Below are positions 1 through 64,000 of a DNA stretch of 64,000 bases, in pieces; position 1 is the stretch's first letter, and every line of letters begins with the position of its first letter. Position numbers and translations under genes: made by a program. Location: positions 192,001 to 256,000 of the forward strand of contig CAWANH010000028.1 of the NCBI GenBank assembly GCA_963783375.1. Direction: 5' to 3'. The DNA is from Candidatus Eiseniibacteriota bacterium (lineage in GTDB: Bacteria > Eisenbacteria > RBG-16-71-46 > JABDJR01). The notes under the pieces were generated by a model, which saw only the letters and a list, made by a program, of their open reading frames with translations, had not been told where the DNA came from and did no database searches.

Positions 1-77
1 GGGACTCCGCTCGACCAGCCCCGGACCGCGGCGATCGCTTCCGGCCCGGGGACTCCGCTCGACTAGCCCCGGACCGC
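1..77. repeat. 48-bp-period direct repeat overlapping the leuB-like stop codon (truncated by window edge)
   Basis: gggactccgctcgac(c/t)agccccggaccgc at 1-29 and 49-77; the second copy contains the stop (cta 63-65). Confidence 0.8.
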
Positions 78-1118
78 CGCAGCCAGGATGTCCCCGATCT
101 GGGAAGTGGAGAGCCCGCAGTTCGCGGTCAGCCCCGGGATCTTCCTGGACCGGAGGTTCTCGGCGATGGCGTTCTCGACCGTCGTCGCGGCCTCGGTTTC
201 TCCCACGAAATCCAGCAGCATCTGGGCCGAGGCCACCGCGGCCACCGGGTTGGCCACGTTCTTCCCCGCATACTTGGGGGCCGAGCCGTGGATGGGTTCG
301 AACATGCCGTCCTTGCCGGGGTGGATGTTGCCGCTGGCCGCCGCCCCCATGCCGCCCTGGATCATGGCTCCGAGATCGGTGATGATGTCGCCGAACATGT
401 TGGGGACCACCACGGTGTCGAACCAGTCGGGGTTCTTGACCAGCCACATGGTGGTGGCGTCCACGTAGGCGTGGTCCTGCTCGATGTCGGGGTACTCGGT
501 TCCGACCTCGGCGAAGGTGCGGGTCCAGAGGTCGTAGGCCCGGACCGCGTTGGCCTTGTCGACCATGGTCAGCTTCTTCCGCTTCCGGCCGCGGGCGACC
601 TCGAAGGCGTAGCGGATGATCCGCTCGGTGCCCTTCCGGGTAAGGAGCAGTTCCTGGGTGGCCACCTCGTCCGGGGTTCCCTTCTTGAAGAACCCGTGGG
701 TGCCCACGTAGAGGTCCTCGGTGTTCTCCCGAAGGATGACCATGTCCACCTTCTCCGGGGTCATGTTCTTCAGGGGGCAGAGGTGCTCGGCGTAAAGCTT
801 GATGGGCCGGAGGTTCACGTAGAGATCCAGCCCGAACCGGCAACCGGCCACCACCGCCCGCTCCAGGAGCCCGGTCTCCATCCGCGGGTCGCCGATGGCC
901 CCCAGGAGCACCGCGTCCTGCTGGCGGTACTCGTCCAGGGCGGAGTCCGGCATGAGAACGCCGGTCTCGAGGAAGTGATTCCCGCTCCAGGGATAGTGGG
1001 TGGTCTTGAGGCCGAAGCCGTAACGCTCCCCGGCCGCCTTCAAAACCTTTAGCGCCTCGTCGGTGACTTCGGGGCCGATCCCGTCCCCCGGGATCACAGC
1101 GATGGTGTAGGTCTTCAA
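63..1118 (-). CDS. leuB: 3-isopropylmalate dehydrogenase (isocitrate/isopropylmalate dehydrogenase family)
   Basis: IAVIPGDGIGPEV start, NLRP, RENTEDLY, DKAN, PNMFGDIITD and FEPIHGSAPKYAGKNVANP motifs; TTG start. A tartrate-DH-like specificity is not excluded. Confidence 0.8.
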   Translation of the reverse strand: MKTYTIAVIPGDGIGPEVTDEALKVLKAAGERYGFGLKTTHYPWSGNHFLETGVLMPDSALDEYRQQDAVLLGAIGDPRMETGLLERAVVAGCRFGLDLYVNLRPIKLYAEHLCPLKNMTPEKVDMVILRENTEDLYVGTHGFFKKGTPDEVATQELLLTRKGTERIIRYAFEVARGRKRKKLTMVDKANAVRAYDLWTRTFAEVGTEYPDIEQDHAYVDATTMWLVKNPDWFDTVVVPNMFGDIITDLGAMIQGGMGAAASGNIHPGKDGMFEPIHGSAPKYAGKNVANPVAAVASAQMLLDFVGETEAATTVENAIAENLRSRKIPGLTANCGLSTSQIGDILAAAVRG

Positions 1119-1167
1119 GCTCGTCTACCTCGCGCCGGGGACGTTCGGCCCCGGATGGTTTCGCGGT

Positions 1168-1419
1168 TTCAGGGACGCTCCACGATCATGGCGATCCCCT
1201 GCCCGCGTTGATATCGATTTCAGGGACGCTTTACGGTCCCGGCTCACCCTCGATGACGATCTCGGGGAGGCTCCACCATCCCTCGCCCGCCCCGTCGGCG
1301 GGTTCAGGGACGCTCCACCGGCCGCCTGGCCGGCGCGCCGCATGGAGGCTCCACCATCCCTCGCCCGCCCCGGCGGCGGGTTCAGGGACGCTCCACGATC
1401 ATGGCGATCCCCTGCCCGC
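1168..1419. repeat. Mosaic tandem repeats downstream of thiolase, including an exact 39-bp copy of the thiolase 3' end
   Basis: 1168-1206 is identical to 1381-1419; ttcagggacgct also at 1219 and 1303; 78-bp-period duplication 1266-1318 / 1344-1396. Confidence 0.85.
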
Positions 1420-2596
1420 CTCCGATGCAGGCGCTGGCCACGCCGCGCCGGGCCCCCCGGCGCTTCATCTCCATGGTCAGGGTCAATAGAAGCCTGGCCC
1501 CGGTGGCCCCCAGGGGGTGGCCGAGGGCGATGGCGCCTCCGTTCACGTTCACCTTCTCCCGGTCCAGACCCAGCTCCTTCTCCACCGCCAGGTACTGGCC
1601 GGCGAAGGCCTCGTTGATCTCGATCAGGTCGAGGTCCCCGATCGTAAGCTCCGCCTTTTCGAGGGCCCGGCGGATGGCCGGCGCGGGCCCGATCCCCATC
1701 TCGCTCGGCTCCACCCCCACGTAGGCCCAGGACACGATCCGGGCCAGGGGCTCGCCCCCCATCGCCTTCGCGCTCGCCTCGTCGGCCACCACCAGGGCGG
1801 CGGCCCCGTCCACGATCCCGCTGGCGTTCCCGGCGGTGACCATGCCGTCCTTGCTGAAGGCGGGCGGAAGCTGGGCGAGCTGCTCCAGGTCGGTGTGGGT
1901 CCGCATGTGGTCGTCGTCGGCCACCTTCACCGTCTTCCCGCGGCCGGCGGGCGCCTCGACCGGAACGATCTCCTCGGCGAGGATCCCGGCGTCGCGAGCC
2001 CGCGTGGCCTCGGAGTGGCTGCGCAGGGCGTAGAGGTCCTGCTCCTCGCGCGTCACCCCGTATCTGGTCGCCAGCTTCTCCGCGGTCTGGGCCATGTAGA
2101 GCCCGCACTGGGTATCCAGGAGCCCGACCATGAGCGTGTCCTCGAGCTTGCCCTGGCCGAGCTTGAACCCGCGGCGGGCCCCGCGGATCACGTGCGGGGC
2201 CTGGCTCATGTTCTCGGTGCCTCCGGCGAGGATGATCTTCGACTCGCCGAGAAGGATCTGCTCGGCGGAATTGATCACCGCCTGGATGCCGGAGCCGCAG
2301 AGCCGATTCACGGTGAGGGCGGGGACCGGCACCGGCACCCCCGCGCGGAGCCCGATGTGGCGGGCCCCGTAGATCGCGTCCCCCGAGGTCTGCATCACGT
2401 TTCCGAAGATGACCTGGTCGATGCGGTCGGCGGCGACCCCGCTCCGCTCCAGGGCCGCGACCGAGGCGGTGACCGCGAGATCGATGGCCGAGACCCGGCC
2501 GAGCGCGCCCCCGGGCCGGCCGTCCCCGGTCTTCGATCCCTCGTACTCGCACATGGGGGTGCGGGCGCCGTTCACGATGTAGACGGCTTTGGCCAT
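1382..2596 (-). CDS. Acetyl-CoA C-acyltransferase (thiolase)
   Basis: NRLCGSG active-site Cys, NEAFA, GGAIALGHPLGATG and CIGGGQG motifs; ATG at 2596 with GGAG upstream. Confidence 0.95.
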   Translation of the reverse strand: MAKAVYIVNGARTPMCEYEGSKTGDGRPGGALGRVSAIDLAVTASVAALERSGVAADRIDQVIFGNVMQTSGDAIYGARHIGLRAGVPVPVPALTVNRLCGSGIQAVINSAEQILLGESKIILAGGTENMSQAPHVIRGARRGFKLGQGKLEDTLMVGLLDTQCGLYMAQTAEKLATRYGVTREEQDLYALRSHSEATRARDAGILAEEIVPVEAPAGRGKTVKVADDDHMRTHTDLEQLAQLPPAFSKDGMVTAGNASGIVDGAAALVVADEASAKAMGGEPLARIVSWAYVGVEPSEMGIGPAPAIRRALEKAELTIGDLDLIEINEAFAGQYLAVEKELGLDREKVNVNGGAIALGHPLGATGARLLLTLTMEMKRRGARRGVASACIGGGQGIAMIVERP

Positions 2597-2629
2597 CAAA
2601 TGTCTCCGTTCGCGTTCATCGAGGCGCGG

Positions 2630-2800
2630 TCGGTCATTTCGGTTGTCCCGGTCGTAGCGCTTGTCTCGGTCGTTGCAGTTGAATCGGGCGCTGCGGTTGT
2701 CTCGGTCATTGCGTTCGTATCGGTCGATGCGGTTGTATCCGGCGCCGCGTTCGTATCGGTCGCTGCGGTTGTCTCGGTCGTAGCGGTTGTCTCGATCTCC
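2630..2800. repeat. Degenerate 18-bp tandem repeat (about 9 units) upstream of thiolase
   Basis: Units of the form gttgtctcggtcgttgcg / ttcgtatcggtcgatgcg recur every 18 bp. Confidence 0.75.
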
Positions 2801-2836
2801 GCGGCGGCCGGGCGCCCCGCCCGCGTCCCGCGTTGG

Positions 2837-2965
2837 CCGGCGGTCGAACCGTACCGCCCGGCCCGTCAGCCGAGCCCGTCAGCCGAGTCCGTCCCTCGCC
2901 GCCCGGCGGTCGAGCCGTACCGCACGGCCCGTCAGCCGAGCCCGTCCCTCGCCGCCCGGCGGTCA
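2837..2965. repeat. 53/66-bp-period tandem repeat anchored on the crotonase stop codon
   Basis: ccggcggtc at 2837, 2903 and 2956, the last running into the stop (tca 2963-2965); internal 13-bp duplication gcccgtcagccga. Confidence 0.8.
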
Positions 2966-3745
2966 GTTCCCCTTGAAATCCGGTTTGCGTTTCTCCAGGA
3001 AGGCGGCCGTCCCTTCCTTCATGTCGTCGGTGGCGGCGGAAAGCCCGAAGAGGTGCGCCTCCCAGCCCAGAGCATCGTCGAGCCCCATCTCCATCCCCCC
3101 GTGGACCGCCTCCATGGAGAACCGGAGCGCGAGGGGCCCCTTCTCCATCAGGGTACCCGCGAGCTTCCGAGCCGCATCCATGAGCTCGGCGGCGGGCACC
3201 ACCTGGTTCACCAATCCCATGGACAGAGCTTCCTCGGCCTTCACCATCCGGCCGGTCAGGATCAGGTCCATGGCGCGCCCCTTCCCCACCAGCCGGGCCA
3301 GGCGCTGGGTGCCCCCGTAGCCGGGGATGATCCCCAGGTTCACCTCGGGCTGACCCAGGCGGGCAGTGTCCGCGGCGACCCTCAGCGTACAGGCCATGGC
3401 AACCTCGCAGCCGCCCCCCAGGGCGAACCCGTTGATTGCGGCGATGATCGGTTTCCCCAAAAGCTCCATCTCCCGGGTCAACCGCTGGCCGCGCCGGGCG
3501 AAGTCTACCGCCTCCACCGTCCCCAGCCGGGCCAGCTCGGCGATGTCGGCGCCGGCGGCGAAGGCCTTCTCCCCGCTCCCGGTCAGGATCACCACCTTGA
3601 CCGCGGGGTCGTGCTTGGCCCGGGACACGGCCTCGGAGAGTTCGCCGACGAGCTGGACGTTGAGGGCGTTCAGGACCTGTGGACGGTTGAGCGTCACCAG
3701 GGCGATGCCGCCTTCGGTTGTGTAGGACAGGGTCTCGAATGCCAT
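2963..3745 (-). CDS. crt: Enoyl-CoA hydratase (crotonase)
   Basis: MAFETLSY...TLNRPQVLNALN, AFAAGADI, GFALGGGCE, GQPEVNLGIIPGYGGTQRL; ATG overlaps upstream TGA (TGATG). The 600-aa ORF in the track is an upstream over-extension. Confidence 0.93.
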   Translation of the reverse strand: MAFETLSYTTEGGIALVTLNRPQVLNALNVQLVGELSEAVSRAKHDPAVKVVILTGSGEKAFAAGADIAELARLGTVEAVDFARRGQRLTREMELLGKPIIAAINGFALGGGCEVAMACTLRVAADTARLGQPEVNLGIIPGYGGTQRLARLVGKGRAMDLILTGRMVKAEEALSMGLVNQVVPAAELMDAARKLAGTLMEKGPLALRFSMEAVHGGMEMGLDDALGWEAHLFGLSAATDDMKEGTAAFLEKRKPDFKGN

Positions 3746-4629
3746 CAGATGAGTCCTTCCGTGGGCCGGGGCGGATCCTGGGAGTAGTCGTAGAACCCCT
3801 TCCCCGATTTCCGCCCGTAGTACCCGGCCAGGACCATGCGCTTGAGCAGGGTCGGCGCGGCGTACTGCGGGCCCTTGAATTCGTCGAACATGATGTTCGC
3901 GATGTAGTAGGTGGTGTCGAGGCCGACGAAGTCGAGGAGCGTGAACGGTCCCATGGGGTGGCCGGTGCCGAGCTTCATCCCCTGGTCGATGTCCTCGATC
4001 GAGGCCACGCCCTTCTCCAGGGCGCGAACCGCGTCGAGGAGGTAGGGAACGAGGAGCAGGTTGACCACGAACCCCGGGCTGTCCTTGACCAGGATGGGCG
4101 ACTTGCCGAGCTTCCGCGCGAAGGCCATCCCGGTTTCCACGGTGTCCGGGGAGGTGCGGACGGTCTTCACCACCTCCACCAGCTTCATGACGGGAACCGG
4201 GTTGAAGAAGTGGAGGCCGAGAAAGCGCTCGGGGCGGCCGGTCATGGCTGCCATCTCGGTGATCGAAAGGCTCGAGGTGTTGCTGGCCAGGACCGTGGTC
4301 TCGGGGCAGGCGCGGTCGAGGACGGTGAAGACCTCGCGCTTGAGATCGATGCTTTCGGTGACCGCTTCGATGACCAGGTCCGATTCGCCCAGGGCTTCCA
4401 GGTCGGTGGTCCCCTGGATGCGGGCGAGGGCGGCGTCCGCGTCCTCGCGGGAGAGCTTGCTCTTGGCCACCGCGCCGTCCAGGAACTTCCGGATCCGGGC
4501 GAGGCCCTTGTCGAGGAGAGCCTGATCGACCTCGCGAACCGTGACCTTGAGGCCGGCCTGGGCCGCGCTCTGAACGATGCCGGCGCCCATGAGTCCGCAC
4601 CCGACCACGCCCACCCGTTTCACTTCCAT
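3745..4629 (-). CDS. hbd: 3-hydroxybutyryl-CoA / 3-hydroxyacyl-CoA dehydrogenase
   Basis: VGVVGCGLMGAGI Rossmann motif, VIEAVTE, SNTSSLSI, GLHFFNPVPVMKLVE, GHPMGPF, GRKSGKGFYDY; AGGAG RBS. Confidence 0.95.
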   Translation of the reverse strand: MEVKRVGVVGCGLMGAGIVQSAAQAGLKVTVREVDQALLDKGLARIRKFLDGAVAKSKLSREDADAALARIQGTTDLEALGESDLVIEAVTESIDLKREVFTVLDRACPETTVLASNTSSLSITEMAAMTGRPERFLGLHFFNPVPVMKLVEVVKTVRTSPDTVETGMAFARKLGKSPILVKDSPGFVVNLLLVPYLLDAVRALEKGVASIEDIDQGMKLGTGHPMGPFTLLDFVGLDTTYYIANIMFDEFKGPQYAAPTLLKRMVLAGYYGRKSGKGFYDYSQDPPRPTEGLI

Positions 4630-4894
4630 GGGGTTCTCCTTGATCCGGGCGCACTGCCGGCGCGCCGGCGGCGCAATCGTCGGCGACACGCGAGGGCAAT
4701 GCCCGACCGGCGTCTGACTGATTGTGAATAACCGGGGCGGCCGTAGCGAACCGGCGTCGCGCCATCCGGGAGATTCGTCAGAAGGAACGGCTCGGGGAGC
4801 ACCACCGATCCGTCGGGAATCGAGGCCAAAAGGCTAGCACCGGGTTCGATCGCCGACAAGCACGGGTGGGTTCGGGGTGGCGCCACCGTCGCGG

Positions 4895-6589
4895 TCAACC
4901 GACTGATTCGGTCCGGTTGTCGCCCCGTGGAATCGGGCTGGCCCCCGGCGGGGGGACTCCGGTGCGATGGATTGCCGCCGCACCGACCGACGACGCCTCC
5001 CCGGGTTCGCGACGAGGCGTCCTAGGCGACGCCTCCCCGGGTTCGCGACGAGGCGTCCTAGGCGATGCTTCCCCGGGTTCGCGAAGAGGCGTTCTAGGCG
5101 ATGCTTCCCCGGGTACACGATTCGGCGATCCTGGCGATGCCTCCCCGGATTCGCGATGACGCGCCCTGGGCAGTGCTTCCCCGGGTACACATTGAGAGGG
5201 GAGCTCCGCGCACTTCCGTTCGATGTGCGCTTCCGCGCGCTCCCGCGCGCGGTCCCCCATCTCGTGGATGGCGCGGTGGCAGCTCGCGCAGAGGGTCACC
5301 AGGTTTTCCATCGTGTTCGCTCCCCCGGCCGCACGCGGTGACCGGTGGTGCACGGCGAGGAACCGCGAGCTTCCGCACCCCGCAACGCAACAACGGTGAC
5401 CATCCCGCTCCAGGACCGCCCGGCGGAGCGACGGCGGAATCGTCGCCCGGTTCCGCTTCCCGGGGCGATGAACCTGCGCATCACAGAGGACGGCTTCCAG
5501 TTCGGCGGCACGGAGGGACTTCGACCCGCGGCCCGTCACGACAGCGCCCGTGTTGCAGTCCGGGCACTGCTGAACGACGACCTGGTAGGTCCGGAGCGGC
5601 GCTCGCCAGGTCGCCTCGGGTGGGCCGGCCGGAGCTTCGTGGACGCGGATGCCGCCTGCCGCCCTGGGCTCAGGTTCGGCGGCACCGGCGTGACCGGGCC
5701 GCACCCCGGTCCGGGCGGAACATCGCGTTCCAAGGACGCCCGGCCCCCGCCTCGACCTTGCGTCTCCGCTCGTCGGCATTTTGGCGGCCGGCCCGGTTCC
5801 GGGAGTAGATGCGTTTCCAACCGTGGACGGCGTTTCATCAAAGGTGATGGGGCGTTCGCCAGCGGCCACCCGCCCCCGGCCCTGCCCGAGCAGCGCGGCG
5901 AGCCCGGCCACGACCAGGTCTTCCACGGGGCCCTTCCAGCCTTCCTTGCGGAGCCTCTCCACCAGGGCGCCATACTCCGCGTACTGGAGCGCGGGGAAGC
6001 GGAGCCGGACCTCCTCGGGCATCGCGCGAATCAGGTCGGGCACCTCGGGGCCCCGAACCACGACGCCATTGCCGGTCGGCGGGGCGTCGTTCGCCTCGGC
6101 AGGCTTGTGTCCGGGCTCCTCAGTGGCCGCCAGCGAGGTTAGAGCGAGACTCCCCTGATCCCGCCCGGGACCACGAGCCTCCCGCGCCCGCCCCCGGGCG
6201 ATCGCGATCTTCTTCTCCAGCGCGCGGCGGCTCGATCGCTTCGCTTCGCTGACCCAGGCGCGTTCGGTCTCGGGTGTGGCCACCCTCACGACCTCCCTCG
6301 CCTTGGTCCAGGGCATCTCTCCGGCGGCGAGAGATCTGTGAAGGATGGGCAGCTCGGCCAGGGACCCCGCGAGGCGGATGTAGGCGGAGCATCGGCTCCT
6401 GGAAAACCCGTGTTGTTCGGCGGTGTAGGCGTAGATCGAGGTGTAGCCGAGCTCGAGGTAGAGCCTGCGGCGAAGGATGTCGGAGAACCAGAGGACGAGG
6501 TTCTTCCGCGCAGCCTCAGCTTCTGTGAGCGTATGACTGAATCGCTCGTGGGCCCGGCGCGCGGGCAGGTTCGGTTCGAATTTCGGCAT
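4895..6589 (-). CDS. HNH endonuclease with DUF222-like N-terminal region (564 aa)
   Basis: C-terminal IPPSLRRAVLERDGHRCCVAGC...VHH...GGANTMENLVTLCASCHRAIH HNH/Zn motif; N-terminal LYLELGYTSIYAY...SLAAGEMPWTKAREVVRVATPETE typical of DUF222-type HNH proteins; GGAAGG RBS and promoter upstream of ATG 6589. Confidence 0.85.
   Translation of the reverse strand: MPKFEPNLPARRAHERFSHTLTEAEAARKNLVLWFSDILRRRLYLELGYTSIYAYTAEQHGFSRSRCSAYIRLAGSLAELPILHRSLAAGEMPWTKAREVVRVATPETERAWVSEAKRSSRRALEKKIAIARGRAREARGPGRDQGSLALTSLAATEEPGHKPAEANDAPPTGNGVVVRGPEVPDLIRAMPEEVRLRFPALQYAEYGALVERLRKEGWKGPVEDLVVAGLAALLGQGRGRVAAGERPITFDETPSTVGNASTPGTGPAAKMPTSGDARSRRGPGVLGTRCSARTGVRPGHAGAAEPEPRAAGGIRVHEAPAGPPEATWRAPLRTYQVVVQQCPDCNTGAVVTGRGSKSLRAAELEAVLCDAQVHRPGKRNRATIPPSLRRAVLERDGHRCCVAGCGSSRFLAVHHRSPRAAGGANTMENLVTLCASCHRAIHEMGDRARERAEAHIERKCAELPSQCVPGEALPRARHRESGEASPGSPNRVPGEASPRTPLREPGEASPRTPRREPGEASPRTPRREPGEASSVGAAAIHRTGVPPPGASPIPRGDNRTESVG
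4991..5190. repeat. 36-bp tandem repeat (5.5 units) in the HNH 3' end, encoding (E/V)PGEASPRTPRR repeats
   Basis: Units start at 4991, 5027, 5063, 5099, 5135 and 5171; first two identical, others progressively diverged; core tgcttccccggg. Confidence 0.9.
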
Positions 6590-6630
6590 GATGCGACCTT
6601 CCCGGAGTTGGATTGGACGGGGAAAGTCGA

Positions 6631-6666
6631 TACCAGGAGTATGCCTGGTAGTCATCGATATGTCAA
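6631..6666 (-). promoter_or_regulatory. Sigma70-type promoter of the HNH gene with the -10 box enclosed by an inverted repeat
   Basis: Minus strand TTGACA (6666-6661), 17 nt, CATACT (6643-6638); TACCAGG/CCTGGTA arms at 6631-6637 and 6644-6650; lies in an AT-rich patch. Confidence 0.75.
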
Positions 6667-6722
6667 TATAAAAAATTCCAAGGAATGCGTTTTTTATGCG
6701 ACGTCCACGTGAGGCAGGTCGT

Positions 6723-8009
6723 GTGCGTCCCCGGGGAAGCAATGTTCGCAATAAAGACCGCGCAACAAACATCCGCCGCCATTCAGCCATCGATCGACCG
6801 ACCTGGGGGATTGGACACGGCTCACGGACGCGGACCCGCGGGCGCGACGCCACCGACCCCCGTGCGTCCCCGGGGAAGCAATGTTCGCAATAGGGAATCC
6901 AATGCGGTGTGGTGGTCGGGGGGAACGAGAGGGTGGGCGCACGGCGGCTCGGACCCTGGGGCGGCCGACCGGGCCGGCCCTGCCCCCGAGCGAGGCGCGA
7001 ATCTGAAGGCGTGATGGGTGCGAAGCGGGTCCCGTCGCGCCTGAAGAGCGAGCGAAGGATCGTCCGGTGGACGATCCGAGGGAGCGCTGAGCGCCGAGAC
7101 GAGGGGGCACCGGCCCGGAGGCCGCACACGCCGACCCCCGTGCGTCCCCGGGGAAGCAATGTTCGCAATAGGGAATCCAATGCGGTGTGGTGGTCGGGGG
7201 GAACGAGAGGGTGGGCGCACGGCGGCTCGGACCCCGGGGCGGCCGACCGGGCCGGCCCTGCCCCCGAGCGAGGCGCGAATCTGAAGGCGTGATGGGTGCG
7301 AAGCGGGTCCCGTCGCGCCTGAAGAGCGAGCGAAGGATCGTCCGGTGGACGATCCGAGGGAGCGCTGAGCGCCGAGACGAGGGGGCACCGGCCCGGAGGC
7401 CACACACGCCGACCCCCGTGCGTCCCCGGGGAAGCAATGTTCGCAATAGGGAATCCAATGCGGTGTGGTGGTCGGGGGGAACGAGAGGGTGGGCGCACGG
7501 CGGCTCAGACCCCGGGGCGGCCGACCGGGCCGGCCCTGCCCCCGAGCGAGGCGCGAATCTGAAGGCGTGATGGGTGCGAAGCGGGTCCCGTCGCGCCTGA
7601 AGAGCGAGCGAAGGATCGTCCGGTGGACGATCCGAGGGAGCGCTGAGCGCCGAGACGAGGGGGCACCGGCCCGGAGGCCACACACGCCGACCCCCGTGTA
7701 TCCCCGGGGAAGCAATGTTCGCGATAAGGAATTTATCGCGACGTGGTGGTCGGGGGGAACGAGAGGGTGGGCGCACGGCGGCTCGGACCCCGGGGCGGCC
7801 GACCGGGCCGGCCCTGCCCCCGAGCGAGGCGCGAATCTGAAGGCGTGATGGGTGCGAAGCGGGTCCCGTCGCGCCTGAAGAGCGAGCGAAGGATCGTCCG
7901 GTGGACGATCCGAGGGAGCGCTGAGCGCCGAGACGAGGGGGCACCGGCCCGGAGGCCACACACGCCGACCCCCGTGTATCCCCGGGGAAGCAATGTTCGC
8001 AATAAAGAC
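6723..8009 (+). repeat. Tandem array of four 278-bp units bounded by a shared 31-37-bp motif
   Basis: Motif gtgYRtccccggggaagcaatgttcgcRata starts at 6723, 6862, 7140, 7418, 7696 and 7974 (spacing 139, then 278 four times); units differ by a few SNPs and one 20-nt variant segment. Confidence 0.95.
6969..7118 (+). ncRNA. Candidate structured RNA element (150 nt), first of four array copies (others at +278, +556, +834)
   Basis: Closing stem 6969-6987/7103-7118, hairpins 7007-7042, 7057-7077 and gcgc-tga-gcgc; four compensatory pair changes versus the copy at 54152-54301. Confidence 0.55.
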
Positions 8010-8165
8010 TCTCGCGGGGGTATCAAGACACGGTGATCGTGCGAGCGTGCGCCCGCCCGCACACCCCCAACGCGAACGGGCGGCCCGCCCAGGAGCCGCC
8101 CGCATCGCTTGTTCCGTCGGGTCACGTCGGAGGCACCCGGCTCCGCCGCCGCCCCCGGCCCCTCC

Positions 8166-8906
8166 CTACCGCATCCGGATGAAGATCCAGTACCCCACCG
8201 CCACCAGGAGCACGCCGACCATGATCGCGGTCAGCTCGGGACCGTACCGGTTCACCACCGGCTGGAAGATCCCGCCCAGGGTGGGAGTGTGGAAGCCGCC
8301 CACCGCGCCCTTGGCGCTACCCCATGCGTCGCCCATGAACCCGCCGACCCGGCCGGAGGAAACCGGCTGTCCCCCGGTGATGCGCTGCCAGGGGACGAAC
8401 ACCACCACCGCCCACACCGCCGCAACGAGCACCGCGAGCCGCACCACGAACTTCACGAACCAGCCCCCGAAGGAGCGGCCGCGAAGCGCCCCGGGAGGCG
8501 CGGAGACCGCCACCGGCCGGGCCTGGGGACGATGGTTCTGCTTGGCCGAGGGCGTGGGCACTCCCTTCAGCCGGTTCAGGAAGAGGTACTGGCGGTGCCA
8601 CTCGCGCTCGAACTCCTCCCGGTCGCGCGGGCTGGGGGGCTCGCTCACCTGGAGGTTGGTGTAGCGGTTCAGGAACTCGCCGAGGCTCCGCTGATGACCG
8701 TGAACTTCCTGGGACGCCCCCGTGGGGGCCCCGGTGGTCACCCCGGCCAGGTTCTCGGCGATCCTCCCCTTCAGCTCCAGGAACCGCCGTTCCTCCTCGG
8801 GGGTCACGTCCTCGGCCCCCATGCGGGTCACCACCAGGGTCCGGTAGTCCACCCACTGGCCGATCAGCTTCTCCAGCCGTTTCTTGTAGTTGCTGTTCGA
8901 GAACAT
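8166..8906 (-). CDS. Hypothetical membrane protein (2 TM segments) at the end of the pil cluster
   Basis: ATG with GAGG upstream, GC3-biased codons, hydrophobic stretches FVVRLAVLVAAVWAVVVFV and IMVGVLLVAVGYWIFI. Confidence 0.7.
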   Translation of the reverse strand: MFSNSNYKKRLEKLIGQWVDYRTLVVTRMGAEDVTPEEERRFLELKGRIAENLAGVTTGAPTGASQEVHGHQRSLGEFLNRYTNLQVSEPPSPRDREEFEREWHRQYLFLNRLKGVPTPSAKQNHRPQARPVAVSAPPGALRGRSFGGWFVKFVVRLAVLVAAVWAVVVFVPWQRITGGQPVSSGRVGGFMGDAWGSAKGAVGGFHTPTLGGIFQPVVNRYGPELTAIMVGVLLVAVGYWIFIRMR

Positions 8907-9060
8907 GGCGCTCTTACCTCGTTTCAGCGGGGAAGGGAGAGGTGCCACCGCTCCCGCTCCCCCGTTGGGTTTTCGAAACGCAGGTCCGGCCCCCCTGCCG
9001 GCCCCCGGGTCCGCGCTTCTCGCGGACGCTACCTGGAATCCATGCCCTCCTCGCGTCGTT

Positions 9061-10128
9061 CTACGCCCGCTTCAATCCCCGCATCTTCTCCGAGTCCTGG
9101 ATCCGCGTCACCACGTCCACGTAGTCCACCACCCCCTGCTGGTAGAGCCCCAGGAGGTCGTCGTCCAGGAGCTTCATCCCGTCCCGGTAGTGGGTGGCGA
9201 TGGCGTTGTTGATCTGGTGGATCTTCCCTTCGCGGATCAGGTTCGAGATCGGGGAGTTCACGAACATGGTCTCGCGGGCGCAGATCCGCCCCGGGGCGTC
9301 GGTCCGCCGGAGCAGCGTCTGGGACACCACCACCTTCAGGGTCAGGGAGAGCCGGGTCCGGATCTCCGCCTGGTGCTCCAGGGGGAACACGTCGATGATC
9401 CGGTTGATGGTCTTGGCCGCCGACTGGGTGGACAGGGTGGAAACCACGATGTTTCCGGTCTCCGCCGCGGTCAGCGCCACCTCCATGGTCTCGCGGTCCC
9501 GCATCTCCCCCACGAAGATGATGTGGGGCATCTGCCGGAGCGCCGCCTTGAGCCCCCGCACGTATCCCTTGGTGTCGAACCCGATCTCGCGCTGGTCGAT
9601 CAGGCACGTCTTGTTCTTGAACATGAACTCGATCGGGTCCTCGATGGTGATGACGTGCTTGGGGACCCCGTGCTCCGCGTTCAGGTACTCGATGTACGAG
9701 GCGATGGTGGTGGACTTCCCCGCCCCGGTGGGGCCGGTGATGAGGATGAGCCCGTTGGGCTTGTTCACCATCTCCATGAGCGTCCGGTCCGAGAGCCCGA
9801 TGGACCGGTAGTCCGGAATCTCCAGGGGCACCAGCCGGAGCACCGCGGCCACCGTCCCCCTCTGCTGGTAGACGCTCACCCGGTAGCGGGCCAGGTTGGG
9901 AACGTGGTAGCCCACGTCCAGCTCGCGCTCGTTCTCGAAGATCCGGCGCTGGTCCATGGTGAGGAACTGGTAGACGAGTTCCTGGGACTCCGTCCCGCTC
10001 AGGACCCACTCCGGATCGAGGGGCTCCAGGGCCCCGTGTACGTGGTACGTGATGGGCGCCCCGGCGGAGATGATGACGTCGCTGGCCTGGCGGTCTACCG
10101 ATTCGCGGAGGATCTCCATCACGTCCAT
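9061..10128 (-). CDS. pilT: Type IV pilus retraction ATPase PilT/PilU family
   Basis: ASDVIISAGAP, GLILITGPTGAGKSTT, ITIEDPIEF, AALRQMPHIIFVGEMRDRET, AAETG; start MDVME at 10128 (the track ORF fuses it to the secretin N-terminus). Confidence 0.93.
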   Translation of the reverse strand: MDVMEILRESVDRQASDVIISAGAPITYHVHGALEPLDPEWVLSGTESQELVYQFLTMDQRRIFENERELDVGYHVPNLARYRVSVYQQRGTVAAVLRLVPLEIPDYRSIGLSDRTLMEMVNKPNGLILITGPTGAGKSTTIASYIEYLNAEHGVPKHVITIEDPIEFMFKNKTCLIDQREIGFDTKGYVRGLKAALRQMPHIIFVGEMRDRETMEVALTAAETGNIVVSTLSTQSAAKTINRIIDVFPLEHQAEIRTRLSLTLKVVVSQTLLRRTDAPGRICARETMFVNSPISNLIREGKIHQINNAIATHYRDGMKLLDDDLLGLYQQGVVDYVDVVTRIQDSEKMRGLKRA

Positions 10129-10133
10129 GGCGA

Positions 10134-11418
10134 TTACCCCTGGTCCTTGATGAGGGTCGGCGTGATCTCGATCACGAGATCGGTCTGGCTGGTCTCGATC
10201 CGGTAGTGCCGGAAGAGATACCCCAGGAGCGGAATGTCGCCCAGGAGCGGGACCTTCTTCACCGTCTCCTTGCTCTCCTCCTGGAGGAGCCCGCCCAGGT
10301 AGAACTTCTGCCCGTCCTGGACCCGCACCACCGAGGTGGCCCGGCGGGTGGAGGTCTCGGGAAGGTCGTTGTCGGGCCCCACGAAGGCGATGATCGTGCT
10401 CACCTCGGGGCTCACCTGGGTGGTGATGAACCCGTCGTCGGAGATCCGGGGGACGATGTTGAGCTTCACCCCCACCTCGACCTTCTCGAGCTGGACGGTC
10501 TGGAAGGCGCCCCCCTGGACCCCGGCCGAGGAGAGGCTGGTGATCACCACCGGCACGGTCTGGCCGATGAAGATCTCCGCCGGCTGGTTGTTCATGGTGG
10601 TGATCTTGGAGTTGGCCAGGAGCTTGGCCTTCCCGTCGGTGATCAGGGCGTCGAGGGTCACCTCGAAGGACTCCACCTGGCGGTAGATGTCGCCGGTCTG
10701 GTCGTACTTGATGAAGGGGAGCTTGCTCGGGACTGGCGTCGTTCTGGGAATCGCCGGGGTTGGTCTCGGTGATCACCTGGGTCCACTTGGTGATCTTCTC
10801 CCAGTCGATCCCCAGCTCCTTCAGGTCGGTGGTGTTCACCTCCACCAGCCGGGCCTCGAACATGACCTGCTCGGGCCGCTCGTCGAGGTCCTGGACGATC
10901 CCGTCCACCTCCTCGATCACCGACTGCGGCGCCTTCACGATCACCCGGTTCCCGGAGACGTAGGCCCGGGCCTCCTTGGAGATCACCTCCAGGGCCTTCA
11001 CCACCTCGTCGGCGTTGGCGTACTGGAGGTCGTAGATCTTGGTGGTGAGTCCGGTCTGCTGGGCGAGACGCTGGGGGTCGGCCACCAGGATCGACCCGCC
11101 CACCCGCTCGTAGCCCAGGCCGGCGGCCCGGACCACCAGGTTCAGCGCCTCGCTGAACGGGGTGTCGTGGAGATGGATGCTGATGGGGCGGCCCTGCACC
11201 TCGGGGGCGGTCACGATGTTGAGACCGCTCCGGTCGGCCAGCACCCGGAGCACCGACACCACCGGGGTGCTGTCCGCGTCGAGGCTGATCAACTGCTGGT
11301 CGCTCATGGCCGCGGTCCCCGGCTGGGCCGGAGCCGGGCCCGGGGTCACCGCAAACGCGACGAGGACCAACCCGAGAACCAGGCATGCCCTCCAGATTCC
11401 TGGTTTCAACGCCATCAC
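10134..11418 (-). CDS. pilQ: Secretin PilQ/GspD family, split by a frameshift near 10730
   Basis: Signal peptide, N0/N3 domains (ISLDADSTPV...LQYANADEVVKAL...QVMFEARLVEV...ELGIDW); second frame has GKAKLLANSKITT...VGVKLNIVP...KVPLLGDIPLLGYLF. Confidence 0.88.
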
Positions 11419-11428
11419 GTGTGTCTCC

Positions 11429-11905
11429 TCACATGGTAAGGGTGAAATTCTCTCCGTCCTTGGTCACCGTCACGGCGCCGCTTCGGATGGAGACCACGGT
11501 CCATCCCTTGAACGATTCCCCGATGTGGAGGTCGCCCGAGCGCTGACCCTCCACCAGGATGCGTACGGTCGGGTTCACCTGATCGACCAGGATCATGCTC
11601 ACCCTGGGGGCCACGAGCGGGGGCGGCTCCACCGGTCCCCGATGCCGGGGCGCGGGAGGCGCGGGAGGCCAGTGCATGGGATCCCGGCCCGGATCGGGCT
11701 CGGCGGCGACGGCCGCGTCCCGGTCCAGCGCGGACTGGACGAGCGGGGCCTCCCCCGGAGCCGCCATCGTCCGGCTGGTCTCGACGGGCGACAGCACGAG
11801 CCGGGCCGCGGTCCAGGCCCGGAAGACCAGGAAGAGCCCGGTGATGAGGAGGATCAGCACCGCGACGGTGGCCGCCCCCCGCTGGTTCCGTTTCCGGGGG
11901 CTCAC
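11429..11905 (-). CDS. PilP/GspC-like assembly protein (putative)
   Basis: GTG start overlapping upstream TGA, N-terminal TM, DP motif, C-terminal beta domain (LHIGESFKGWTVVSIRSGAVTV); lies between pilO-like and pilQ. Confidence 0.55.
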   Translation of the reverse strand: MSPRKRNQRGAATVAVLILLITGLFLVFRAWTAARLVLSPVETSRTMAAPGEAPLVQSALDRDAAVAAEPDPGRDPMHWPPAPPAPRHRGPVEPPPLVAPRVSMILVDQVNPTVRILVEGQRSGDLHIGESFKGWTVVSIRSGAVTVTKDGENFTLTM

Positions 11906-12445
11906 GGGGAGGGGTCTCCGCTCAGGCTCAGCACCGAGAGGTTGAGCTTGAGGCTCATGTAGGGGTCGGCCAGACCGGTGTCCAGGGTGAAGGAATCCAC
12001 GAGGATGAGGGGCCGAGTCTCCTCGAGAGCCCTCAGGAACCGGATCTGACGATCGAAATTGCCGTAGACGCCCATGAAATAGGTGGTCCTCGTGAATGGC
12101 GTTCCTGGGAGCCCGATTTTGCATGCTCAGATCCAACAGACTCAGCCTGGCCGACTTCCGGAGGCGCTCCAGGGTGGCCAACGGCTCGGTGTGCCGGTAG
12201 GCCGCCCGCCAGTCCCCGTCCGCGGGAACGCCCTCGTTCACGTAGTCGAGAACCTCCCGGGCCTGGGCTTCCTGATTTCGGGCCGCACGCAGGCTCTTCT
12301 CCGCCGCCTCGCGACGGCCGGCCAGCCGGTCCAGATCTCCCTGGGCGGGCTGGAGCCAGAACAGGTCCACCCCCAGCGCCACCACCAGGAGCCCCAGGGC
12401 CAGGGCCAGCTCGCCGCGGGCGCCTCCCCGCTTCCGGGGGCTCAC
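11902..12445 (-). CDS. PilO-like protein, frameshifted near 12110
   Basis: N-terminal TM and coiled coil; the other frame continues YFMGVYGNFDRQIRFLRALEETRPLILVDSFTL, a PilO-like ferredoxin-fold motif. Confidence 0.65.
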
Positions 12446-13019
12446 TGGCTCCCCCCTGCTTCGGCTCGGCCGCCCGGACGATCACGTGAAAGCTCTGATC
12501 CGACTGGCTCGGGGCGGTGCCCAGGTCCACCTGGGGGAACCGGGCGGTGACCGCCGAACTCTCCCGAAGCGCCTGCATGAACCCCAGGACCGGGGTGAGA
12601 TCGGTCCCCCCGCCACTGATCCGCCCTGCCAGGTTCAACCCGTTCAAGCCGCTCTGTAGCCCCCCGACGCCGGCCTCGATCCTGGTCAGGATCAGGCTCC
12701 GGGGAAGCGCTCCCGAGACCGCCAGGAGCACCCCGGACCAATCCACCCGGGCCACCCGGGCCTGGACCAGGCTCCGGGCCAGGGCCACGTCCGCGGTTTC
12801 CGGCGCCGGCCGGGCCGCCGCCTCCACCTCCTCCACCGCCCGGGTCTCGTTCCGGACCCGTTCCCGAAGCTGGAAACCGGACACGATCAGAAAGCCGATG
12901 AGGAGGACCTCGACCCCCGCGATCACCCCGAACAGGGCCCCGCGGAGAAGGTCCCGGCGGAGACTCCCCGCCCGTTCCTCCCGCTCCGGATACAGGTTGA
13001 CGCGATACCTCACCCGCAC
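12442..13019 (-). CDS. PilN-like protein, apparent 1-bp frameshift near its 3' end
   Basis: RVNLYP N-terminal motif, TM, DWSGVLLAVSGALPRSLILTRI, VLGFMQAL; expected GTGA overlap at 12442-12445 is out of frame by one base. Confidence 0.7.
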
Positions 13020-13020
13020 C

Positions 13021-14071
13021 TCACCACCGCGCCAGGCCCACCGCGCTCACCAGACGCACCCGCTCGGTGGGCGCCAGGGGGCCATCCCCGGCCGTCTGGA
13101 GATCCCCGAGCGGGTCCACGGGCACGGCCTCGATTCCCAGGGCGGAGGCGATCCGCTCTCCCAGGCCGCTGATCAGGCTGCCCCCGCCGCACAGGTAGAT
13201 CTTCGAGACCGTGTTGATCCGCTGGCGAAGGCTCAGGAACCGGACGGTCTCCTCGATCTCCCGGATGAGCCCGGCCAGCGATTCCTCCAGCACGGACTGG
13301 ATCTGCCGCCCTTCCTCTCCCTTCAGTTCGGTGAGCATCTGCTCGGCCGTGGTCCGGTCGAAGCTCAGCTCCTTCTCGATCCGCGCGGTCAGGACGTTGC
13401 AGGTGCACTCCAGGTTCCGGACGTAGAGTCCGCGCACCGGGTGCACCGCGGCCAGAACGCTGTTGACCGCCCCGAGATCCAGGACCACCACCGCCGCATC
13501 CGCCTCGGGATCCGGAGGATACGCCTCCAGGACCGCGTTCACCGCGGGGAGCGGATCGGCCTCCACCGCCCCCGGGTCGATCCCCACCGCGTCCAGAATC
13601 TTGAGCGCCCGGTCCCGCCGGGCCCGGGGGGCGGCAACCAGGAGCACTTCCTGACCGCCCGCGCTTCTCCTTGTCCTTCCCGTCCGCCGGGACCGGGGAC
13701 CGGCCCAGGATCTGGAAATCCAGACAGGGATCCTGGAGGCTCTCCAGGGGAAGGTGTTTCTTGGCCTCGAACGGCAGGGCGGCCCGGAGTTCCTCGGGGC
13801 TGAGCGCGGGGAGGGACACCTGGCGCAGGTGGACGTCCCGCCCGCTCACCGAGGTCACGACCCGGCCCAGGCGCCGGGACTTGAGCCCCAGCTCCCGCAT
13901 CAGCTCGGCCAGGGCCCGCGCCCGGCCCTCCACGTTGTCCCCGCCGTTTCCGGCGACCGCCCGGAGCCCCCAGTGGGTGAGGACCGGTCCGTTCCCGTTT
14001 TGCTCCAGGCGGACCAGCTTCACCGTATGGTGCCCCAGGTCGATCCCGGTGGCTGTACGTCGCGACAGCAA
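13021..14071 (-). CDS. pilM: Type IV pilus assembly protein PilM, frameshifted near 13655
   Basis: GIDLGHHTVKLV, FEAKKHLP, LDFQIL, then VLLVAAP, VVLDLGA, IYLCGGGS, SAVGLA in the second frame; AGGAGG RBS. Confidence 0.88.
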
Positions 14072-14125
14072 GAACCCTCCTTCTTGGCTGCGCCTGAATC
14101 CGAATCGAGCCGTATCCTAACCGGT

Positions 14126-15497
14126 TTACGGGTTGGGCGCTACCTCCCGCCATTCCAGGACCACCATCTCGCCGGTGGTCCCGTCCTGCTTGTACCAGTC
14201 GGGTCCGAAGGGGAGCTTCGCGACGAAACCGTCGTTGTAGTCAAGGGTCGGACCGCCGCGGGTCGTGAGATCCCGGAGGACGATCAGGGCCCCGGTCAGG
14301 GAGAAGTTCCCGTTGATGAGTGGCACGTCCCGGGTCACGTAGAGAAGTGCCGGATTGGCCGCGGTCCCGACGGTGACCTGGGCGGCGTTTTGGTCGAAGT
14401 CGTGGACCACCAGGGCCAGGCCGTTGTCCGGTTCGAAGGTGGCCTTGGTCTTGCAGCCGGAGCGTCCCCCCCGGCCACTTCGTCCAGTTGAGGCGATCAT
14501 CGTCGGTCGCCCCGAAGAAGCGGGTGTTGATGATGGTCGTCTTGATCGACTGACCTCCGGTCATCTGGATCTGGATGTCGGCGATACTGGCCGGGAGGCT
14601 GGCGATGATCGCCCCAAAGTTCACCACCACCGAGGTGTTCCCGGCGACGGTGTCGAGCTTGAACACCCCGTTCACCGGATCGAAGTAGTGGGCCACGTCG
14701 CCGCCCTTGAAGTCGTAGCTGAACACGCGCCGCCCCCGGACGACGATGACGCAGGTCATGGAGTCACCAGGGACGGATTGGATCTCGACGCCGCGTTCCG
14801 GTCGAAGATCTTCGCGTGAAGCGGAGTCCCCGGGCTTCATGAGGCTGTTCCCGACCACGTAGTAGTAGGTCGAGTTGGGGTAGTGGCCGGGCTCGGTGTA
14901 AATCTTGGGGGGATCGAGATGGAATCCCTCGGTGTAGGTTCCACCGCAGTCCAGGTGAACGTCGTTCTTTCCGAAGTCCGCGTCGCCGTTGGCGTGGATG
15001 TGACCGTCAAGGCAGATGTTGCCCTTGGCGTCGATATCGTTCATGACGATCATCTCTTCATTGATGCCGAAGTTGGGCACGGTCACCCAGGTATCGATGG
15101 CCCGCTTCGCGTTCCGGACCGTGCCCTCGGAGTGGACCTTCAGGATGTCCAGCGGAATGCCCTTGATCGTGTAGGTCGGGCTTCCGTTCCAGGTGGCGTC
15201 GGTGACGGTCACCGAATAGACGCCGTTCCCCTCGGCAACATCGGTGAGGGGACCGCGCCAGGCCAGGTCCTTGGCGAACTCGGCCCGCGCCCGCTCCACC
15301 CCGCCGTCGGCCAGGTAGAACGCCTCGGAGGAGTTCTGGCGGTAGAGCGCCCCATGGGTCTCGTAGCCGGCCACCGCGAAGTAGGCAAGACCGACGATGG
15401 TGACGATGAAGATGAAGACGGTGACGGTGAAGAGCGCCAGCCCGCGCTGGTCGCCCAGCCGCCCGAAGTTCCCTAGTGTCATCCGGGTCTTCCTCAT
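14126..15497 (-). CDS. PilX/GspK-like minor pilin with large C-terminal domain, frameshifted near 14470
   Basis: QRGLALFTVTVFIFIVTIVG PilX-type prepilin segment, AFYLADGGVERA, SEGTV; C-terminus VVLEWRE in a second frame. Confidence 0.7.
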
Positions 15498-15527
15498 ATC
15501 GGAGTCCCCCTCGCTTTGAATCCGGCC

Positions 15528-16035
15528 CTACGGGGCGCCGGTGGAATCAACGATCACGTATCGGCGATTGCGGATCGAGGCCTTGCTCTCGACCTTCACC
15601 TTGTCGAATCCCTTGCTCTGGAGTTCCAGGACGATGTTCACGGTGGTGGTATCGGCGTTGATGGTCGAAGGTGAGATCGGTGCAGCGGGTAGTCGGTGAG
15701 CGGGCTGCCGTTCTGGGTCGCCTTGGTCCCGGCCCCCGACCCAGTCGTAGACCGCGAACTGGGTCCCGAAGGTGTCGTAGCAGACCAGCCGGGACGGCGC
15801 GCCCGAGTTGTATCCGAGTCCACCGGGAGCGGCGGACGTCCCGGGCGATCTGCTCGACCGCCCGGGTGGCTTCTCCCTGCATGACCGACCTTGTCGTTCC
15901 CCAGGCGGAACGAGGTGTTGCTCTGGAGGACGATCACCCCCGCGGCCAGGACCACGATGATGGAGATGAAGCTCGCGATCATGAGCTCGATGGTGGTGAA
16001 ACCCGGCCGTACGACGTCCGGCGACGGAATCTCAC
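15528..16035 (-). CDS. PilW-like minor pilin, multiply frameshifted
   Basis: GFTTIELMIASFISIIVVLAAG prepilin motif, QGEATRAVEQIARDVRRS, C-terminal VESKASIRN, each in different frames. Confidence 0.6.
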
Positions 16036-16517
16036 AGCCGCCTCCCCACTTCCGATGGTCACGGTGACCGAGCGGGACACTTGGGGGCCGGTTGTAGTCC
16101 ACGATCGAAGTTCCAGGAAACGCTGTCACCTTGACGCCGGCCCAGGAACTCATCCACCGTCTTGTCGTAGCTCACGGTGAAAGCCGACCTTGTAGGTCCG
16201 TCCGTCCACAACCAAGGTCGTGTCGTTCGCCGGCGGTACCGTTGTCGCGCCTGGCGGCTGATCAGGTAGGCGAAGTCCCAGCGGCGCAGCTGCTCGATCC
16301 GCTCCTGGGCCACCGCGGTGGCCTTCCGGCGGTCCTCCTCGTAGTCCACCTGGATCCGGCCGCGCACGAAGAACTGCATGAGGCCGTACATGACGATGAT
16401 CACGAGGATCGCGGCCACCATGACCTCGATGAGCGAGAACCCGGACTCACCGGGTCGCGGACCCCGACGGAACCGATGATGGGCGATCGATGCGAGGTGA
16501 TCCATGGTCATATTCAT
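16032..16517 (-). CDS. PilV-like minor pilin, frameshifted in its 3' half
   Basis: ESGFSLIEVMVAAILVIIVMYGL prepilin motif and ATAVAQERIEQLR; boundaries approximate. Confidence 0.65.
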
Positions 16518-16574
16518 CCGGTGCAAAAAGGCAGGAGGGCCGCCCGGCCCGATGCCGGGCGGCCACGCCTGACG

Positions 16575-16976
16575 TTACGGAAGCGTCCGGGTCGTGATGG
16601 TCCCAGCTTGATGGATGCTCGGCACGTCGTAGACCACCTCAGCACTGGCCATCTTGTTGGTGCCGGTAGCGGTGATGGTCAGTGCGTGTTCGACGTGTCG
16701 GTCCCGGCGACGGCGTAGGTGAAGTTCTCCGTCGCGCTCAGGTCGACGATCCCGTCGCTGGTGGTCGGTATAGACGCCCTTCTCCTGGGCGTAGGCCTTC
16801 TCGGCGGTGATGATCTCGCCGATCCGGCCGGTGGCCTCGGTCATCCGGGCGTTCTTGATGTACTTCCCGTAGATCGGGATCGCGATGGCGGCGAGGATCC
16901 CAACGATCACCACCACCACCATGAGCTCGATCATGGTGAAGCCCTTCTGGCCATTCTTCTTGCGGAAGCGGTTCAT
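16575..16976 (-). CDS. pilA: Major type IV pilin (probably with compensating frameshifts in the 3' half)
   Basis: [27 protein letters not shown]...ARMTEA class III signal; GGGAGG RBS. Confidence 0.88.
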
Positions 16977-17082
16977 CTGCGCAACCTCCCTAGTTCACGG
17001 TTGTACTCTGCTTGCTGCGGTTCCCCACCCCTCCCCAGTTCGTGCCGGGCCCCCTGGCCCGCGCGTCGGAAAAATCGAGTCC

Positions 17083-18327
17083 CTAGTAGTTGTAGCCCCC
17101 CTCCATGATCGCCTGGCCCAGGTAGAAGATCGGAAGGAACATGGTGATCACCACGATCCCCACGATCACCCCCACCAGGACGATCAGGAGCGGCTCGATG
17201 AGGCTGGTGAGCCCCTGCACCGCGGCCTCGACCTGGCGATCGTAGAACTCGGACGACTTCAGGAGCATGGTGTCGAGCTGGCCGCTCTCCTCGCCGGTGG
17301 CCATGAGCTGGAGCACCATCTCCGGCATCTTCCCGGTGGAGCGGAAGGCGGGGGTGAGTTCCTCGCCCCGCGCCACCTGGTCCTTGACCTTGTCCAGGAC
17401 CCGGGTGAGGACCGCGTTTCCGGTCGCCCCCTTGGTGAGCTCCAGGGCGTCCAGGACCGGGAGCCCGCTCTGGAGCAGGATCCCCAGGGTCCGGTTCATC
17501 CGGCTGATCACCGCCTTCCGGATGATGGGGCCGAAGATCGGGGCGGTGAGGAGGAAGTTGTCCTTCACGTAGCGCCCCGACGCGGTCCGGGTCCAGAGCC
17601 AGAAGAGGAGGATCACCCCCAGGGCGATGCCGATCGAGACCAGGGCGTTGTCCCGGATCAGGTGGCTCACGTAGACCACGGCCAGGGTCGGCCCGGGGAG
17701 CTTGGTCCCGAAGTCGGCGTAGATCTGCTCGAAGGTCGGGACGATCTTCAAGAGCAGGAAGAGGCTGATGGCGACGGCGAAGACCAGGACGAAGATCGGG
17801 TAGCTCATGGCCGAGCGGACCTTGGTCTTGATCGCGTCCAGCTTCTCCAGGTAGACCGCGAGTTCCTCCAGGATCTTGTCCAGGGTCCCCGCGCCCTCCC
17901 CCGCCCGCACCATGCTGACGTAGAGCTTGTTGAAGATCCGGGGGTGCATGGCCATGGCGTCGGCCAGGCTGTTCCCCTCCTCCACCGTCTCGGCCACCTT
18001 CCCCGCGGTCTTTCCCAGGGTGCGGTTGTTCTCGTCCTTGGAGAGCCCGCGAAGGCCGCGGACCAGGGGGATGCCGGCCTCGAACAGGGTGGAGAGCTGT
18101 CGGGTGAAGAGCGCCAGATCCCGGGTCCCCACCCCGCCGATCGGCTGGCTCATCCACTCCTTCCACGCGGAGGCGCGCCCCTTGAACAGGGCGTCCTCGG
18201 CCACGTGGAGCACGATCAGCCCGCGGTGGTGGAGTTCGTCCACCACCTGGTCCACGCTGGCTCCCGAGAGGACCCCGGCCTGCTCTTCCCCGGCGTGTGT
18301 CTTGGCTACGTATGCGAAATTTGGCAT
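17083..18327 (-). CDS. pilC: Type IV pilus platform protein PilC/GspF
   Basis: LALFTRQLSTLFEAGIPL, YVSMVRAGEGAGTL, SAMSYP, GEESGQLDTML, LIEPLLIVLVG, MFLPIF. Confidence 0.95.
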   Translation of the reverse strand: MPNFAYVAKTHAGEEQAGVLSGASVDQVVDELHHRGLIVLHVAEDALFKGRASAWKEWMSQPIGGVGTRDLALFTRQLSTLFEAGIPLVRGLRGLSKDENNRTLGKTAGKVAETVEEGNSLADAMAMHPRIFNKLYVSMVRAGEGAGTLDKILEELAVYLEKLDAIKTKVRSAMSYPIFVLVFAVAISLFLLLKIVPTFEQIYADFGTKLPGPTLAVVYVSHLIRDNALVSIGIALGVILLFWLWTRTASGRYVKDNFLLTAPIFGPIIRKAVISRMNRTLGILLQSGLPVLDALELTKGATGNAVLTRVLDKVKDQVARGEELTPAFRSTGKMPEMVLQLMATGEESGQLDTMLLKSSEFYDRQVEAAVQGLTSLIEPLLIVLVGVIVGIVVITMFLPIFYLGQAIMEGGYNY

Positions 18328-18401
18328 AGCGGCTTGGGTCCTATGACCCGCTCCTCATCATGAATCGACGACCGAACCGGTCGGCTGTCGATCCGGTATC
18401 C

Positions 18402-20116
<1,715 letters not shown>

Positions 20117-20347
20117 TTGTACCTTCCCGTTGACAAGAACCCCTCGGAGGAAAACCTGCCGACCGCAGACTACACCTCGAGGGGTTGGTGGCGACAACGC
20201 AAGCCTATGTTAGTGAGGGAAGAACAGGAAATCAATGGGAATGCCCATCGAACCACAAAAAATTCACAAAACACGGCAGAAATCGTCGGTAGATTTTACA
20301 AACTCCGGCAAGTGGTTGTCGGTGTGCGTTCGTGGCATGATGGGGTC

Positions 20348-21178
20348 ATGCGCTTGAACCGCTACCTGGCGGCCAGCGGTGTGGCCAGCCGCCGCCAGGC
20401 CGAGAAACTCATCGAAGCCGGCCGGGTGGTCCTGAACGGGCAGGTGGTGAACGAACTCGCCGCCTTCGTGAACCCGGAGCGCGACCGGGTGGAAGTGGAC
20501 GGAAAGCCGGTCAGCCCTCCGGCCCACCGGGCCTATCTGATTCTCCACAAACCCGTTGGCTTCCTCTCGACCGTCTCCGATCCCCAGGGACGCCCCACCG
20601 TGATGAGCCTCGTCCCTCGAACCCCCCGGATCTTCCCGGTGGGCCGTCTCGATCTGGACACCTCCGGCGCGCTGCTGTTCACCGACGACGGCGACCTGGC
20701 GCATCGCCTCCTCCACCCCCGGTACAAGATCGACAAGGAGTATCGGGTCCGGGTCGAGGGGACCGTCTCCGGGGAGGCGCTGACCGTCCTCCGTCGGGGT
20801 CTCTTGCTCTCCGGAGAGACGCGCCGGACCGCTCCCGCCCGGGTCGACGTGCTGGAGCAGACCGCCCGGCACACCTGGCTGATCATGATCATCCGCGAGG
20901 GGCGGAAGCGCCAGATCCGAAGGATGCTGGATGCGGTGGGCCACCACGTGGTGGAATTGTCCCGGGTCCGGCTCGGTCCCATTACCCTCGGGGATCTCCC
21001 GGCGGGGACGTGGAGGGACCTCACCCGCGATGAGGTGAGCGCGCTTCGGCGGCTGGTGCAGGAAGGTCCGGGATACGCGGGTCGCCGCGACGGCGACGGC
21101 CGCCGCCCGGAGCCCCCCGGCGGATCCGCCCGCCCCGAGGCCTCGGAGACGGGCCCGCAAGACCCCCGGGAACCGTAG
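20348..21178 (+). CDS. rluB: rRNA pseudouridine synthase (RluB/RsuA family)
   Basis: S4 domain MRLNRYLAASGVASRR, HKPVG, VGRLDLDTSG catalytic Asp, EGRKRQIRRM. Confidence 0.9.
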   Translation: MRLNRYLAASGVASRRQAEKLIEAGRVVLNGQVVNELAAFVNPERDRVEVDGKPVSPPAHRAYLILHKPVGFLSTVSDPQGRPTVMSLVPRTPRIFPVGRLDLDTSGALLFTDDGDLAHRLLHPRYKIDKEYRVRVEGTVSGEALTVLRRGLLLSGETRRTAPARVDVLEQTARHTWLIMIIREGRKRQIRRMLDAVGHHVVELSRVRLGPITLGDLPAGTWRDLTRDEVSALRRLVQEGPGYAGRRDGDGRRPEPPGGSARPEASETGPQDPREP

Positions 21179-21219
21179 CCCCGGGGACCGGCGTCACCTA
21201 ATCGGCAAGGACCCAACCC

Positions 21220-22245
21220 ATGAAACGCACCCTGATCGGATTGCTCCTGGCGGCCTGGATCGCCGCGCCCCTGGTTGGGTGCGGAGGCAGCGGACCCCAG
21301 CCGTCTCCGCCGGACTCCGGGAGCGCCTCCGGCGACGCCTCGACGAGCCCCACTCCCTCCGAGGTCTCGGCCGGGGTCACCGTCCCCATCGCCGCCCCCG
21401 CCAGCTCCGACGTCGACTTCGCCGTTCTGACCTCGTCGGTGGTGGACGGGGTGAGCCAGATGGAGGTGGCCTACCCGAGCGACGGCCTCACCGTCCGCGG
21501 CTTCCTCTTCTTTCCCGACACCGAATCGGTCCACCCCGCGGTGATCTTCAATCACGGGGGGGTGAGCGGGGTGAGCGCGGACGTGAAGCGGCGCGCCCGG
21601 GACCTGGCCCGGCTGGGCTACGTGGTCGTCGCCCCGGCCTATCGCGGCGAGGGGGGAAGCGAGGGGCGGGTCGAGGTGGCGGCGGGCGAGGTGGACGACG
21701 TTCTCGCCGCGGCCTCGATCCTCGCGCACCATCCCCTGGTGGATCCGAAGCGGATCGGGATCACCGGATCGAGCCACGGAGCCCTCATCTCGGTCCTGGC
21801 CGCGGCCCGCGAACCGGAACGGTTCCGTTGCCTGGTGGAGGCCTGCGGGGTCATGGACGTGGCAGGCTGGTACCGCTACCTGGTCGAGAACGGGTTCGAC
21901 GTGAGCGACTCGCTCTCGGTGGCGGTCTACGGAAACGGCCCCGAGGACCGGCCGGAGGCGTTCGAGACCCGGAACGCCATGCGGGTGGTGAAGCGGATCC
22001 ACGTCCCGGTCCTGATCCAGCAGGGGGAGAAGGACAAGACGGTGCCTCCGTGGCAGGCGACCGACTTCCGCGACGCGCTCGTGGCGGCGGGGAACCCCTC
22101 GGTCGCGCTCACCACCTACCCGCTCCTCGGCCACGCGTTCTGGTTCTGGAACGACCCCAAGTATCACTCGCCCCAGGAGCTGGCCCAGGCGTCGATGGCC
22201 TGGCGGGACTTCACCGCGTTCCTGGAGGACCAGCTTCGGCCCTGA
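21220..22245 (+). CDS. Alpha/beta hydrolase (S9/prolyl oligopeptidase-like), probable lipoprotein
   Basis: LVGC lipobox, FNHGG, GSSHG nucleophile motif, QGEKDKTVP, GH catalytic His. Confidence 0.8.
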   Translation: MKRTLIGLLLAAWIAAPLVGCGGSGPQPSPPDSGSASGDASTSPTPSEVSAGVTVPIAAPASSDVDFAVLTSSVVDGVSQMEVAYPSDGLTVRGFLFFPDTESVHPAVIFNHGGVSGVSADVKRRARDLARLGYVVVAPAYRGEGGSEGRVEVAAGEVDDVLAAASILAHHPLVDPKRIGITGSSHGALISVLAAAREPERFRCLVEACGVMDVAGWYRYLVENGFDVSDSLSVAVYGNGPEDRPEAFETRNAMRVVKRIHVPVLIQQGEKDKTVPPWQATDFRDALVAAGNPSVALTTYPLLGHAFWFWNDPKYHSPQELAQASMAWRDFTAFLEDQLRP

Positions 22246-22329
22246 TCCGGGGATGCCCGCGCGCCTCGGAGCGGGCGACGGCGCCGCCCCCGAGCGCTTC
22301 GGAGCGCACGGGAGCCGCGCCGCCCGGGC

Positions 22330-25300
22330 TCACGGCAGGATCTGGATCTTCCGCGTCCAGGCCTCGGAACCGATCTTCATGCGCACGAAATAGATGCCGC
22401 GCGCGACCCGCCGGCCCGAGGCGTCCATCCCGTCCCAATGCACCTCATGGTGGCCGGGACCCGTGGCCTCGACGCCGAGGGTCCGCACCCGCCGGCCGCG
22501 CACGTCGAACACCTCCACCGTGGCCCGGACCGCCCGGGGGGAGTCGAACCCCAGGCTCAGGGGCCCACGGGTGGGATTCGGATAGGGGTCCCCCACCTGG
22601 AGGAACGGCAGGATCGGGGTCGTGAACCGATCGTAGGGAATCCGCACGGTCAGGAGCGCGGAGCGGGCGCTCTCGTTGCCGGCCACGTCCACCGCGGTGA
22701 CCGCATAGCAGTAGTCACGGCCGGGGATCACCTGGTCGTCGGCGATCGAGGGCAGGGCGAGGAGGTCGCGGTAGAGGACCAGGGGCGTCGTCCCCACGGT
22801 CCCCCGGGCCCGGTAGAGCCGGTAGTGATTCATGTCCGGCTCGGGGGCGGGATCCCAGGAGAGATCGACGCGGCTGGGGTCCGGGACGCCTCGAAGCCCC
22901 TGGATCGCCCCGGGAGGCTGGGTGTCCGGGGGCTCGGGCACCACGATCCGGGCGACGGCCACGTTGCTGATCGGGCTTCGGTTCCCCGCCTCGTCGGTGG
23001 CGGTGAGCGCGAAGGACAGATCCACGCCGGTGGGAAGGCCCTCGATCTGCAGGATCTCCAGGTAACCGGCGCCGTGCGGCGCGGGGACCCCGGCAATCGG
23101 GGTGGCCTGGGGCCAGGTGACCCCGCTCAGCGGCCCCGAACTCCAGCGTACGTCGTAGAGGGCGGCCTGGCCGGAGGAGCCGTCGTCTCCGGGTGCCGAC
23201 CAGCTCAAGACCACCACGTAGGTATCGGCGACCGCGGCGGCGAGATCCTGGACCCGGCCGGGGGCCGCGACGTCCGCGGAGGCGCCCGTCCGTCCGGTGG
23301 CGGGATTCCCGAGGGCGCTCCAGTTTCCGGCGTCGTCCACCGACCGGACACGGAGCACGTAGTCCGAGGCCCCGGAGAGACCGCCCACCAGGACGGTCTC
23401 CGCGGCGCCCGGCGTCCGCGGGACGGCGGTCGGGACGAGCGCCGGCCGCGTCCCAGGATCCGGCCGGGAACGAGGTCCCGGAAAGGATCCGAAGATCGTA
23501 GGCGGTCACCGTCCCCCGCTGGTCGGCGGGCGCGGTGAAGGTCACGGTGAGGGTGTGCTCGGTGCTGTCCACCACCGCCAGATCGCCGACCGGCGCGGGG
23601 CCGCTGGTGTCGGGGGGAACCGGGGTGGTTCCGGTGGCCAGGTTGCTGAGCGCCGAGGGATTCCCGGCGTTGTCGACCGACCGGAGCCGGAAGCTGTAGG
23701 TGGAGCCGGAGACCAGCCCGTTCACCGTGACGGTCTCGGTGGCCCCGGGGGCCTGGGGCGACTCGGTGGCGGCCCCGGGGGAGGTGCTCCAGATCGATGG
23801 GTCGAAGCTCGCCCCGCTCACGTAGCGCAGGTCGTAGATCTTCACCGTCCCCTGGGAGTCGGCGGGGGCGGTGAAGGAGAGGGTGAGCCAGGTCTCCCCC
23901 GCCGCGGCCACCGCCAGGTCGGCCACCGGAGCCGGGCCGGTGACGTCGACCTGGGACGCGGGGGGCGTGTCGGTGGTGAAGCTCACCACATTGCCCATCG
24001 CGCTCAGGTTCGGAACCTCGTCCTGGGACTTGATCGCCACGAAGTAGGTGGTGGACGGAGCGAGCCCGGTGACGGTCATGCTCTGGGCGGTTCCCGCCGT
24101 CGACGGCGTGGGTAGCCCGGACAGCGGCGTCGCGGCGGCCCAGTTGGCCTCGGTCAGGGCCGCCCCCGATCGGCGACCCTCGTAGAGGGCGGCGGTCCCG
24201 CTCGAACCGTCGTCGCCGGGGGCGGTCCAGGCCAGGAAGACCGACGTGGTCTCCGCCCAGACCACGTGCAAGTCGACGATCGCGGCCGGCGGGGTGGTGT
24301 CGCCGGGGGGCGGGCCGTCGGGGGTGATGATGCGGAAGTAGTAGGGACCCAGGGGGGCCTCGTTCCCGGCCTCGTCCACCGCCTTCACCGCGAAGTAGTG
24401 CTGGGTTCCGGGCAGGAGCCCCCCGATGTCCAGGCTGTCCCACATCCCCGGGTAGGAGGGCACGATCGCGTTGGGAATCGGAGTGGCCGCGGCCCATTCC
24501 GCCTCGCTGAAGAACTTGTTCAGGGAGTGACGGATGAGGTAGGAGCTCGCGCGCCCGTTCAACCCGTCGTCCCCGACTGCCATCCATTTGAGCCGGCCGG
24601 AGTTGGGGCCGAGATCAAAGCCCCAGTAGTGCTCGGTGTTGGCGGGGGGAATGACGTCTGGCGGGGGAGGGTCGACGATGCGGGGACCGATGTAGGCGTC
24701 CCACGCCCCGATATTCGGGAGACCGGCCTGGGCGGTCAACGCGGTGGGGTTCGCGTTCACCACCACCGAGGCCGCAGCGTAATCGCGCCGCCAGATGGAC
24801 AGGCCGCCGACCGAGTAGGAATAGGCCGGCCCGTCCGGGTCCCCCAGATGGATGTCGAACTCCGGCTGCCACCAGAGCGACCCGTGCAACCGCCAGTCGT
24901 TGTCGATGCTGTAGTAGCCGTCGCCCAGGAGGGTGCTTCCCAGGGTGAACCGCTTGTGGGCCTGGAAGCGGCCGGTGGTGTCGGGCTCGGTCTTGGTCCC
25001 GCTGGCGTAGGTGTTGATGACCGCCACCTGCCGGGGGGCGGCGCTGAAGTTCGCGAGGTTGGTGAAGTACGAGGTGGTGCTCGCATACATCCACTTGGTC
25101 CAGAGGGCGGCGCTGGGAATGAGGGTGGAGGAATACCCGTTGAAGGGGAAGTTCTCGATGATGGTGCCGTTCAGGGCGGAGTAGTAGTGGTTGGGGCCGT
25201 TCCCCATCACGATGGCCGAGGATCCGAGGCGCGCCCGCACTGCCTGGGTGAGCGCGTCCTCGCCGGACTCCCACCAGGTGTCGAGCTGGGCGCTGGGATC

Positions 25301-25918
25301 GGCCACCCCGTTCCGGTCGCTGTCGATGGGCGAGGAGAGGCCGCCGTTCAGCCAGCTGATGTTCTCCCAGACGTCGTCCAGGAGCACGCCGTCCCACTGG
25401 CCGGTCTGCCAGATCGCCTCGTCCACGAAGCGGGCGAACCAGGTCTCGTAGTTCTCCCCGAGCGAGTTCACCGGGCCGTTGGGGGTCAGGTTGGCGCTCC
25501 ACTTCCCCGGCCAGTCCTCCACGTGGCTCCCGTCCACCGCGTAGAGCCAGAAGTCGCCGTCCTGGATCCCCTGCCAGTGCCGGTGGAGGACGGTGGCGGG
25601 GGGGCGCTCGTAGGCGGCGGCCCCGGTCCCGTTGCTGGCGATGAAGGCAAGGATCTTGATGTCCGGGTTCAGGGCCCGGATCTGGTCCAGTTCCCCGGGA
25701 TTGTCGTAGGGGAAGTCCGCATCGAGAACCAACACGTCGTACTTCGCGATGAGCGGGATTTCGTCCTGGGAGAGGGTGCCGGAGAGGTACCAGCCGAAGA
25801 TCCGGGGATAGCCGGTTCGGGCGTCGGCGGGCCGAGGGGCGAGGGTTCCGTACAGGATCCCCAGGAAGAGTCCGGCAGCGATCAAAGGGGGCAGTCGCCT
25901 GGGCAGAGTTGTGGGCAT
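22330..25918 (-). CDS. Secreted putative glycoside hydrolase with about six FN3 repeats and FlgD-Ig/T9SS-like tail, frameshifted near 23440
   Basis: Signal peptide; TIM-barrel-like region (IRALNPDIKILAF, WDGVLLDD, NGTIIENF) resembling GHL15-type domains; repeated WTAPGDDG...Y..R...W..A FN3 units; PNPTRG...FDVRGRRVRTL...WDG...GIYF tail in second frame. Confidence 0.75.
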
Positions 25919-26333
25919 GGGCCGTTCTTTCCGGTGGTGTCGCTGACTACCGATGAATTTCGAGCCCGTCGCGCCGTCGGCCCCCCTGTCCCGCTCGCCA
26001 GTGGCGAATCCCGGGGGTCCCGGCGGAGGCGCGGGGGATCCATAGCTGGTTTTCGGCGGGATAGCGTGCAGAACGAGGCTTCGGCGGAACGGCCGGTCCG
26101 TCGATGGGAACTTTGCCCCGGCGGGAGGCGCACTCAACGGCCCGTCAGTGCGCGGTCGGTCTGGGATACATGCCGGGGGGTCCGGGCCCTCCTCCGGAGG
26201 ATCGGGGGAGCCGACCCGGCGGAGGCCCCTCGTTGTCGCTGGGCGCCGAGTGGGGATCATAGGGGTTTTCCGGTATCCTGGGGGGGGCCGGATGACGCGG
26301 AATGAGAATCTCTCGCGGTCGGGGGGGGGGAGC

Positions 26334-27800
26334 ATGGCCAAGCCGGTATTCAAAGGACGAGTGATCGCCCACGTGGACATGGACGCGTTCTACGCGTCGA
26401 TCGAGGTCCACGACGACGAGACCCTGCGCGGGTTGCCGGTGGTGGTGGGCGGGCCGGCGGAAAAGCGCGGGGTGGTGGCCGCGGCCTCCTACGAGGCCCG
26501 GAAGTTCGGCGTCCATTCCGCCATGCCGATGGGGCGCGCCCAGTCCCTCTGCCCCGACCTGGTTCGCATCTCTCCCCGCATGGCCCGCTACCGGGACGTG
26601 AGCGTGATGATCATGGGGATCCTCAAGGGCTTCTCACCCCTGGTGGAACCGCTCTCCCTGGACGAGGCCTTCGTGGATCTCACCGGAACCGAACGCGCCT
26701 TGGGCCCGCCCGAGCAGGCCGCCGAGCAGATCCGGGCGGCGATCCGGGCCGAGACCGGCCTCACCGCCTCGGTGGGGATCGCCCCCAACAAGTTCCTGGC
26801 CAAGCTGGCCTCCGACGAACGCAAGCCCGACGGCGTGACCCTGGTCGCCACCGAGACCGCGGTGGAGTTCGTCCAGGGACAGCCGGTGGAGCGGATCTGG
26901 GGGGTGGGCGAGAAGATGGCGGGGAAGCTTCATCGCCTGGGGCTTCACCGCGCGCGGGACATCGCCCAGGCCGAGCCGTCGTTCCTGAAGCGCCACTTCG
27001 GGCTCATGGGATTGCGGCTGTATGAACTGTCGTGGGGCCGGGACGACCGGCCGGTCGTCCCGGAAACCGAGGCCAAGTCGGTGAGCCACGAGGTCACCTT
27101 CGCCAAGAACCAGAAGCACCTGGAGCTCTTGCGGGGGGTGCTGTCCGGGCTCTGCCAGCAGACCGCGCGGCGGCTCCGGCGGGCGCACCTGGTGGGGCGG
27201 ACGGTGAACCTCAAGATCCGCTACGGCGACTTCGCCACCGTGACCCGGCAGGAGGCGCTGGGACACCCCACCGACGACGACGGGGAGATCTATGCGGCGG
27301 CGGGGCGGCTGCTGGAAGTGGAGCGCGCGGTGGATACGCGGCCGGTGCGGCTCCTGGGGGTCGGGGTCACCGGGCTGTTGCGGCAGACGCAGTTGAACCT
27401 GGACCTGTTCGGCGGGCCGGCGGGGGGATCGGCGGGAGGCGCGACCGGAGGCGGCTCAGGGTCGGCGGCGGGAGGCGGAGGCTCGGACGCGGCGAAAGGC
27501 GGAGGTTCCGCGGGCACCGGCGCTTCCGGGGGATGGGGCGGAGCTTCCGGGGGATCGGGCGGCGCATCCGTCCCGTCCCCACCGGGTGACCACACTTCGA
27601 GACCCCGCGTCGCCGGAGACGGCGCGAGGACGACCGGCTACGGCTCTCTGCGCGCCCGAGACACCGCCGACGGCGGCGCCGGTCGCCGAGAGGCCCTCAA
27701 TACCGCGCTCGATCACTTGGCCGACCGCTTCGGGCCGGATGCGGTCCGCCGCGCGCGGTCGCTCCCCGGAGAGAAGCCTGACGAGGACCTGGCGGGGTAG
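26334..27800 (+). CDS. dinB: DNA polymerase IV with Gly-rich C-terminal insertion
   Basis: HVDMDAFYASIE, ASYEARKFGVHSAMP, SLDEAFVD, NKFLAKLAS, VRLLGV, QLNLDLF clamp-binding motif; alternative in-frame ATG at 26292. Confidence 0.95.
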   Translation: MAKPVFKGRVIAHVDMDAFYASIEVHDDETLRGLPVVVGGPAEKRGVVAAASYEARKFGVHSAMPMGRAQSLCPDLVRISPRMARYRDVSVMIMGILKGFSPLVEPLSLDEAFVDLTGTERALGPPEQAAEQIRAAIRAETGLTASVGIAPNKFLAKLASDERKPDGVTLVATETAVEFVQGQPVERIWGVGEKMAGKLHRLGLHRARDIAQAEPSFLKRHFGLMGLRLYELSWGRDDRPVVPETEAKSVSHEVTFAKNQKHLELLRGVLSGLCQQTARRLRRAHLVGRTVNLKIRYGDFATVTRQEALGHPTDDDGEIYAAAGRLLEVERAVDTRPVRLLGVGVTGLLRQTQLNLDLFGGPAGGSAGGATGGGSGSAAGGGGSDAAKGGGSAGTGASGGWGGASGGSGGASVPSPPGDHTSRPRVAGDGARTTGYGSLRARDTADGGAGRREALNTALDHLADRFGPDAVRRARSLPGEKPDEDLAG

Positions 27801-27819
27801 GGATGCGGCGGCGGTCGCG

Positions 27820-27922
27820 GTGTTCCCCCGGGTGAACGATCCTTGATGGGAACCCATTATCGCGAACATTGCTTCCCCGGGGGCACAACTCTCATTGCTA
27901 ACATGTTGCACCTGGGTGCAAC
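27820..27922. repeat. Dispersed copy of the HNH-array boundary motif (inverted pair) between convergent genes
   Basis: 27857-27886 reverse-complements to gtgcccccggggaagcaatgttcgcgataa (cf. 7696); partial copies at 27820-27833 and 27894-27922. Confidence 0.8.
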
Positions 27923-27991
27923 TCGGTCGACCGGTCGGAGCCTGATCGGGTGCGCGGCGATCGGGTTTGCCCGCGCCACCCCCAGGCCACT

Positions 27992-29209
27992 CTATTCGTA
28001 CCTCAAGGCCTCGATCGGATTCAGCCGCGCCGCCTTCCGCGCCGGGTAGAACCCGAAGAACACGCCCACCCCGACCGAGAACAACAGCGCCACCACCACG
28101 GTCTGGGGATTGATCACGGTGACCCAGCCGCTCAGCCGCCCCACCACCGTCGAGGCGGCGAAGCCCAGGCCCACCCCCAACGCGCCCCCCAACAGGCACA
28201 TGACCACGCTCTCCACCAGGAACTGGGTGAGCACGTCGGAGCCTCGGGCGCCGATCGCCATGCGTATCCCGATCTCCCGGGTGCGTTCGGTCACCGACAC
28301 CAGCATCATGTTCATGATGCCGATGCCCCCGACCAGGAGCGAGATGCCGGCGATGGAGGCCAGGAGCAGGGTCATGACCCGGGTGGCGCTCTTCTGGGCG
28401 TCGGCGAGCTGGGACTGGTTGCGAACGGTGAAGTCGTCGTCCTCGCCGGCGATCAGGTGGTGGGACTCGCGCATGATCGCCTGGGCTTCGTTCTCGGCGG
28501 CGGGGATGTCCCGGGCGGTGAAGGCGCTGGCCAGGATCTGGGGAATGAACTGGTGCCCGGCCATCCGGGTCTTGACGGTGGTGTAGGGCAGCAGGATCAC
28601 GTCGTCCTGGTCGTTGCCGCTGGCGGTCTGGCCCTTCTCGGTCAGCACGCCGACCACGGTGACCGGCACCCCGCGGATCCGGACCTGCTGGCCCACCGGC
28701 TCCTCGCCGGGGAACAGGTTCTCGGCCACCGTGTGTCCGATCACCGCCACCTTCCGCATGGAGCGGACGTCGTTCTGGTCGAAGAACACCCCCGACGAGG
28801 TGGCCCAGTCCCGGATGGCCTGGTAGTCGGTGTCCACCCCGTAGATGAAGGTCCGCCAGTTTCCGTTCCGGGCGATGGCCACGGTCCGGGTGATGATGAC
28901 CGGCGAAACCGCGGCCAGGAGCGTCCCCTCCCGCTTGAGGTTCACCGCGTCGTCCACGGTCAGGCGGTTGAAGCTCCCGGCGCCTCCGCTCGTCCCCCCC
29001 TGGCTGGTGGAGCCCGGGGTGATCACGATCATGTTGGTGCCGAGGTTTCCGATCTGCTCCTGGATCTTGGACTGGGCCCCGGAGCCGATCGCGATCATCA
29101 CGATCACCGCGCTCACCCCGATGATGATGCCGAGCATGGTGAGGAGGCTCCGCATCTTGTTCCGGGTGATGCTCCTCATGGCCACGCGGATGAGGTTGGA
29201 CGTTTTCAT
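27992..29209 (-). CDS. MacB-like ABC transporter permease
   Basis: RNKMRSLLTMLGIIIGV, GGIGIMNMMLVSVTERTREIGIRMAIGA, FFGFYPARKAARLNPIEALRYE. Confidence 0.95.
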   Translation of the reverse strand: MKTSNLIRVAMRSITRNKMRSLLTMLGIIIGVSAVIVMIAIGSGAQSKIQEQIGNLGTNMIVITPGSTSQGGTSGGAGSFNRLTVDDAVNLKREGTLLAAVSPVIITRTVAIARNGNWRTFIYGVDTDYQAIRDWATSSGVFFDQNDVRSMRKVAVIGHTVAENLFPGEEPVGQQVRIRGVPVTVVGVLTEKGQTASGNDQDDVILLPYTTVKTRMAGHQFIPQILASAFTARDIPAAENEAQAIMRESHHLIAGEDDDFTVRNQSQLADAQKSATRVMTLLLASIAGISLLVGGIGIMNMMLVSVTERTREIGIRMAIGARGSDVLTQFLVESVVMCLLGGALGVGLGFAASTVVGRLSGWVTVINPQTVVVALLFSVGVGVFFGFYPARKAARLNPIEALRYE

Positions 29210-29267
29210 GACGGTTCTCCCTCGGACCGGCGCGACCGACGGCGCCGTCCGCCGGCGCGGACCGGGC

Positions 29268-30104
29268 TCACAGCGCCTCCCCCTCGAGCGCGGGCAGGGC
29301 GGCCAGGTCGTCGGCGGCCCGGCGCGGGTTCGCCATCGGTTCGTCCCGGATCACCAACCCGTCCCGAAGTTCCACCACCCTCCGGGCGTAGCCGGCGATG
29401 TCGTGCTCGTGGGTCACCAGAAGAATGGTGATCCCCTGGTCGTTCAGCTCCTGGAAGAGGGCGAGCACCTCCACCGACGTGCGGGTATCGAGATTCCCGG
29501 TCGGCTCGTCGGCGAAGAGGATGGATGGCTGGGTGACCAGGGCCCGGGCGATCGCCACCCGCTGCTGCTGGCCGCCGGACAGCTCGTTCGGCTCGTGCCT
29601 GGCGCGGTCGGCCAGGTGCACCCGGCTGAGCGCCTCCTGGGCCAGGGCCCGGGCATCCCCGTGGAAGCCGTTCCGCCGGTAGAGGAGGGGCATTTCCACG
29701 TTCTCCAGGGCCGAGGTGCGCGAGAGCAGATTGAACCCCTGGAACACGAAACCGATCTTCCGGTTTCGGATGTCGGCGAGCTGATTCCGGCTCAGCTTCT
29801 CCACCTGCTCCCCGTCCAGGTAGTAGCTTCCATCGCTCGGGTAGTCCAGGCAACCCAGGATGGTCATGAGGGTGGATTTCCCCGAGCCCGAAGCCCCCAT
29901 GATCGCCACCATCTCTCCGCGACGGACGGTGAGGTCGACGCCGCGGAGGGCGTGCACCTCCGCCCCCTTGGTGCGGAAGACCTTGGTGAGCCCGCTGGCC
30001 CGGATCGGGGCCTCGGCGGACGATGCGGACGGCGCGGAAGGGCTGGGCGCCCCGTCGCCGGGCCCCCCCGCCCCCGGCGCGCGATGACCGGATTCCATGG
30101 TCAC
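29268..30104 (-). CDS. ABC transporter ATP-binding protein (MacB/LolD type)
   Basis: [37 protein letters not shown]. Confidence 0.95.
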
Positions 30105-30114
30105 GGCATACCCC

Positions 30115-31413
30115 CTAGAACCCGAACCCGGGACGGCGGGGCCCGCCGCCGCCGCCCCCGCCCCCGAAGGGGGTGGTGGAGGTCGCGGTCTCGGAGGCCT
30201 TCCCGGTCAGGATCCCCGCGATCACCTGCATGCCTTCCTGCAACCGCGGCCCGGTGATCTCGGTGAGCTGGCCGTTGGTGAGGCCGGTCTTGACCCGCAG
30301 GACCGCGAGCTCCCCCTTGTCGTCCACGTAGTAGAGGGCGGCCATGTCCGAGGCGCCGCTCCGGCCCGACCCCGCCGGCATCGCGCCCCGGGCTTCGGCG
30401 CCCGCGCCGCCCCGGGCCGCCCGGCGCGCCGCCCACGCGGTGGAGTCGCCCCCACCCCGGGTCCGGCGCTCCTCCATGCGATTCCTGAGCTCGGCGATCA
30501 TCTCCTCGGTGGGGCGGAAGCGGAGCGCGGCGTTGGAGACGGTGAGCACGTCGCGGGCCTCCCCCACCACGAAGTCCACGGTGGCGGTCATCCCCGGAAG
30601 GAGGATGTGGTCCGGGTTGGCCACGTCCACCACCACGGTGTAGGTGACCACGTTGTCCACGGTGGTGGACTGGAGCCGGACCTGGCGGACGGTGCCGGTG
30701 AAGGTCCGGGTGGGGTAGGCCTGCACGGTGAACCGCGCGGTCTGCCCATCGTGGATCTGGCCGATGTCGCTTTCGTCGACCGCGGCCAGCATCTGCATCT
30801 TGGAAAGATCGTTGGCGATCAGGAAGAGCCGCGGGGCGGAGAGGCTCGCGGCCACGGTCTGCCCTACGTCCACGTCCCGCTCGATCACCGTGCCGGAGAT
30901 GGGGGTGGTGATGGTGGCGTAGGCCAGGTTCCGCCGGGCCCGGTCGAGCCCGATCCTGGCCGACTGCACCCCGGTCCGGGCGGTCTCCACCGCGAACTGC
31001 GCGTTCTTCTGTTCGTTCTGGCTCACCAGCTCGCGGCCGTAGAGCGAGTCCGCCTGCACGAGGTCCCGATTCGCCTGGGAGTAGGCGACGTTGGCCCGGT
31101 CGAGGCTCGCCTCGGCATCGCGGACGGCGATGGCCAGGAGGGTGGTGTCGATCCGGGCGACCACCTGGCCCGCCTTCACCTGGTCATTGAAGTCGGCGTA
31201 GATCCGGGAGATGATGCCGGAGACCTGGGTCCCGACCTCGACGGTCTCCACCGCCTGAAGCGTTCCGGTGCTCGAGATCACCGCCTCCACGTCGCCCTTG
31301 GCCACCGGCACGAGTCGATAGGAGCCGCCGGCCGATGCGCTTCGCCCGTGGAGGATCAGGTACCCTCCAGCGGCGACGACGAGCACGACGACGGCAATGA
31401 TGATGCGTTTCAT
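30115..31413 (-). CDS. MacA-like efflux membrane fusion protein
   Basis: N-terminal TM, VEVGTQVSG, ITTPISGTVI, GQTVAASL, VDESDIG, LLPGMTA; GGAGG RBS. Confidence 0.92.
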   Translation of the reverse strand: MKRIIIAVVVLVVAAGGYLILHGRSASAGGSYRLVPVAKGDVEAVISSTGTLQAVETVEVGTQVSGIISRIYADFNDQVKAGQVVARIDTTLLAIAVRDAEASLDRANVAYSQANRDLVQADSLYGRELVSQNEQKNAQFAVETARTGVQSARIGLDRARRNLAYATITTPISGTVIERDVDVGQTVAASLSAPRLFLIANDLSKMQMLAAVDESDIGQIHDGQTARFTVQAYPTRTFTGTVRQVRLQSTTVDNVVTYTVVVDVANPDHILLPGMTATVDFVVGEARDVLTVSNAALRFRPTEEMIAELRNRMEERRTRGGGDSTAWAARRAARGGAGAEARGAMPAGSGRSGASDMAALYYVDDKGELAVLRVKTGLTNGQLTEITGPRLQEGMQVIAGILTGKASETATSTTPFGGGGGGGGPRRPGFGF

Positions 31414-31494
31414 GATCTGGTCCCCTCCAGGACGCTCGGGTTTCCGGGGGACCGGTGGGGGCGGCGCCTCTCCTCCGGTCCGGTCATCCCACCA

Positions 31495-31521
31495 AACGCG
31501 GCAGACGGCGGACTCCTGCGG
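31495..31521 (-). promoter_or_regulatory. Putative ECF sigma promoter for the macA-like operon
   Basis: Minus strand CCGCAGGA-N15-CGTT, identical architecture to 31634-31660. Confidence 0.65.
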
Positions 31522-31633
31522 TCTATTTTCCAGTCGCGGCCCCGGTTTGACCGCCCTCCGGGGCTCTCCTAGTATCCCCGGACGGGATCCACGACTCACT
31601 CAACCTTCTGAAAAGATTCGACTTAACATTTGT

Positions 31634-31660
31634 CCGCAGGATATCGGCGGGACGGGCGTT
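31634..31660 (+). promoter_or_regulatory. Putative autoregulatory ECF sigma promoter
   Basis: CCGCAGGA-N15-CGTT directly upstream of the ECF sigma gene; CGT-type -10 is typical of ECF promoters. Confidence 0.65.
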
Positions 31661-31690
31661 GGGGTGCTTGAGCCGGCGCCGCCCGCCCGG

Positions 31691-32266
31691 TTGATACCTG
31701 CGCGGGCGGGGGATCCGGCGACGACGGTCGATGACGACCTTCTCATGGAGCGCATCGCGCGCGGCGACGAGGCCGCCTTCCGCGCCCTGGTGGAGCGGTG
31801 GGAGCGGCCGGTGTTCGCGTTCCTGGCCCGGATGCTCGGCTCCCGCGAAGAAGCCCAGGATCTGGCCCAGGAGACCTTTCTCCGGGTATACGGGAGTGCG
31901 GGGCGCTACCGGGGTTCGGGGCGATTCAAGAGCTGGCTCTTCCGGATCGCGGGGAACCAGGCGCGAAGCCGGCTCCGGCGGCGGAAGGTGCTGAGCTGGG
32001 TCGGGCTCGATCCCGGACGGGAGGACCTGCCGTCGACGGAGGAATCGGCGGAGCGGCGGGTGGAGCGGAAGGACGAGGCGGCGCGGGTGCGTCGGGCGGT
32101 GTCAAGACTACCCGCCCGCCAGCGCGAGGCGGTGGTGCTCCGGGAGTACGAGGGCATGAGCTACCAGGAGATCGCCGAGTCCATGGACACCTCGGCGTCG
32201 GCGGTGGAGTCGCTCCTCCATCGCGCGGTGACCGCGCTCCGGAAGGATCTGGGCGGGAAGGGTTGA
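31691..32266 (+). CDS. ECF RNA polymerase sigma factor
   Basis: GDEAAFRALVERW, AQDLAQETFL, FKSWLFRIAGN, LPARQREAVVL...GMSYQEIA...VESLLHRA; start codon uncertain (TTG 31691 or GTG 31664). Confidence 0.9.
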   Translation: MIPARAGDPATTVDDDLLMERIARGDEAAFRALVERWERPVFAFLARMLGSREEAQDLAQETFLRVYGSAGRYRGSGRFKSWLFRIAGNQARSRLRRRKVLSWVGLDPGREDLPSTEESAERRVERKDEAARVRRAVSRLPARQREAVVLREYEGMSYQEIAESMDTSASAVESLLHRAVTALRKDLGGKG

Positions 32267-32311
32267 GCGGGCGCCGGGCCCGGACGGCCGCGCGGAAGGA
32301 AGGAACCGGCC

Positions 32312-32767
32312 ATGACGGACGAAACCGAAGGCCACGTCGAGAGGCGGCTCCAGCCGTTCCTGGACGGAGATCTGGCCGCGTCCGAGGCGGCGGCGGTCGA
32401 GGCGCACGCTTCGAAGTGCCCGGCCTGCGGCGCGGCGCTTTCGGGACTCCGTTCGGTCCACGCGCTCCTGGCGCTGGATCCCGGGGTCGAGCCGATCCGC
32501 CCGGTGTGGCCCTCGGTGCGCGACGCGCTCCCCCGGCGATCCCCCGGAAGACCGTCGCCGGCCTATCTGTTCGCGGCCTCGGCTTTGGCCGCGGCCGGAC
32601 TCTTCATCGGGCTTCACCTGGGGGGAGGGACCGCGGCGCGGACGGCGGCGATCGCTCCGGAAACGGCCTGGTCGAGCCTCTCGTCCACCCTGGGGAGCGG
32701 CAGCCCGGGGAACCTGGCCGGGATCTACCTCACCGGCGTGGAGACGTCCCGGGGGACGGGGCGATGA
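32312..32767 (+). CDS. Zinc-finger (zf-HC2) membrane anti-sigma factor
   Basis: FLDGDL...VEAHASKCPAC (HxxxCxxC) followed by one TM segment; downstream of the sigma gene. Confidence 0.85.
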   Translation: MTDETEGHVERRLQPFLDGDLAASEAAAVEAHASKCPACGAALSGLRSVHALLALDPGVEPIRPVWPSVRDALPRRSPGRPSPAYLFAASALAAAGLFIGLHLGGGTAARTAAIAPETAWSSLSSTLGSGSPGNLAGIYLTGVETSRGTGR

Positions 32768-32837
32768 TCTGGATCGCCCGGCTTTCGATGAACGGTGCGG
32801 GCGTGCGGGGCGGCCGCGCGAGGAGAGGGACGGGACG

Positions 32838-33305
32838 ATGAGACCAATCTGGGTCCTGGTGCTGGGACTTTCGCTGGGGTTGAACGCGGGCCTTCTCTAT
32901 CGGGAGTTCGCGGGCGGTCACGGCGAGCGGCGGGAACGGCGAACGCCCCCCTCGACCGAGGAGATCGTCAAGCACCGGCTATCCGAACTCAAGGGGAGCG
33001 TGGCGCTCACGCCGGGGCAGGAGTCGGACCTCCGGGGGATCCTCGAAACGACTATCCCCCGGGTCATGGCGCAGTCGGACAGCGTCCGCCGGGCGCGCTC
33101 GCGCCTGGCCGGGAAATACGCGGGGGCGGCTATCGACACCGCGGCGGTGCGGGCGGCGCTGGATGAGATGAACACCGCCCAGGCGACCCTGGACTCGACC
33201 ATCGCGGAGAGCCTCCTCCGCGAGGCGGCGCTCCTGACCCCCGAGCAGCGGGCGCGCTACGTGGAGCACCTCCCCTGGCGGCGCCACGGGCCGCGGGGGC
33301 CCTAG
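32838..33305 (+). CDS. Spy/CpxP-like periplasmic protein (heavy-metal sensor family)
   Basis: SLGLNAG N-terminal segment, LTPGQ and LLTPEQR motifs. Confidence 0.8.
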   Translation: MRPIWVLVLGLSLGLNAGLLYREFAGGHGERRERRTPPSTEEIVKHRLSELKGSVALTPGQESDLRGILETTIPRVMAQSDSVRRARSRLAGKYAGAAIDTAAVRAALDEMNTAQATLDSTIAESLLREAALLTPEQRARYVEHLPWRRHGPRGP

Positions 33306-33483
33306 CCCGGATCAATCATGACCCCACTCTGCGGCGGGCATCAGACCGCCAGCTCGGGTGTCCTCGCGATCCGGATGAGAGTTCGGCGGGGCAAGCGTCG
33401 CCGGCGACTCTACCTGACCCCGGCAGAGCAAGGATCGCCGCCCGGCGCGTTCGCCCCGAGGGTCTCGACCCGGCTCCGGACGC

Positions 33484-33523
33484 AAAAAAACGGGGGCCGT
33501 ACCCGTCCCTGGTCCGGCCCCCG
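33484..33523 (-). terminator. Rho-independent terminator
   Basis: CGGGGGCCG/CGGCCCCCG 9-bp stem followed by T7 on the minus strand. Confidence 0.8.
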
Positions 33524-33620
33524 CCGTTGGCTTCGCGTTGCTTTGCGGAACCGGTTGGGTTCCACCCACAGGGTGAACGCCCCTGTCGCGTCTCCCTGTG
33601 TACCCTCAAGCGCAGGGCAC
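33484..33620 (-). ncRNA. Candidate sigma54-dependent small RNA (about 137 nt)
   Basis: Sigma54-like promoter upstream, three hairpins starting at the predicted +1, terminator at the 3' end, no credible ORF. Confidence 0.5.
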
Positions 33621-33630
33621 GTGTTCTCTG

Positions 33631-33646
33631 TGCAGGTTCCGCGCCA
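33631..33646 (-). promoter_or_regulatory. Sigma54 (-24/-12) promoter-like site
   Basis: TGGCGC-GGAAC-CTGCA versus consensus TGGCAC-N5-TTGCW. Confidence 0.5.
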
Positions 33647-33917
33647 GCGAGGGGCGGTCCGGCCCTGGCAAGTTGGCCGCCCCCCTGCGATTTGCAAGCC
33701 CAAGCAAGGCCTGCCGGCGGGCGGGGTTCGGCCGGTCGTTCGACGCCGCCAGCGGGGCCTCGGTCATCTTCACGCAACCTGCAAGACCCGGGGGGCGTCC
33801 TTCCCCCCACGTCCCGTGCGCCCTGCACCCTCGATCCGTGCGACCCGCCATGAACCCGGGAGACCCCGGCGCCGCGCCGGGCCGGTGGGGACGGCCCGGC
33901 GCCACGGCGGGTGACGC

Positions 33918-34358
33918 TCAGTCTTCGGGGTCGGGAAACACGGTCAGGCCTTCGGCCGGCACGTACACCGTCTCCTTCCCCCGGTGGATCGTCGCGGTCA
34001 GAAGGAGCGGGACCTTCGGGATCGCGAACTCCGCGACCAGGCAACCGGCCAGGGTATCCCAGGCCAGCGGCGCCACCATTCCCTCCCCGGTGTCGTCGAT
34101 CACGGTGAGGAGGCCGCCCGGCGCTCCCGCCATCGAGGAATCGGTGAAGGCCAGCGCCGCGTCCTCGTCGAGGAGGTCGCGGACCTCCACCCGCAGGGTG
34201 TCGCCCCCGGCCACCGCGAAAACGTCGAGCCAGGGACCGGCGGCGGTCGCAACCCCTTCACCGGCCGCCGGAGCGGCGCCGCGCGCCGCTCCGGGAACCG
34301 CCGCGCCCAGGGCCCAGACCAGGAATCCAAACGCGAGGATCGTGTTCGTGCGTCTCAT
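33918..34358 (-). CDS. Hypothetical exported protein (146 aa)
   Basis: MRRTNTILAFGFLVWALGAAVPGAARG signal-like segment; ATGA overlap with the upstream gene. Confidence 0.65.
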   Translation of the reverse strand: MRRTNTILAFGFLVWALGAAVPGAARGAAPAAGEGVATAAGPWLDVFAVAGGDTLRVEVRDLLDEDAALAFTDSSMAGAPGGLLTVIDDTGEGMVAPLAWDTLAGCLVAEFAIPKVPLLLTATIHRGKETVYVPAEGLTVFPDPED

Positions 34359-37300
34359 CGGATGGATATCGCCCCCATGTAGTCGAGCTTCTTCCCCCCG
34401 AAGATCCCGGCCGTCTCGCTGATCCGGTAGACCAGGTACTTGTCCCCGGATCGGGTGAAGAAGTAGGTGTCGGCGCCCATGGGGAAGGACCCGCAGGGGC
34501 CGCCGGTGTTCATGATCCCGATCTGGGCCCGCCCGAGGTTGATCTTCTTGTCCAGGCGGGCCACCTCGCCCTCGATCTGCCACTGCATCCACATGTAGAG
34601 AAAGCCCACTCCGGCCTCGAAGACGCCGCTGGAGATCCCCGAGGCGATGATGCCGGCCGGCGGCTCTCCCGTCGCCGCGGCCTCGGCCAGGGCCGATGCC
34701 GCCTCGCCGCCGCTCTGGGCCAGCTCCTGCATGATGTCGGCGGTCTTCTGGAGCTCCTCCCGGGCCTGCTCGGGACCGAGGTTCTCTATCATCCAGTTGT
34801 CGTAGGCGATCGCGCACTCCCGGGCCTGGCGGATCCGCTCCAGCTCGGCCCGCTTGGCCGCCGCCGCGGCCTCGCGTTTGGCGGCGACCGCCCGCTCTGC
34901 CGCTTCCCTCCGTTCGTTGGCTTCGCGGGTACGCCGGTCGTTCTCCTGCTGCTGCCGCCGGTCGTCGTCCTGCTTGCATCCGTCGGCGGCTTTGGCCGCC
35001 GCCTGCGCCGAGGCCTCGGCCCGGGACACGAGGCGCTTCAGGGCGTTGCACGCCGCCGCCGCCCGCTGGGCCGCATCCCGCGCCCGCCGGTACGCCGCGG
35101 CCGCCTCCTCGCACCGTCCCTCGGCCAGGAGCTTGCGCGCCTCGGCCAGGGCGGCGTCCCGGTCGGCCAGCGCCTGCTTCAGCTCGGCCAGCGCCCCGTG
35201 GTCTCCCAGGACCGCCTTGGCGTCGTTTCGCGCCCGCTCCACCGCCGCCCGGCCGCCGTCGCAGCCCACCAGCATCAGCCGGCCCAGGACATCGGCGGCG
35301 TCCTCGGCCTGGTTCGACGCGCCGTAGGCCCGGTCGGTCAGGTCCTCGACGTCGCAATCGGGAAGGGGCGGCACGCCGTTCTCGCCGTCCCGCCGCGCGT
35401 CGTCGCAGCGCTTGACCCGAAGGTCGCAGTCCTTCCCCGCCCGGGCCAGGAACGCGGACCACGCCGCCGCCCAGGCCTCGAGATCGTCGTAGGAGGCGAA
35501 GGATTTCGCGGTGTCCCCCAGCCGGGCCCGGGCGTCCCGCACCGCCGCCTCGGCCGCGTCCGCCTTCCGCTGTGAACGCTGGGCCTTCCTCCAGGCCCGC
35601 TTTTCGGCCTTCTTGCAGTGCCGGAGATCGCGGCGGAGGGTGATGGGGTTGGGCTTGGTCACCCGTCCGTTCACCCGCGCGCGCAGGCAATCCTCCATCC
35701 GCTTGTAGAACCGATGCGCGTCGGCCTCGTGGTGGAACCACACCGGCCCCAGGTCCCCGGTGTCGAGGCCGCTGTGGGCGTTGCGCCGGGCCGGGTAGCC
35801 CCTCTGATGATGTCCCTCCACGTGGTCGAGCCCCTCCAGTGACCGGTCGTAACAATCCCGGTAGGCGGCCTTCACCCCTTCGGCCAGCTCGTGGCAGTGC
35901 GCCGCCGCCGCGTCGTGTTCGGCGGCATCGGCCGCCGCCTGGTCGGATGCCTTTTCGTAGGCCGCCTCCGCATTGGCCAGCTCCGAGCGCTCGGCTCCGA
36001 GAAGCGCCTCCTCGCACGCCTTACGCGCGTCGCGGATGCGCTTCAGGATGTCCCCCACCCTGCGGTCCAGGACCTCGATGTCCTCGCACTTCACGCACCG
36101 GGCCAGGTCGGCCTGGAAGTCCTTCCACGCATCGGCGGCCTTCCCCAGCCGGGCGACTTCAGCCTCCGCGGCCGCGCGGGCCTCCTCACACGCCTTCGCG
36201 GCGGCGTCCGCCGCGTTCCGGGCCGCGGTCACCGCCTTCTCCGCCGCGGCCACGTCGGCTTGCTGCCGGGCCGTCTTCGCCTCGTAGCCCGCGGTGACCT
36301 TCCGGTAGTGCGCGGCGAGCCCGGGGTCGCCGGCCTGGTTGTGGGCCGCGGCGCCGCTCCCCAGGAAACCGGCGAAGTCCCGCGCTTCCCGCTCCGTTCG
36401 AGCCAACTTCGCCTTCGCCCCGGCCAGCCGGGCGTCGGCCTCGTCGGCGGCACGGGCCTTCCGCGCCGCGTCCTGGCAGGCCTCGGCCGCGCGGCAGAAG
36501 ACGTCCAGATCGGGCATCGGAAACCCGTCGATCAGCACCTGGAACCGCTTCTTCATCCACTCGCAGGGCCCGCCCCTTTCGGCGGGGGGACGGAGATCGG
36601 TCTCCTTCGGGGGCGCCGCGCCCTCCTCGGGCGGCGGTGTCCGCTCCTCCGAGGCCTCGGAGGACCGTGCACCGGCGCCCGAGAGCGCCACCGAGATCCC
36701 CGCCCGGTATTCCGTGTCGAATCCGTATCCGTTCAACCCATGGTGGCCTTCGAAGGCCTTCAGGACTGCGACGGCCTCGAACTCGGCCGAGACCCGGTCG
36801 ACCACGTCGGCCCGGAACCCGACCAGGACCAGGGGGCTCAGGTACGTCGTACCGTCGACCGGGGGCAGGGTGAATTCGACCCCGGCCAGGTTCGCCCGGG
36901 GATCGTCCGGGGACAAGGATTCGAAGCGCACGCCGGCCCCCAGGAACGGGCGGGCCCTCCGGTTCCTGATGAACCATCGAAGATCGGCGGATGCCGTGAA
37001 ACCGGTGAGGTCGGTGGTGACGACACCCTCGCCCGCCGCCGGGCCGGTGCTTCCCTCGACCGTGGCGTGGATCGGAAACGAGGCCTCGGCCCGGTAGAAC
37101 CCCAGGGTGGCCCTCCCCTCGATCGCGCGCGAGAGGGGGGTGGCGGCGAAGAGGTGGAAGGTGAAGGGGTCGTTCAAGGCGGCGCCGCCGCGGGACACGG
37201 AGAACGGCCCCCCGAGGCGTTCGGAGATCCGGCCGTACAGCGCGCCCGAGGGATCCAGAGCCTCGGAAAGAGACCCGGTGCGCCTGAAGTGACCCGCGCC

Positions 37301-37435
37301 GGAGTCGACGGGATGCGCGCGGCCGAACTCCACCCCCAGGCGAAGCCCGTCCGACCCGTCATCGCCCGCCGCGGAGGGCGCGGCACAGGCCAAGGCGAGG
37401 AGAGCGGCAAGGACGATCGAGCGACGTGGCGTCAT
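34355..37435 (-). CDS. Hypothetical 1026-aa exported protein: N-terminal outer-membrane beta-barrel-like domain plus Cys-rich coiled coil
   Basis: Signal peptide; amphipathic strands (ADLRWFI...ARPFLGAGVRF...LVGFRADV...EYRAGISVAL); about 600 aa Ala/Glu/Lys/Arg helical region with about 20 Cys. Confidence 0.7.
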   Translation of the reverse strand: MTPRRSIVLAALLALACAAPSAAGDDGSDGLRLGVEFGRAHPVDSGAGHFRRTGSLSEALDPSGALYGRISERLGGPFSVSRGGAALNDPFTFHLFAATPLSRAIEGRATLGFYRAEASFPIHATVEGSTGPAAGEGVVTTDLTGFTASADLRWFIRNRRARPFLGAGVRFESLSPDDPRANLAGVEFTLPPVDGTTYLSPLVLVGFRADVVDRVSAEFEAVAVLKAFEGHHGLNGYGFDTEYRAGISVALSGAGARSSEASEERTPPPEEGAAPPKETDLRPPAERGGPCEWMKKRFQVLIDGFPMPDLDVFCRAAEACQDAARKARAADEADARLAGAKAKLARTEREARDFAGFLGSGAAAHNQAGDPGLAAHYRKVTAGYEAKTARQQADVAAAEKAVTAARNAADAAAKACEEARAAAEAEVARLGKAADAWKDFQADLARCVKCEDIEVLDRRVGDILKRIRDARKACEEALLGAERSELANAEAAYEKASDQAAADAAEHDAAAAHCHELAEGVKAAYRDCYDRSLEGLDHVEGHHQRGYPARRNAHSGLDTGDLGPVWFHHEADAHRFYKRMEDCLRARVNGRVTKPNPITLRRDLRHCKKAEKRAWRKAQRSQRKADAAEAAVRDARARLGDTAKSFASYDDLEAWAAAWSAFLARAGKDCDLRVKRCDDARRDGENGVPPLPDCDVEDLTDRAYGASNQAEDAADVLGRLMLVGCDGGRAAVERARNDAKAVLGDHGALAELKQALADRDAALAEARKLLAEGRCEEAAAAYRRARDAAQRAAAACNALKRLVSRAEASAQAAAKAADGCKQDDDRRQQQENDRRTREANERREAAERAVAAKREAAAAAKRAELERIRQARECAIAYDNWMIENLGPEQAREELQKTADIMQELAQSGGEAASALAEAAATGEPPAGIIASGISSGVFEAGVGFLYMWMQWQIEGEVARLDKKINLGRAQIGIMNTGGPCGSFPMGADTYFFTRSGDKYLVYRISETAGIFGGKKLDYMGAISIR

Positions 37436-37720
37436 GGGGTCCGCCTTTCTTCCGTTCGCGGCCGGTAATTCTACGAATATTCGAAACCTAGTGACCCGGA
37501 TCGCGGTCGTCAACCCCGGGGCGGCGGGGCGCGGCGATCGCGCCGGCTCCGGAAACGGCCGCGAGCCACCGGGATCCGGGCCCGAGACCCGTCTCCGGCC
37601 CGCCTGCTACCCTCTCCGGGTTCGGACCACCCCGGACGAGGGCCCCGGGAGACGGACGGCGACGCGCCGCCCCTTCCCCGAACGATGCGGCGCGAGCGCC
37701 CCGCGGAAAGGACGAGCGGT

Positions 37721-38320
37721 ATGAACCACGAGCGGCTTCCCTCGCGGGATGAGGCCTGGGCCCTTCTCTGCGAGTACACCCGGAGCGACTCCCTCAGGAA
37801 GCACGCGCTGGCGGTGGAGGAGGTGATGCGCGCCTTCGCGCGGGCGCGCGGCGAGGACGAGGAGCGCTGGGGCCTCACCGGGCTCCTTCACGACTTCGAC
37901 TACGAGGCCTACCCCGACCCGGCCGAGCACACCGTGGCGGGAGGAAGGATCCTCCGCGAGCGGGGCTACCCCGAGGACCTGATCCACGCCGTCCAGGCCC
38001 ACAACGAACGGAACGGGCTGGGCCTCACGCGCGAGGCGGATCTCGACCGGGTGCTCTTCGCGGTGGACGAGCTGACCGGCTTCGTGACCGCGGTGGCCCT
38101 GGTCCGCCCCAACAAGAGCATCCACGAGGTCGAGCCCAGGAGCGTGCGGAAAAAGCTCAAGGACAAACGCTTCGCCGCCTCGGTGGACCGCGATGAGGTC
38201 CGGCGCGGGATGGAGGAGCTGGGGGTCGAGGCCGACGAGCACATCCGGTCGGTGATCGACGCCCTCCGGGGCATCGACGTCGAGATCGGTCTCCAGGGAA
38301 CCCATGCCCGGGAGAGCTGA
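37721..38320 (+). CDS. HD-domain metal-dependent hydrolase (HDIG type)
   Basis: LRKHALAVE, GLLHDFDYE, AVQAH, LFAVDELTGF, KDKRFAASVDR. Confidence 0.88.
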   Translation: MNHERLPSRDEAWALLCEYTRSDSLRKHALAVEEVMRAFARARGEDEERWGLTGLLHDFDYEAYPDPAEHTVAGGRILRERGYPEDLIHAVQAHNERNGLGLTREADLDRVLFAVDELTGFVTAVALVRPNKSIHEVEPRSVRKKLKDKRFAASVDRDEVRRGMEELGVEADEHIRSVIDALRGIDVEIGLQGTHARES

Positions 38321-38341
38321 GCCCGGGGCCGGGCGGCCCCG

Positions 38342-39889
38342 GTGACCGCCGCGCGCCGGTCCTGGCCCTGGCTGCTCGGGCTCGTGGTCCTCGCGATCTA
38401 CACGACCACGTTCGGCCGGATCCATACCTGGGATGCCATGGCCTACGCGGCCCGGGCCGCCGGGAACCCCCTGGTCTCCGAACGGTTCCTCTCCACGACC
38501 TTCTGGCACCCCCATCATCTCCTCTACATGGCCCTGGCCTCGGGCTGGCTCCGGGCCCTCGGAACCCTGGGCGACTCCGACCCCACCGGACTCGGGTCGC
38601 TCCAGCTTCTTTCCGCGCTCTTCGGGGCGGGCGCGGTCGTCCTCACCGCGCTCATCGTGCGACGGACGTCGGGGAGCGACTTCCGCGCGCTCGTCGCCGC
38701 CCTGGGGGCGGGGCTCTCCAGCGCACTCTGGCGATACTCCACCGCGGTCGAGGTCATGACCGCCTCGCTCTTCTTCCTTCTCCTCGGCGCCTACCTGCTC
38801 CTGGACCGGAAACGGACCTCCCGCGGAATCCTGGCCGGAGTGTCGCTGGCCGCGGCGATCCTTCTCCACCAGATCGCCGTGTTCTTCGTGGCCGCGTTCC
38901 TGGCCGCACTGTTTCCCCGGTCGCTCCATCACCGGGGGGAGCGGAAATTCCTGTGGGCGGCGGCACTCCTGGCGGCGGGCCTGGTCGTCGGCATCTACCT
39001 GGCGGTGGGGCGGGCCGGGGCGGGGATCACCACCGCGTCCGGTTTCGCCGACTGGATGACCCGGGTGCGGGAGCGGGCCCGTTTCGAGGCCACGCCGCTC
39101 GTCCGGACCCTGGTCTTCACCGCCCGCACCATGGTCGCGGCGTTCGTGTCCCCCGAACCCCTCGTCGCCCTCCGTCACCAGGGGATGAGCGCGTGGGCGG
39201 TGGCCGGAAGCGCGCTCTCGCTCTTCGCCGGGGGCGGGCTGGCCGCCGTCGCCTTCCGGCTCCGCCGCGGGGCGCGGACCGCATCCCCCGGCGACGCGCC
39301 CTGGTTCCTGGGACTGGTCCTGGGCGGCGTCCTCACCGCCCTCTTCATCGCCTGGTTCGAGCCCCTGAACCTCGAGTACGCGGTGTACCTCGTCCCCTTC
39401 GTGTGGATCGGGATCGCGGGTGGAGCCCCGGCGCTTCGGACCGGCCGCCTGGTTCCGGCGGCGGCGCTCCTCGCCCTGGCCGCGGCCAACCTCGCCGGCT
39501 CGATCCTCCCCGAACGGAACGCGGGGAACGCCCCCTACCGCGACCTCCAGGCCTTTGCCGGGGAGACCCTCCGGCCGGGAGACGTCTTCATCCTGGGCCG
39601 CGACGACGGCTCGATGCAGATGGCCCTCATGGTCTTTCCGCTCATGAGCGGAACGCGCACCCTGGCCTATCCCGCCGGCGCCCCGCCCGCCGCCGAGGCG
39701 CGCTATCGGGAGGAGATCCGCCGGGCGCTTCCCTCCCCCGGCCGGCCCGGTCCGAGGGTCTTCGGGCTTCGGGAAGCCCTCCCGGAGGCGCGCGCCGCAT
39801 CCCCGGTTCCGTTGAGCGCGAACCCGGTGGGCCGGCTCCGGGGAAAGACGGTGGTCGAACTCCTCGCGCGACCTCGGGTGATACACTGA
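38342..39889 (+). CDS. Polytopic membrane protein, GT-C/ArnT-PMT-like glycosyltransferase
   Basis: WDAMAY, HPHHLLY, WRYSTAVEV, LAAAILLHQ motifs and more than 10 hydrophobic segments. Confidence 0.6.
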   Translation: MTAARRSWPWLLGLVVLAIYTTTFGRIHTWDAMAYAARAAGNPLVSERFLSTTFWHPHHLLYMALASGWLRALGTLGDSDPTGLGSLQLLSALFGAGAVVLTALIVRRTSGSDFRALVAALGAGLSSALWRYSTAVEVMTASLFFLLLGAYLLLDRKRTSRGILAGVSLAAAILLHQIAVFFVAAFLAALFPRSLHHRGERKFLWAAALLAAGLVVGIYLAVGRAGAGITTASGFADWMTRVRERARFEATPLVRTLVFTARTMVAAFVSPEPLVALRHQGMSAWAVAGSALSLFAGGGLAAVAFRLRRGARTASPGDAPWFLGLVLGGVLTALFIAWFEPLNLEYAVYLVPFVWIGIAGGAPALRTGRLVPAAALLALAAANLAGSILPERNAGNAPYRDLQAFAGETLRPGDVFILGRDDGSMQMALMVFPLMSGTRTLAYPAGAPPAAEARYREEIRRALPSPGRPGPRVFGLREALPEARAASPVPLSANPVGRLRGKTVVELLARPRVIH

Positions 39890-39984
39890 AGCGAACCGGA
39901 TCCGACACGGCGGTCCGAGCCCCAAGCCGCGCCGTCCATCGACCCATCATCCACCCGACCCTTATCTGGAGACGTGTTCACATC

Positions 39985-41484
39985 ATGAAGAAACCCGATT
40001 TCAAGACTTTGGGGGCGCTTCGCGAGGCCCGCTATCCCGACCGGACGGTGAAGGAGGAGATGCGGGCCAACCTCCTCATCGCCCTCCGCGAACGCCGCAA
40101 GATGTTTCCCGGCATCGTGGGCTACGACGAAACGGTGGTCCCTGAGCTCACGAACGCGGTCCTGGCCCGGCACGATTTCATCCTCCTCGGACTCCGCGGA
40201 CAGGCCAAGACGCGGATCCTCAGGGGGCTGGTGGACTTCCTGGACGAATGGATCCCGGTGGTGAAGGACTCGGAGATCAACGACCATCCCTTTCACCCGG
40301 TGAGCGCCCCGGCGCGGCGCGCGGCCGCCGAGGCCGGAGACGACCTGGAGATCGAGTGGATCCCCCGCGAGCTCCGCTACCAGGAGAAACTGGCCACCCC
40401 GGACGTGACCATCGCGGACCTCATCGGGGACATCGACCCGGTGAAGGCGGCCAAGCTCAAGCTCTCCTTCTCCAGCGAGGACGCGATCCACTACGGGCTG
40501 GTGCCGCGGGCCAATCGGGGAATCTTCGCCATCAACGAGCTCCCCGACCTCCAGCCACGGATCCAGGTCGGGCTCCTGAACATCATGCAGGAGAAGGACA
40601 TTCAGATCCGGGGATTCCCGGTGCGGCTCCCCCTCGATCTCTGCATCGTCTACAGCGCCAACCCCGAGGACTACACCAACCGCGGGAACATCATCACGCC
40701 CCTGAAGGACCGGATCGACAGCCAGATCCTCACCCACTATCCGCGGGACGTCGCCGAGGCGCGCACCATCACCGACCAGGAAGCGTGGACGGTGCGGGAG
40801 GAGATCGAGGTCGTCCTCCCCGACTACCTGCGCGACGCGGTGGAGCGGATCGCCTTCGAGGCGCGGAAGAGCGAGTACGTGGACCAGACCTCCGGGGTCT
40901 CGGCCCGGCTCCCCATCACCGCCATGGAGTGCGTGATCTCGAACCTGGAACGGCGGGCGGCGGCGACCGGGGAGAAGAAGGTGGTGGCCCGGGTCTCCGA
41001 CCTCCAGTCCGCGGTCCCCGCCATCACCGGGAAGATCGAGCTGGTCTACGAAGGCGAGCAGGAAGGGCCGCTCAAGGTGGCCAAGTACCTGATCGGGCGG
41101 GCGGTGAAGGGCGCGTTCGAGGAGCGTCTCCCCCAGGTGCACCCCCCGCGGAAGCGCGGCCGGAAATCCGAGGCCCCCGCCGCCCCCGAGCCGGCCAGCC
41201 CCTACCGGCCGGTCATGGAATGGTTCTCCCACGGGACGCGACTGGAACTGGCCGATTCGATGACCGCCCAGGAGCACCTGGCCGCCCTGCGAACGATCCC
41301 CGGGCTGGAGGAGATCACCCGGAAGCACCTGGACGCGGTCGAGGGGCCGGAGCTGGGGGCGGCGATGGAGTTCGTCCTGGAGGGGCTCCACCAGTCGAGC
41401 GTCCTGGCCAAGGAGGAGACCGAGGGCCGAAAGGTCTTCCTGGACATGTTCCAGACCATGTTCTCCGGCCTGGAAGAGAGCTGA
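39985..41484 (+). CDS. AAA+ ATPase, magnesium chelatase ChlI-like
   Basis: GLRGQAKT Walker A variant, ANRGIFAINELPDL, SANPEDYTNRG; followed by a VWA gene. Confidence 0.88.
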   Translation: MKKPDFKTLGALREARYPDRTVKEEMRANLLIALRERRKMFPGIVGYDETVVPELTNAVLARHDFILLGLRGQAKTRILRGLVDFLDEWIPVVKDSEINDHPFHPVSAPARRAAAEAGDDLEIEWIPRELRYQEKLATPDVTIADLIGDIDPVKAAKLKLSFSSEDAIHYGLVPRANRGIFAINELPDLQPRIQVGLLNIMQEKDIQIRGFPVRLPLDLCIVYSANPEDYTNRGNIITPLKDRIDSQILTHYPRDVAEARTITDQEAWTVREEIEVVLPDYLRDAVERIAFEARKSEYVDQTSGVSARLPITAMECVISNLERRAAATGEKKVVARVSDLQSAVPAITGKIELVYEGEQEGPLKVAKYLIGRAVKGAFEERLPQVHPPRKRGRKSEAPAAPEPASPYRPVMEWFSHGTRLELADSMTAQEHLAALRTIPGLEEITRKHLDAVEGPELGAAMEFVLEGLHQSSVLAKEETEGRKVFLDMFQTMFSGLEES

Positions 41485-41488
41485 TCCG

Positions 41489-42574
41489 GTGCGCTTCGCC
41501 TACCTGGAATGGGACGACGCCTTCCGCCGGTTCGTCCAGAGCATGGAAAACCTGCGGAAGCTCTTCTACCAGCTCCTGCTGCGCACCGACGGGGACGTGG
41601 ACGAGGCGCTTCGCTGGCTGGAAGAACTCCAGGCCCGGGGCTACCTCCCCGAGGACTGGGATCTGGAGGCGTTCAAGCGCCAGCTCCAGGAGGACAACCT
41701 GGTCGAGGAGGGCGAGGGAGGTCTCAAGCTCACCCGGAAGGGGGAGCGGGCCATCCGCCGGGAATCCCTGGAGCTCATCTTCGGGGGCCTTCGCAAGGGC
41801 ATGGCCGGCCACCACCGGACCACCCATACCGGGGCCGGGGGCGAGCGGCTCTCGGAGACCCGCGCCTTCCACTTCGGGGACAATCTCGCCGACCTCGATC
41901 ATCCGGGGACGGTGAAGAACGCGCTTCGCCGGGGCATCGAGGACATCGCCATCACCGAGGACGACTTCGAGGTCTTCGAGACCGAGCACAAGACCTCGGT
42001 GGCCACGGTATTGCTGTTGGACGTGAGCCACAGCATGGTGCTCTACGGGGAGGACCGGATGACCCCGGCCAAGACCGTGGCCCTGGCCCTGGCCGAGCTG
42101 ATCATGGTCCGCTACCCCAAGGACGACCTCGAGGTGGTGCTCTTCGGGGACGACGCCCGGCAGGTGCCGCTGGAGGAGCTCCCCTACACCGGCGCCGGCC
42201 CCTACCACACCAACACCAAGGCCGGCCTCCGCATGGCCCAGCAGATCCTCCGCCGCAAACGCCACGCCCAGAAACAGATCTTCATGATCACCGACGGGAA
42301 GCCCTCCTGCATCTGGGAGGAAGGCCGGCTCTACAAGAACGCCTTCGGGCTCGACCCCAAGATCGTGAACCGCACCCTGGACGAGGCCGTGCTCTGCCGC
42401 CGCCGGGGCATCCCGATCACCACCTTCATGGTGGCCCAGGACTCCTGGCTGGTGGACTTCGTGGAGCAGCTCACCCGGATGAACCACGGGCGGGCCTACT
42501 TCACCGGGCTGGACGACCTCGGGGGCTACGTCTTCCAGGACTTCGTCCGGAACCGGAAGAAACGGGTGCGGTGA
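41489..42574 (+). CDS. VWA domain protein (partner of the AAA ATPase)
   Basis: LLLDVSHSM MIDAS motif, TNT, MITDGKPS. Confidence 0.9.
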   Translation: MRFAYLEWDDAFRRFVQSMENLRKLFYQLLLRTDGDVDEALRWLEELQARGYLPEDWDLEAFKRQLQEDNLVEEGEGGLKLTRKGERAIRRESLELIFGGLRKGMAGHHRTTHTGAGGERLSETRAFHFGDNLADLDHPGTVKNALRRGIEDIAITEDDFEVFETEHKTSVATVLLLDVSHSMVLYGEDRMTPAKTVALALAELIMVRYPKDDLEVVLFGDDARQVPLEELPYTGAGPYHTNTKAGLRMAQQILRRKRHAQKQIFMITDGKPSCIWEEGRLYKNAFGLDPKIVNRTLDEAVLCRRRGIPITTFMVAQDSWLVDFVEQLTRMNHGRAYFTGLDDLGGYVFQDFVRNRKKRVR

Positions 42575-43800
42575 ACGCGCGCGGGCTCCCATCGCCGGTG
42601 ATCCTGGGGGCGGTCTGCCTGGTCGTCGGGGCCGCCGCCGCCGGCACGCCCTCGGATTCCGGGTCCGGCCAGACCGTCGACTGGGTCTGGTCCGTCGCCG
42701 CGCAACACCTGTGCTGTCCCGAGGCCGCGGCCCGCCTCACCGGCCCGGCTCACGCCGCCCTGCTGCGCGCGGCCGCGGCGGCGCCGGACGATCGTGCGGT
42801 CGTCGACAGCATCAACGTCTTTCTCCGCGGCCTGGGGCTCTCGCACACCGAGCTCCTGACTCCGGCCGACGTCGAGTACCATCTGTTCCTGGGCCTGAGC
42901 CTGAGTGAGCCGGTCTCCCATATCGGCATGCAAACCCGGAGGGAAGGGGGAAGCCACCGGATCCTGGCGGTGTGGGATGGGTTACCCGCCGACCTGGCCG
43001 GGCTCCGCCGCGGCGATCTCGTCGTCGCCGCCGATGGGGAGCCCTTCGAGCCGATCCTCTCCTTCACGGGAGGGACCGCGCGAACCCTGACCGTGCTCCG
43101 GGGCGCCGACACCCTGCGGGTGCGGGTCGAGCCGGTATCGGAAACGATCCCCGAATCGCTCCGCCGGGCGACCCTGAACAGCGTGCGGCGTATCCGGACC
43201 GGGGACGCAGAGTTCGGATATCTCCACGTCTGGACCTGTCTGGACACCACGCTCAGGGCCGGGCTCCCGCGCATCCTTGAAGGAGAGCTGGCGGGGGTGG
43301 ACGGGCTCATCCTCGACCTGCGAAACGGATTCGGCGGCTGGTGGCAGGCCTGCCTCGGCCCGTTCTTCGGAGAGGGCACCGCGTACTCCACGGCGATCGT
43401 CCGCTACCGGTCGGGAGCCAGAGACACGCTTCGCTACGCGGCCCGGGACGAAGCCGCGGAGTACGCGGGGCCCCTTGTCGTCCTGATCAACGAGGGATCC
43501 CGGTCCGGCCTCGAGTGCCTCGCCTACGACCTGCGCCGTCGGGAGCGGACCTGGCTGGTCGGGGCGCGCACCTCCGGGGCGGTGCTGGGCGCGAGATGGT
43601 GGTTCTCCCCCATTGACGATCTGGTCCTGTATCTGCCGGTGAACACCTTGGAGCTGAACGGGGAGACCTTGGAAGGGAAAGGGGTCCGGCCCGATCTCCC
43701 GGTACTCTACCCCGCGGATGATCATCTGGCTCCGGACCCTCAGTTCCACGCGGCGGTGGAGCTGCTGAAAGCCGAAGAGTCCTCCGCTCCACTGCGCTGA
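42571..43800 (+). CDS. S41 family peptidase with PDZ domain
   Basis: GTG overlapping upstream TGA; PADLAGLRRGD PDZ, GYLHV, LILDLRNGFGG, VVLINEGSRSGLE, VGARTSG, LEGKGVRPD. Confidence 0.8.
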   Translation: MNARGLPSPVILGAVCLVVGAAAAGTPSDSGSGQTVDWVWSVAAQHLCCPEAAARLTGPAHAALLRAAAAAPDDRAVVDSINVFLRGLGLSHTELLTPADVEYHLFLGLSLSEPVSHIGMQTRREGGSHRILAVWDGLPADLAGLRRGDLVVAADGEPFEPILSFTGGTARTLTVLRGADTLRVRVEPVSETIPESLRRATLNSVRRIRTGDAEFGYLHVWTCLDTTLRAGLPRILEGELAGVDGLILDLRNGFGGWWQACLGPFFGEGTAYSTAIVRYRSGARDTLRYAARDEAAEYAGPLVVLINEGSRSGLECLAYDLRRRERTWLVGARTSGAVLGARWWFSPIDDLVLYLPVNTLELNGETLEGKGVRPDLPVLYPADDHLAPDPQFHAAVELLKAEESSAPLR

Positions 43801-43880
43801 GACCCGGAGACCCGCCCGAATCTCGCGGACCGGGCGGGACCGCGCGCCGGGGCCTCGGAGGGCGGACCGAAGCGCGCGGA

Positions 43881-45536
43881 CTATCCCTGGAACTGCAACG
43901 CCCGCACGTTCCGCCGGACCCGCCGTCCCTCCCATTGCTCCAGCAGATAGGCGATCCCCACCAGGGCCAGGAGGAATAGGCCGGTCCGGACCGTGCTCGG
44001 GTAGACCCAGGCGCTCAGGGCGGGAACCCCGGCCACCGCGAACAGCACCGTGGCCATCCCCACCAGGATCCATGCCCCGATCAAACGCCCCGACCGCTCC
44101 CCGCGCTTGGCCGGCTTGGAGAAGGGAAGGCTGGGATCGAAGACGTTTCCGAGCTGGAGGGAGAAGAGGGTGAAGGCGCCGAGGATGACCAGGTGGATGA
44201 AGGCGTGCAGGGGATTGTGGAAGAACCAGCCCAGGATCACCCACAACAACGTGAGATAGGGCACCACGAAGTAGAGCATGACGAAGTTCCGGGAGGCGGC
44301 GATGATCCGCTCGGGACGGGACGGGGTGGCAAAGTACACCCAGCTCGCGGCGTAGGAGTCGCTGGCGGCCAGGCCCTGGCGAAGCATGCTGGGGAAGAGC
44401 AGCACGGCCAGGTAGATCAGGGTTCCCCGGCCGTCGCCGGAATGATGCCCCCTCACGAACGGGTCGGCCAACGGACCCTCGCGAAGGCTCATGAACAGGT
44501 AGAGGAAGGTGAGGGGGAGGATGCCCAGGATGGTGAGCCGGAACTTCTGGTCGTACTTGAACTGGGTCTGGATCAGGAGCGCCACCGCCCGCTCCTCGTT
44601 CCGGCGGAAGAAGGGCATCCGACGGGTGATGCTCCGCTGGGGGCGCTTGTCTTCCTCGGCCCCGGCGGTCAGCCGCGCCAGGCTCTCCGAGTAGTCCAGG
44701 GAGAGCTTTCCGGTGATCTGGCGGACCAGGAGCGCCAGCACCAGCAAGGTGATGAGCGCCACCACCCCGTAGGAGAGCCGCCAATTCCCGCGGGCCAGCT
44801 CCAGGTAGGCGGCGAACCAGGTGGCGGGATGGAGCAGCATGAGAGGGCTCTCGGGGAGGGTCATCCCCTTGACCCCCTGCCGGGAGATCAACTCGGGCAC
44901 GAACATGTATCCCCCGTAGATCACGAAGGACATGAGGAGCTGCACGTAGGAGAGAATCCGGCGAAGCTTCTCCGGGTGCACGAAGCGCACGATGGCGGTG
45001 TAGGCCAACGCCATGGCCAGGGCCACGCTGATCCCGCAGAGGGCGGAGGCGGCCATCGCGGCCAGGCCCACCAGGGGACGGAACCCCAGGGTGAAGAAGT
45101 AGGCGACGACCGGAAGCAACCCCACCACCGCGGTGAAACCGGCGGTGTAGATCAGGAAGTGGGCGATCTTGGCGAAGAAATAGGTCCGCGAGGAGAGCGG
45201 ACGGTAGCCCAGGACCCCGAATTCGTCCGGGGAGGTGATGATGGAGTAGAACTCCATGAGCACCACCGCCCCCACCATGACCATGAGGTAGGTCAGGTAT
45301 ACGGTGCCGGTGAAGAGGAGGCTCTTGTTGGCCAGGATGAGGGCGGCCAGAAACCCCCCGGCCACCGTGTACATGAGGAATAGGAAGAAGAGGGCCCGCG
45401 CCCCGGTGGCGCCTTCCCCCCGGTTGCTCATCGCCCCCAGGCTCACCCCGCGGAAATCCAGCCTCAGGAAAAGCCGGAGCAGCACGCGGAACTGGTCGGG
45501 GTCCACGCCCCAGCGGTCCAGGAGACGGTCCGGCAT
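43881..45536 (-). CDS. ABC-2 type permease-like polytopic membrane protein
   Basis: About 12 TM segments; TGATG coupling to the upstream ABC ATPase; LGYRPLSSRTYFFAK. Confidence 0.75.
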   Translation of the reverse strand: MPDRLLDRWGVDPDQFRVLLRLFLRLDFRGVSLGAMSNRGEGATGARALFFLFLMYTVAGGFLAALILANKSLLFTGTVYLTYLMVMVGAVVLMEFYSIITSPDEFGVLGYRPLSSRTYFFAKIAHFLIYTAGFTAVVGLLPVVAYFFTLGFRPLVGLAAMAASALCGISVALAMALAYTAIVRFVHPEKLRRILSYVQLLMSFVIYGGYMFVPELISRQGVKGMTLPESPLMLLHPATWFAAYLELARGNWRLSYGVVALITLLVLALLVRQITGKLSLDYSESLARLTAGAEEDKRPQRSITRRMPFFRRNEERAVALLIQTQFKYDQKFRLTILGILPLTFLYLFMSLREGPLADPFVRGHHSGDGRGTLIYLAVLLFPSMLRQGLAASDSYAASWVYFATPSRPERIIAASRNFVMLYFVVPYLTLLWVILGWFFHNPLHAFIHLVILGAFTLFSLQLGNVFDPSLPFSKPAKRGERSGRLIGAWILVGMATVLFAVAGVPALSAWVYPSTVRTGLFLLALVGIAYLLEQWEGRRVRRNVRALQFQG

Positions 45537-46303
45537 CAGACCTTGTCCAGGGCGGCCAGGAACTCCGTGGTGGCCAGGCCGACGTCGCCGCCCCCGGTGA
45601 GCTTCCTGAACGCGTCCTCCAGGGTGGAGCTTCCGGTGGCGCGGGCGATCTCGTCGAAGGTCCCGTCCACCACCTTCCGCCCCTCGTTGATGATGGCGAT
45701 CCGGGTGCACATCCGCTCCACCACCTCCAGGATGTGGGAGGAGAAGAAGATGGTGCGGCCCTGGGCGGCCAGCCGCTTCAGCAGCTCCTTGACGATCATC
45801 GCGGCGTTGGCGTCGAGCCCGTTCAGCGGCTCGTCCAGGAACAGCACCTCGGGGTTGTTGAGGAGGGCGGCGGAGAGGAGCACCTTCTGCTTCATGCCCT
45901 TGGAAAACCCGGTCATGCGCCGGTCCCGCGCGTCGAGAATGCCGAAGAGATCCAGGAACTCCTCGATCCGCTGGGCGGTCCGCGCCGGTTCGAGGTGGTG
46001 GAGCCCGCCCACCATCTCCAGGTACTCCCCGGCGGTGAGGTTCTCGAACAGGGCCCCGGACTCCGGCACGTAGCCGATCCGGCGTTTGACCTCCACCGGC
46101 TCCTCCACCACGTCGAATCCCGCCACCCGGGCGTGGCCGTCGGTGGCCCGGAGCATTCCGGTGAGGATCTTGACCGTGGTGGTCTTCCCCGCCCCGTTGG
46201 GACCGAGGAATCCGAAGATTTCCCCCCGCTCCACTCTCAGGTCCAGCTCCGCCACGGCGAGGGTGCTTCCGAAGACCTTGGTCAGTTTTTCGGTCTCAAT
46301 CAT
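45536..46303 (-). CDS. ABC transporter ATP-binding protein
   Basis: GPNGAGKTT, FSKGMKQK, LDEPLNGLD, SSHIL. Confidence 0.93.
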   Translation of the reverse strand: MIETEKLTKVFGSTLAVAELDLRVERGEIFGFLGPNGAGKTTTVKILTGMLRATDGHARVAGFDVVEEPVEVKRRIGYVPESGALFENLTAGEYLEMVGGLHHLEPARTAQRIEEFLDLFGILDARDRRMTGFSKGMKQKVLLSAALLNNPEVLFLDEPLNGLDANAAMIVKELLKRLAAQGRTIFFSSHILEVVERMCTRIAIINEGRKVVDGTFDEIARATGSSTLEDAFRKLTGGGDVGLATTEFLAALDKV

Positions 46304-46520
46304 GGCGTGAATCATACACGTTTTGACCTTTGCGTCCGGGGCCGACCCGGTGCGCCGCGGGGCGGGCGGCGGCTTTCCCCGGCCCGCGGGGCCTCGCCCC
46401 CCCCGGCACCGGCGCCCGCCCGCCGAGGCCTCGGAGATCGCGCGCCCGATCCTCCCCCTTGCGGAATGCGCTCCGACGGTTTCTGATATTCTTCCCGACC
46501 TTTGAAGGAGAACCCGAAGC

Positions 46521-48419
46521 ATGAACACCGGACCCTACCGCGCGCCCGCGCTCGCCCTGATTCTCATTGCCGCGCTCGCCGCTCCCGTCCTCGGCGCCGA
46601 CCGCTCCACCGCCCCGGCCCAGCTCAAGTGGGATCTGTCCGACCTCTACCCGGATTCGACGTCCTGGGCCCGGGCCAAGGACGCCCTCCTGGCCAAGATT
46701 CCGGAGATGGCCGACTACCAGGGCCACCTGGGGGATTCGTCAGGGAGCCTGTTCGATGCGCTTTCCACCCTCATGGACCTCCAGGGGCGCTTCGAGCGGC
46801 TCCGCGCCTACGCCAGCCAGCTCCACGACCAGGACCAGCGGGAGAGCGGACCCCTGGAGATGGTGCAGCAGGCCGAGCAGGCCGGGGTGAAGCTACGCTC
46901 CGCATCCGCCTACGTGCGGCCGGAGATCATCTCCCTCACCCAGGCCAAGGTGGACAGCTTCCTGGCCGCCGACTCCCGGCTCACCCGGTACCGGCCGTAC
47001 CTGAAGAACATCCTGCGATGGGCTCCCCACACCCGCACTCCCGACGAGGAGAGGATCGTGGCCCAGGCCGGGCTCATGACCGGGGCGGGTGAGGCCGTCC
47101 ACTCCATCTTCACCAACGCCGAGCTTCCCTACCCCACCGTGGTCTTCACCCCCGGGGACACGGTGCGGTTGGACGAGCCGGCCTACGAGAAGTACCGCGT
47201 CTCCACCGACCGGGCGGTGAGGACGAAGGCCTTCCACGCCTTCTGGTCGACCTACCAGGGGTTCCGGCGGACCCTGGCCACATCCCTCTACGAGCAGGTG
47301 AAGGCCCACATCTTCGACAAGGAAGTGCACCACTTCGATTCCTGCGTCCAGGACGCCCTGTTCGGGGACGACATCCCGGTCGCGGTCTACCAGGAGCTGG
47401 TCGCCGACGCCCACCGGAGCCTTCCGACCCTGTACCGGTACCTGGAACTTCGAAAGCAGATGCTGGGGTTGGAACGGCTCGGGTACGAGGACCTCTACAC
47501 CCCCATCGTGAAGAACGTGGAGATGAACTACACCCCGCAGCAAGCCATGGACATGACCCTGGACGCGTTCGCGCCGTTGGGAAAGGCCTACGTGGACACC
47601 CTCCGGCACGGATACACCCGGGGCTGGGTGGACTGGCTCCCCAGCACCGGGAAGAGTTCGGGGGCCTACAGCAGCGACGTCTACGGCGTGCATCCCTACC
47701 AGCTCTTGAACTTCAACGGAACCTACGACGACGTCTCTACCCTGGCCCACGAGTCGGGCCACTCCATGCACTCGCTCCTGGCCGACGAGCACCAGCCGTT
47801 CGTGACCCACGACTACTCGACCTTCGTGGCCGAGGTGGCCTCGACCCTGAACGAGAACCTGCTCTTCCACTACGCCCTCGATCACGCCGAGAACGACGAC
47901 CAGCGGCTCTACCTGCTGGGGAGCTACCTGGACAACATGCGCACCACGCTCTTCCGGCAGGTGCTGTTCGCCGAGTTCGAGCTGAAGGTCCACCAGATGG
48001 CCGAGGAAGGCCGGCCCCTGACCGGGGACTCGTTGAACGAGCTGTACCTGTCGCTCCTGAAGCTCTACTACGGGGATTCCCAGGGAGTGTGCAGGATCGA
48101 CGACCTCTACTCGGTGGAGTGGGCCTACGTCCCTCATTTCTACTACGACTTCTATGTCTACCAGTACGCCACCAGCATGGTGGCGTCGATCTCCATCGCC
48201 GACCGGATCCGGACCCAGGAAGCGGCGGGCGACTACGCCGAGCGGGACGCCTACCTGGCCATGCTGTCCTCGGGGAGCGCCAAGTATCCCATCGACCTGT
48301 TGAAGGGCGCCGGGGTGGACATGACCACCTCCGCACCGTTCAACGAGGCCATGAAGGAAATGAACCGGATCATGGACCAGATCGACGTCATCCTGCAGAA
48401 GCGGGACGTGCTAAAATGA
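46521..48419 (+). CDS. pepF: Oligoendopeptidase F (M3B) with signal peptide
   Basis: KWDLSDLY, GKSSGAYS, TLAHESGHSMH, FVAEVASTLNE, PHFYYDFYVYQYAT. Confidence 0.93.
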   Translation: MNTGPYRAPALALILIAALAAPVLGADRSTAPAQLKWDLSDLYPDSTSWARAKDALLAKIPEMADYQGHLGDSSGSLFDALSTLMDLQGRFERLRAYASQLHDQDQRESGPLEMVQQAEQAGVKLRSASAYVRPEIISLTQAKVDSFLAADSRLTRYRPYLKNILRWAPHTRTPDEERIVAQAGLMTGAGEAVHSIFTNAELPYPTVVFTPGDTVRLDEPAYEKYRVSTDRAVRTKAFHAFWSTYQGFRRTLATSLYEQVKAHIFDKEVHHFDSCVQDALFGDDIPVAVYQELVADAHRSLPTLYRYLELRKQMLGLERLGYEDLYTPIVKNVEMNYTPQQAMDMTLDAFAPLGKAYVDTLRHGYTRGWVDWLPSTGKSSGAYSSDVYGVHPYQLLNFNGTYDDVSTLAHESGHSMHSLLADEHQPFVTHDYSTFVAEVASTLNENLLFHYALDHAENDDQRLYLLGSYLDNMRTTLFRQVLFAEFELKVHQMAEEGRPLTGDSLNELYLSLLKLYYGDSQGVCRIDDLYSVEWAYVPHFYYDFYVYQYATSMVASISIADRIRTQEAAGDYAERDAYLAMLSSGSAKYPIDLLKGAGVDMTTSAPFNEAMKEMNRIMDQIDVILQKRDVLK

Positions 48420-48524
48420 CCGTCCCTCTCGGTCCGTCTCTCTCTCGCGCCGCCCGGGCCCGTGGCCCGAGGTTTCTGTTCTGATTCCACTTTCTCACCG
48501 GCGTTTTGCCGTCGAGGATCCCAC

Positions 48525-50570
48525 ATGACCAAGCTCGATCTATGTCTGCTCGCCCTGGCCGTGGTCGCCGCCGCCGGCTCGTTCCGGATCGGCCGCGCGT
48601 CCGCCCAACCCGCGTCCGGTTCCGCCGGATACGACAAGGCGGACCTTGACCCGTCGGTGTCTCCCGGGACCGACTTCTACGATTACGCAACCGGAGGATG
48701 GCAGAAGGCCAACCCCATTCCCGCGGCGTACCCCAGCTGGGGCACCTTCGTCGTGCTCTACAAGGAAAACCTGGATCGGACCCACAAGATCCTGATAGAG
48801 GCCGCCGCCGATGCTTCCGCCCCCAAGGGAAGCGAGCGGCAGAAGATCGGGGACTTCTACTACAGCGGCATGGACACGGTGCAGATCGAGATCAACGGGT
48901 ACAAGCCCCTCCGGAACGAGTTCGACCGGATCGAGTCCATGCGCACCCCGGACGATCTCCGGAGCGAGATCGCCCATCTCCAGCGGATGGGGGTGGGAGC
49001 CGGGTTCGATTTCGAGTCCATGCAGGACTACAAGAACAGCTCCCAGGTGATCGGGTCGGCCGGCCAGGGCGGGCTCGGCCTGCCCAACCGCGACTACTAC
49101 ACCAAGGACGACGACAAATCGAAGGACATCCGCGAGAAGTACGTGGCCCACGTCGCGGCCATGCTCCAGCTCATCGATGAGAGCCCCGAGCAGGCCAAGA
49201 AGGACGCCGACATGATCATGGCCATGGAGACGGCCATGGCCGAGGCGTCGATGCGTCCGGCGGAGATGCGCGACCCCGAGGCCACCTATCACCCCATGAC
49301 GGTGAAGGAGCTGGCGGCGCTCACCCCGGACTTCTCCTGGCCCGGCTACTTCGGCGACCTCGGCCATCCCGGGCTCGAGTCGATCAACGTGGCCACCCCC
49401 GACTTCTTCAAGACGTTCAACACCCTCCTCACCGAACGGCCCATGGCGGACTGGAAGACCTATCTCCGCTGGAAGCTGGTGGCCTCCGCCAGTCCCTACC
49501 TTTCCTCTCCCTTCGTGGACGAGGGGTTCAAGTTCCGGTCCCAGCTCACCGGGGCGGAGAAGCTTCAGGACCGGTGGGAGCGGGTGGTGGGCGGCGAGAA
49601 CTGGCTCCTGGGGTTCGCGGTGGGGAAGGAGTACGTGAAGGAGTACTTCCCGCCGGAGTCCAAGGAGCGGGTGCTGGCCATCCTCAAGAACATCAAGGGG
49701 GCCCTGTCCGCCGATCTGGACACCCTGAGCTGGATGGACGCCCCCACCCGGAAGGCCGCGCAGCAGAAGCTCTCGATGATCGAGGACAAGATCGGCTACC
49801 CGGACAAGTGGCGGGACTACTCCAAGCTCACCATCGACCGCGGGCCCTACGTGCTGAACGCGATGCGGGCGCGGGAGTTCGCCACCGACCGCGATCTCAA
49901 CAAGATCGGGAAGCCGGTGGACCGGAGCGAGTGGTACATGCCGCCCCAGACCGTGAACGCCTACTACGACCCCTCGAACAACGAGATCGTGTTCCCGGCG
50001 GGGATCCTCCAGCCCCCGTTCTTCAATCCCGGCGCCCCCGAGGCGCTGAACTACGGCGCGGCGGGCATGGTGATGGGACACGAGATCACCCACGGCTTCG
50101 ACGACCAGGGGGCCAAGTTCGACGGCGAAGGGAACCTCAAGAACTGGTGGTCGCCCGAGGATCTGAAGCGGTTCCAGGCCGCGTCCAAATGCATCGCCGA
50201 TCAGTACTCCACCTACGTGGTGGACGGCGACGCCCACGTCCAGGGGGACCTGGTGACCGGTGAGGCCATCGCCGACCTGGGCGGGATGAAGCTGGCCTAT
50301 CATGCGTTCAAGGCCTGGGAAGCCAAGAACCCCCAGCCCAAGATGACCGACGGCTTCACGCCCGACCAGCTCTTCTTCATGGGCTTCGCCCGGGTCTGGG
50401 CCACCAACACCCGACCCGAGACCCTGCGGATGCGGGTCATGACCGACCCCCATCCTCCGAACAAGTTCCGGGTGAACGGGACGGTGGCCAACATGCCGGA
50501 ATTCGCCAAGGCCTTCAACCTGCCCATGGACAGCCCGATCATGAGCAGGAATCGGTGCGTGATCTGGTGA
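48525..50570 (+). CDS. M13 family metallopeptidase (PepO/neprilysin-like), exported
   Basis: DFYDYATGGW, KIGYPDKW, VNAYY, GHEITHGFDDQG, GEAIADLGG, DPHPP. Confidence 0.95.
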   Translation: MTKLDLCLLALAVVAAAGSFRIGRASAQPASGSAGYDKADLDPSVSPGTDFYDYATGGWQKANPIPAAYPSWGTFVVLYKENLDRTHKILIEAAADASAPKGSERQKIGDFYYSGMDTVQIEINGYKPLRNEFDRIESMRTPDDLRSEIAHLQRMGVGAGFDFESMQDYKNSSQVIGSAGQGGLGLPNRDYYTKDDDKSKDIREKYVAHVAAMLQLIDESPEQAKKDADMIMAMETAMAEASMRPAEMRDPEATYHPMTVKELAALTPDFSWPGYFGDLGHPGLESINVATPDFFKTFNTLLTERPMADWKTYLRWKLVASASPYLSSPFVDEGFKFRSQLTGAEKLQDRWERVVGGENWLLGFAVGKEYVKEYFPPESKERVLAILKNIKGALSADLDTLSWMDAPTRKAAQQKLSMIEDKIGYPDKWRDYSKLTIDRGPYVLNAMRAREFATDRDLNKIGKPVDRSEWYMPPQTVNAYYDPSNNEIVFPAGILQPPFFNPGAPEALNYGAAGMVMGHEITHGFDDQGAKFDGEGNLKNWWSPEDLKRFQAASKCIADQYSTYVVDGDAHVQGDLVTGEAIADLGGMKLAYHAFKAWEAKNPQPKMTDGFTPDQLFFMGFARVWATNTRPETLRMRVMTDPHPPNKFRVNGTVANMPEFAKAFNLPMDSPIMSRNRCVIW

Positions 50571-50635
50571 TGTGAACCCCGGAAACCGGCCGCCGCGATC
50601 AGCGTCCGCGGCGGGTTGACGGCGGTATCGATTCG

Positions 50636-50670
50636 GAGAGGCGGGCCCCCCGGCCCGCCTCTCTCTTTTT
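50636..50670 (+). terminator. Rho-independent terminator after the M13 peptidase
   Basis: GAGAGGCGGGCC/GGCCCGCCTCTC 12-bp stem followed by TCTTTTT. Confidence 0.8.
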
Positions 50671-50673
50671 CCC

Positions 50674-50705
50674 GCCAAAGTTCTGCCACATCTTCGCGGT
50701 AGCCT
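50674..50705 (+). promoter_or_regulatory. Putative OmpR-family direct-repeat site and -10 box upstream of the response regulator
   Basis: GCCA-N7-GCCACA-N9-TAGCCT; same layout at 54375-54406. Confidence 0.55.
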
Positions 50706-50809
50706 ACCCGGAGAGCGGCGGCCTCCGGCACGGGGCGGCCCGCGACGTTCGCGCGCGGTCCGGCCCTCGTATTGACGTCCGGGACCCCGCGAACCACACT
50801 CCCGAGGCC

Positions 50810-51496
50810 ATGAACCCGATGATCCTGATCGTGGAAGACGACCGGCGGATCGCCGCCCTCATCGCCAAGAACCTGGACGCGGCGGGATTCTCCTGCCGCC
50901 AGATCCATGACGGCGGCGAGGCCCTGGCCACGCTCGAGCGCGAGGTCCCCGCCCTGGTGGTGCTCGATCTCATGCTTCCCGGGGTGGACGGCCTGGAGAT
51001 CACCCGCCGGGTGCGCCGCCGGAGCGAGGTTCCCATCCTCATGCTCACCGCCCGCTCCGACGAGGGGGACAAGGTGCTGGGCTTCGAGATCGGAGCCGAC
51101 GACTACCTCGTGAAGCCCTTCAGCACCCGCGAGCTGGTGGCCCGGGTGCGCGCGCTCCTCCGGCGCGCCGCGCCGGGGCCTCGGACCGAGCCCCTGACCC
51201 GCGGAGAGTTGCGCATCGACCCCGCCCGCCGATCGGTGGACCGGAACGGCGATGCGATCGGGATCACCACCCTGGAGTTCGACCTGCTCCTCTTCCTGGC
51301 CTCGCGGCCGGGGATGGTGTTCTCGCGGGAAGCGCTCATGGAGCAGGTCTGGGGCGAGGACCGGATCGTGGACGACCGGTCCATCGACAGCCTGGTGAGC
51401 CGGCTTCGCCGGAAGCTCGAGGCCGATCCCGCCCACCCTCGATACATCCAGACGGTGTGGGGGGCGGGCTACCGCTTCGCCGAGAGCCCATCGTGA
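50810..51496 (+). CDS. OmpR/PhoB family response regulator
   Basis: VEDD, VLDLMLPGVDG, MLTA, GADDYLVKPF, winged helix IQTVWGAGYRF. Confidence 0.95.
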   Translation: MNPMILIVEDDRRIAALIAKNLDAAGFSCRQIHDGGEALATLEREVPALVVLDLMLPGVDGLEITRRVRRRSEVPILMLTARSDEGDKVLGFEIGADDYLVKPFSTRELVARVRALLRRAAPGPRTEPLTRGELRIDPARRSVDRNGDAIGITTLEFDLLLFLASRPGMVFSREALMEQVWGEDRIVDDRSIDSLVSRLRRKLEADPAHPRYIQTVWGAGYRFAESPS

Positions 51497-53136
51497 AGAT
51501 GCGTCTTCGGCCGCGGAGCCTGTTCTGGACCTTCGCCGGGGCGTTCCTCCTGGTGCTGGTGGCGGCGGCGGTGGTGCAGGTGCTGGTGGTGGCGGCGGTG
51601 GTGCAGCCCCTGTTCCTCCGTTCGCTCACCGATCGCGCCCGGCTCGCCGTCCGCGAGGCCTCGTCGGAGATCGCCGCGCTTCCCGCGAACGCCCCCGATC
51701 CGGCGATCCACGAGATCCTGCGTTCCTATCGATCCGAGGAGGGCGGCCTCTTGCTGTTCTACAAGAACCCCGAGGGACGGATCCTGGGGAACCGCCGCTT
51801 GCCGCCGGGGCCGGTGGGGCGCCGCCTGGCCGAGTTGCTGGGGGCGCCGGGAGACAGCGTCGCCGCTCCCGGGGACCGCTCCGGGCCGGGCGGGGAACGC
51901 CGCGCGCCCGGCGGGGACCGGCCGCTCACGCCTCCCGACAACCGCCCCACGCCGCCGATTACCGGCCGCCGGGTCGAAGGGGGTCGGCCGCCCCGCGACG
52001 GGCCGCCCGAGGGGTTTCATCCCGATCGTGGCCCGCGGTTCCCGCCGGGATTCGAGGGGGAGCCGCCGGGACCCCGGGAACTCGTCCCCGCCCGCCTCGA
52101 GGTCGTCGCGCGGGACAGCATTCGAACCGCGACCGGAAGCTTTCGGGGCGAGGTGGTTGCGCTGGCCGCGATTCCCCGGTTCCCCTTCTGGCCCGGCTCC
52201 GCGGGGCGGCCGATCCTCCTCTACCTCCCGGTGGCGGTGCTGGTGGCGGGGGTGGCGGGCCTCCTCCTCTTCCGGTCGTTCATCCGCCGCCTCCGCGCCC
52301 TGGAGACCCTGGCCGCCCGCGTGGCCGACGGGGACCTGGACGTCAGGGTCCCCGACCCGGGCCCGGACGAGATCGGCCGGTTGGGGGAACGGCTGAACCG
52401 GATGACCGAGCGCCTGGCCGAAGCGCGCCGGCGCCTCGAGGAGAACGATCACCAGCGCCGCCGGCTGCTCGCCGACATCTCCCACGAGCTGGCCACCCCC
52501 CTCACCTCCATCAAGGGCTACGCCCAGACCCTCCTCGATCCCGCGGTGCCGGTCAGCGACCGGGAACGCGGGGCCTACCTGGCCGATGTCGTCGCCGAGT
52601 CGGAGCGGATGGACGCGCTGATCGCGGATCTCTTCGAGCTCACCCGGCTGGAGGCGGGAGCGGGGGAGCTGGAGCGCGAGCGGCTGGACTGGACGTCGCT
52701 CTGCCGGAACACGCTGGATCGGTTCGGGAAACGGTTTCGGGAGGCGGGCCTGGAACTCAGGTGGGCCGGATCCGAGGCCCCGGCGTGGGTGGAGGCGGAC
52801 GGCCGCCGGCTGGAAGAGGTGCTGGAGAATCTCCTGGTGAACACGCTCCGCTACGTTCCCGCCGGAGGATCGGTCACGGTCTCTCTGGAACCGGGAGTCG
52901 GTGGCCATCACCGGTTGAGCGTGATCGACGATGGCCCCGGCGTCCCGGCCGCGGACCTTCCCTTCATCTTCGACCGGTTCTACCGCGCCGACCCGGCCCG
53001 GGTCACCCCGGGCACCGGGTTGGGTCTGGCCATCGTTCGGGAGATCGTTCTCCGCCACGGCGGCGCGATCCGGGCGGAGAACCGCGAACCCCGCGGCGTG
53101 GCCGTCTTGATCGAGCTGCTCTCGGCGGGGGATTGA
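51493..53136 (+). CDS. HAMP sensor histidine kinase with Pro/Gly-rich periplasmic region
   Basis: Two TM segments, HAMP (DEIGRLG), ISHELATPLTSI, NLLVNTLRY, DDGPG, FDRFYR, GTGLGLAI. Confidence 0.93.
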   Translation: MKMRLRPRSLFWTFAGAFLLVLVAAAVVQVLVVAAVVQPLFLRSLTDRARLAVREASSEIAALPANAPDPAIHEILRSYRSEEGGLLLFYKNPEGRILGNRRLPPGPVGRRLAELLGAPGDSVAAPGDRSGPGGERRAPGGDRPLTPPDNRPTPPITGRRVEGGRPPRDGPPEGFHPDRGPRFPPGFEGEPPGPRELVPARLEVVARDSIRTATGSFRGEVVALAAIPRFPFWPGSAGRPILLYLPVAVLVAGVAGLLLFRSFIRRLRALETLAARVADGDLDVRVPDPGPDEIGRLGERLNRMTERLAEARRRLEENDHQRRRLLADISHELATPLTSIKGYAQTLLDPAVPVSDRERGAYLADVVAESERMDALIADLFELTRLEAGAGELERERLDWTSLCRNTLDRFGKRFREAGLELRWAGSEAPAWVEADGRRLEEVLENLLVNTLRYVPAGGSVTVSLEPGVGGHHRLSVIDDGPGVPAADLPFIFDRFYRADPARVTPGTGLGLAIVREIVLRHGGAIRAENREPRGVAVLIELLSAGD

Positions 53137-53248
53137 GCCGCGGGGCGGATTCGGGTCGGTGGGGCCGCAACCGGGTCCGCCGGGACGGACTCATATGCGG
53201 GGGCGGATCGGGTCAGCCGGCGCGGTCTTCTACCCGGGAGCGATCGGG

Positions 53249-53725
53249 TCATCCGGCGCCCAGCGCGAACGCGGCCTGCACCAGGAGCGACATCGCGACG
53301 GTGAGGAGCCCCACCCGCACCCAGTTCCACCGCTTCCATTCCCGCGCCGCCTTGGCCAGGAGGGTCGGGTCCTTGTCGTGGGACCCGGTGAACAAGAAGG
53401 CGTTCCGGGGCAGGTGAACGCGCATGGTGATGAGATCGGCCGAGGCCATGGTCACCAACGCGCCCACCATCCACCAGCGGACCGGCCGGAGCGGCCAGCA
53501 CACGGCGGCGCCCACCAGGAGACCGACGGCGGTGGCCGGAGCCATCCGGCGGAAGTAGGTGCCCGGGTTGGCCGGGGTCATGTAAGCGCGGGCGCGTTCG
53601 ATGGATGCCGGGACTTCGGCGCTGAAGTTCCGCCCGTTGACCACGCCGTCCAGGGCCGAGGCGCCGAGCACCCCACCGAGGAGCAGGAAGTCGATCCGTA
53701 GGACAAGATGGGCAATGAAGTGCAT
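53249..53725 (-). CDS. DUF1772/anthrone oxygenase-like membrane protein
   Basis: Four hydrophobic segments, T...PRN and W...NWVR motifs. Confidence 0.6.
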   Translation of the reverse strand: MHFIAHLVLRIDFLLLGGVLGASALDGVVNGRNFSAEVPASIERARAYMTPANPGTYFRRMAPATAVGLLVGAAVCWPLRPVRWWMVGALVTMASADLITMRVHLPRNAFLFTGSHDKDPTLLAKAAREWKRWNWVRVGLLTVAMSLLVQAAFALGAG

Positions 53726-53991
53726 GGGACCCCCTTTCGACATCCGTTCCTACCACGAACCGGGCCGGGGCTTCCCGGCCATTCGGGGGCGGCCGGGCTG
53801 GGCGGGGACCGGCCGGCGGCCGCGGTCTCTGGGGCTTCAACGCCAAGATGATCGCACGAAGTCACTGAGAAGTGTGCGGGTCCGGGTGCCGGTGTGCATC
53901 CGCGGGCGCGGGTGGGTGCGCATCCGGCCGGGTACGCGCCCGACGACGGCGCGCTCATCAGGATTTGTCGGTGCTGCATTAATTGCGGACC

Positions 53992-54131
53992 GTGCGTCCC
54001 CGGGGAAGCATCCTTTATTGCGAACATTGCCTCCCCGGGTGCGCATCCGCGCCCAGGCGCTTCAGGTCCGGCTTCGGTGTGTCCCCGGGGAAGCACTTTT
54101 TATTGCGAACATGAGGTGTACCCGGGTGCGC
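53992..54131. repeat. Cluster of HNH-array boundary motifs in alternating orientation
   Basis: gtgcgtccccggggaagca 53992-54010; reverse copy with tail 54014-54046; gtgtccccggggaagca 54079-54095; degenerate reverse copy 54100-54131. Confidence 0.85.
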
Positions 54132-54151
54132 TCCCGGTGGGCCGCGGCCGT

Positions 54152-54301
54152 AGGGGCCGGCCCTGCCCCTGAGCGAGGCGCGAATCTGAAGGCGCGATGG
54201 GAGCGGAGCGGGCCCCATCGCACATGAAGAGCGAGCGCGGAAACGTCCGGTGGACGTTTCGAGCGAGCGCTGAGCGCCGAGACGAAGGGGCACCGGCCCC
54301 A
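54152..54301 (+). ncRNA. Solo copy of the 150-nt structured element of the 278-bp array
   Basis: Ungapped alignment to 6969-7118 (offset 47183) with compensatory stem changes and conserved purine-rich linkers. Confidence 0.55.
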
Positions 54302-54374
54302 AGGCCGCGCCCCGCACCGCCGCGACCGGCGAGCGGAGCCCCTCTCCCCCACCGCCGAACAATGTCGCCCCCAT

Positions 54375-54406
54375 GCCATATCTCTGCCACAACCCCCGGG
54401 TACCTT
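54375..54406 (+). promoter_or_regulatory. Putative OmpR-family direct-repeat site and -10 box upstream of the lipoprotein gene
   Basis: GCCA-N7-GCCACA-N9-TACCTT. Confidence 0.55.
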
Positions 54407-54492
54407 CACTCACAAGAAGCGAAACCCAGTGGCTTGGACGCCGCGGGCGCGGGTCGCGAAGATCCGGTTCCCCGGTGAAGAGGAGTCAAATC

Positions 54493-55683
54493 ATGAGAAC
54501 CCGAGACTTGATGCACGGACGGGCGGGGCGAACCTGGCTGCCGGTGGCTGCAATCTCCGGCCTCCTGGCGTTGTCCCTGGCAGGATGGGGGTGCGGGGAC
54601 GCGCAGGGAGTTTCCTCCGGCCCCACCTCCAGCGCCTCCGACGTGAGCGCCGGGGGTTCGGCGGCGGATGCCGGCAACCTGCCGGCGGTGCCGACCCTGG
54701 ACGAGCTGAGCGCGCTGTTGAACCTGACCGACGACCAGGCCCAGCTCATGCAGACCGCCCTCGACGAATGGACGGCCGAGACGGCGGCCCACCGCGGCCG
54801 CGATCGCCGGGGCGGACCGGGGGACGGCCCTCCCAACGGCAACGGGCGGCTCGGCGACGGCCCCCCCGACACCACCGGCCATCCCGGCGGCGGCATGGGT
54901 CCCGGCGGTCCCCCCGCCGGCGGCGCCGGCGGCGCCGGCGCCCGGATGGGCGACCGGTCCATGGGCCCCCCGGTCCTGGACTTCCTGGCCAAGGTCTCCT
55001 CGTTCCTGGACACCACCCAGTTCACCAAACTGGCCGGCTACTTCGTGGCGCAGCGGGCCGCGAACGAGCCCGCGGATCCGGCGATTGCTCCTCCCGGGGG
55101 AGCGGACCGGATGGCCGCGCATTGGGCTCAGGAACTGGGCATCGACCAGGGAAGTGCGGCGGACCTGGTCTCGGCTCTCAGTGACGCCCGGACTGCGCTT
55201 CGGGACCTCGGAAAGGCGTACGCCGACGGCACGGTGACCCTGGACGGGGTGAGAATCGGCGCCGGCGACATCCGCGTCCAGCTCGCCGGCCGCGCCGAGG
55301 AGATTCTGGGCAGCGGGATCTATCCGCAGCTGGTCCAGGACTTGGCCGAGAGGCGGATGAAGACGGCCGGGCAGGTCCTCGCCCACCTGGCCGAGGGCTC
55401 GACGCGGGAAGCCGACGGCCTCGCCGGGCTCTTGAACCTGGACGACGCCGGGAAGCAGGCGGCGGCAAACGCCCTCGACGGCTTCACCTCCCAGCGACAG
55501 ACCCTCTGGGAAGGGATCCGGGACGGACAGGTCGTCTTCGAGGAGGCCCTGTTTCAGAATCTCCAGACCGATGCGGCGGCCCGGAGCGCGGTGCGGGCCA
55601 CGCTCACCGGAGACCAGGTGACGAGGCTGGACGCGGTGGAGCCCCTACTTCCCCACGCCCGCCCTATGCCTCTTTACCTCTGA
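54493..55683 (+). CDS. Lipoprotein with repeated Spy/CpxP-like (LTxxQ) helical modules
   Basis: GWGC lipobox, LNLTDDQ, LDTTQF, LTGDQ motifs, Gly/Pro-rich linker; GAGGAG RBS. Confidence 0.7.
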   Translation: MRTRDLMHGRAGRTWLPVAAISGLLALSLAGWGCGDAQGVSSGPTSSASDVSAGGSAADAGNLPAVPTLDELSALLNLTDDQAQLMQTALDEWTAETAAHRGRDRRGGPGDGPPNGNGRLGDGPPDTTGHPGGGMGPGGPPAGGAGGAGARMGDRSMGPPVLDFLAKVSSFLDTTQFTKLAGYFVAQRAANEPADPAIAPPGGADRMAAHWAQELGIDQGSAADLVSALSDARTALRDLGKAYADGTVTLDGVRIGAGDIRVQLAGRAEEILGSGIYPQLVQDLAERRMKTAGQVLAHLAEGSTREADGLAGLLNLDDAGKQAAANALDGFTSQRQTLWEGIRDGQVVFEEALFQNLQTDAAARSAVRATLTGDQVTRLDAVEPLLPHARPMPLYL

Positions 55684-55828
55684 TCGATCGGGGCCCGGCC
55701 GGAGCACCAACTCGCCGCACGCGCGAGCCGGCCGGGCTCCTCCTCTCCCTCCGGGCGGCCTACCGGAGTTCGGGAACGGTCCTCCCGGGGTATCATCGGG
55801 GCGGACACCCCTGCCCCGGAGGAATCGC

Positions 55829-57304
55829 GTGCTGCATCCACGACTGGCCCTCGAACTCATCCCGGTCCTTCTCGCCGTCGGCGTGACGGTCCCCACCGAC
55901 GCCGGCCCGAACCCCCGCCCGTCGATCCACCAGGTAGAGCTCGAAGCCCACGACGCCATGGAGGCGGCGGGAGCGCGCTTTCCCGGGGACCGGCCGGCCG
56001 GGGACCGGCGAAGCCATCCCGCCCCGGAATCGGTCCAGGCCCTCGCCTACCAGGTCCACGGCTGGCACCCCTACTGGATGGGGACCTCCTACCTGGACTA
56101 CGACTGGTCCCTGACCTCCACCGTGGCCTTCTTCTCCCTGGAGCTGGACGCGAACGGCTCGATCGTGAACGATCACGCCTGGCCGTGGACGGGCCTGGTT
56201 TCCGCCGCCCACGCCGGCGGCGCCCGGGTGATCGTGACCGCCACCCTGTTCTCGTCCTCGTCGATCACCGCGCTCCTCTCCGACCCGGGCCGCCGTGCCG
56301 CCGCGGTAGCCAACCTGGTGGGCGCGACGGTCGCGGGAAATGCGGACGGGGTGGACATCGATTTCGAGGGGGTGGCGGGGAGCCAGCGGGCCAACCTCGT
56401 GGTCTTCATGCAGGAGCTCCGAGATGCCCTCGACGCCGTCGTCCCCGGCGCCTATCTCTCCATGGCCACCCCGGCGGTCGACTGGTCGAACGCCTTCGAT
56501 TACCCCGCCCTGGCCGTCCCCTGCGACCACCTGGTGCTCATGGGGTACGACTACCATTGGAGCACGAGCCCCGACACCGGCCCGGTCGCCCCCCTCACCG
56601 GCTGGGGCACCTACAACGTGACCTGGTCGGTGAACGACTACCTGGGGAAGGGCGTCCCCCCGGAGCAGCTCCTCCTCGGGGTCCCCTACTACGGCTATCG
56701 CTGGCCGGCGGCATCGGGGGACCCGGGGGCGGCCACCACCGGGAGCGCGACCGCCCGCACCTTCGCCCAGGCCGTACCCGAATCCGAGGCCTATGGACTC
56801 CTCAGGGACCCGGCCTCCGGGGCCCCGTGGTACCGATTCCAGAGTCCGGGCTGGTTCCAGGCCTGGTTCGAGGACGCGGCCAGCCTGGCCATGAAGTACG
56901 ACCTGGTGAAGGAGGACGGGCTGGGGGGCGTGGGGATCTGGGCGCTGGGCTACGACGGAAGCCGTCCGGAGCTATGGGACGCGCTCGCCGCGGCCTTCGC
57001 CGATCCGGCCACCGGCGTGCCCTCCGAGGACCCGGCGCCCGCGATCATGGCCCTCTCCGCGCCCCACCCCAACCCGGTGAGGGCGGAGACCGAGGTGCGA
57101 CTCGAACTGGCGACGCCCACCCGGGTGCGGCTGGCCCTGATCGACGCCGGGGGGCGGGAGGTCCGTGAGATCCTGGACACCGAACTCCCCGCCGGGGAGC
57201 GGGTCGTCCGCTGGAGCGCGGCCGGGCTCCCCTCGGGGCTCTACTTCCTCACCGCCCGGGCCGGCGGGCTACGCCGCGCGGTCAAGGTGCTGGTACTCGG
57301 CTGA
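55829..57304 (+). CDS. GH18 glycosyl hydrolase with T9SS/FlgD-like C-terminal tail
   Basis: DGVDIDFE intact catalytic motif, MGYDYH, LGVPYYG, LGGVGIWALGYD, PHPNP...LPSGLYF. Confidence 0.88.
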   Translation: MLHPRLALELIPVLLAVGVTVPTDAGPNPRPSIHQVELEAHDAMEAAGARFPGDRPAGDRRSHPAPESVQALAYQVHGWHPYWMGTSYLDYDWSLTSTVAFFSLELDANGSIVNDHAWPWTGLVSAAHAGGARVIVTATLFSSSSITALLSDPGRRAAAVANLVGATVAGNADGVDIDFEGVAGSQRANLVVFMQELRDALDAVVPGAYLSMATPAVDWSNAFDYPALAVPCDHLVLMGYDYHWSTSPDTGPVAPLTGWGTYNVTWSVNDYLGKGVPPEQLLLGVPYYGYRWPAASGDPGAATTGSATARTFAQAVPESEAYGLLRDPASGAPWYRFQSPGWFQAWFEDAASLAMKYDLVKEDGLGGVGIWALGYDGSRPELWDALAAAFADPATGVPSEDPAPAIMALSAPHPNPVRAETEVRLELATPTRVRLALIDAGGREVREILDTELPAGERVVRWSAAGLPSGLYFLTARAGGLRRAVKVLVLG

Positions 57305-57320
57305 CCGGACTTTCCGCCGG

Positions 57321-57770
57321 TTACTGCCCTTCCTGGTCCGGTTGGTCCGGCGAGTTGGCGGTGAAGCTGACCGGGATGACCGTCTCGGACCTGACCGGTT
57401 TCTGGTTCACCTCTCCGGGCCGGAACTTCCACTGCTTGACCGCGGCCAGGGCCGCCTCGTCCAGGGCGGGATAGCCTTCGACTCCCTTGGTGACCCAGGC
57501 CTTGGCCACGGTGCTGTCGGGGTCGATGATGACCGCGACCAGGACCGTGCCGCCGGTTCCGGCCTTTCTCAGGTCCTCGGGGTAAACGGGCTGGGGGGTC
57601 ACGACCGGAACGGGGCTGTCGCTGAGCTCATAGGACGGCACCACCCCGTTGTTGTCCGCCGTGGCGGCGTTCTCGTCGCCGCCGGTCTTCTGGGAGCAGC
57701 CGGCGAAGAGCCAGATCGAGGCCACGGCCAGGAACCCTGCGGTGATCAGGGTCCAACGATGTGTCTTCAT
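57321..57770 (-). CDS. TonB C-terminal domain protein with lipoprotein signal
   Basis: LFAGC lipobox; PVYP...GTV...LDEAALAAVKQWKFRPG...PVSF. Confidence 0.85.
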   Translation of the reverse strand: MKTHRWTLITAGFLAVASIWLFAGCSQKTGGDENAATADNNGVVPSYELSDSPVPVVTPQPVYPEDLRKAGTGGTVLVAVIIDPDSTVAKAWVTKGVEGYPALDEAALAAVKQWKFRPGEVNQKPVRSETVIPVSFTANSPDQPDQEGQ

Positions 57771-57898
57771 CAAGAGAAACCTCCACGGTCAAGGCGGTCA
57801 ATGCGGGTGTTGGGAGCATGGACATGCCGGGAGGAAATCGTGTGCCACCCGCCCCGGGTTGTCAACCGCGTCCCCGCCGGGGGTCGCGGCGGGCGCGA

Positions 57899-58759
57899 TC
57901 AGATCAGTTTCATGACGTCACGGATCTCGTCCTCGAGATCCACCAGGAGCGTGGCCAGCTCCAGATCGGTGAGGTCCAGACGCTCCACCGCCCCGACCTC
58001 CTCCAGGACGAGGTCCGGAGCGGGACGGGGATGGGCCCCCAGTTTCCGGCTGATGGCGTCCGCCGCCTGAACCCGGAGAACCAGCCCCTCCCGGATCCCG
58101 GGTGACTCGTCATGATGGGAGAGCACCGCCTTGCAGATCGAGTCCGGCAGGTGCCACTGGGTGAGCACGCTGAACCCCAGCTCGGGGTGAACGGCCTCCA
58201 GCACCTCGTCCACGCTTTCCGCGGTGATTTCGAAATCCGAGTTCGCCTCGGCGAGGTGATCTGCCGCTTTCAGGGCCAGGAGCTTCCCGATGTCGTGGAG
58301 CAACCCCGCCAGATAGGATTCCTCGGGGTCAGCCCCGGCCAGGACGGCCAGCCTGCGGGCGGCCAGGGCGGCGGCGACCGCGTGATCCCACAAGCGCTCG
58401 ACGAATTCTCTCCGGGCGGGCTCGTCGGTCCGGAACTGCCCCTTGTGAACCAGGGTGGTCACCATGGAACCCACGCGGTTGAGACCGATCCGGGAAATGG
58501 CCTGGCTCAGGTCGGTGATGCGCTCGAGCCCGCCGAAGAACGCGGAGTTGGCCATTCGCAAGAGGGCGGAGGTGATGACGGAGTCCGTCCGCACCAGGTC
58601 CGCGATCAAACGCGAATCGGCGCGATCCCGGTCCTCGAGCAGGGACAGGAGCCGCCGGCTCACCCGGGGAAGCGGGAGGAGCGAGACCTTCCCGTTCAGC
58701 GCGACGTTCCGGATCTGCTCGGTCAGGGACCGTTCGACCTGATCTTCCAGGCGGCTCAT
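57899..58759 (-). CDS. HDOD domain protein
   Basis: LPLP, LLRMANSAFFG, AISRIG, LWDH, AGLLHDIGKL, WHLP...HH; ATGA overlap with upstream ATPase. Confidence 0.9.
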   Translation of the reverse strand: MSRLEDQVERSLTEQIRNVALNGKVSLLPLPRVSRRLLSLLEDRDRADSRLIADLVRTDSVITSALLRMANSAFFGGLERITDLSQAISRIGLNRVGSMVTTLVHKGQFRTDEPARREFVERLWDHAVAAALAARRLAVLAGADPEESYLAGLLHDIGKLLALKAADHLAEANSDFEITAESVDEVLEAVHPELGFSVLTQWHLPDSICKAVLSHHDESPGIREGLVLRVQAADAISRKLGAHPRPAPDLVLEEVGAVERLDLTDLELATLLVDLEDEIRDVMKLI

Positions 58760-60735
58760 GTCGCGCTCCTCTTCGTCGCGATCTCCCCGAGTTCCGCCAT
58801 CGTCCTCACCCCGGCGTCCCTTGGAACGTTGTCGGCTACCTCGGACAGGGTGGTGGCGCCGGCGGCCGCCCGGAGGAGCCCCGCTTCCTCGAGGGTCATG
58901 AAGCCCGGCGTGCGCCGGGCCAGGGCCCTGAGCTCGCGGGAGGGGGCCCGGCTCAGGATACCGTCCCGGAAATCGTCCCCCAGGAGAAGCACCTCGTGAA
59001 TGCCGAGCCGGCCGCGGTACCCGGTGTTCCGGCAATGCTCGCAACCCGACCCCTCAACCAGGTAGACGCTGGCCAAATCCTCCCGGGACAACCCCAGGTA
59101 GCGAAGATCCTTCCGGGAGGCCGAGCTCCGGTCCCGACAGTGGGGGCAGACCCGCCGGATCAGGCGCTGGGCCACCACGCAGGTCAGGGTGGAAGCAACC
59201 AGGAAGGGCTCGATCCCCATCTCCAGGAGTCGGAGCACGGCGCTCACCGAATCCTCGGTGTGAAAGCTGGAGAGCACCTTGTGCCCGGTGAGCGCGGCCT
59301 CCACCCCCAGCTCCGCGGTCACCCGGTCCCGGATCTCCCCCACCACGATGACGTCCGGGTCCTGACGCAGCATCGCCCTCAGGGAATCCACGAAAGTGGG
59401 GCCGGTTTTCTGGTTGACCGAGCACTGGGTGGTTCCGTCCAGTACGTACTCCACCGGGTCTTCGCAGGTAATCACCTTCAGGGTGTCGTCCAGCATGGAA
59501 TCCACGAAGGAGTACATGGTGGTGGTTTTCCCGGACCCGGTGGGTCCGGTCACCAGGACCAGCCCCGAGGAGGCCCGCAGACCGACTTCCTTCAGCAGGC
59601 TCAGGACCGCCGGCTCGAATCCGAGACCGTCGAGGGGGAGGAGCCCGCGGGCGCGGTCCAGGAGCCGGATGACCAGGGTCTCCCCGAACACCGAGGCATA
59701 GGTGGAGACCCGCATGTCCACCTCCTTGCCCCCCGCCTTGACGAAGATCCGACCGTCCTGATGGAGCCGTCGCTCGGCGAGGTCCGCTCCGCACAACACC
59801 TTCACCCGGGAGGCGATCCGGGGAGCGAAATCGGCGGGAATGTCGAGCAGGGGGTGGAGCACCCCGTCCACCCGGACCCGCACCCTGATCTCCTTCTCCC
59901 GAGGCTCGATATGAATGTCGCTCGCACCCATGCTGATGGCCCGGAAGAAGACGTGGTCGACGATCCGGACCGCCTCCGCCCCGATCTCCTCGGTTTCCTC
60001 GACCTCCTGGATCTCGCGATACTTGAGGGTGACGACCCCTTCGGCTTCCTCTTCACCTCCGTGCATCCTACCGGCGGCGCGTTCGAGAGCGGCAAGGATG
60101 GAGGGTCCCACGGCGCAGGCCGGTTTGACCGGAACGCCGTAGATCCTCTCCAGCTCCCGGATCAGGTCGGCCTTCAAGGGATCGTTCATGACCACGGTGA
60201 GGACACCGTCCACCAGGCGGTAGGGCAGAGCCTTGTGCCGAGCCAGGTACGGCAGCGAGACCTTGGAGAGAAGCTTGTCCTGCACCAACGCCGCCTCGGG
60301 CTCCAGGTAGGCGAGGTCGTGTTTGGCGGCCAGCGCGCGCAGGAACTGCTCCTCGCTGGTGTGGCCACCGTCCACCAGGATGCGGCGGGCGGTGAGTTCC
60401 GGCGAACGGGCCTTGGCTTCCCGGTAGACGTTGAGACCCTGTTCGGAGAGCGCGCCCTCCTCCTGGAGAATCTCGGCGATGTCCAGTCGCGAGCGATAGA
60501 GCCGGGCGATACGTTCCTGATCGACGCGTGCGAGCTCACCCAGCTGCACGAGAATCTCCAGGATCGGCTTCGGCTCGCGGAGCCTGGCGGCAATCCGTCG
60601 CGCCCGTTCGATCTGGCCCCTGGTTATGGAGCTCTCCTGGATCAGGAGCGACTCAAGGCCGGTCATGGCTTCGGCCGATGCCGCGCTGTCCGCGGCTCCC
60701 TCCTCGGGGACCCGGGCCGTGTTGTCCACTTTCAT
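58756..60735 (-). CDS. Second GspE/PilB-family ATPase
   Basis: ASDIHIEP, ERRLHQDGR, GPTGSGKTTT, EDPVEY, LRQDPDVIVVGEIRD, two CxxC, GYRGR; start uncertain. Confidence 0.92.
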   Translation of the reverse strand: MKVDNTARVPEEGAADSAASAEAMTGLESLLIQESSITRGQIERARRIAARLREPKPILEILVQLGELARVDQERIARLYRSRLDIAEILQEEGALSEQGLNVYREAKARSPELTARRILVDGGHTSEEQFLRALAAKHDLAYLEPEAALVQDKLLSKVSLPYLARHKALPYRLVDGVLTVVMNDPLKADLIRELERIYGVPVKPACAVGPSILAALERAAGRMHGGEEEAEGVVTLKYREIQEVEETEEIGAEAVRIVDHVFFRAISMGASDIHIEPREKEIRVRVRVDGVLHPLLDIPADFAPRIASRVKVLCGADLAERRLHQDGRIFVKAGGKEVDMRVSTYASVFGETLVIRLLDRARGLLPLDGLGFEPAVLSLLKEVGLRASSGLVLVTGPTGSGKTTTMYSFVDSMLDDTLKVITCEDPVEYVLDGTTQCSVNQKTGPTFVDSLRAMLRQDPDVIVVGEIRDRVTAELGVEAALTGHKVLSSFHTEDSVSAVLRLLEMGIEPFLVASTLTCVVAQRLIRRVCPHCRDRSSASRKDLRYLGLSREDLASVYLVEGSGCEHCRNTGYRGRLGIHEVLLLGDDFRDGILSRAPSRELRALARRTPGFMTLEEAGLLRAAAGATTLSEVADNVPRDAGVRTMAELGEIATKRSAT

Positions 60736-60852
60736 GCGCGAAATGCCCCTCCTGTTGCCTCGGAAGGGGTTATCGGCGGGAGACGCCCCATGATTGAAAT
60801 TCATTGGGGTCCGGACCGGAGCGGGTAAACACGATAAACCCCAATGTGTACT

Positions 60853-60868
60853 TTGATATTCATATCAA
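60853..60868. promoter_or_regulatory. Palindromic operator-like site in divergent promoter region
   Basis: TTGATAT-TC-ATATCAA in an AT-rich intergenic patch. Confidence 0.45.
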
Positions 60869-60953
60869 TTCGCGCTAGATACCAAAACCGATCCGGGGTA
60901 GACTCTTCGTTGCGCCGCCGCCCCCCCATGCGAGCCACCGGAGGAGTCCTTCC

Positions 60954-62312
60954 ATGCCGTGCTCGCCGCGATGCCGCGTTCTCCCCGTCGTCCTGGCCGC
61001 CGTCCTCTTCGCGCTGTTCGCGCTTCCCGTCGAATCGCCGGGAAGACCCATGAACTGGGGGCACATCCCGGGGGTGGATTCGACGACCACGCCCCGGTGG
61101 CCGGATTCCACCAGGATCAAGGTCTACATCCCGGAGTACCCGGACTCGACCGGGAAGGCCGCCTGTGTTCGCCAGGGAATCGAACGCTGGAAGGATCAAC
61201 TGGCCAAGCGGGGGATCACCCTGGAATTCCACGTCGGCGAGACGCCCCCGGCGTACCCGACCGACAACACCGTCGGTCTGACCTGGGTGCCCAACGGGAC
61301 CCTCGGCGGACCCGACGGGCGGGGAGACTGCAAGGAAGACCCGAGCAAGAGTCCTCCCACCCTCAAGGCGGGAAAGATCCAGATCGAGAGCGACGCGCTC
61401 GACTGCACCTACCTCAAGAACCTGGCCATGCACGAGTTCGGACACGTCCTCGGCTTCGCCGACGACCCCGACACGCCGCCGGGGCCTCCCCCCCACAACG
61501 CCATGGATCCCACCGTCCCCGATTACGAGGACGTGACCTTCAGCGGGCGGGACAGCCTGGAGTGGGACACGCTCTACAACGTCGTGGGCGGAGCGCCGCT
61601 CCGGGGGGAGATCATCGACGGGGTGGTCTCGGATCCGGGGATGGGCTTCGTCTACACCTACGAGCTTCTGTGGACGGACGGCGCGGAGATCCCCATCTTC
61701 GATCTCCACCTCGGGGCGTTTCCGGCCGAGGTTGTGGTCCTCTCCACGCCGCCGGGGTGGGAGGTCGACTACCCGCCGAGCTATCTCTGCGGATTCCCCG
61801 GGGTCCCGGCCGACCCGAACACCCGGAAGCTCCACTTCCGCTCGACCGGGGCGGGGCTCTCCGGCGCAAACCCCGTGGGCACGTTCGTGCTGGCCAGCGT
61901 GTGGCCGCCCGGGCCGGGTTGGGGGCACGCGATGCTCGACAACAACGGCGACGGCGCCTTCGATCCGGTGCCCCTCACCGTACCCATCGGGCCCGCGACC
62001 GGGGTCCCGCCGGAGGGCTGGGACCGGGTGGCCACGCTCCGGGTCCTCCCGCCCTCGCCCAATCCCTTCCGGGACACCGCGGTCATCCGATTCCGGCTCG
62101 ACCGGCCGGCCTCCCGCGGGGAGGTGACGATCTTCGACGTCTCGGGCCGCCGGGTGCGCACCTTGCGCCTGGGGGGGCTCGAGGCTGGGGAGCGAACGGC
62201 GACCTGGGACGGCGGTGACGAGAGCGCCCGGCCGGTCCCGGGCGGAGTCTATTTCTACCGGGTGGTCGCCGACGACCGCGAGGGTGGAGGGCGCCTGGTG
62301 CGGACCCCCTGA
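60954..62312 (+). CDS. Secreted metzincin-like metalloprotease with FlgD-Ig C-terminal domain
   Basis: Signal peptide, HEFGHVLGFAD, downstream Met-turn-like NAMDP, PNPF...IFDVSGRRVRTL...WDG...GVYFYR. Confidence 0.8.
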   Translation: MPCSPRCRVLPVVLAAVLFALFALPVESPGRPMNWGHIPGVDSTTTPRWPDSTRIKVYIPEYPDSTGKAACVRQGIERWKDQLAKRGITLEFHVGETPPAYPTDNTVGLTWVPNGTLGGPDGRGDCKEDPSKSPPTLKAGKIQIESDALDCTYLKNLAMHEFGHVLGFADDPDTPPGPPPHNAMDPTVPDYEDVTFSGRDSLEWDTLYNVVGGAPLRGEIIDGVVSDPGMGFVYTYELLWTDGAEIPIFDLHLGAFPAEVVVLSTPPGWEVDYPPSYLCGFPGVPADPNTRKLHFRSTGAGLSGANPVGTFVLASVWPPGPGWGHAMLDNNGDGAFDPVPLTVPIGPATGVPPEGWDRVATLRVLPPSPNPFRDTAVIRFRLDRPASRGEVTIFDVSGRRVRTLRLGGLEAGERTATWDGGDESARPVPGGVYFYRVVADDREGGGRLVRTP

Positions 62313-62324
62313 GCGGGGAGCGGA

Positions 62325-62690
62325 TCAGCTGCGATAGAAGAGGATGAAGATCCCCTCGGGAGTCCGGCCGCGGCAGTAACAGCCGCCGTCGTCGGTGTCC
62401 CGGCGCTCTTCCAGGACGCCGCCCCCCGCCTCGAATTTTCGGAGCGCATCGTCCAGATCGGGAGCAGCCACCGCCAGGCCCCAGGGGATCCCCAGGGAGC
62501 CCTCGACCAGGGTGATCCGCTGGTCGGTGCGACGATCCTCCAGGGTCACCCAGTCCTTGCCCGTCTCCACGGGGGTGAATCCCAGGGCGTCCTGCCAGAA
62601 ACGGAGGCTCGTCTTGAGGGAGTCGACCTGCACCATCACGTCGGTAAAGCGGGTGTCGGCTGAGACCACGGCATCCCCCCAGCCGCGCAT
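62325..62690 (-). CDS. VOC (glyoxalase/bleomycin resistance) family protein
   Basis: VDSLKTSLRFWQDALGF, DLDDAL...GG, TPEG; start uncertain. Confidence 0.7.
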   Translation of the reverse strand: MRGWGDAVVSADTRFTDVMVQVDSLKTSLRFWQDALGFTPVETGKDWVTLEDRRTDQRITLVEGSLGIPWGLAVAAPDLDDALRKFEAGGGVLEERRDTDDGGCYCRGRTPEGIFILFYRS

Positions 62691-62741
62691 CGGCGCGACG
62701 GAAGCGGCGGGTCCACTTCGCGCGGCGGATCCGCTTTCAAC

Positions 62742-63110
62742 CTACTTGGCGCCGGGGTCGGGAGCCATGATGCCGAAAATGTTCCCCTCGGTGTCGGTGC
62801 AATAGGCCAACCAGCCCACCCCGGGAATCGCCATTCTCGGGACGACGACCTTCCCTCCCTCGGATTCGATCTTCTTCGTGTACCGGTCCACGTCGGGGAC
62901 GTCAATGGTGTTGTACACGTTCCCCCGGGGGTCTCGGCGCTTCATGATACCCCCGTTGATGCCGGGTTGGTCGTCGGGGCCGGTCCGCACGAGCCAGTAG
63001 GGTTCGGGCCCGTCCCAGCGGGTGGCCTCCCACCCGAACACATTGCCGTAGAATCTGCCCGCCCGTTCGGGGTCGTCGGCGTGGATCTCGAAATGGACAA
63101 CTCGTGGCAT
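62742..63110 (-). CDS. VOC family protein
   Basis: VVHFEIHADDPERA..FY..VFGW, GINGG, IPGVGWLAY..DTEGNIFG; AGGAG RBS. Confidence 0.92.
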   Translation of the reverse strand: MPRVVHFEIHADDPERAGRFYGNVFGWEATRWDGPEPYWLVRTGPDDQPGINGGIMKRRDPRGNVYNTIDVPDVDRYTKKIESEGGKVVVPRMAIPGVGWLAYCTDTEGNIFGIMAPDPGAK

Positions 63111-63316
63111 GAGGACTCCTCCGGTTCCCGTCCGGGACGTTGGGGCATCTCCATGTGACCGGGATCGATTAATTAAAAGTTACAGCGACTCAAGTGGAAC
63201 TACAAGCCAATATAGTGTCAAGATGACCGACTGTCGCTCGGCCTTCCCCCTCGCGCCATCGGCGAACGGACCCCGGCGCGTGCCGGAACGGCCGGCCAGG
63301 ATCCCCCTCCGGGCCC

Positions 63317-63526
63317 TCAGGGGGACTCCTCATCGTCGATCGGAGCGTACCCCGGACAGGCCAGAACCGGGAGCGGGGGGTATTTGGAAAACCCTGGATC
63401 GATGGCCGAGAGCGAGCAGAGGATGAACGCGGATCCCTTCCCCGAGAGGATCCGGCGGGCGTGCCGGCACGTACCGCATCGGCCGGCTTCCGGCGCTGTG
63501 GGGTGGGGTTCGGCGCGCGTGGTCAT
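63317..63526 (-). CDS. Small four-Cys hypothetical protein (69 aa)
   Basis: CGTCRH...FILC...KYPPLPVLACPGY; TATGCT -10-like box 6 nt before ATG. Confidence 0.6.
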   Translation of the reverse strand: MTTRAEPHPTAPEAGRCGTCRHARRILSGKGSAFILCSLSAIDPGFSKYPPLPVLACPGYAPIDDEESP

Positions 63527-63622
63527 TCCCCAAGCATAGCGCGACCGCTCCGAGGCCTCGGAGGTCGCGGGCGGCGAATTCCAGGGAGGCGATCCCCGAC
63601 GGGATGGGAGAGAATCGCCCCC

Positions 63623-64000
63623 ATGCGCCAAACCCTCATCGCGGTGATCCTCCTCCTTCTCCCCATCCCCGTCCGGGCGTCCCTCGGTGACCTGACCGCG
63701 GTTCGCTCCGGGGGGCGGACGGTCGAGCTGGAGGCGGGGGCGGCCACGGTGCGTCTCATCTTCTACCGGCCGGACCTGGTGCGGGTGGATTTCCTTCCCG
63801 GGCCGGCATCCGCGGTGTCGCCCACCCCGGCGGTGGCCACCGACACCTCCGAGGCGGCGCCGGTCGCGGTCACCGAGTTCGTGGATCGGGTTGAAGCGCG
63901 TTCGCCGGGGCTCACCGTTCGGGCGACCCGGCGCCCGCTTCGCCTGTCGTTCCTCGACGCCACCGGCGCAGAGATCCTCCGGGAAGCGCCGGAAGGAGGC
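63623..64000 (+). CDS. N-terminus of a probable GH31 glycosidase (runs off window)
   Basis: Signal peptide then VRLIFYRPDLVRVDF...LTVRATRRPLRLSFLDATGAEIL, resembling the GH31 N-terminal beta-sandwich; open to the window end. Confidence 0.6.
   Translation, partial: MRQTLIAVILLLLPIPVRASLGDLTAVRSGGRTVELEAGAATVRLIFYRPDLVRVDFLPGPASAVSPTPAVATDTSEAAPVAVTEFVDRVEARSPGLTVRATRRPLRLSFLDATGAEILREAPEGG

Follow-up and report, generated by a model that had tools for sequence, protein, structure and literature searches.

A dispersed intergenic repeat of an Eisenbacteria family, predicted to fold into a Y shape and possibly spread by a multi-copy HNH nuclease

The stretch of DNA analysed here (hereafter the window, 64,000 nucleotides in length) contains, next to a gene for an HNH protein, a 150-nt sequence that is repeated in tandem and recurs once more in a distant gap. 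The question raised by this locus is in which form the sequence acts and by what means it has been spread. The sequence, called the Y-element below, is a real repeat that is under selection, restricted to one family and mobile. Its copies form a repeat family with covarying stems, it is gained or lost at orthologous sites, and it is co-located with short palindromes, called BOX, and with HNH genes. We propose that it is a dispersed intergenic repeat that folds as Y-shaped single-stranded DNA (ssDNA) and is spread together with BOX by a multi-copy DUF222-like HNH nuclease. We give this combined reading about an even chance of being correct.

Four copies with identical sequence are found on the + strand at 6969..7118, 7247..7396, 7525..7674 and 7803..7952. 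They belong to a tandem array of four 278-nt units (6853..7964, +), each composed of BOX, spacer and Y-element, and units 2–4 differ from the first one by 2, 3 and 12 bases, respectively. BOX is an imperfect CCCGGG-centred palindrome with an A/T-rich tail, and six such sites accompany the array (6723..8004, +; starts at 6723, 6862, 7140, 7418, 7696 and 7974). The solo Y-element (54152..54301, +) is located in a divergent intergenic gap, with three BOX sites of mixed orientation directly 5' of it (53992..54112), and a lone BOX site with no Y-element is present at 27857..27887 (−). The HNH gene (4895..6589, −) encodes a DUF222-like protein of 564 residues and is one of five paralogues in the genome. 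It is divergent from the array, as stated in the preliminary description, and its 3' end contains 36-nt in-frame repeats (4955..5222, −) that carry degenerate BOX copies (PGEASP). Elsewhere in the window we noted a nine-copy 18-nt tandem repeat (2612-2833), a 785-residue ORF with an unusual fusion of STN, Secretin_N and a type II/IV secretion ATPase domain (9061-11418, −), and a GHL15 glycosyl-hydrolase-like protein of 1221 residues with fibronectin type III domains (22715-26380, −).

The alignment of 6969-7118 with 54152-54301, on which the preliminary description was based, is indeed gapless, with 20 differences in 150 positions. Its four double changes are reproduced (6970/7117 C-G to G-C, 6987/7103 C-G to T-A, 7058/7076 G-C to A-T and 7060/7074 T-A to A-T), as are the conversion of the wobbles 7012/7037 and 7015/7034 to Watson–Crick pairs in the solo copy and the breaking of its outer pairs 7008/7041 and 7010/7039. 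The two copies thus align as described, but what had been taken as one of a distant pair is really one of four identical tandem copies and one of 26 matches genome-wide.

Read by hand, the + strand of the element gives a three-way junction with nearly continuous helices, in which a trunk (P1–P3) meets the arms P4 and P5/P6 and in which there are six tandem G·A steps. A conserved Y shape is accordingly the predicted fold of the purine-rich strand. Instead of the three inner hairpins proposed earlier, there are two terminal hairpins on a three-way junction, and what had been called purine-rich linkers fits better as six tandem GA/GA steps, facing each other within continuous helices. The tip of P4 (7020..7033, +) consists of a GCGAAGC mini-hairpin followed by a conserved GGG bulge and GGG-N-CCC, while the tip of P6 (7063..7071, +) is TCC-NGN-GGA, with an outer stem that covaries; the central G of the P6 loop is kept in all 76 copies, the TCC/GGA around it being a search anchor. 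These two tips are the best-conserved features, with the reservation that both GGG/GGG-N-CCC and TCC-NGN-GGA doubled as search anchors for the wider copy set. The conserved bulge is GGG; the CCC bulge noted earlier varies among copies (CC, CCA, CG, AATT).

That the fold is under selection and belongs to one strand, the + strand, was claimed from the two copies and holds in the larger set. Folded as RNA, the + strand is far better than its shuffles (z of −7.15 and −6.29), and folded as DNA it gives z of −4.19 and −5.04. In an alignment of 17 copies, 84.2% of the cells pair, compared to 36–47% in slid controls, and 20 of the 61 pairs change on both sides, which none of 500 shuffles reached. For P5/P6, where 47 distinct cores were drawn from six genomes and metagenomes, helix pairs occupy the top five places among 465 column pairs and seven of the top ten; since the copies are related, these covariation figures are not probabilities. 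The central tandem has G·A and A·G in 40 of the 47 cores each, with G-C as the replacement in six and C-G in seven, and these swaps fix the register. The 6970/7117 pair, compensatory in the window copies, belongs to a column with poor conservation in the family as a whole. In the window copy, 11 of the 12 GA dinucleotides are in a Py-GA-Pu context. Such steps form stable sheared pairs, and tandem G·A pairs also occur in RNA.

In the 4.7-Mb genome of the window (G000, with a GC content of 69%), an iterated profile gives 26 matches at 18 loci, all 26 of which are intergenic according to the genes called by a crude gene finder. Five further genomes of this family (those other than G000 are labelled G001, G002 and so on) contain relatives of the element. 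The matches of a covariance model are strong in G002 and G003; in G001, G004 and G006 they are weak and, when read individually, keep the same core. A rod-shaped version with the P4 arm only is present at 20 places in G004, and G007, with a completeness of 75%, has three P4-arm sites and no HNH match. In the phylum, the core pattern occurs in four of 206 genomes, all of them in the family, and its reversed control in none. With the covariance model, the element is found in three of the 151 genomes of the phylum that were scanned; as 18 candidates were scored per genome and G001 was missed, this is a weak test of its absence from other families. A general core pattern retrieved eight metagenome stretches, seven of them distinct, and nothing from viral contigs; the narrow pattern had no matches in either collection, the P4-arm patterns had none in viral contigs, and plasmid and phage searches returned short chance matches only. 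Two structural peculiarities of the relatives may be mentioned: a CCCGGG palindrome is inserted within arm P4 of the Y-element at three G004 loci (L152, L155 and L158), and a G002 contig (L321:1-260) begins with the element inverted with respect to G000, either by local inversion or by assembly fold-back.

Gain or loss at orthologous sites, a feature of MITEs, is seen at all three sites where both flanks are still adjacent in a relative: the element is there in G000 and missing in relatives, a comparison that shows the difference without telling gain from loss (two further sites gave no usable orthologous comparison). In G002, the closest relative, the gap at C28:690134 is 67 nt long and contains nothing but a perfect CCCGGG-centred palindrome. 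At C28:1498079, the gaps are 35 and 18 nt in G001 and G003, while G000 and G002 hold the element between two palindromes, and at C29:1290020 the element is absent in G001 and G003. Neither target-site duplications nor terminal inverted repeats were seen by eye, the empty sites being too diverged for exact ends. Partial tandem duplications of the 5' or 3' part of the element are common.

A CCCGGG-centred palindrome lies within 500 nt at 13 of the 18 element loci in the genome of the window, and counted by gaps, it is present in 13 of 17 element gaps vs 49 of 653 gaps (P 9e-13). Ten of the 20 BOX clusters are without a Y-element, and a BOX-only array with 15 motif matches was noted at L040 (G000:C28:377448-378405). 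Across Eisenbacteria and Krumholzibacteria records, CCCGGG-centred palindromes are found in and around HNH genes, and at HNH loci GCCGGC-centred ones match them in frequency (94 vs 92). Eight of the 80 HNH loci were dropped as duplicates before these counts and the GA/GNA and P4-arm counts. In many pairs of HNH paralogues in G001, the shared unit ends at CCCGGG palindromes. We also observed that such a palindrome is often in frame just before the Cys-rich segment of the protein (columns 500-530 of the homologue alignment), where it is read as TRVH, TRVN, PRGK or PRGD, and that its genome-specific arms recur in the flanks.

The HNH protein is composed of a ParB/Noc-like helical domain, a two-helix middle domain, a Cys-rich segment and the HNH domain, and the His, Asn and Cys columns of the latter are invariant in all 34 homologues. 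As modelled, the N-terminal domain resembles the DNA-binding domains of ParB, Noc and KorB with middling scores (for the ParB-like match, Z is 7.5 and the rmsd 2.9 over 92 residues, with a Foldseek E above 0.1). At E 0.05, Pfam DUF222 is found in none of the 34 aligned proteins and HNH in all 34; PF02720 occurs in three of 120 homologues among the matches listed, and in the Atlas clusters matched, 21% and 42% of the members have DUF222. Five relatives have between 2 and 11 HNH loci each, and multi-copy DUF222-like HNH proteins are estimated to occur in ca 2700 stretches of the genome collection.

Of the 41 HNH loci, 13 have the element or its P4-only version at a distance of at most 2.5 kb (2/5 in G000, 4/11 in G001, 0/2 in G002, 2/11 in G003, 5/7 in G004 and 0/5 in G006), where ca 0.8 would be expected by chance. 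This enrichment is overstated, since paralogues duplicated along with their flanking DNA are not independent cases; L237 and L247, for instance, are 98.75% identical over 4 kb. The P4-arm counts in this comparison are limited to copies read individually, since the loose P4-arm rule gives many chance matches genome-wide. All full or rod copies near HNH genes point away from the gene, and at L253 there is one copy on each side. At 11 of the 13 element-bearing loci the element is downstream on the coding strand, and in both G000 cases and for one G004 copy it is upstream of the HNH gene on the opposite strand. On the other side of the ledger, 16 of the 18 element loci in G000 are far from any HNH gene, and no full element is near the five HNH loci of G006 or the two of G002. 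None of 76 HNH loci outside the family has the element, which means that the nuclease does not need it, and beside these genes there is no general GA/GNA enrichment either. In G001 and G003, the region upstream of the orthologous HNH gene contains repeats other than the Y-element; the tandem repeats upstream of this gene differ from species to species (L241:4150-4380, L266:4290-5100). As to the transposase that is usual for such repeats, Y1 (PF01797) is found in none of the eight family genomes (75–100% complete), and REP_Tyr_transpos (NF047646) has no match in the window's own genome. It is likely that the multi-copy HNH nuclease spreads the element in its place.

Concerning the polymer, a C-GNA-G triloop caps the P4 arm in 46 of 69 copies (12/19 in G000, 22/24 in G001, 1/3 in G002, 2/8 in G003, 3/4 in G004, 1/4 in G006 and 5/7 in metagenomes), compared to ca 10% of shuffled sequences and, for the opposite strand, 2 of 69, although a few of these matches may not be the apical loop. 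For the loop and covariation counts, seven of the 76 rows, which are 3'-only tandem duplicates, were dropped to give the 69. The GNA loops are GAA, GCA and GGA, that is, with A, C or G as the middle base, and sit on several different stems. On the folded strand, GNRA on at least four pairs occurs in two of the 69 copies and cUNCGg in none, and the ten UNCG-pattern matches on the opposite strand are UGCG or UCCG. The GNA loop is absent from 23 of the 69 copies, and the NGN loop of P6 is also not GNA. In PMC13037366, the DNA mini-hairpin is described as forming with GNA alone of the 64 triloops, the RNA counterpart tested being much weaker; r(GCGAAAGC) melts at 39 °C vs 76.5 °C for the DNA.

A plus-strand RNA, as the wobbles had been taken to indicate, would have to be a structured RNA (a 3'-UTR stabiliser, a terminator aid or a small RNA) that is dispersed merely as a repeat. 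A fold confined to one strand, with z of about −7 as RNA, is compatible with it, and so is the fact that 12 of the 18 loci are downstream of a same-strand gene, three of them within 60 nt, with six loci being convergent and two divergent; the two polymers are also hard to separate bioinformatically, as PMC5737381 points out. However, the loops are GNA triloops with RNA tetraloops almost absent, and at six of the 18 loci, among them the two of the window, no gene on the same strand lies upstream. The loci between co-directional genes are sense in six cases and antisense in four. We found no promoter-like or terminator-like site for the + strand at the array; the sole promoter-like site near it, a sigma-70-like TTGACA-17-CATACT (6638..6666, −), faces the HNH gene and away from the array. 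That the element is of no known Rfam family was anticipated and is borne out by covariance-model scans, in which neither the element nor seven loci of relatives gave a match at gathering; the only sub-threshold match is sR3, with 14.7 vs 41 bits. The wobbles themselves do not show RNA, because G-T wobbles fix the strand and not the polymer. With no Rfam match, no promoter and a gene orientation that is not fixed, folded ssDNA is likelier than RNA. We regard the RNA explanation as unlikely, and the ssDNA or REP-like role, which the preliminary description had kept as a fallback, fits better. Judged from the sequences, the element quite probably works as folded ssDNA.

Even as ssDNA, the fold could be read by a host factor, as a primase, restart or SSB-exclusion signal, and be carried only as a passenger by the HNH/BOX system. 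Mini-hairpins are known from the priming sites of phages and plasmids and are poorly bound by SSB (PMC13037366), the majority of copies have no HNH gene nearby, and the HNH family extends far beyond the range of the element. Against this stand the lack of conservation of copies at orthologous sites, the strictly outward orientation at HNH genes, and a trend, based on weak skews, of 12 of the 18 loci away from the template of the lagging strand. We find this explanation decidedly unlikely. HEARO/omegaRNA works with IscB, and TnpB has a 3' RNA. An RNA partner of the HNH protein along these lines could be co-transcribed at 11 of the 13 element-bearing loci, and the HNH domain scores best against IscB chains. 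The match, however, covers ca 60 residues of HNH only, with 48 bits for NF040563 (IscB) against a cut-off of 175, there is no RuvC-like region in the structure model, the element precedes the gene on the other strand in both G000 cases and for one G004 copy, and the loops are of DNA type. As the element also has no fixed position on the ORF strand, HEARO/omegaRNA-IscB was rejected as a class, and an RNA partner of any such type is very unlikely. Least probable of all, and in our view barely credible, are neutral GC-rich inverted repeats, in which arm-to-arm conversion would keep the symmetry and slippage would amplify the copies. The frequent partial tandem duplications and the GC-rich genome would suit them, but conversion would erase mismatches, and in three genera the G·A tandems, the GGG bulge and the GNA loop have been kept despite the turnover of the stems.

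Among known systems, the closest is that of REP, BIME and REPIN-RAYT, with which the Y-element shares its intergenic and multi-copy nature, mosaic tandem arrays, clustering at a partner gene, and a strand-specific folded DNA with a conserved bulge (PMC8266576, PMC2817692 and PMC3116915). The differences are that the Y-element is a branched fold of 150-200 nt whereas REP is a hairpin of 20-40 nt, that its alignment shows no GTAG-type foot tag, and that the RAYT transposase has as its candidate counterpart the multi-copy HNH protein. It is most likely a REP/BIME-like structured ssDNA repeat, probably spread by the HNH protein. The REP13E12/DUF222-HNH loci of Mycobacterium are similar in having dispersed HNH genes with a DUF222-like N-terminal domain. 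They are listed as repetitive elements in PMC10589994, and neither palindromic ends nor folded elements were found described in the literature on them. The DNA mini-hairpins of the G4 origin, ssiA and N4 promoters have the same caps, GCGAAGC, GCGGAGC and CCGAAGG (PMC13037366), but in the Y-element the cap is on a large chromosomal three-way junction with many copies. The DUF1874 motif and attC are likewise repeated structured motifs that possibly act as ssDNA, the former being described as a rare case of ssDNA more complex than a hairpin (PMC5737381); the Y-element differs in having no ORF cassettes between its copies and no Rfam match. An integron attC or CRISPR array was rejected, as there are no distinct ORFs or unique spacers and the 278-nt units differ by 2–12 bases. 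In the literature outside the 224-motif supplement of PMC5737381, no description of the Y-element or of HNH-linked folded repeats was found.

Coming back to a repeat spread by the HNH nuclease, a possible course of events can be formulated, of which every enzymatic step (binding, nicking, copying and pasting) is inferred. The HNH protein would bind double-stranded BOX via its ParB/Noc-like helical domain, and the HNH domain would nick nearby. Repair or strand-displacement synthesis could then free the purine-rich strand, which would fold into the Y, held by the tandem G·A pairs and the GNA mini-hairpin. The fold would be read at the arm with the GGG bulge and GGG-N-CCC, the minimal part kept beside HNH genes, and may mark or protect the copied strand. 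Pasting at another BOX, or local re-copying, would finally account for the solo copies, for the array of 278-nt units and for the partial duplications of the 5' or 3' part.

One can also speculate further that DUF222-like HNH genes are themselves unrecognised nick-and-copy mobile elements, with palindromic operator ends and outward Y-shaped G·A ssDNA folds that the HNH protein reads, the repeat being their non-autonomous end. The outward folds would then resemble the terminal hairpins of ssDNA replicons. This idea is a tentative one, and we consider it rather doubtful.

Natural ssDNA folds that go beyond a single hairpin have seldom been documented. In that of the Y-element the covariation is clear and extends to the exchange of G·A tandems for Watson–Crick pairs. 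The palindrome and the folded arm are concrete candidate substrates for the large, uncharacterised group of DUF222-like HNH proteins, and they make it a testable question whether the spreading of REP-like repeats, the task of RAYT, can also be carried out by an HNH nuclease.
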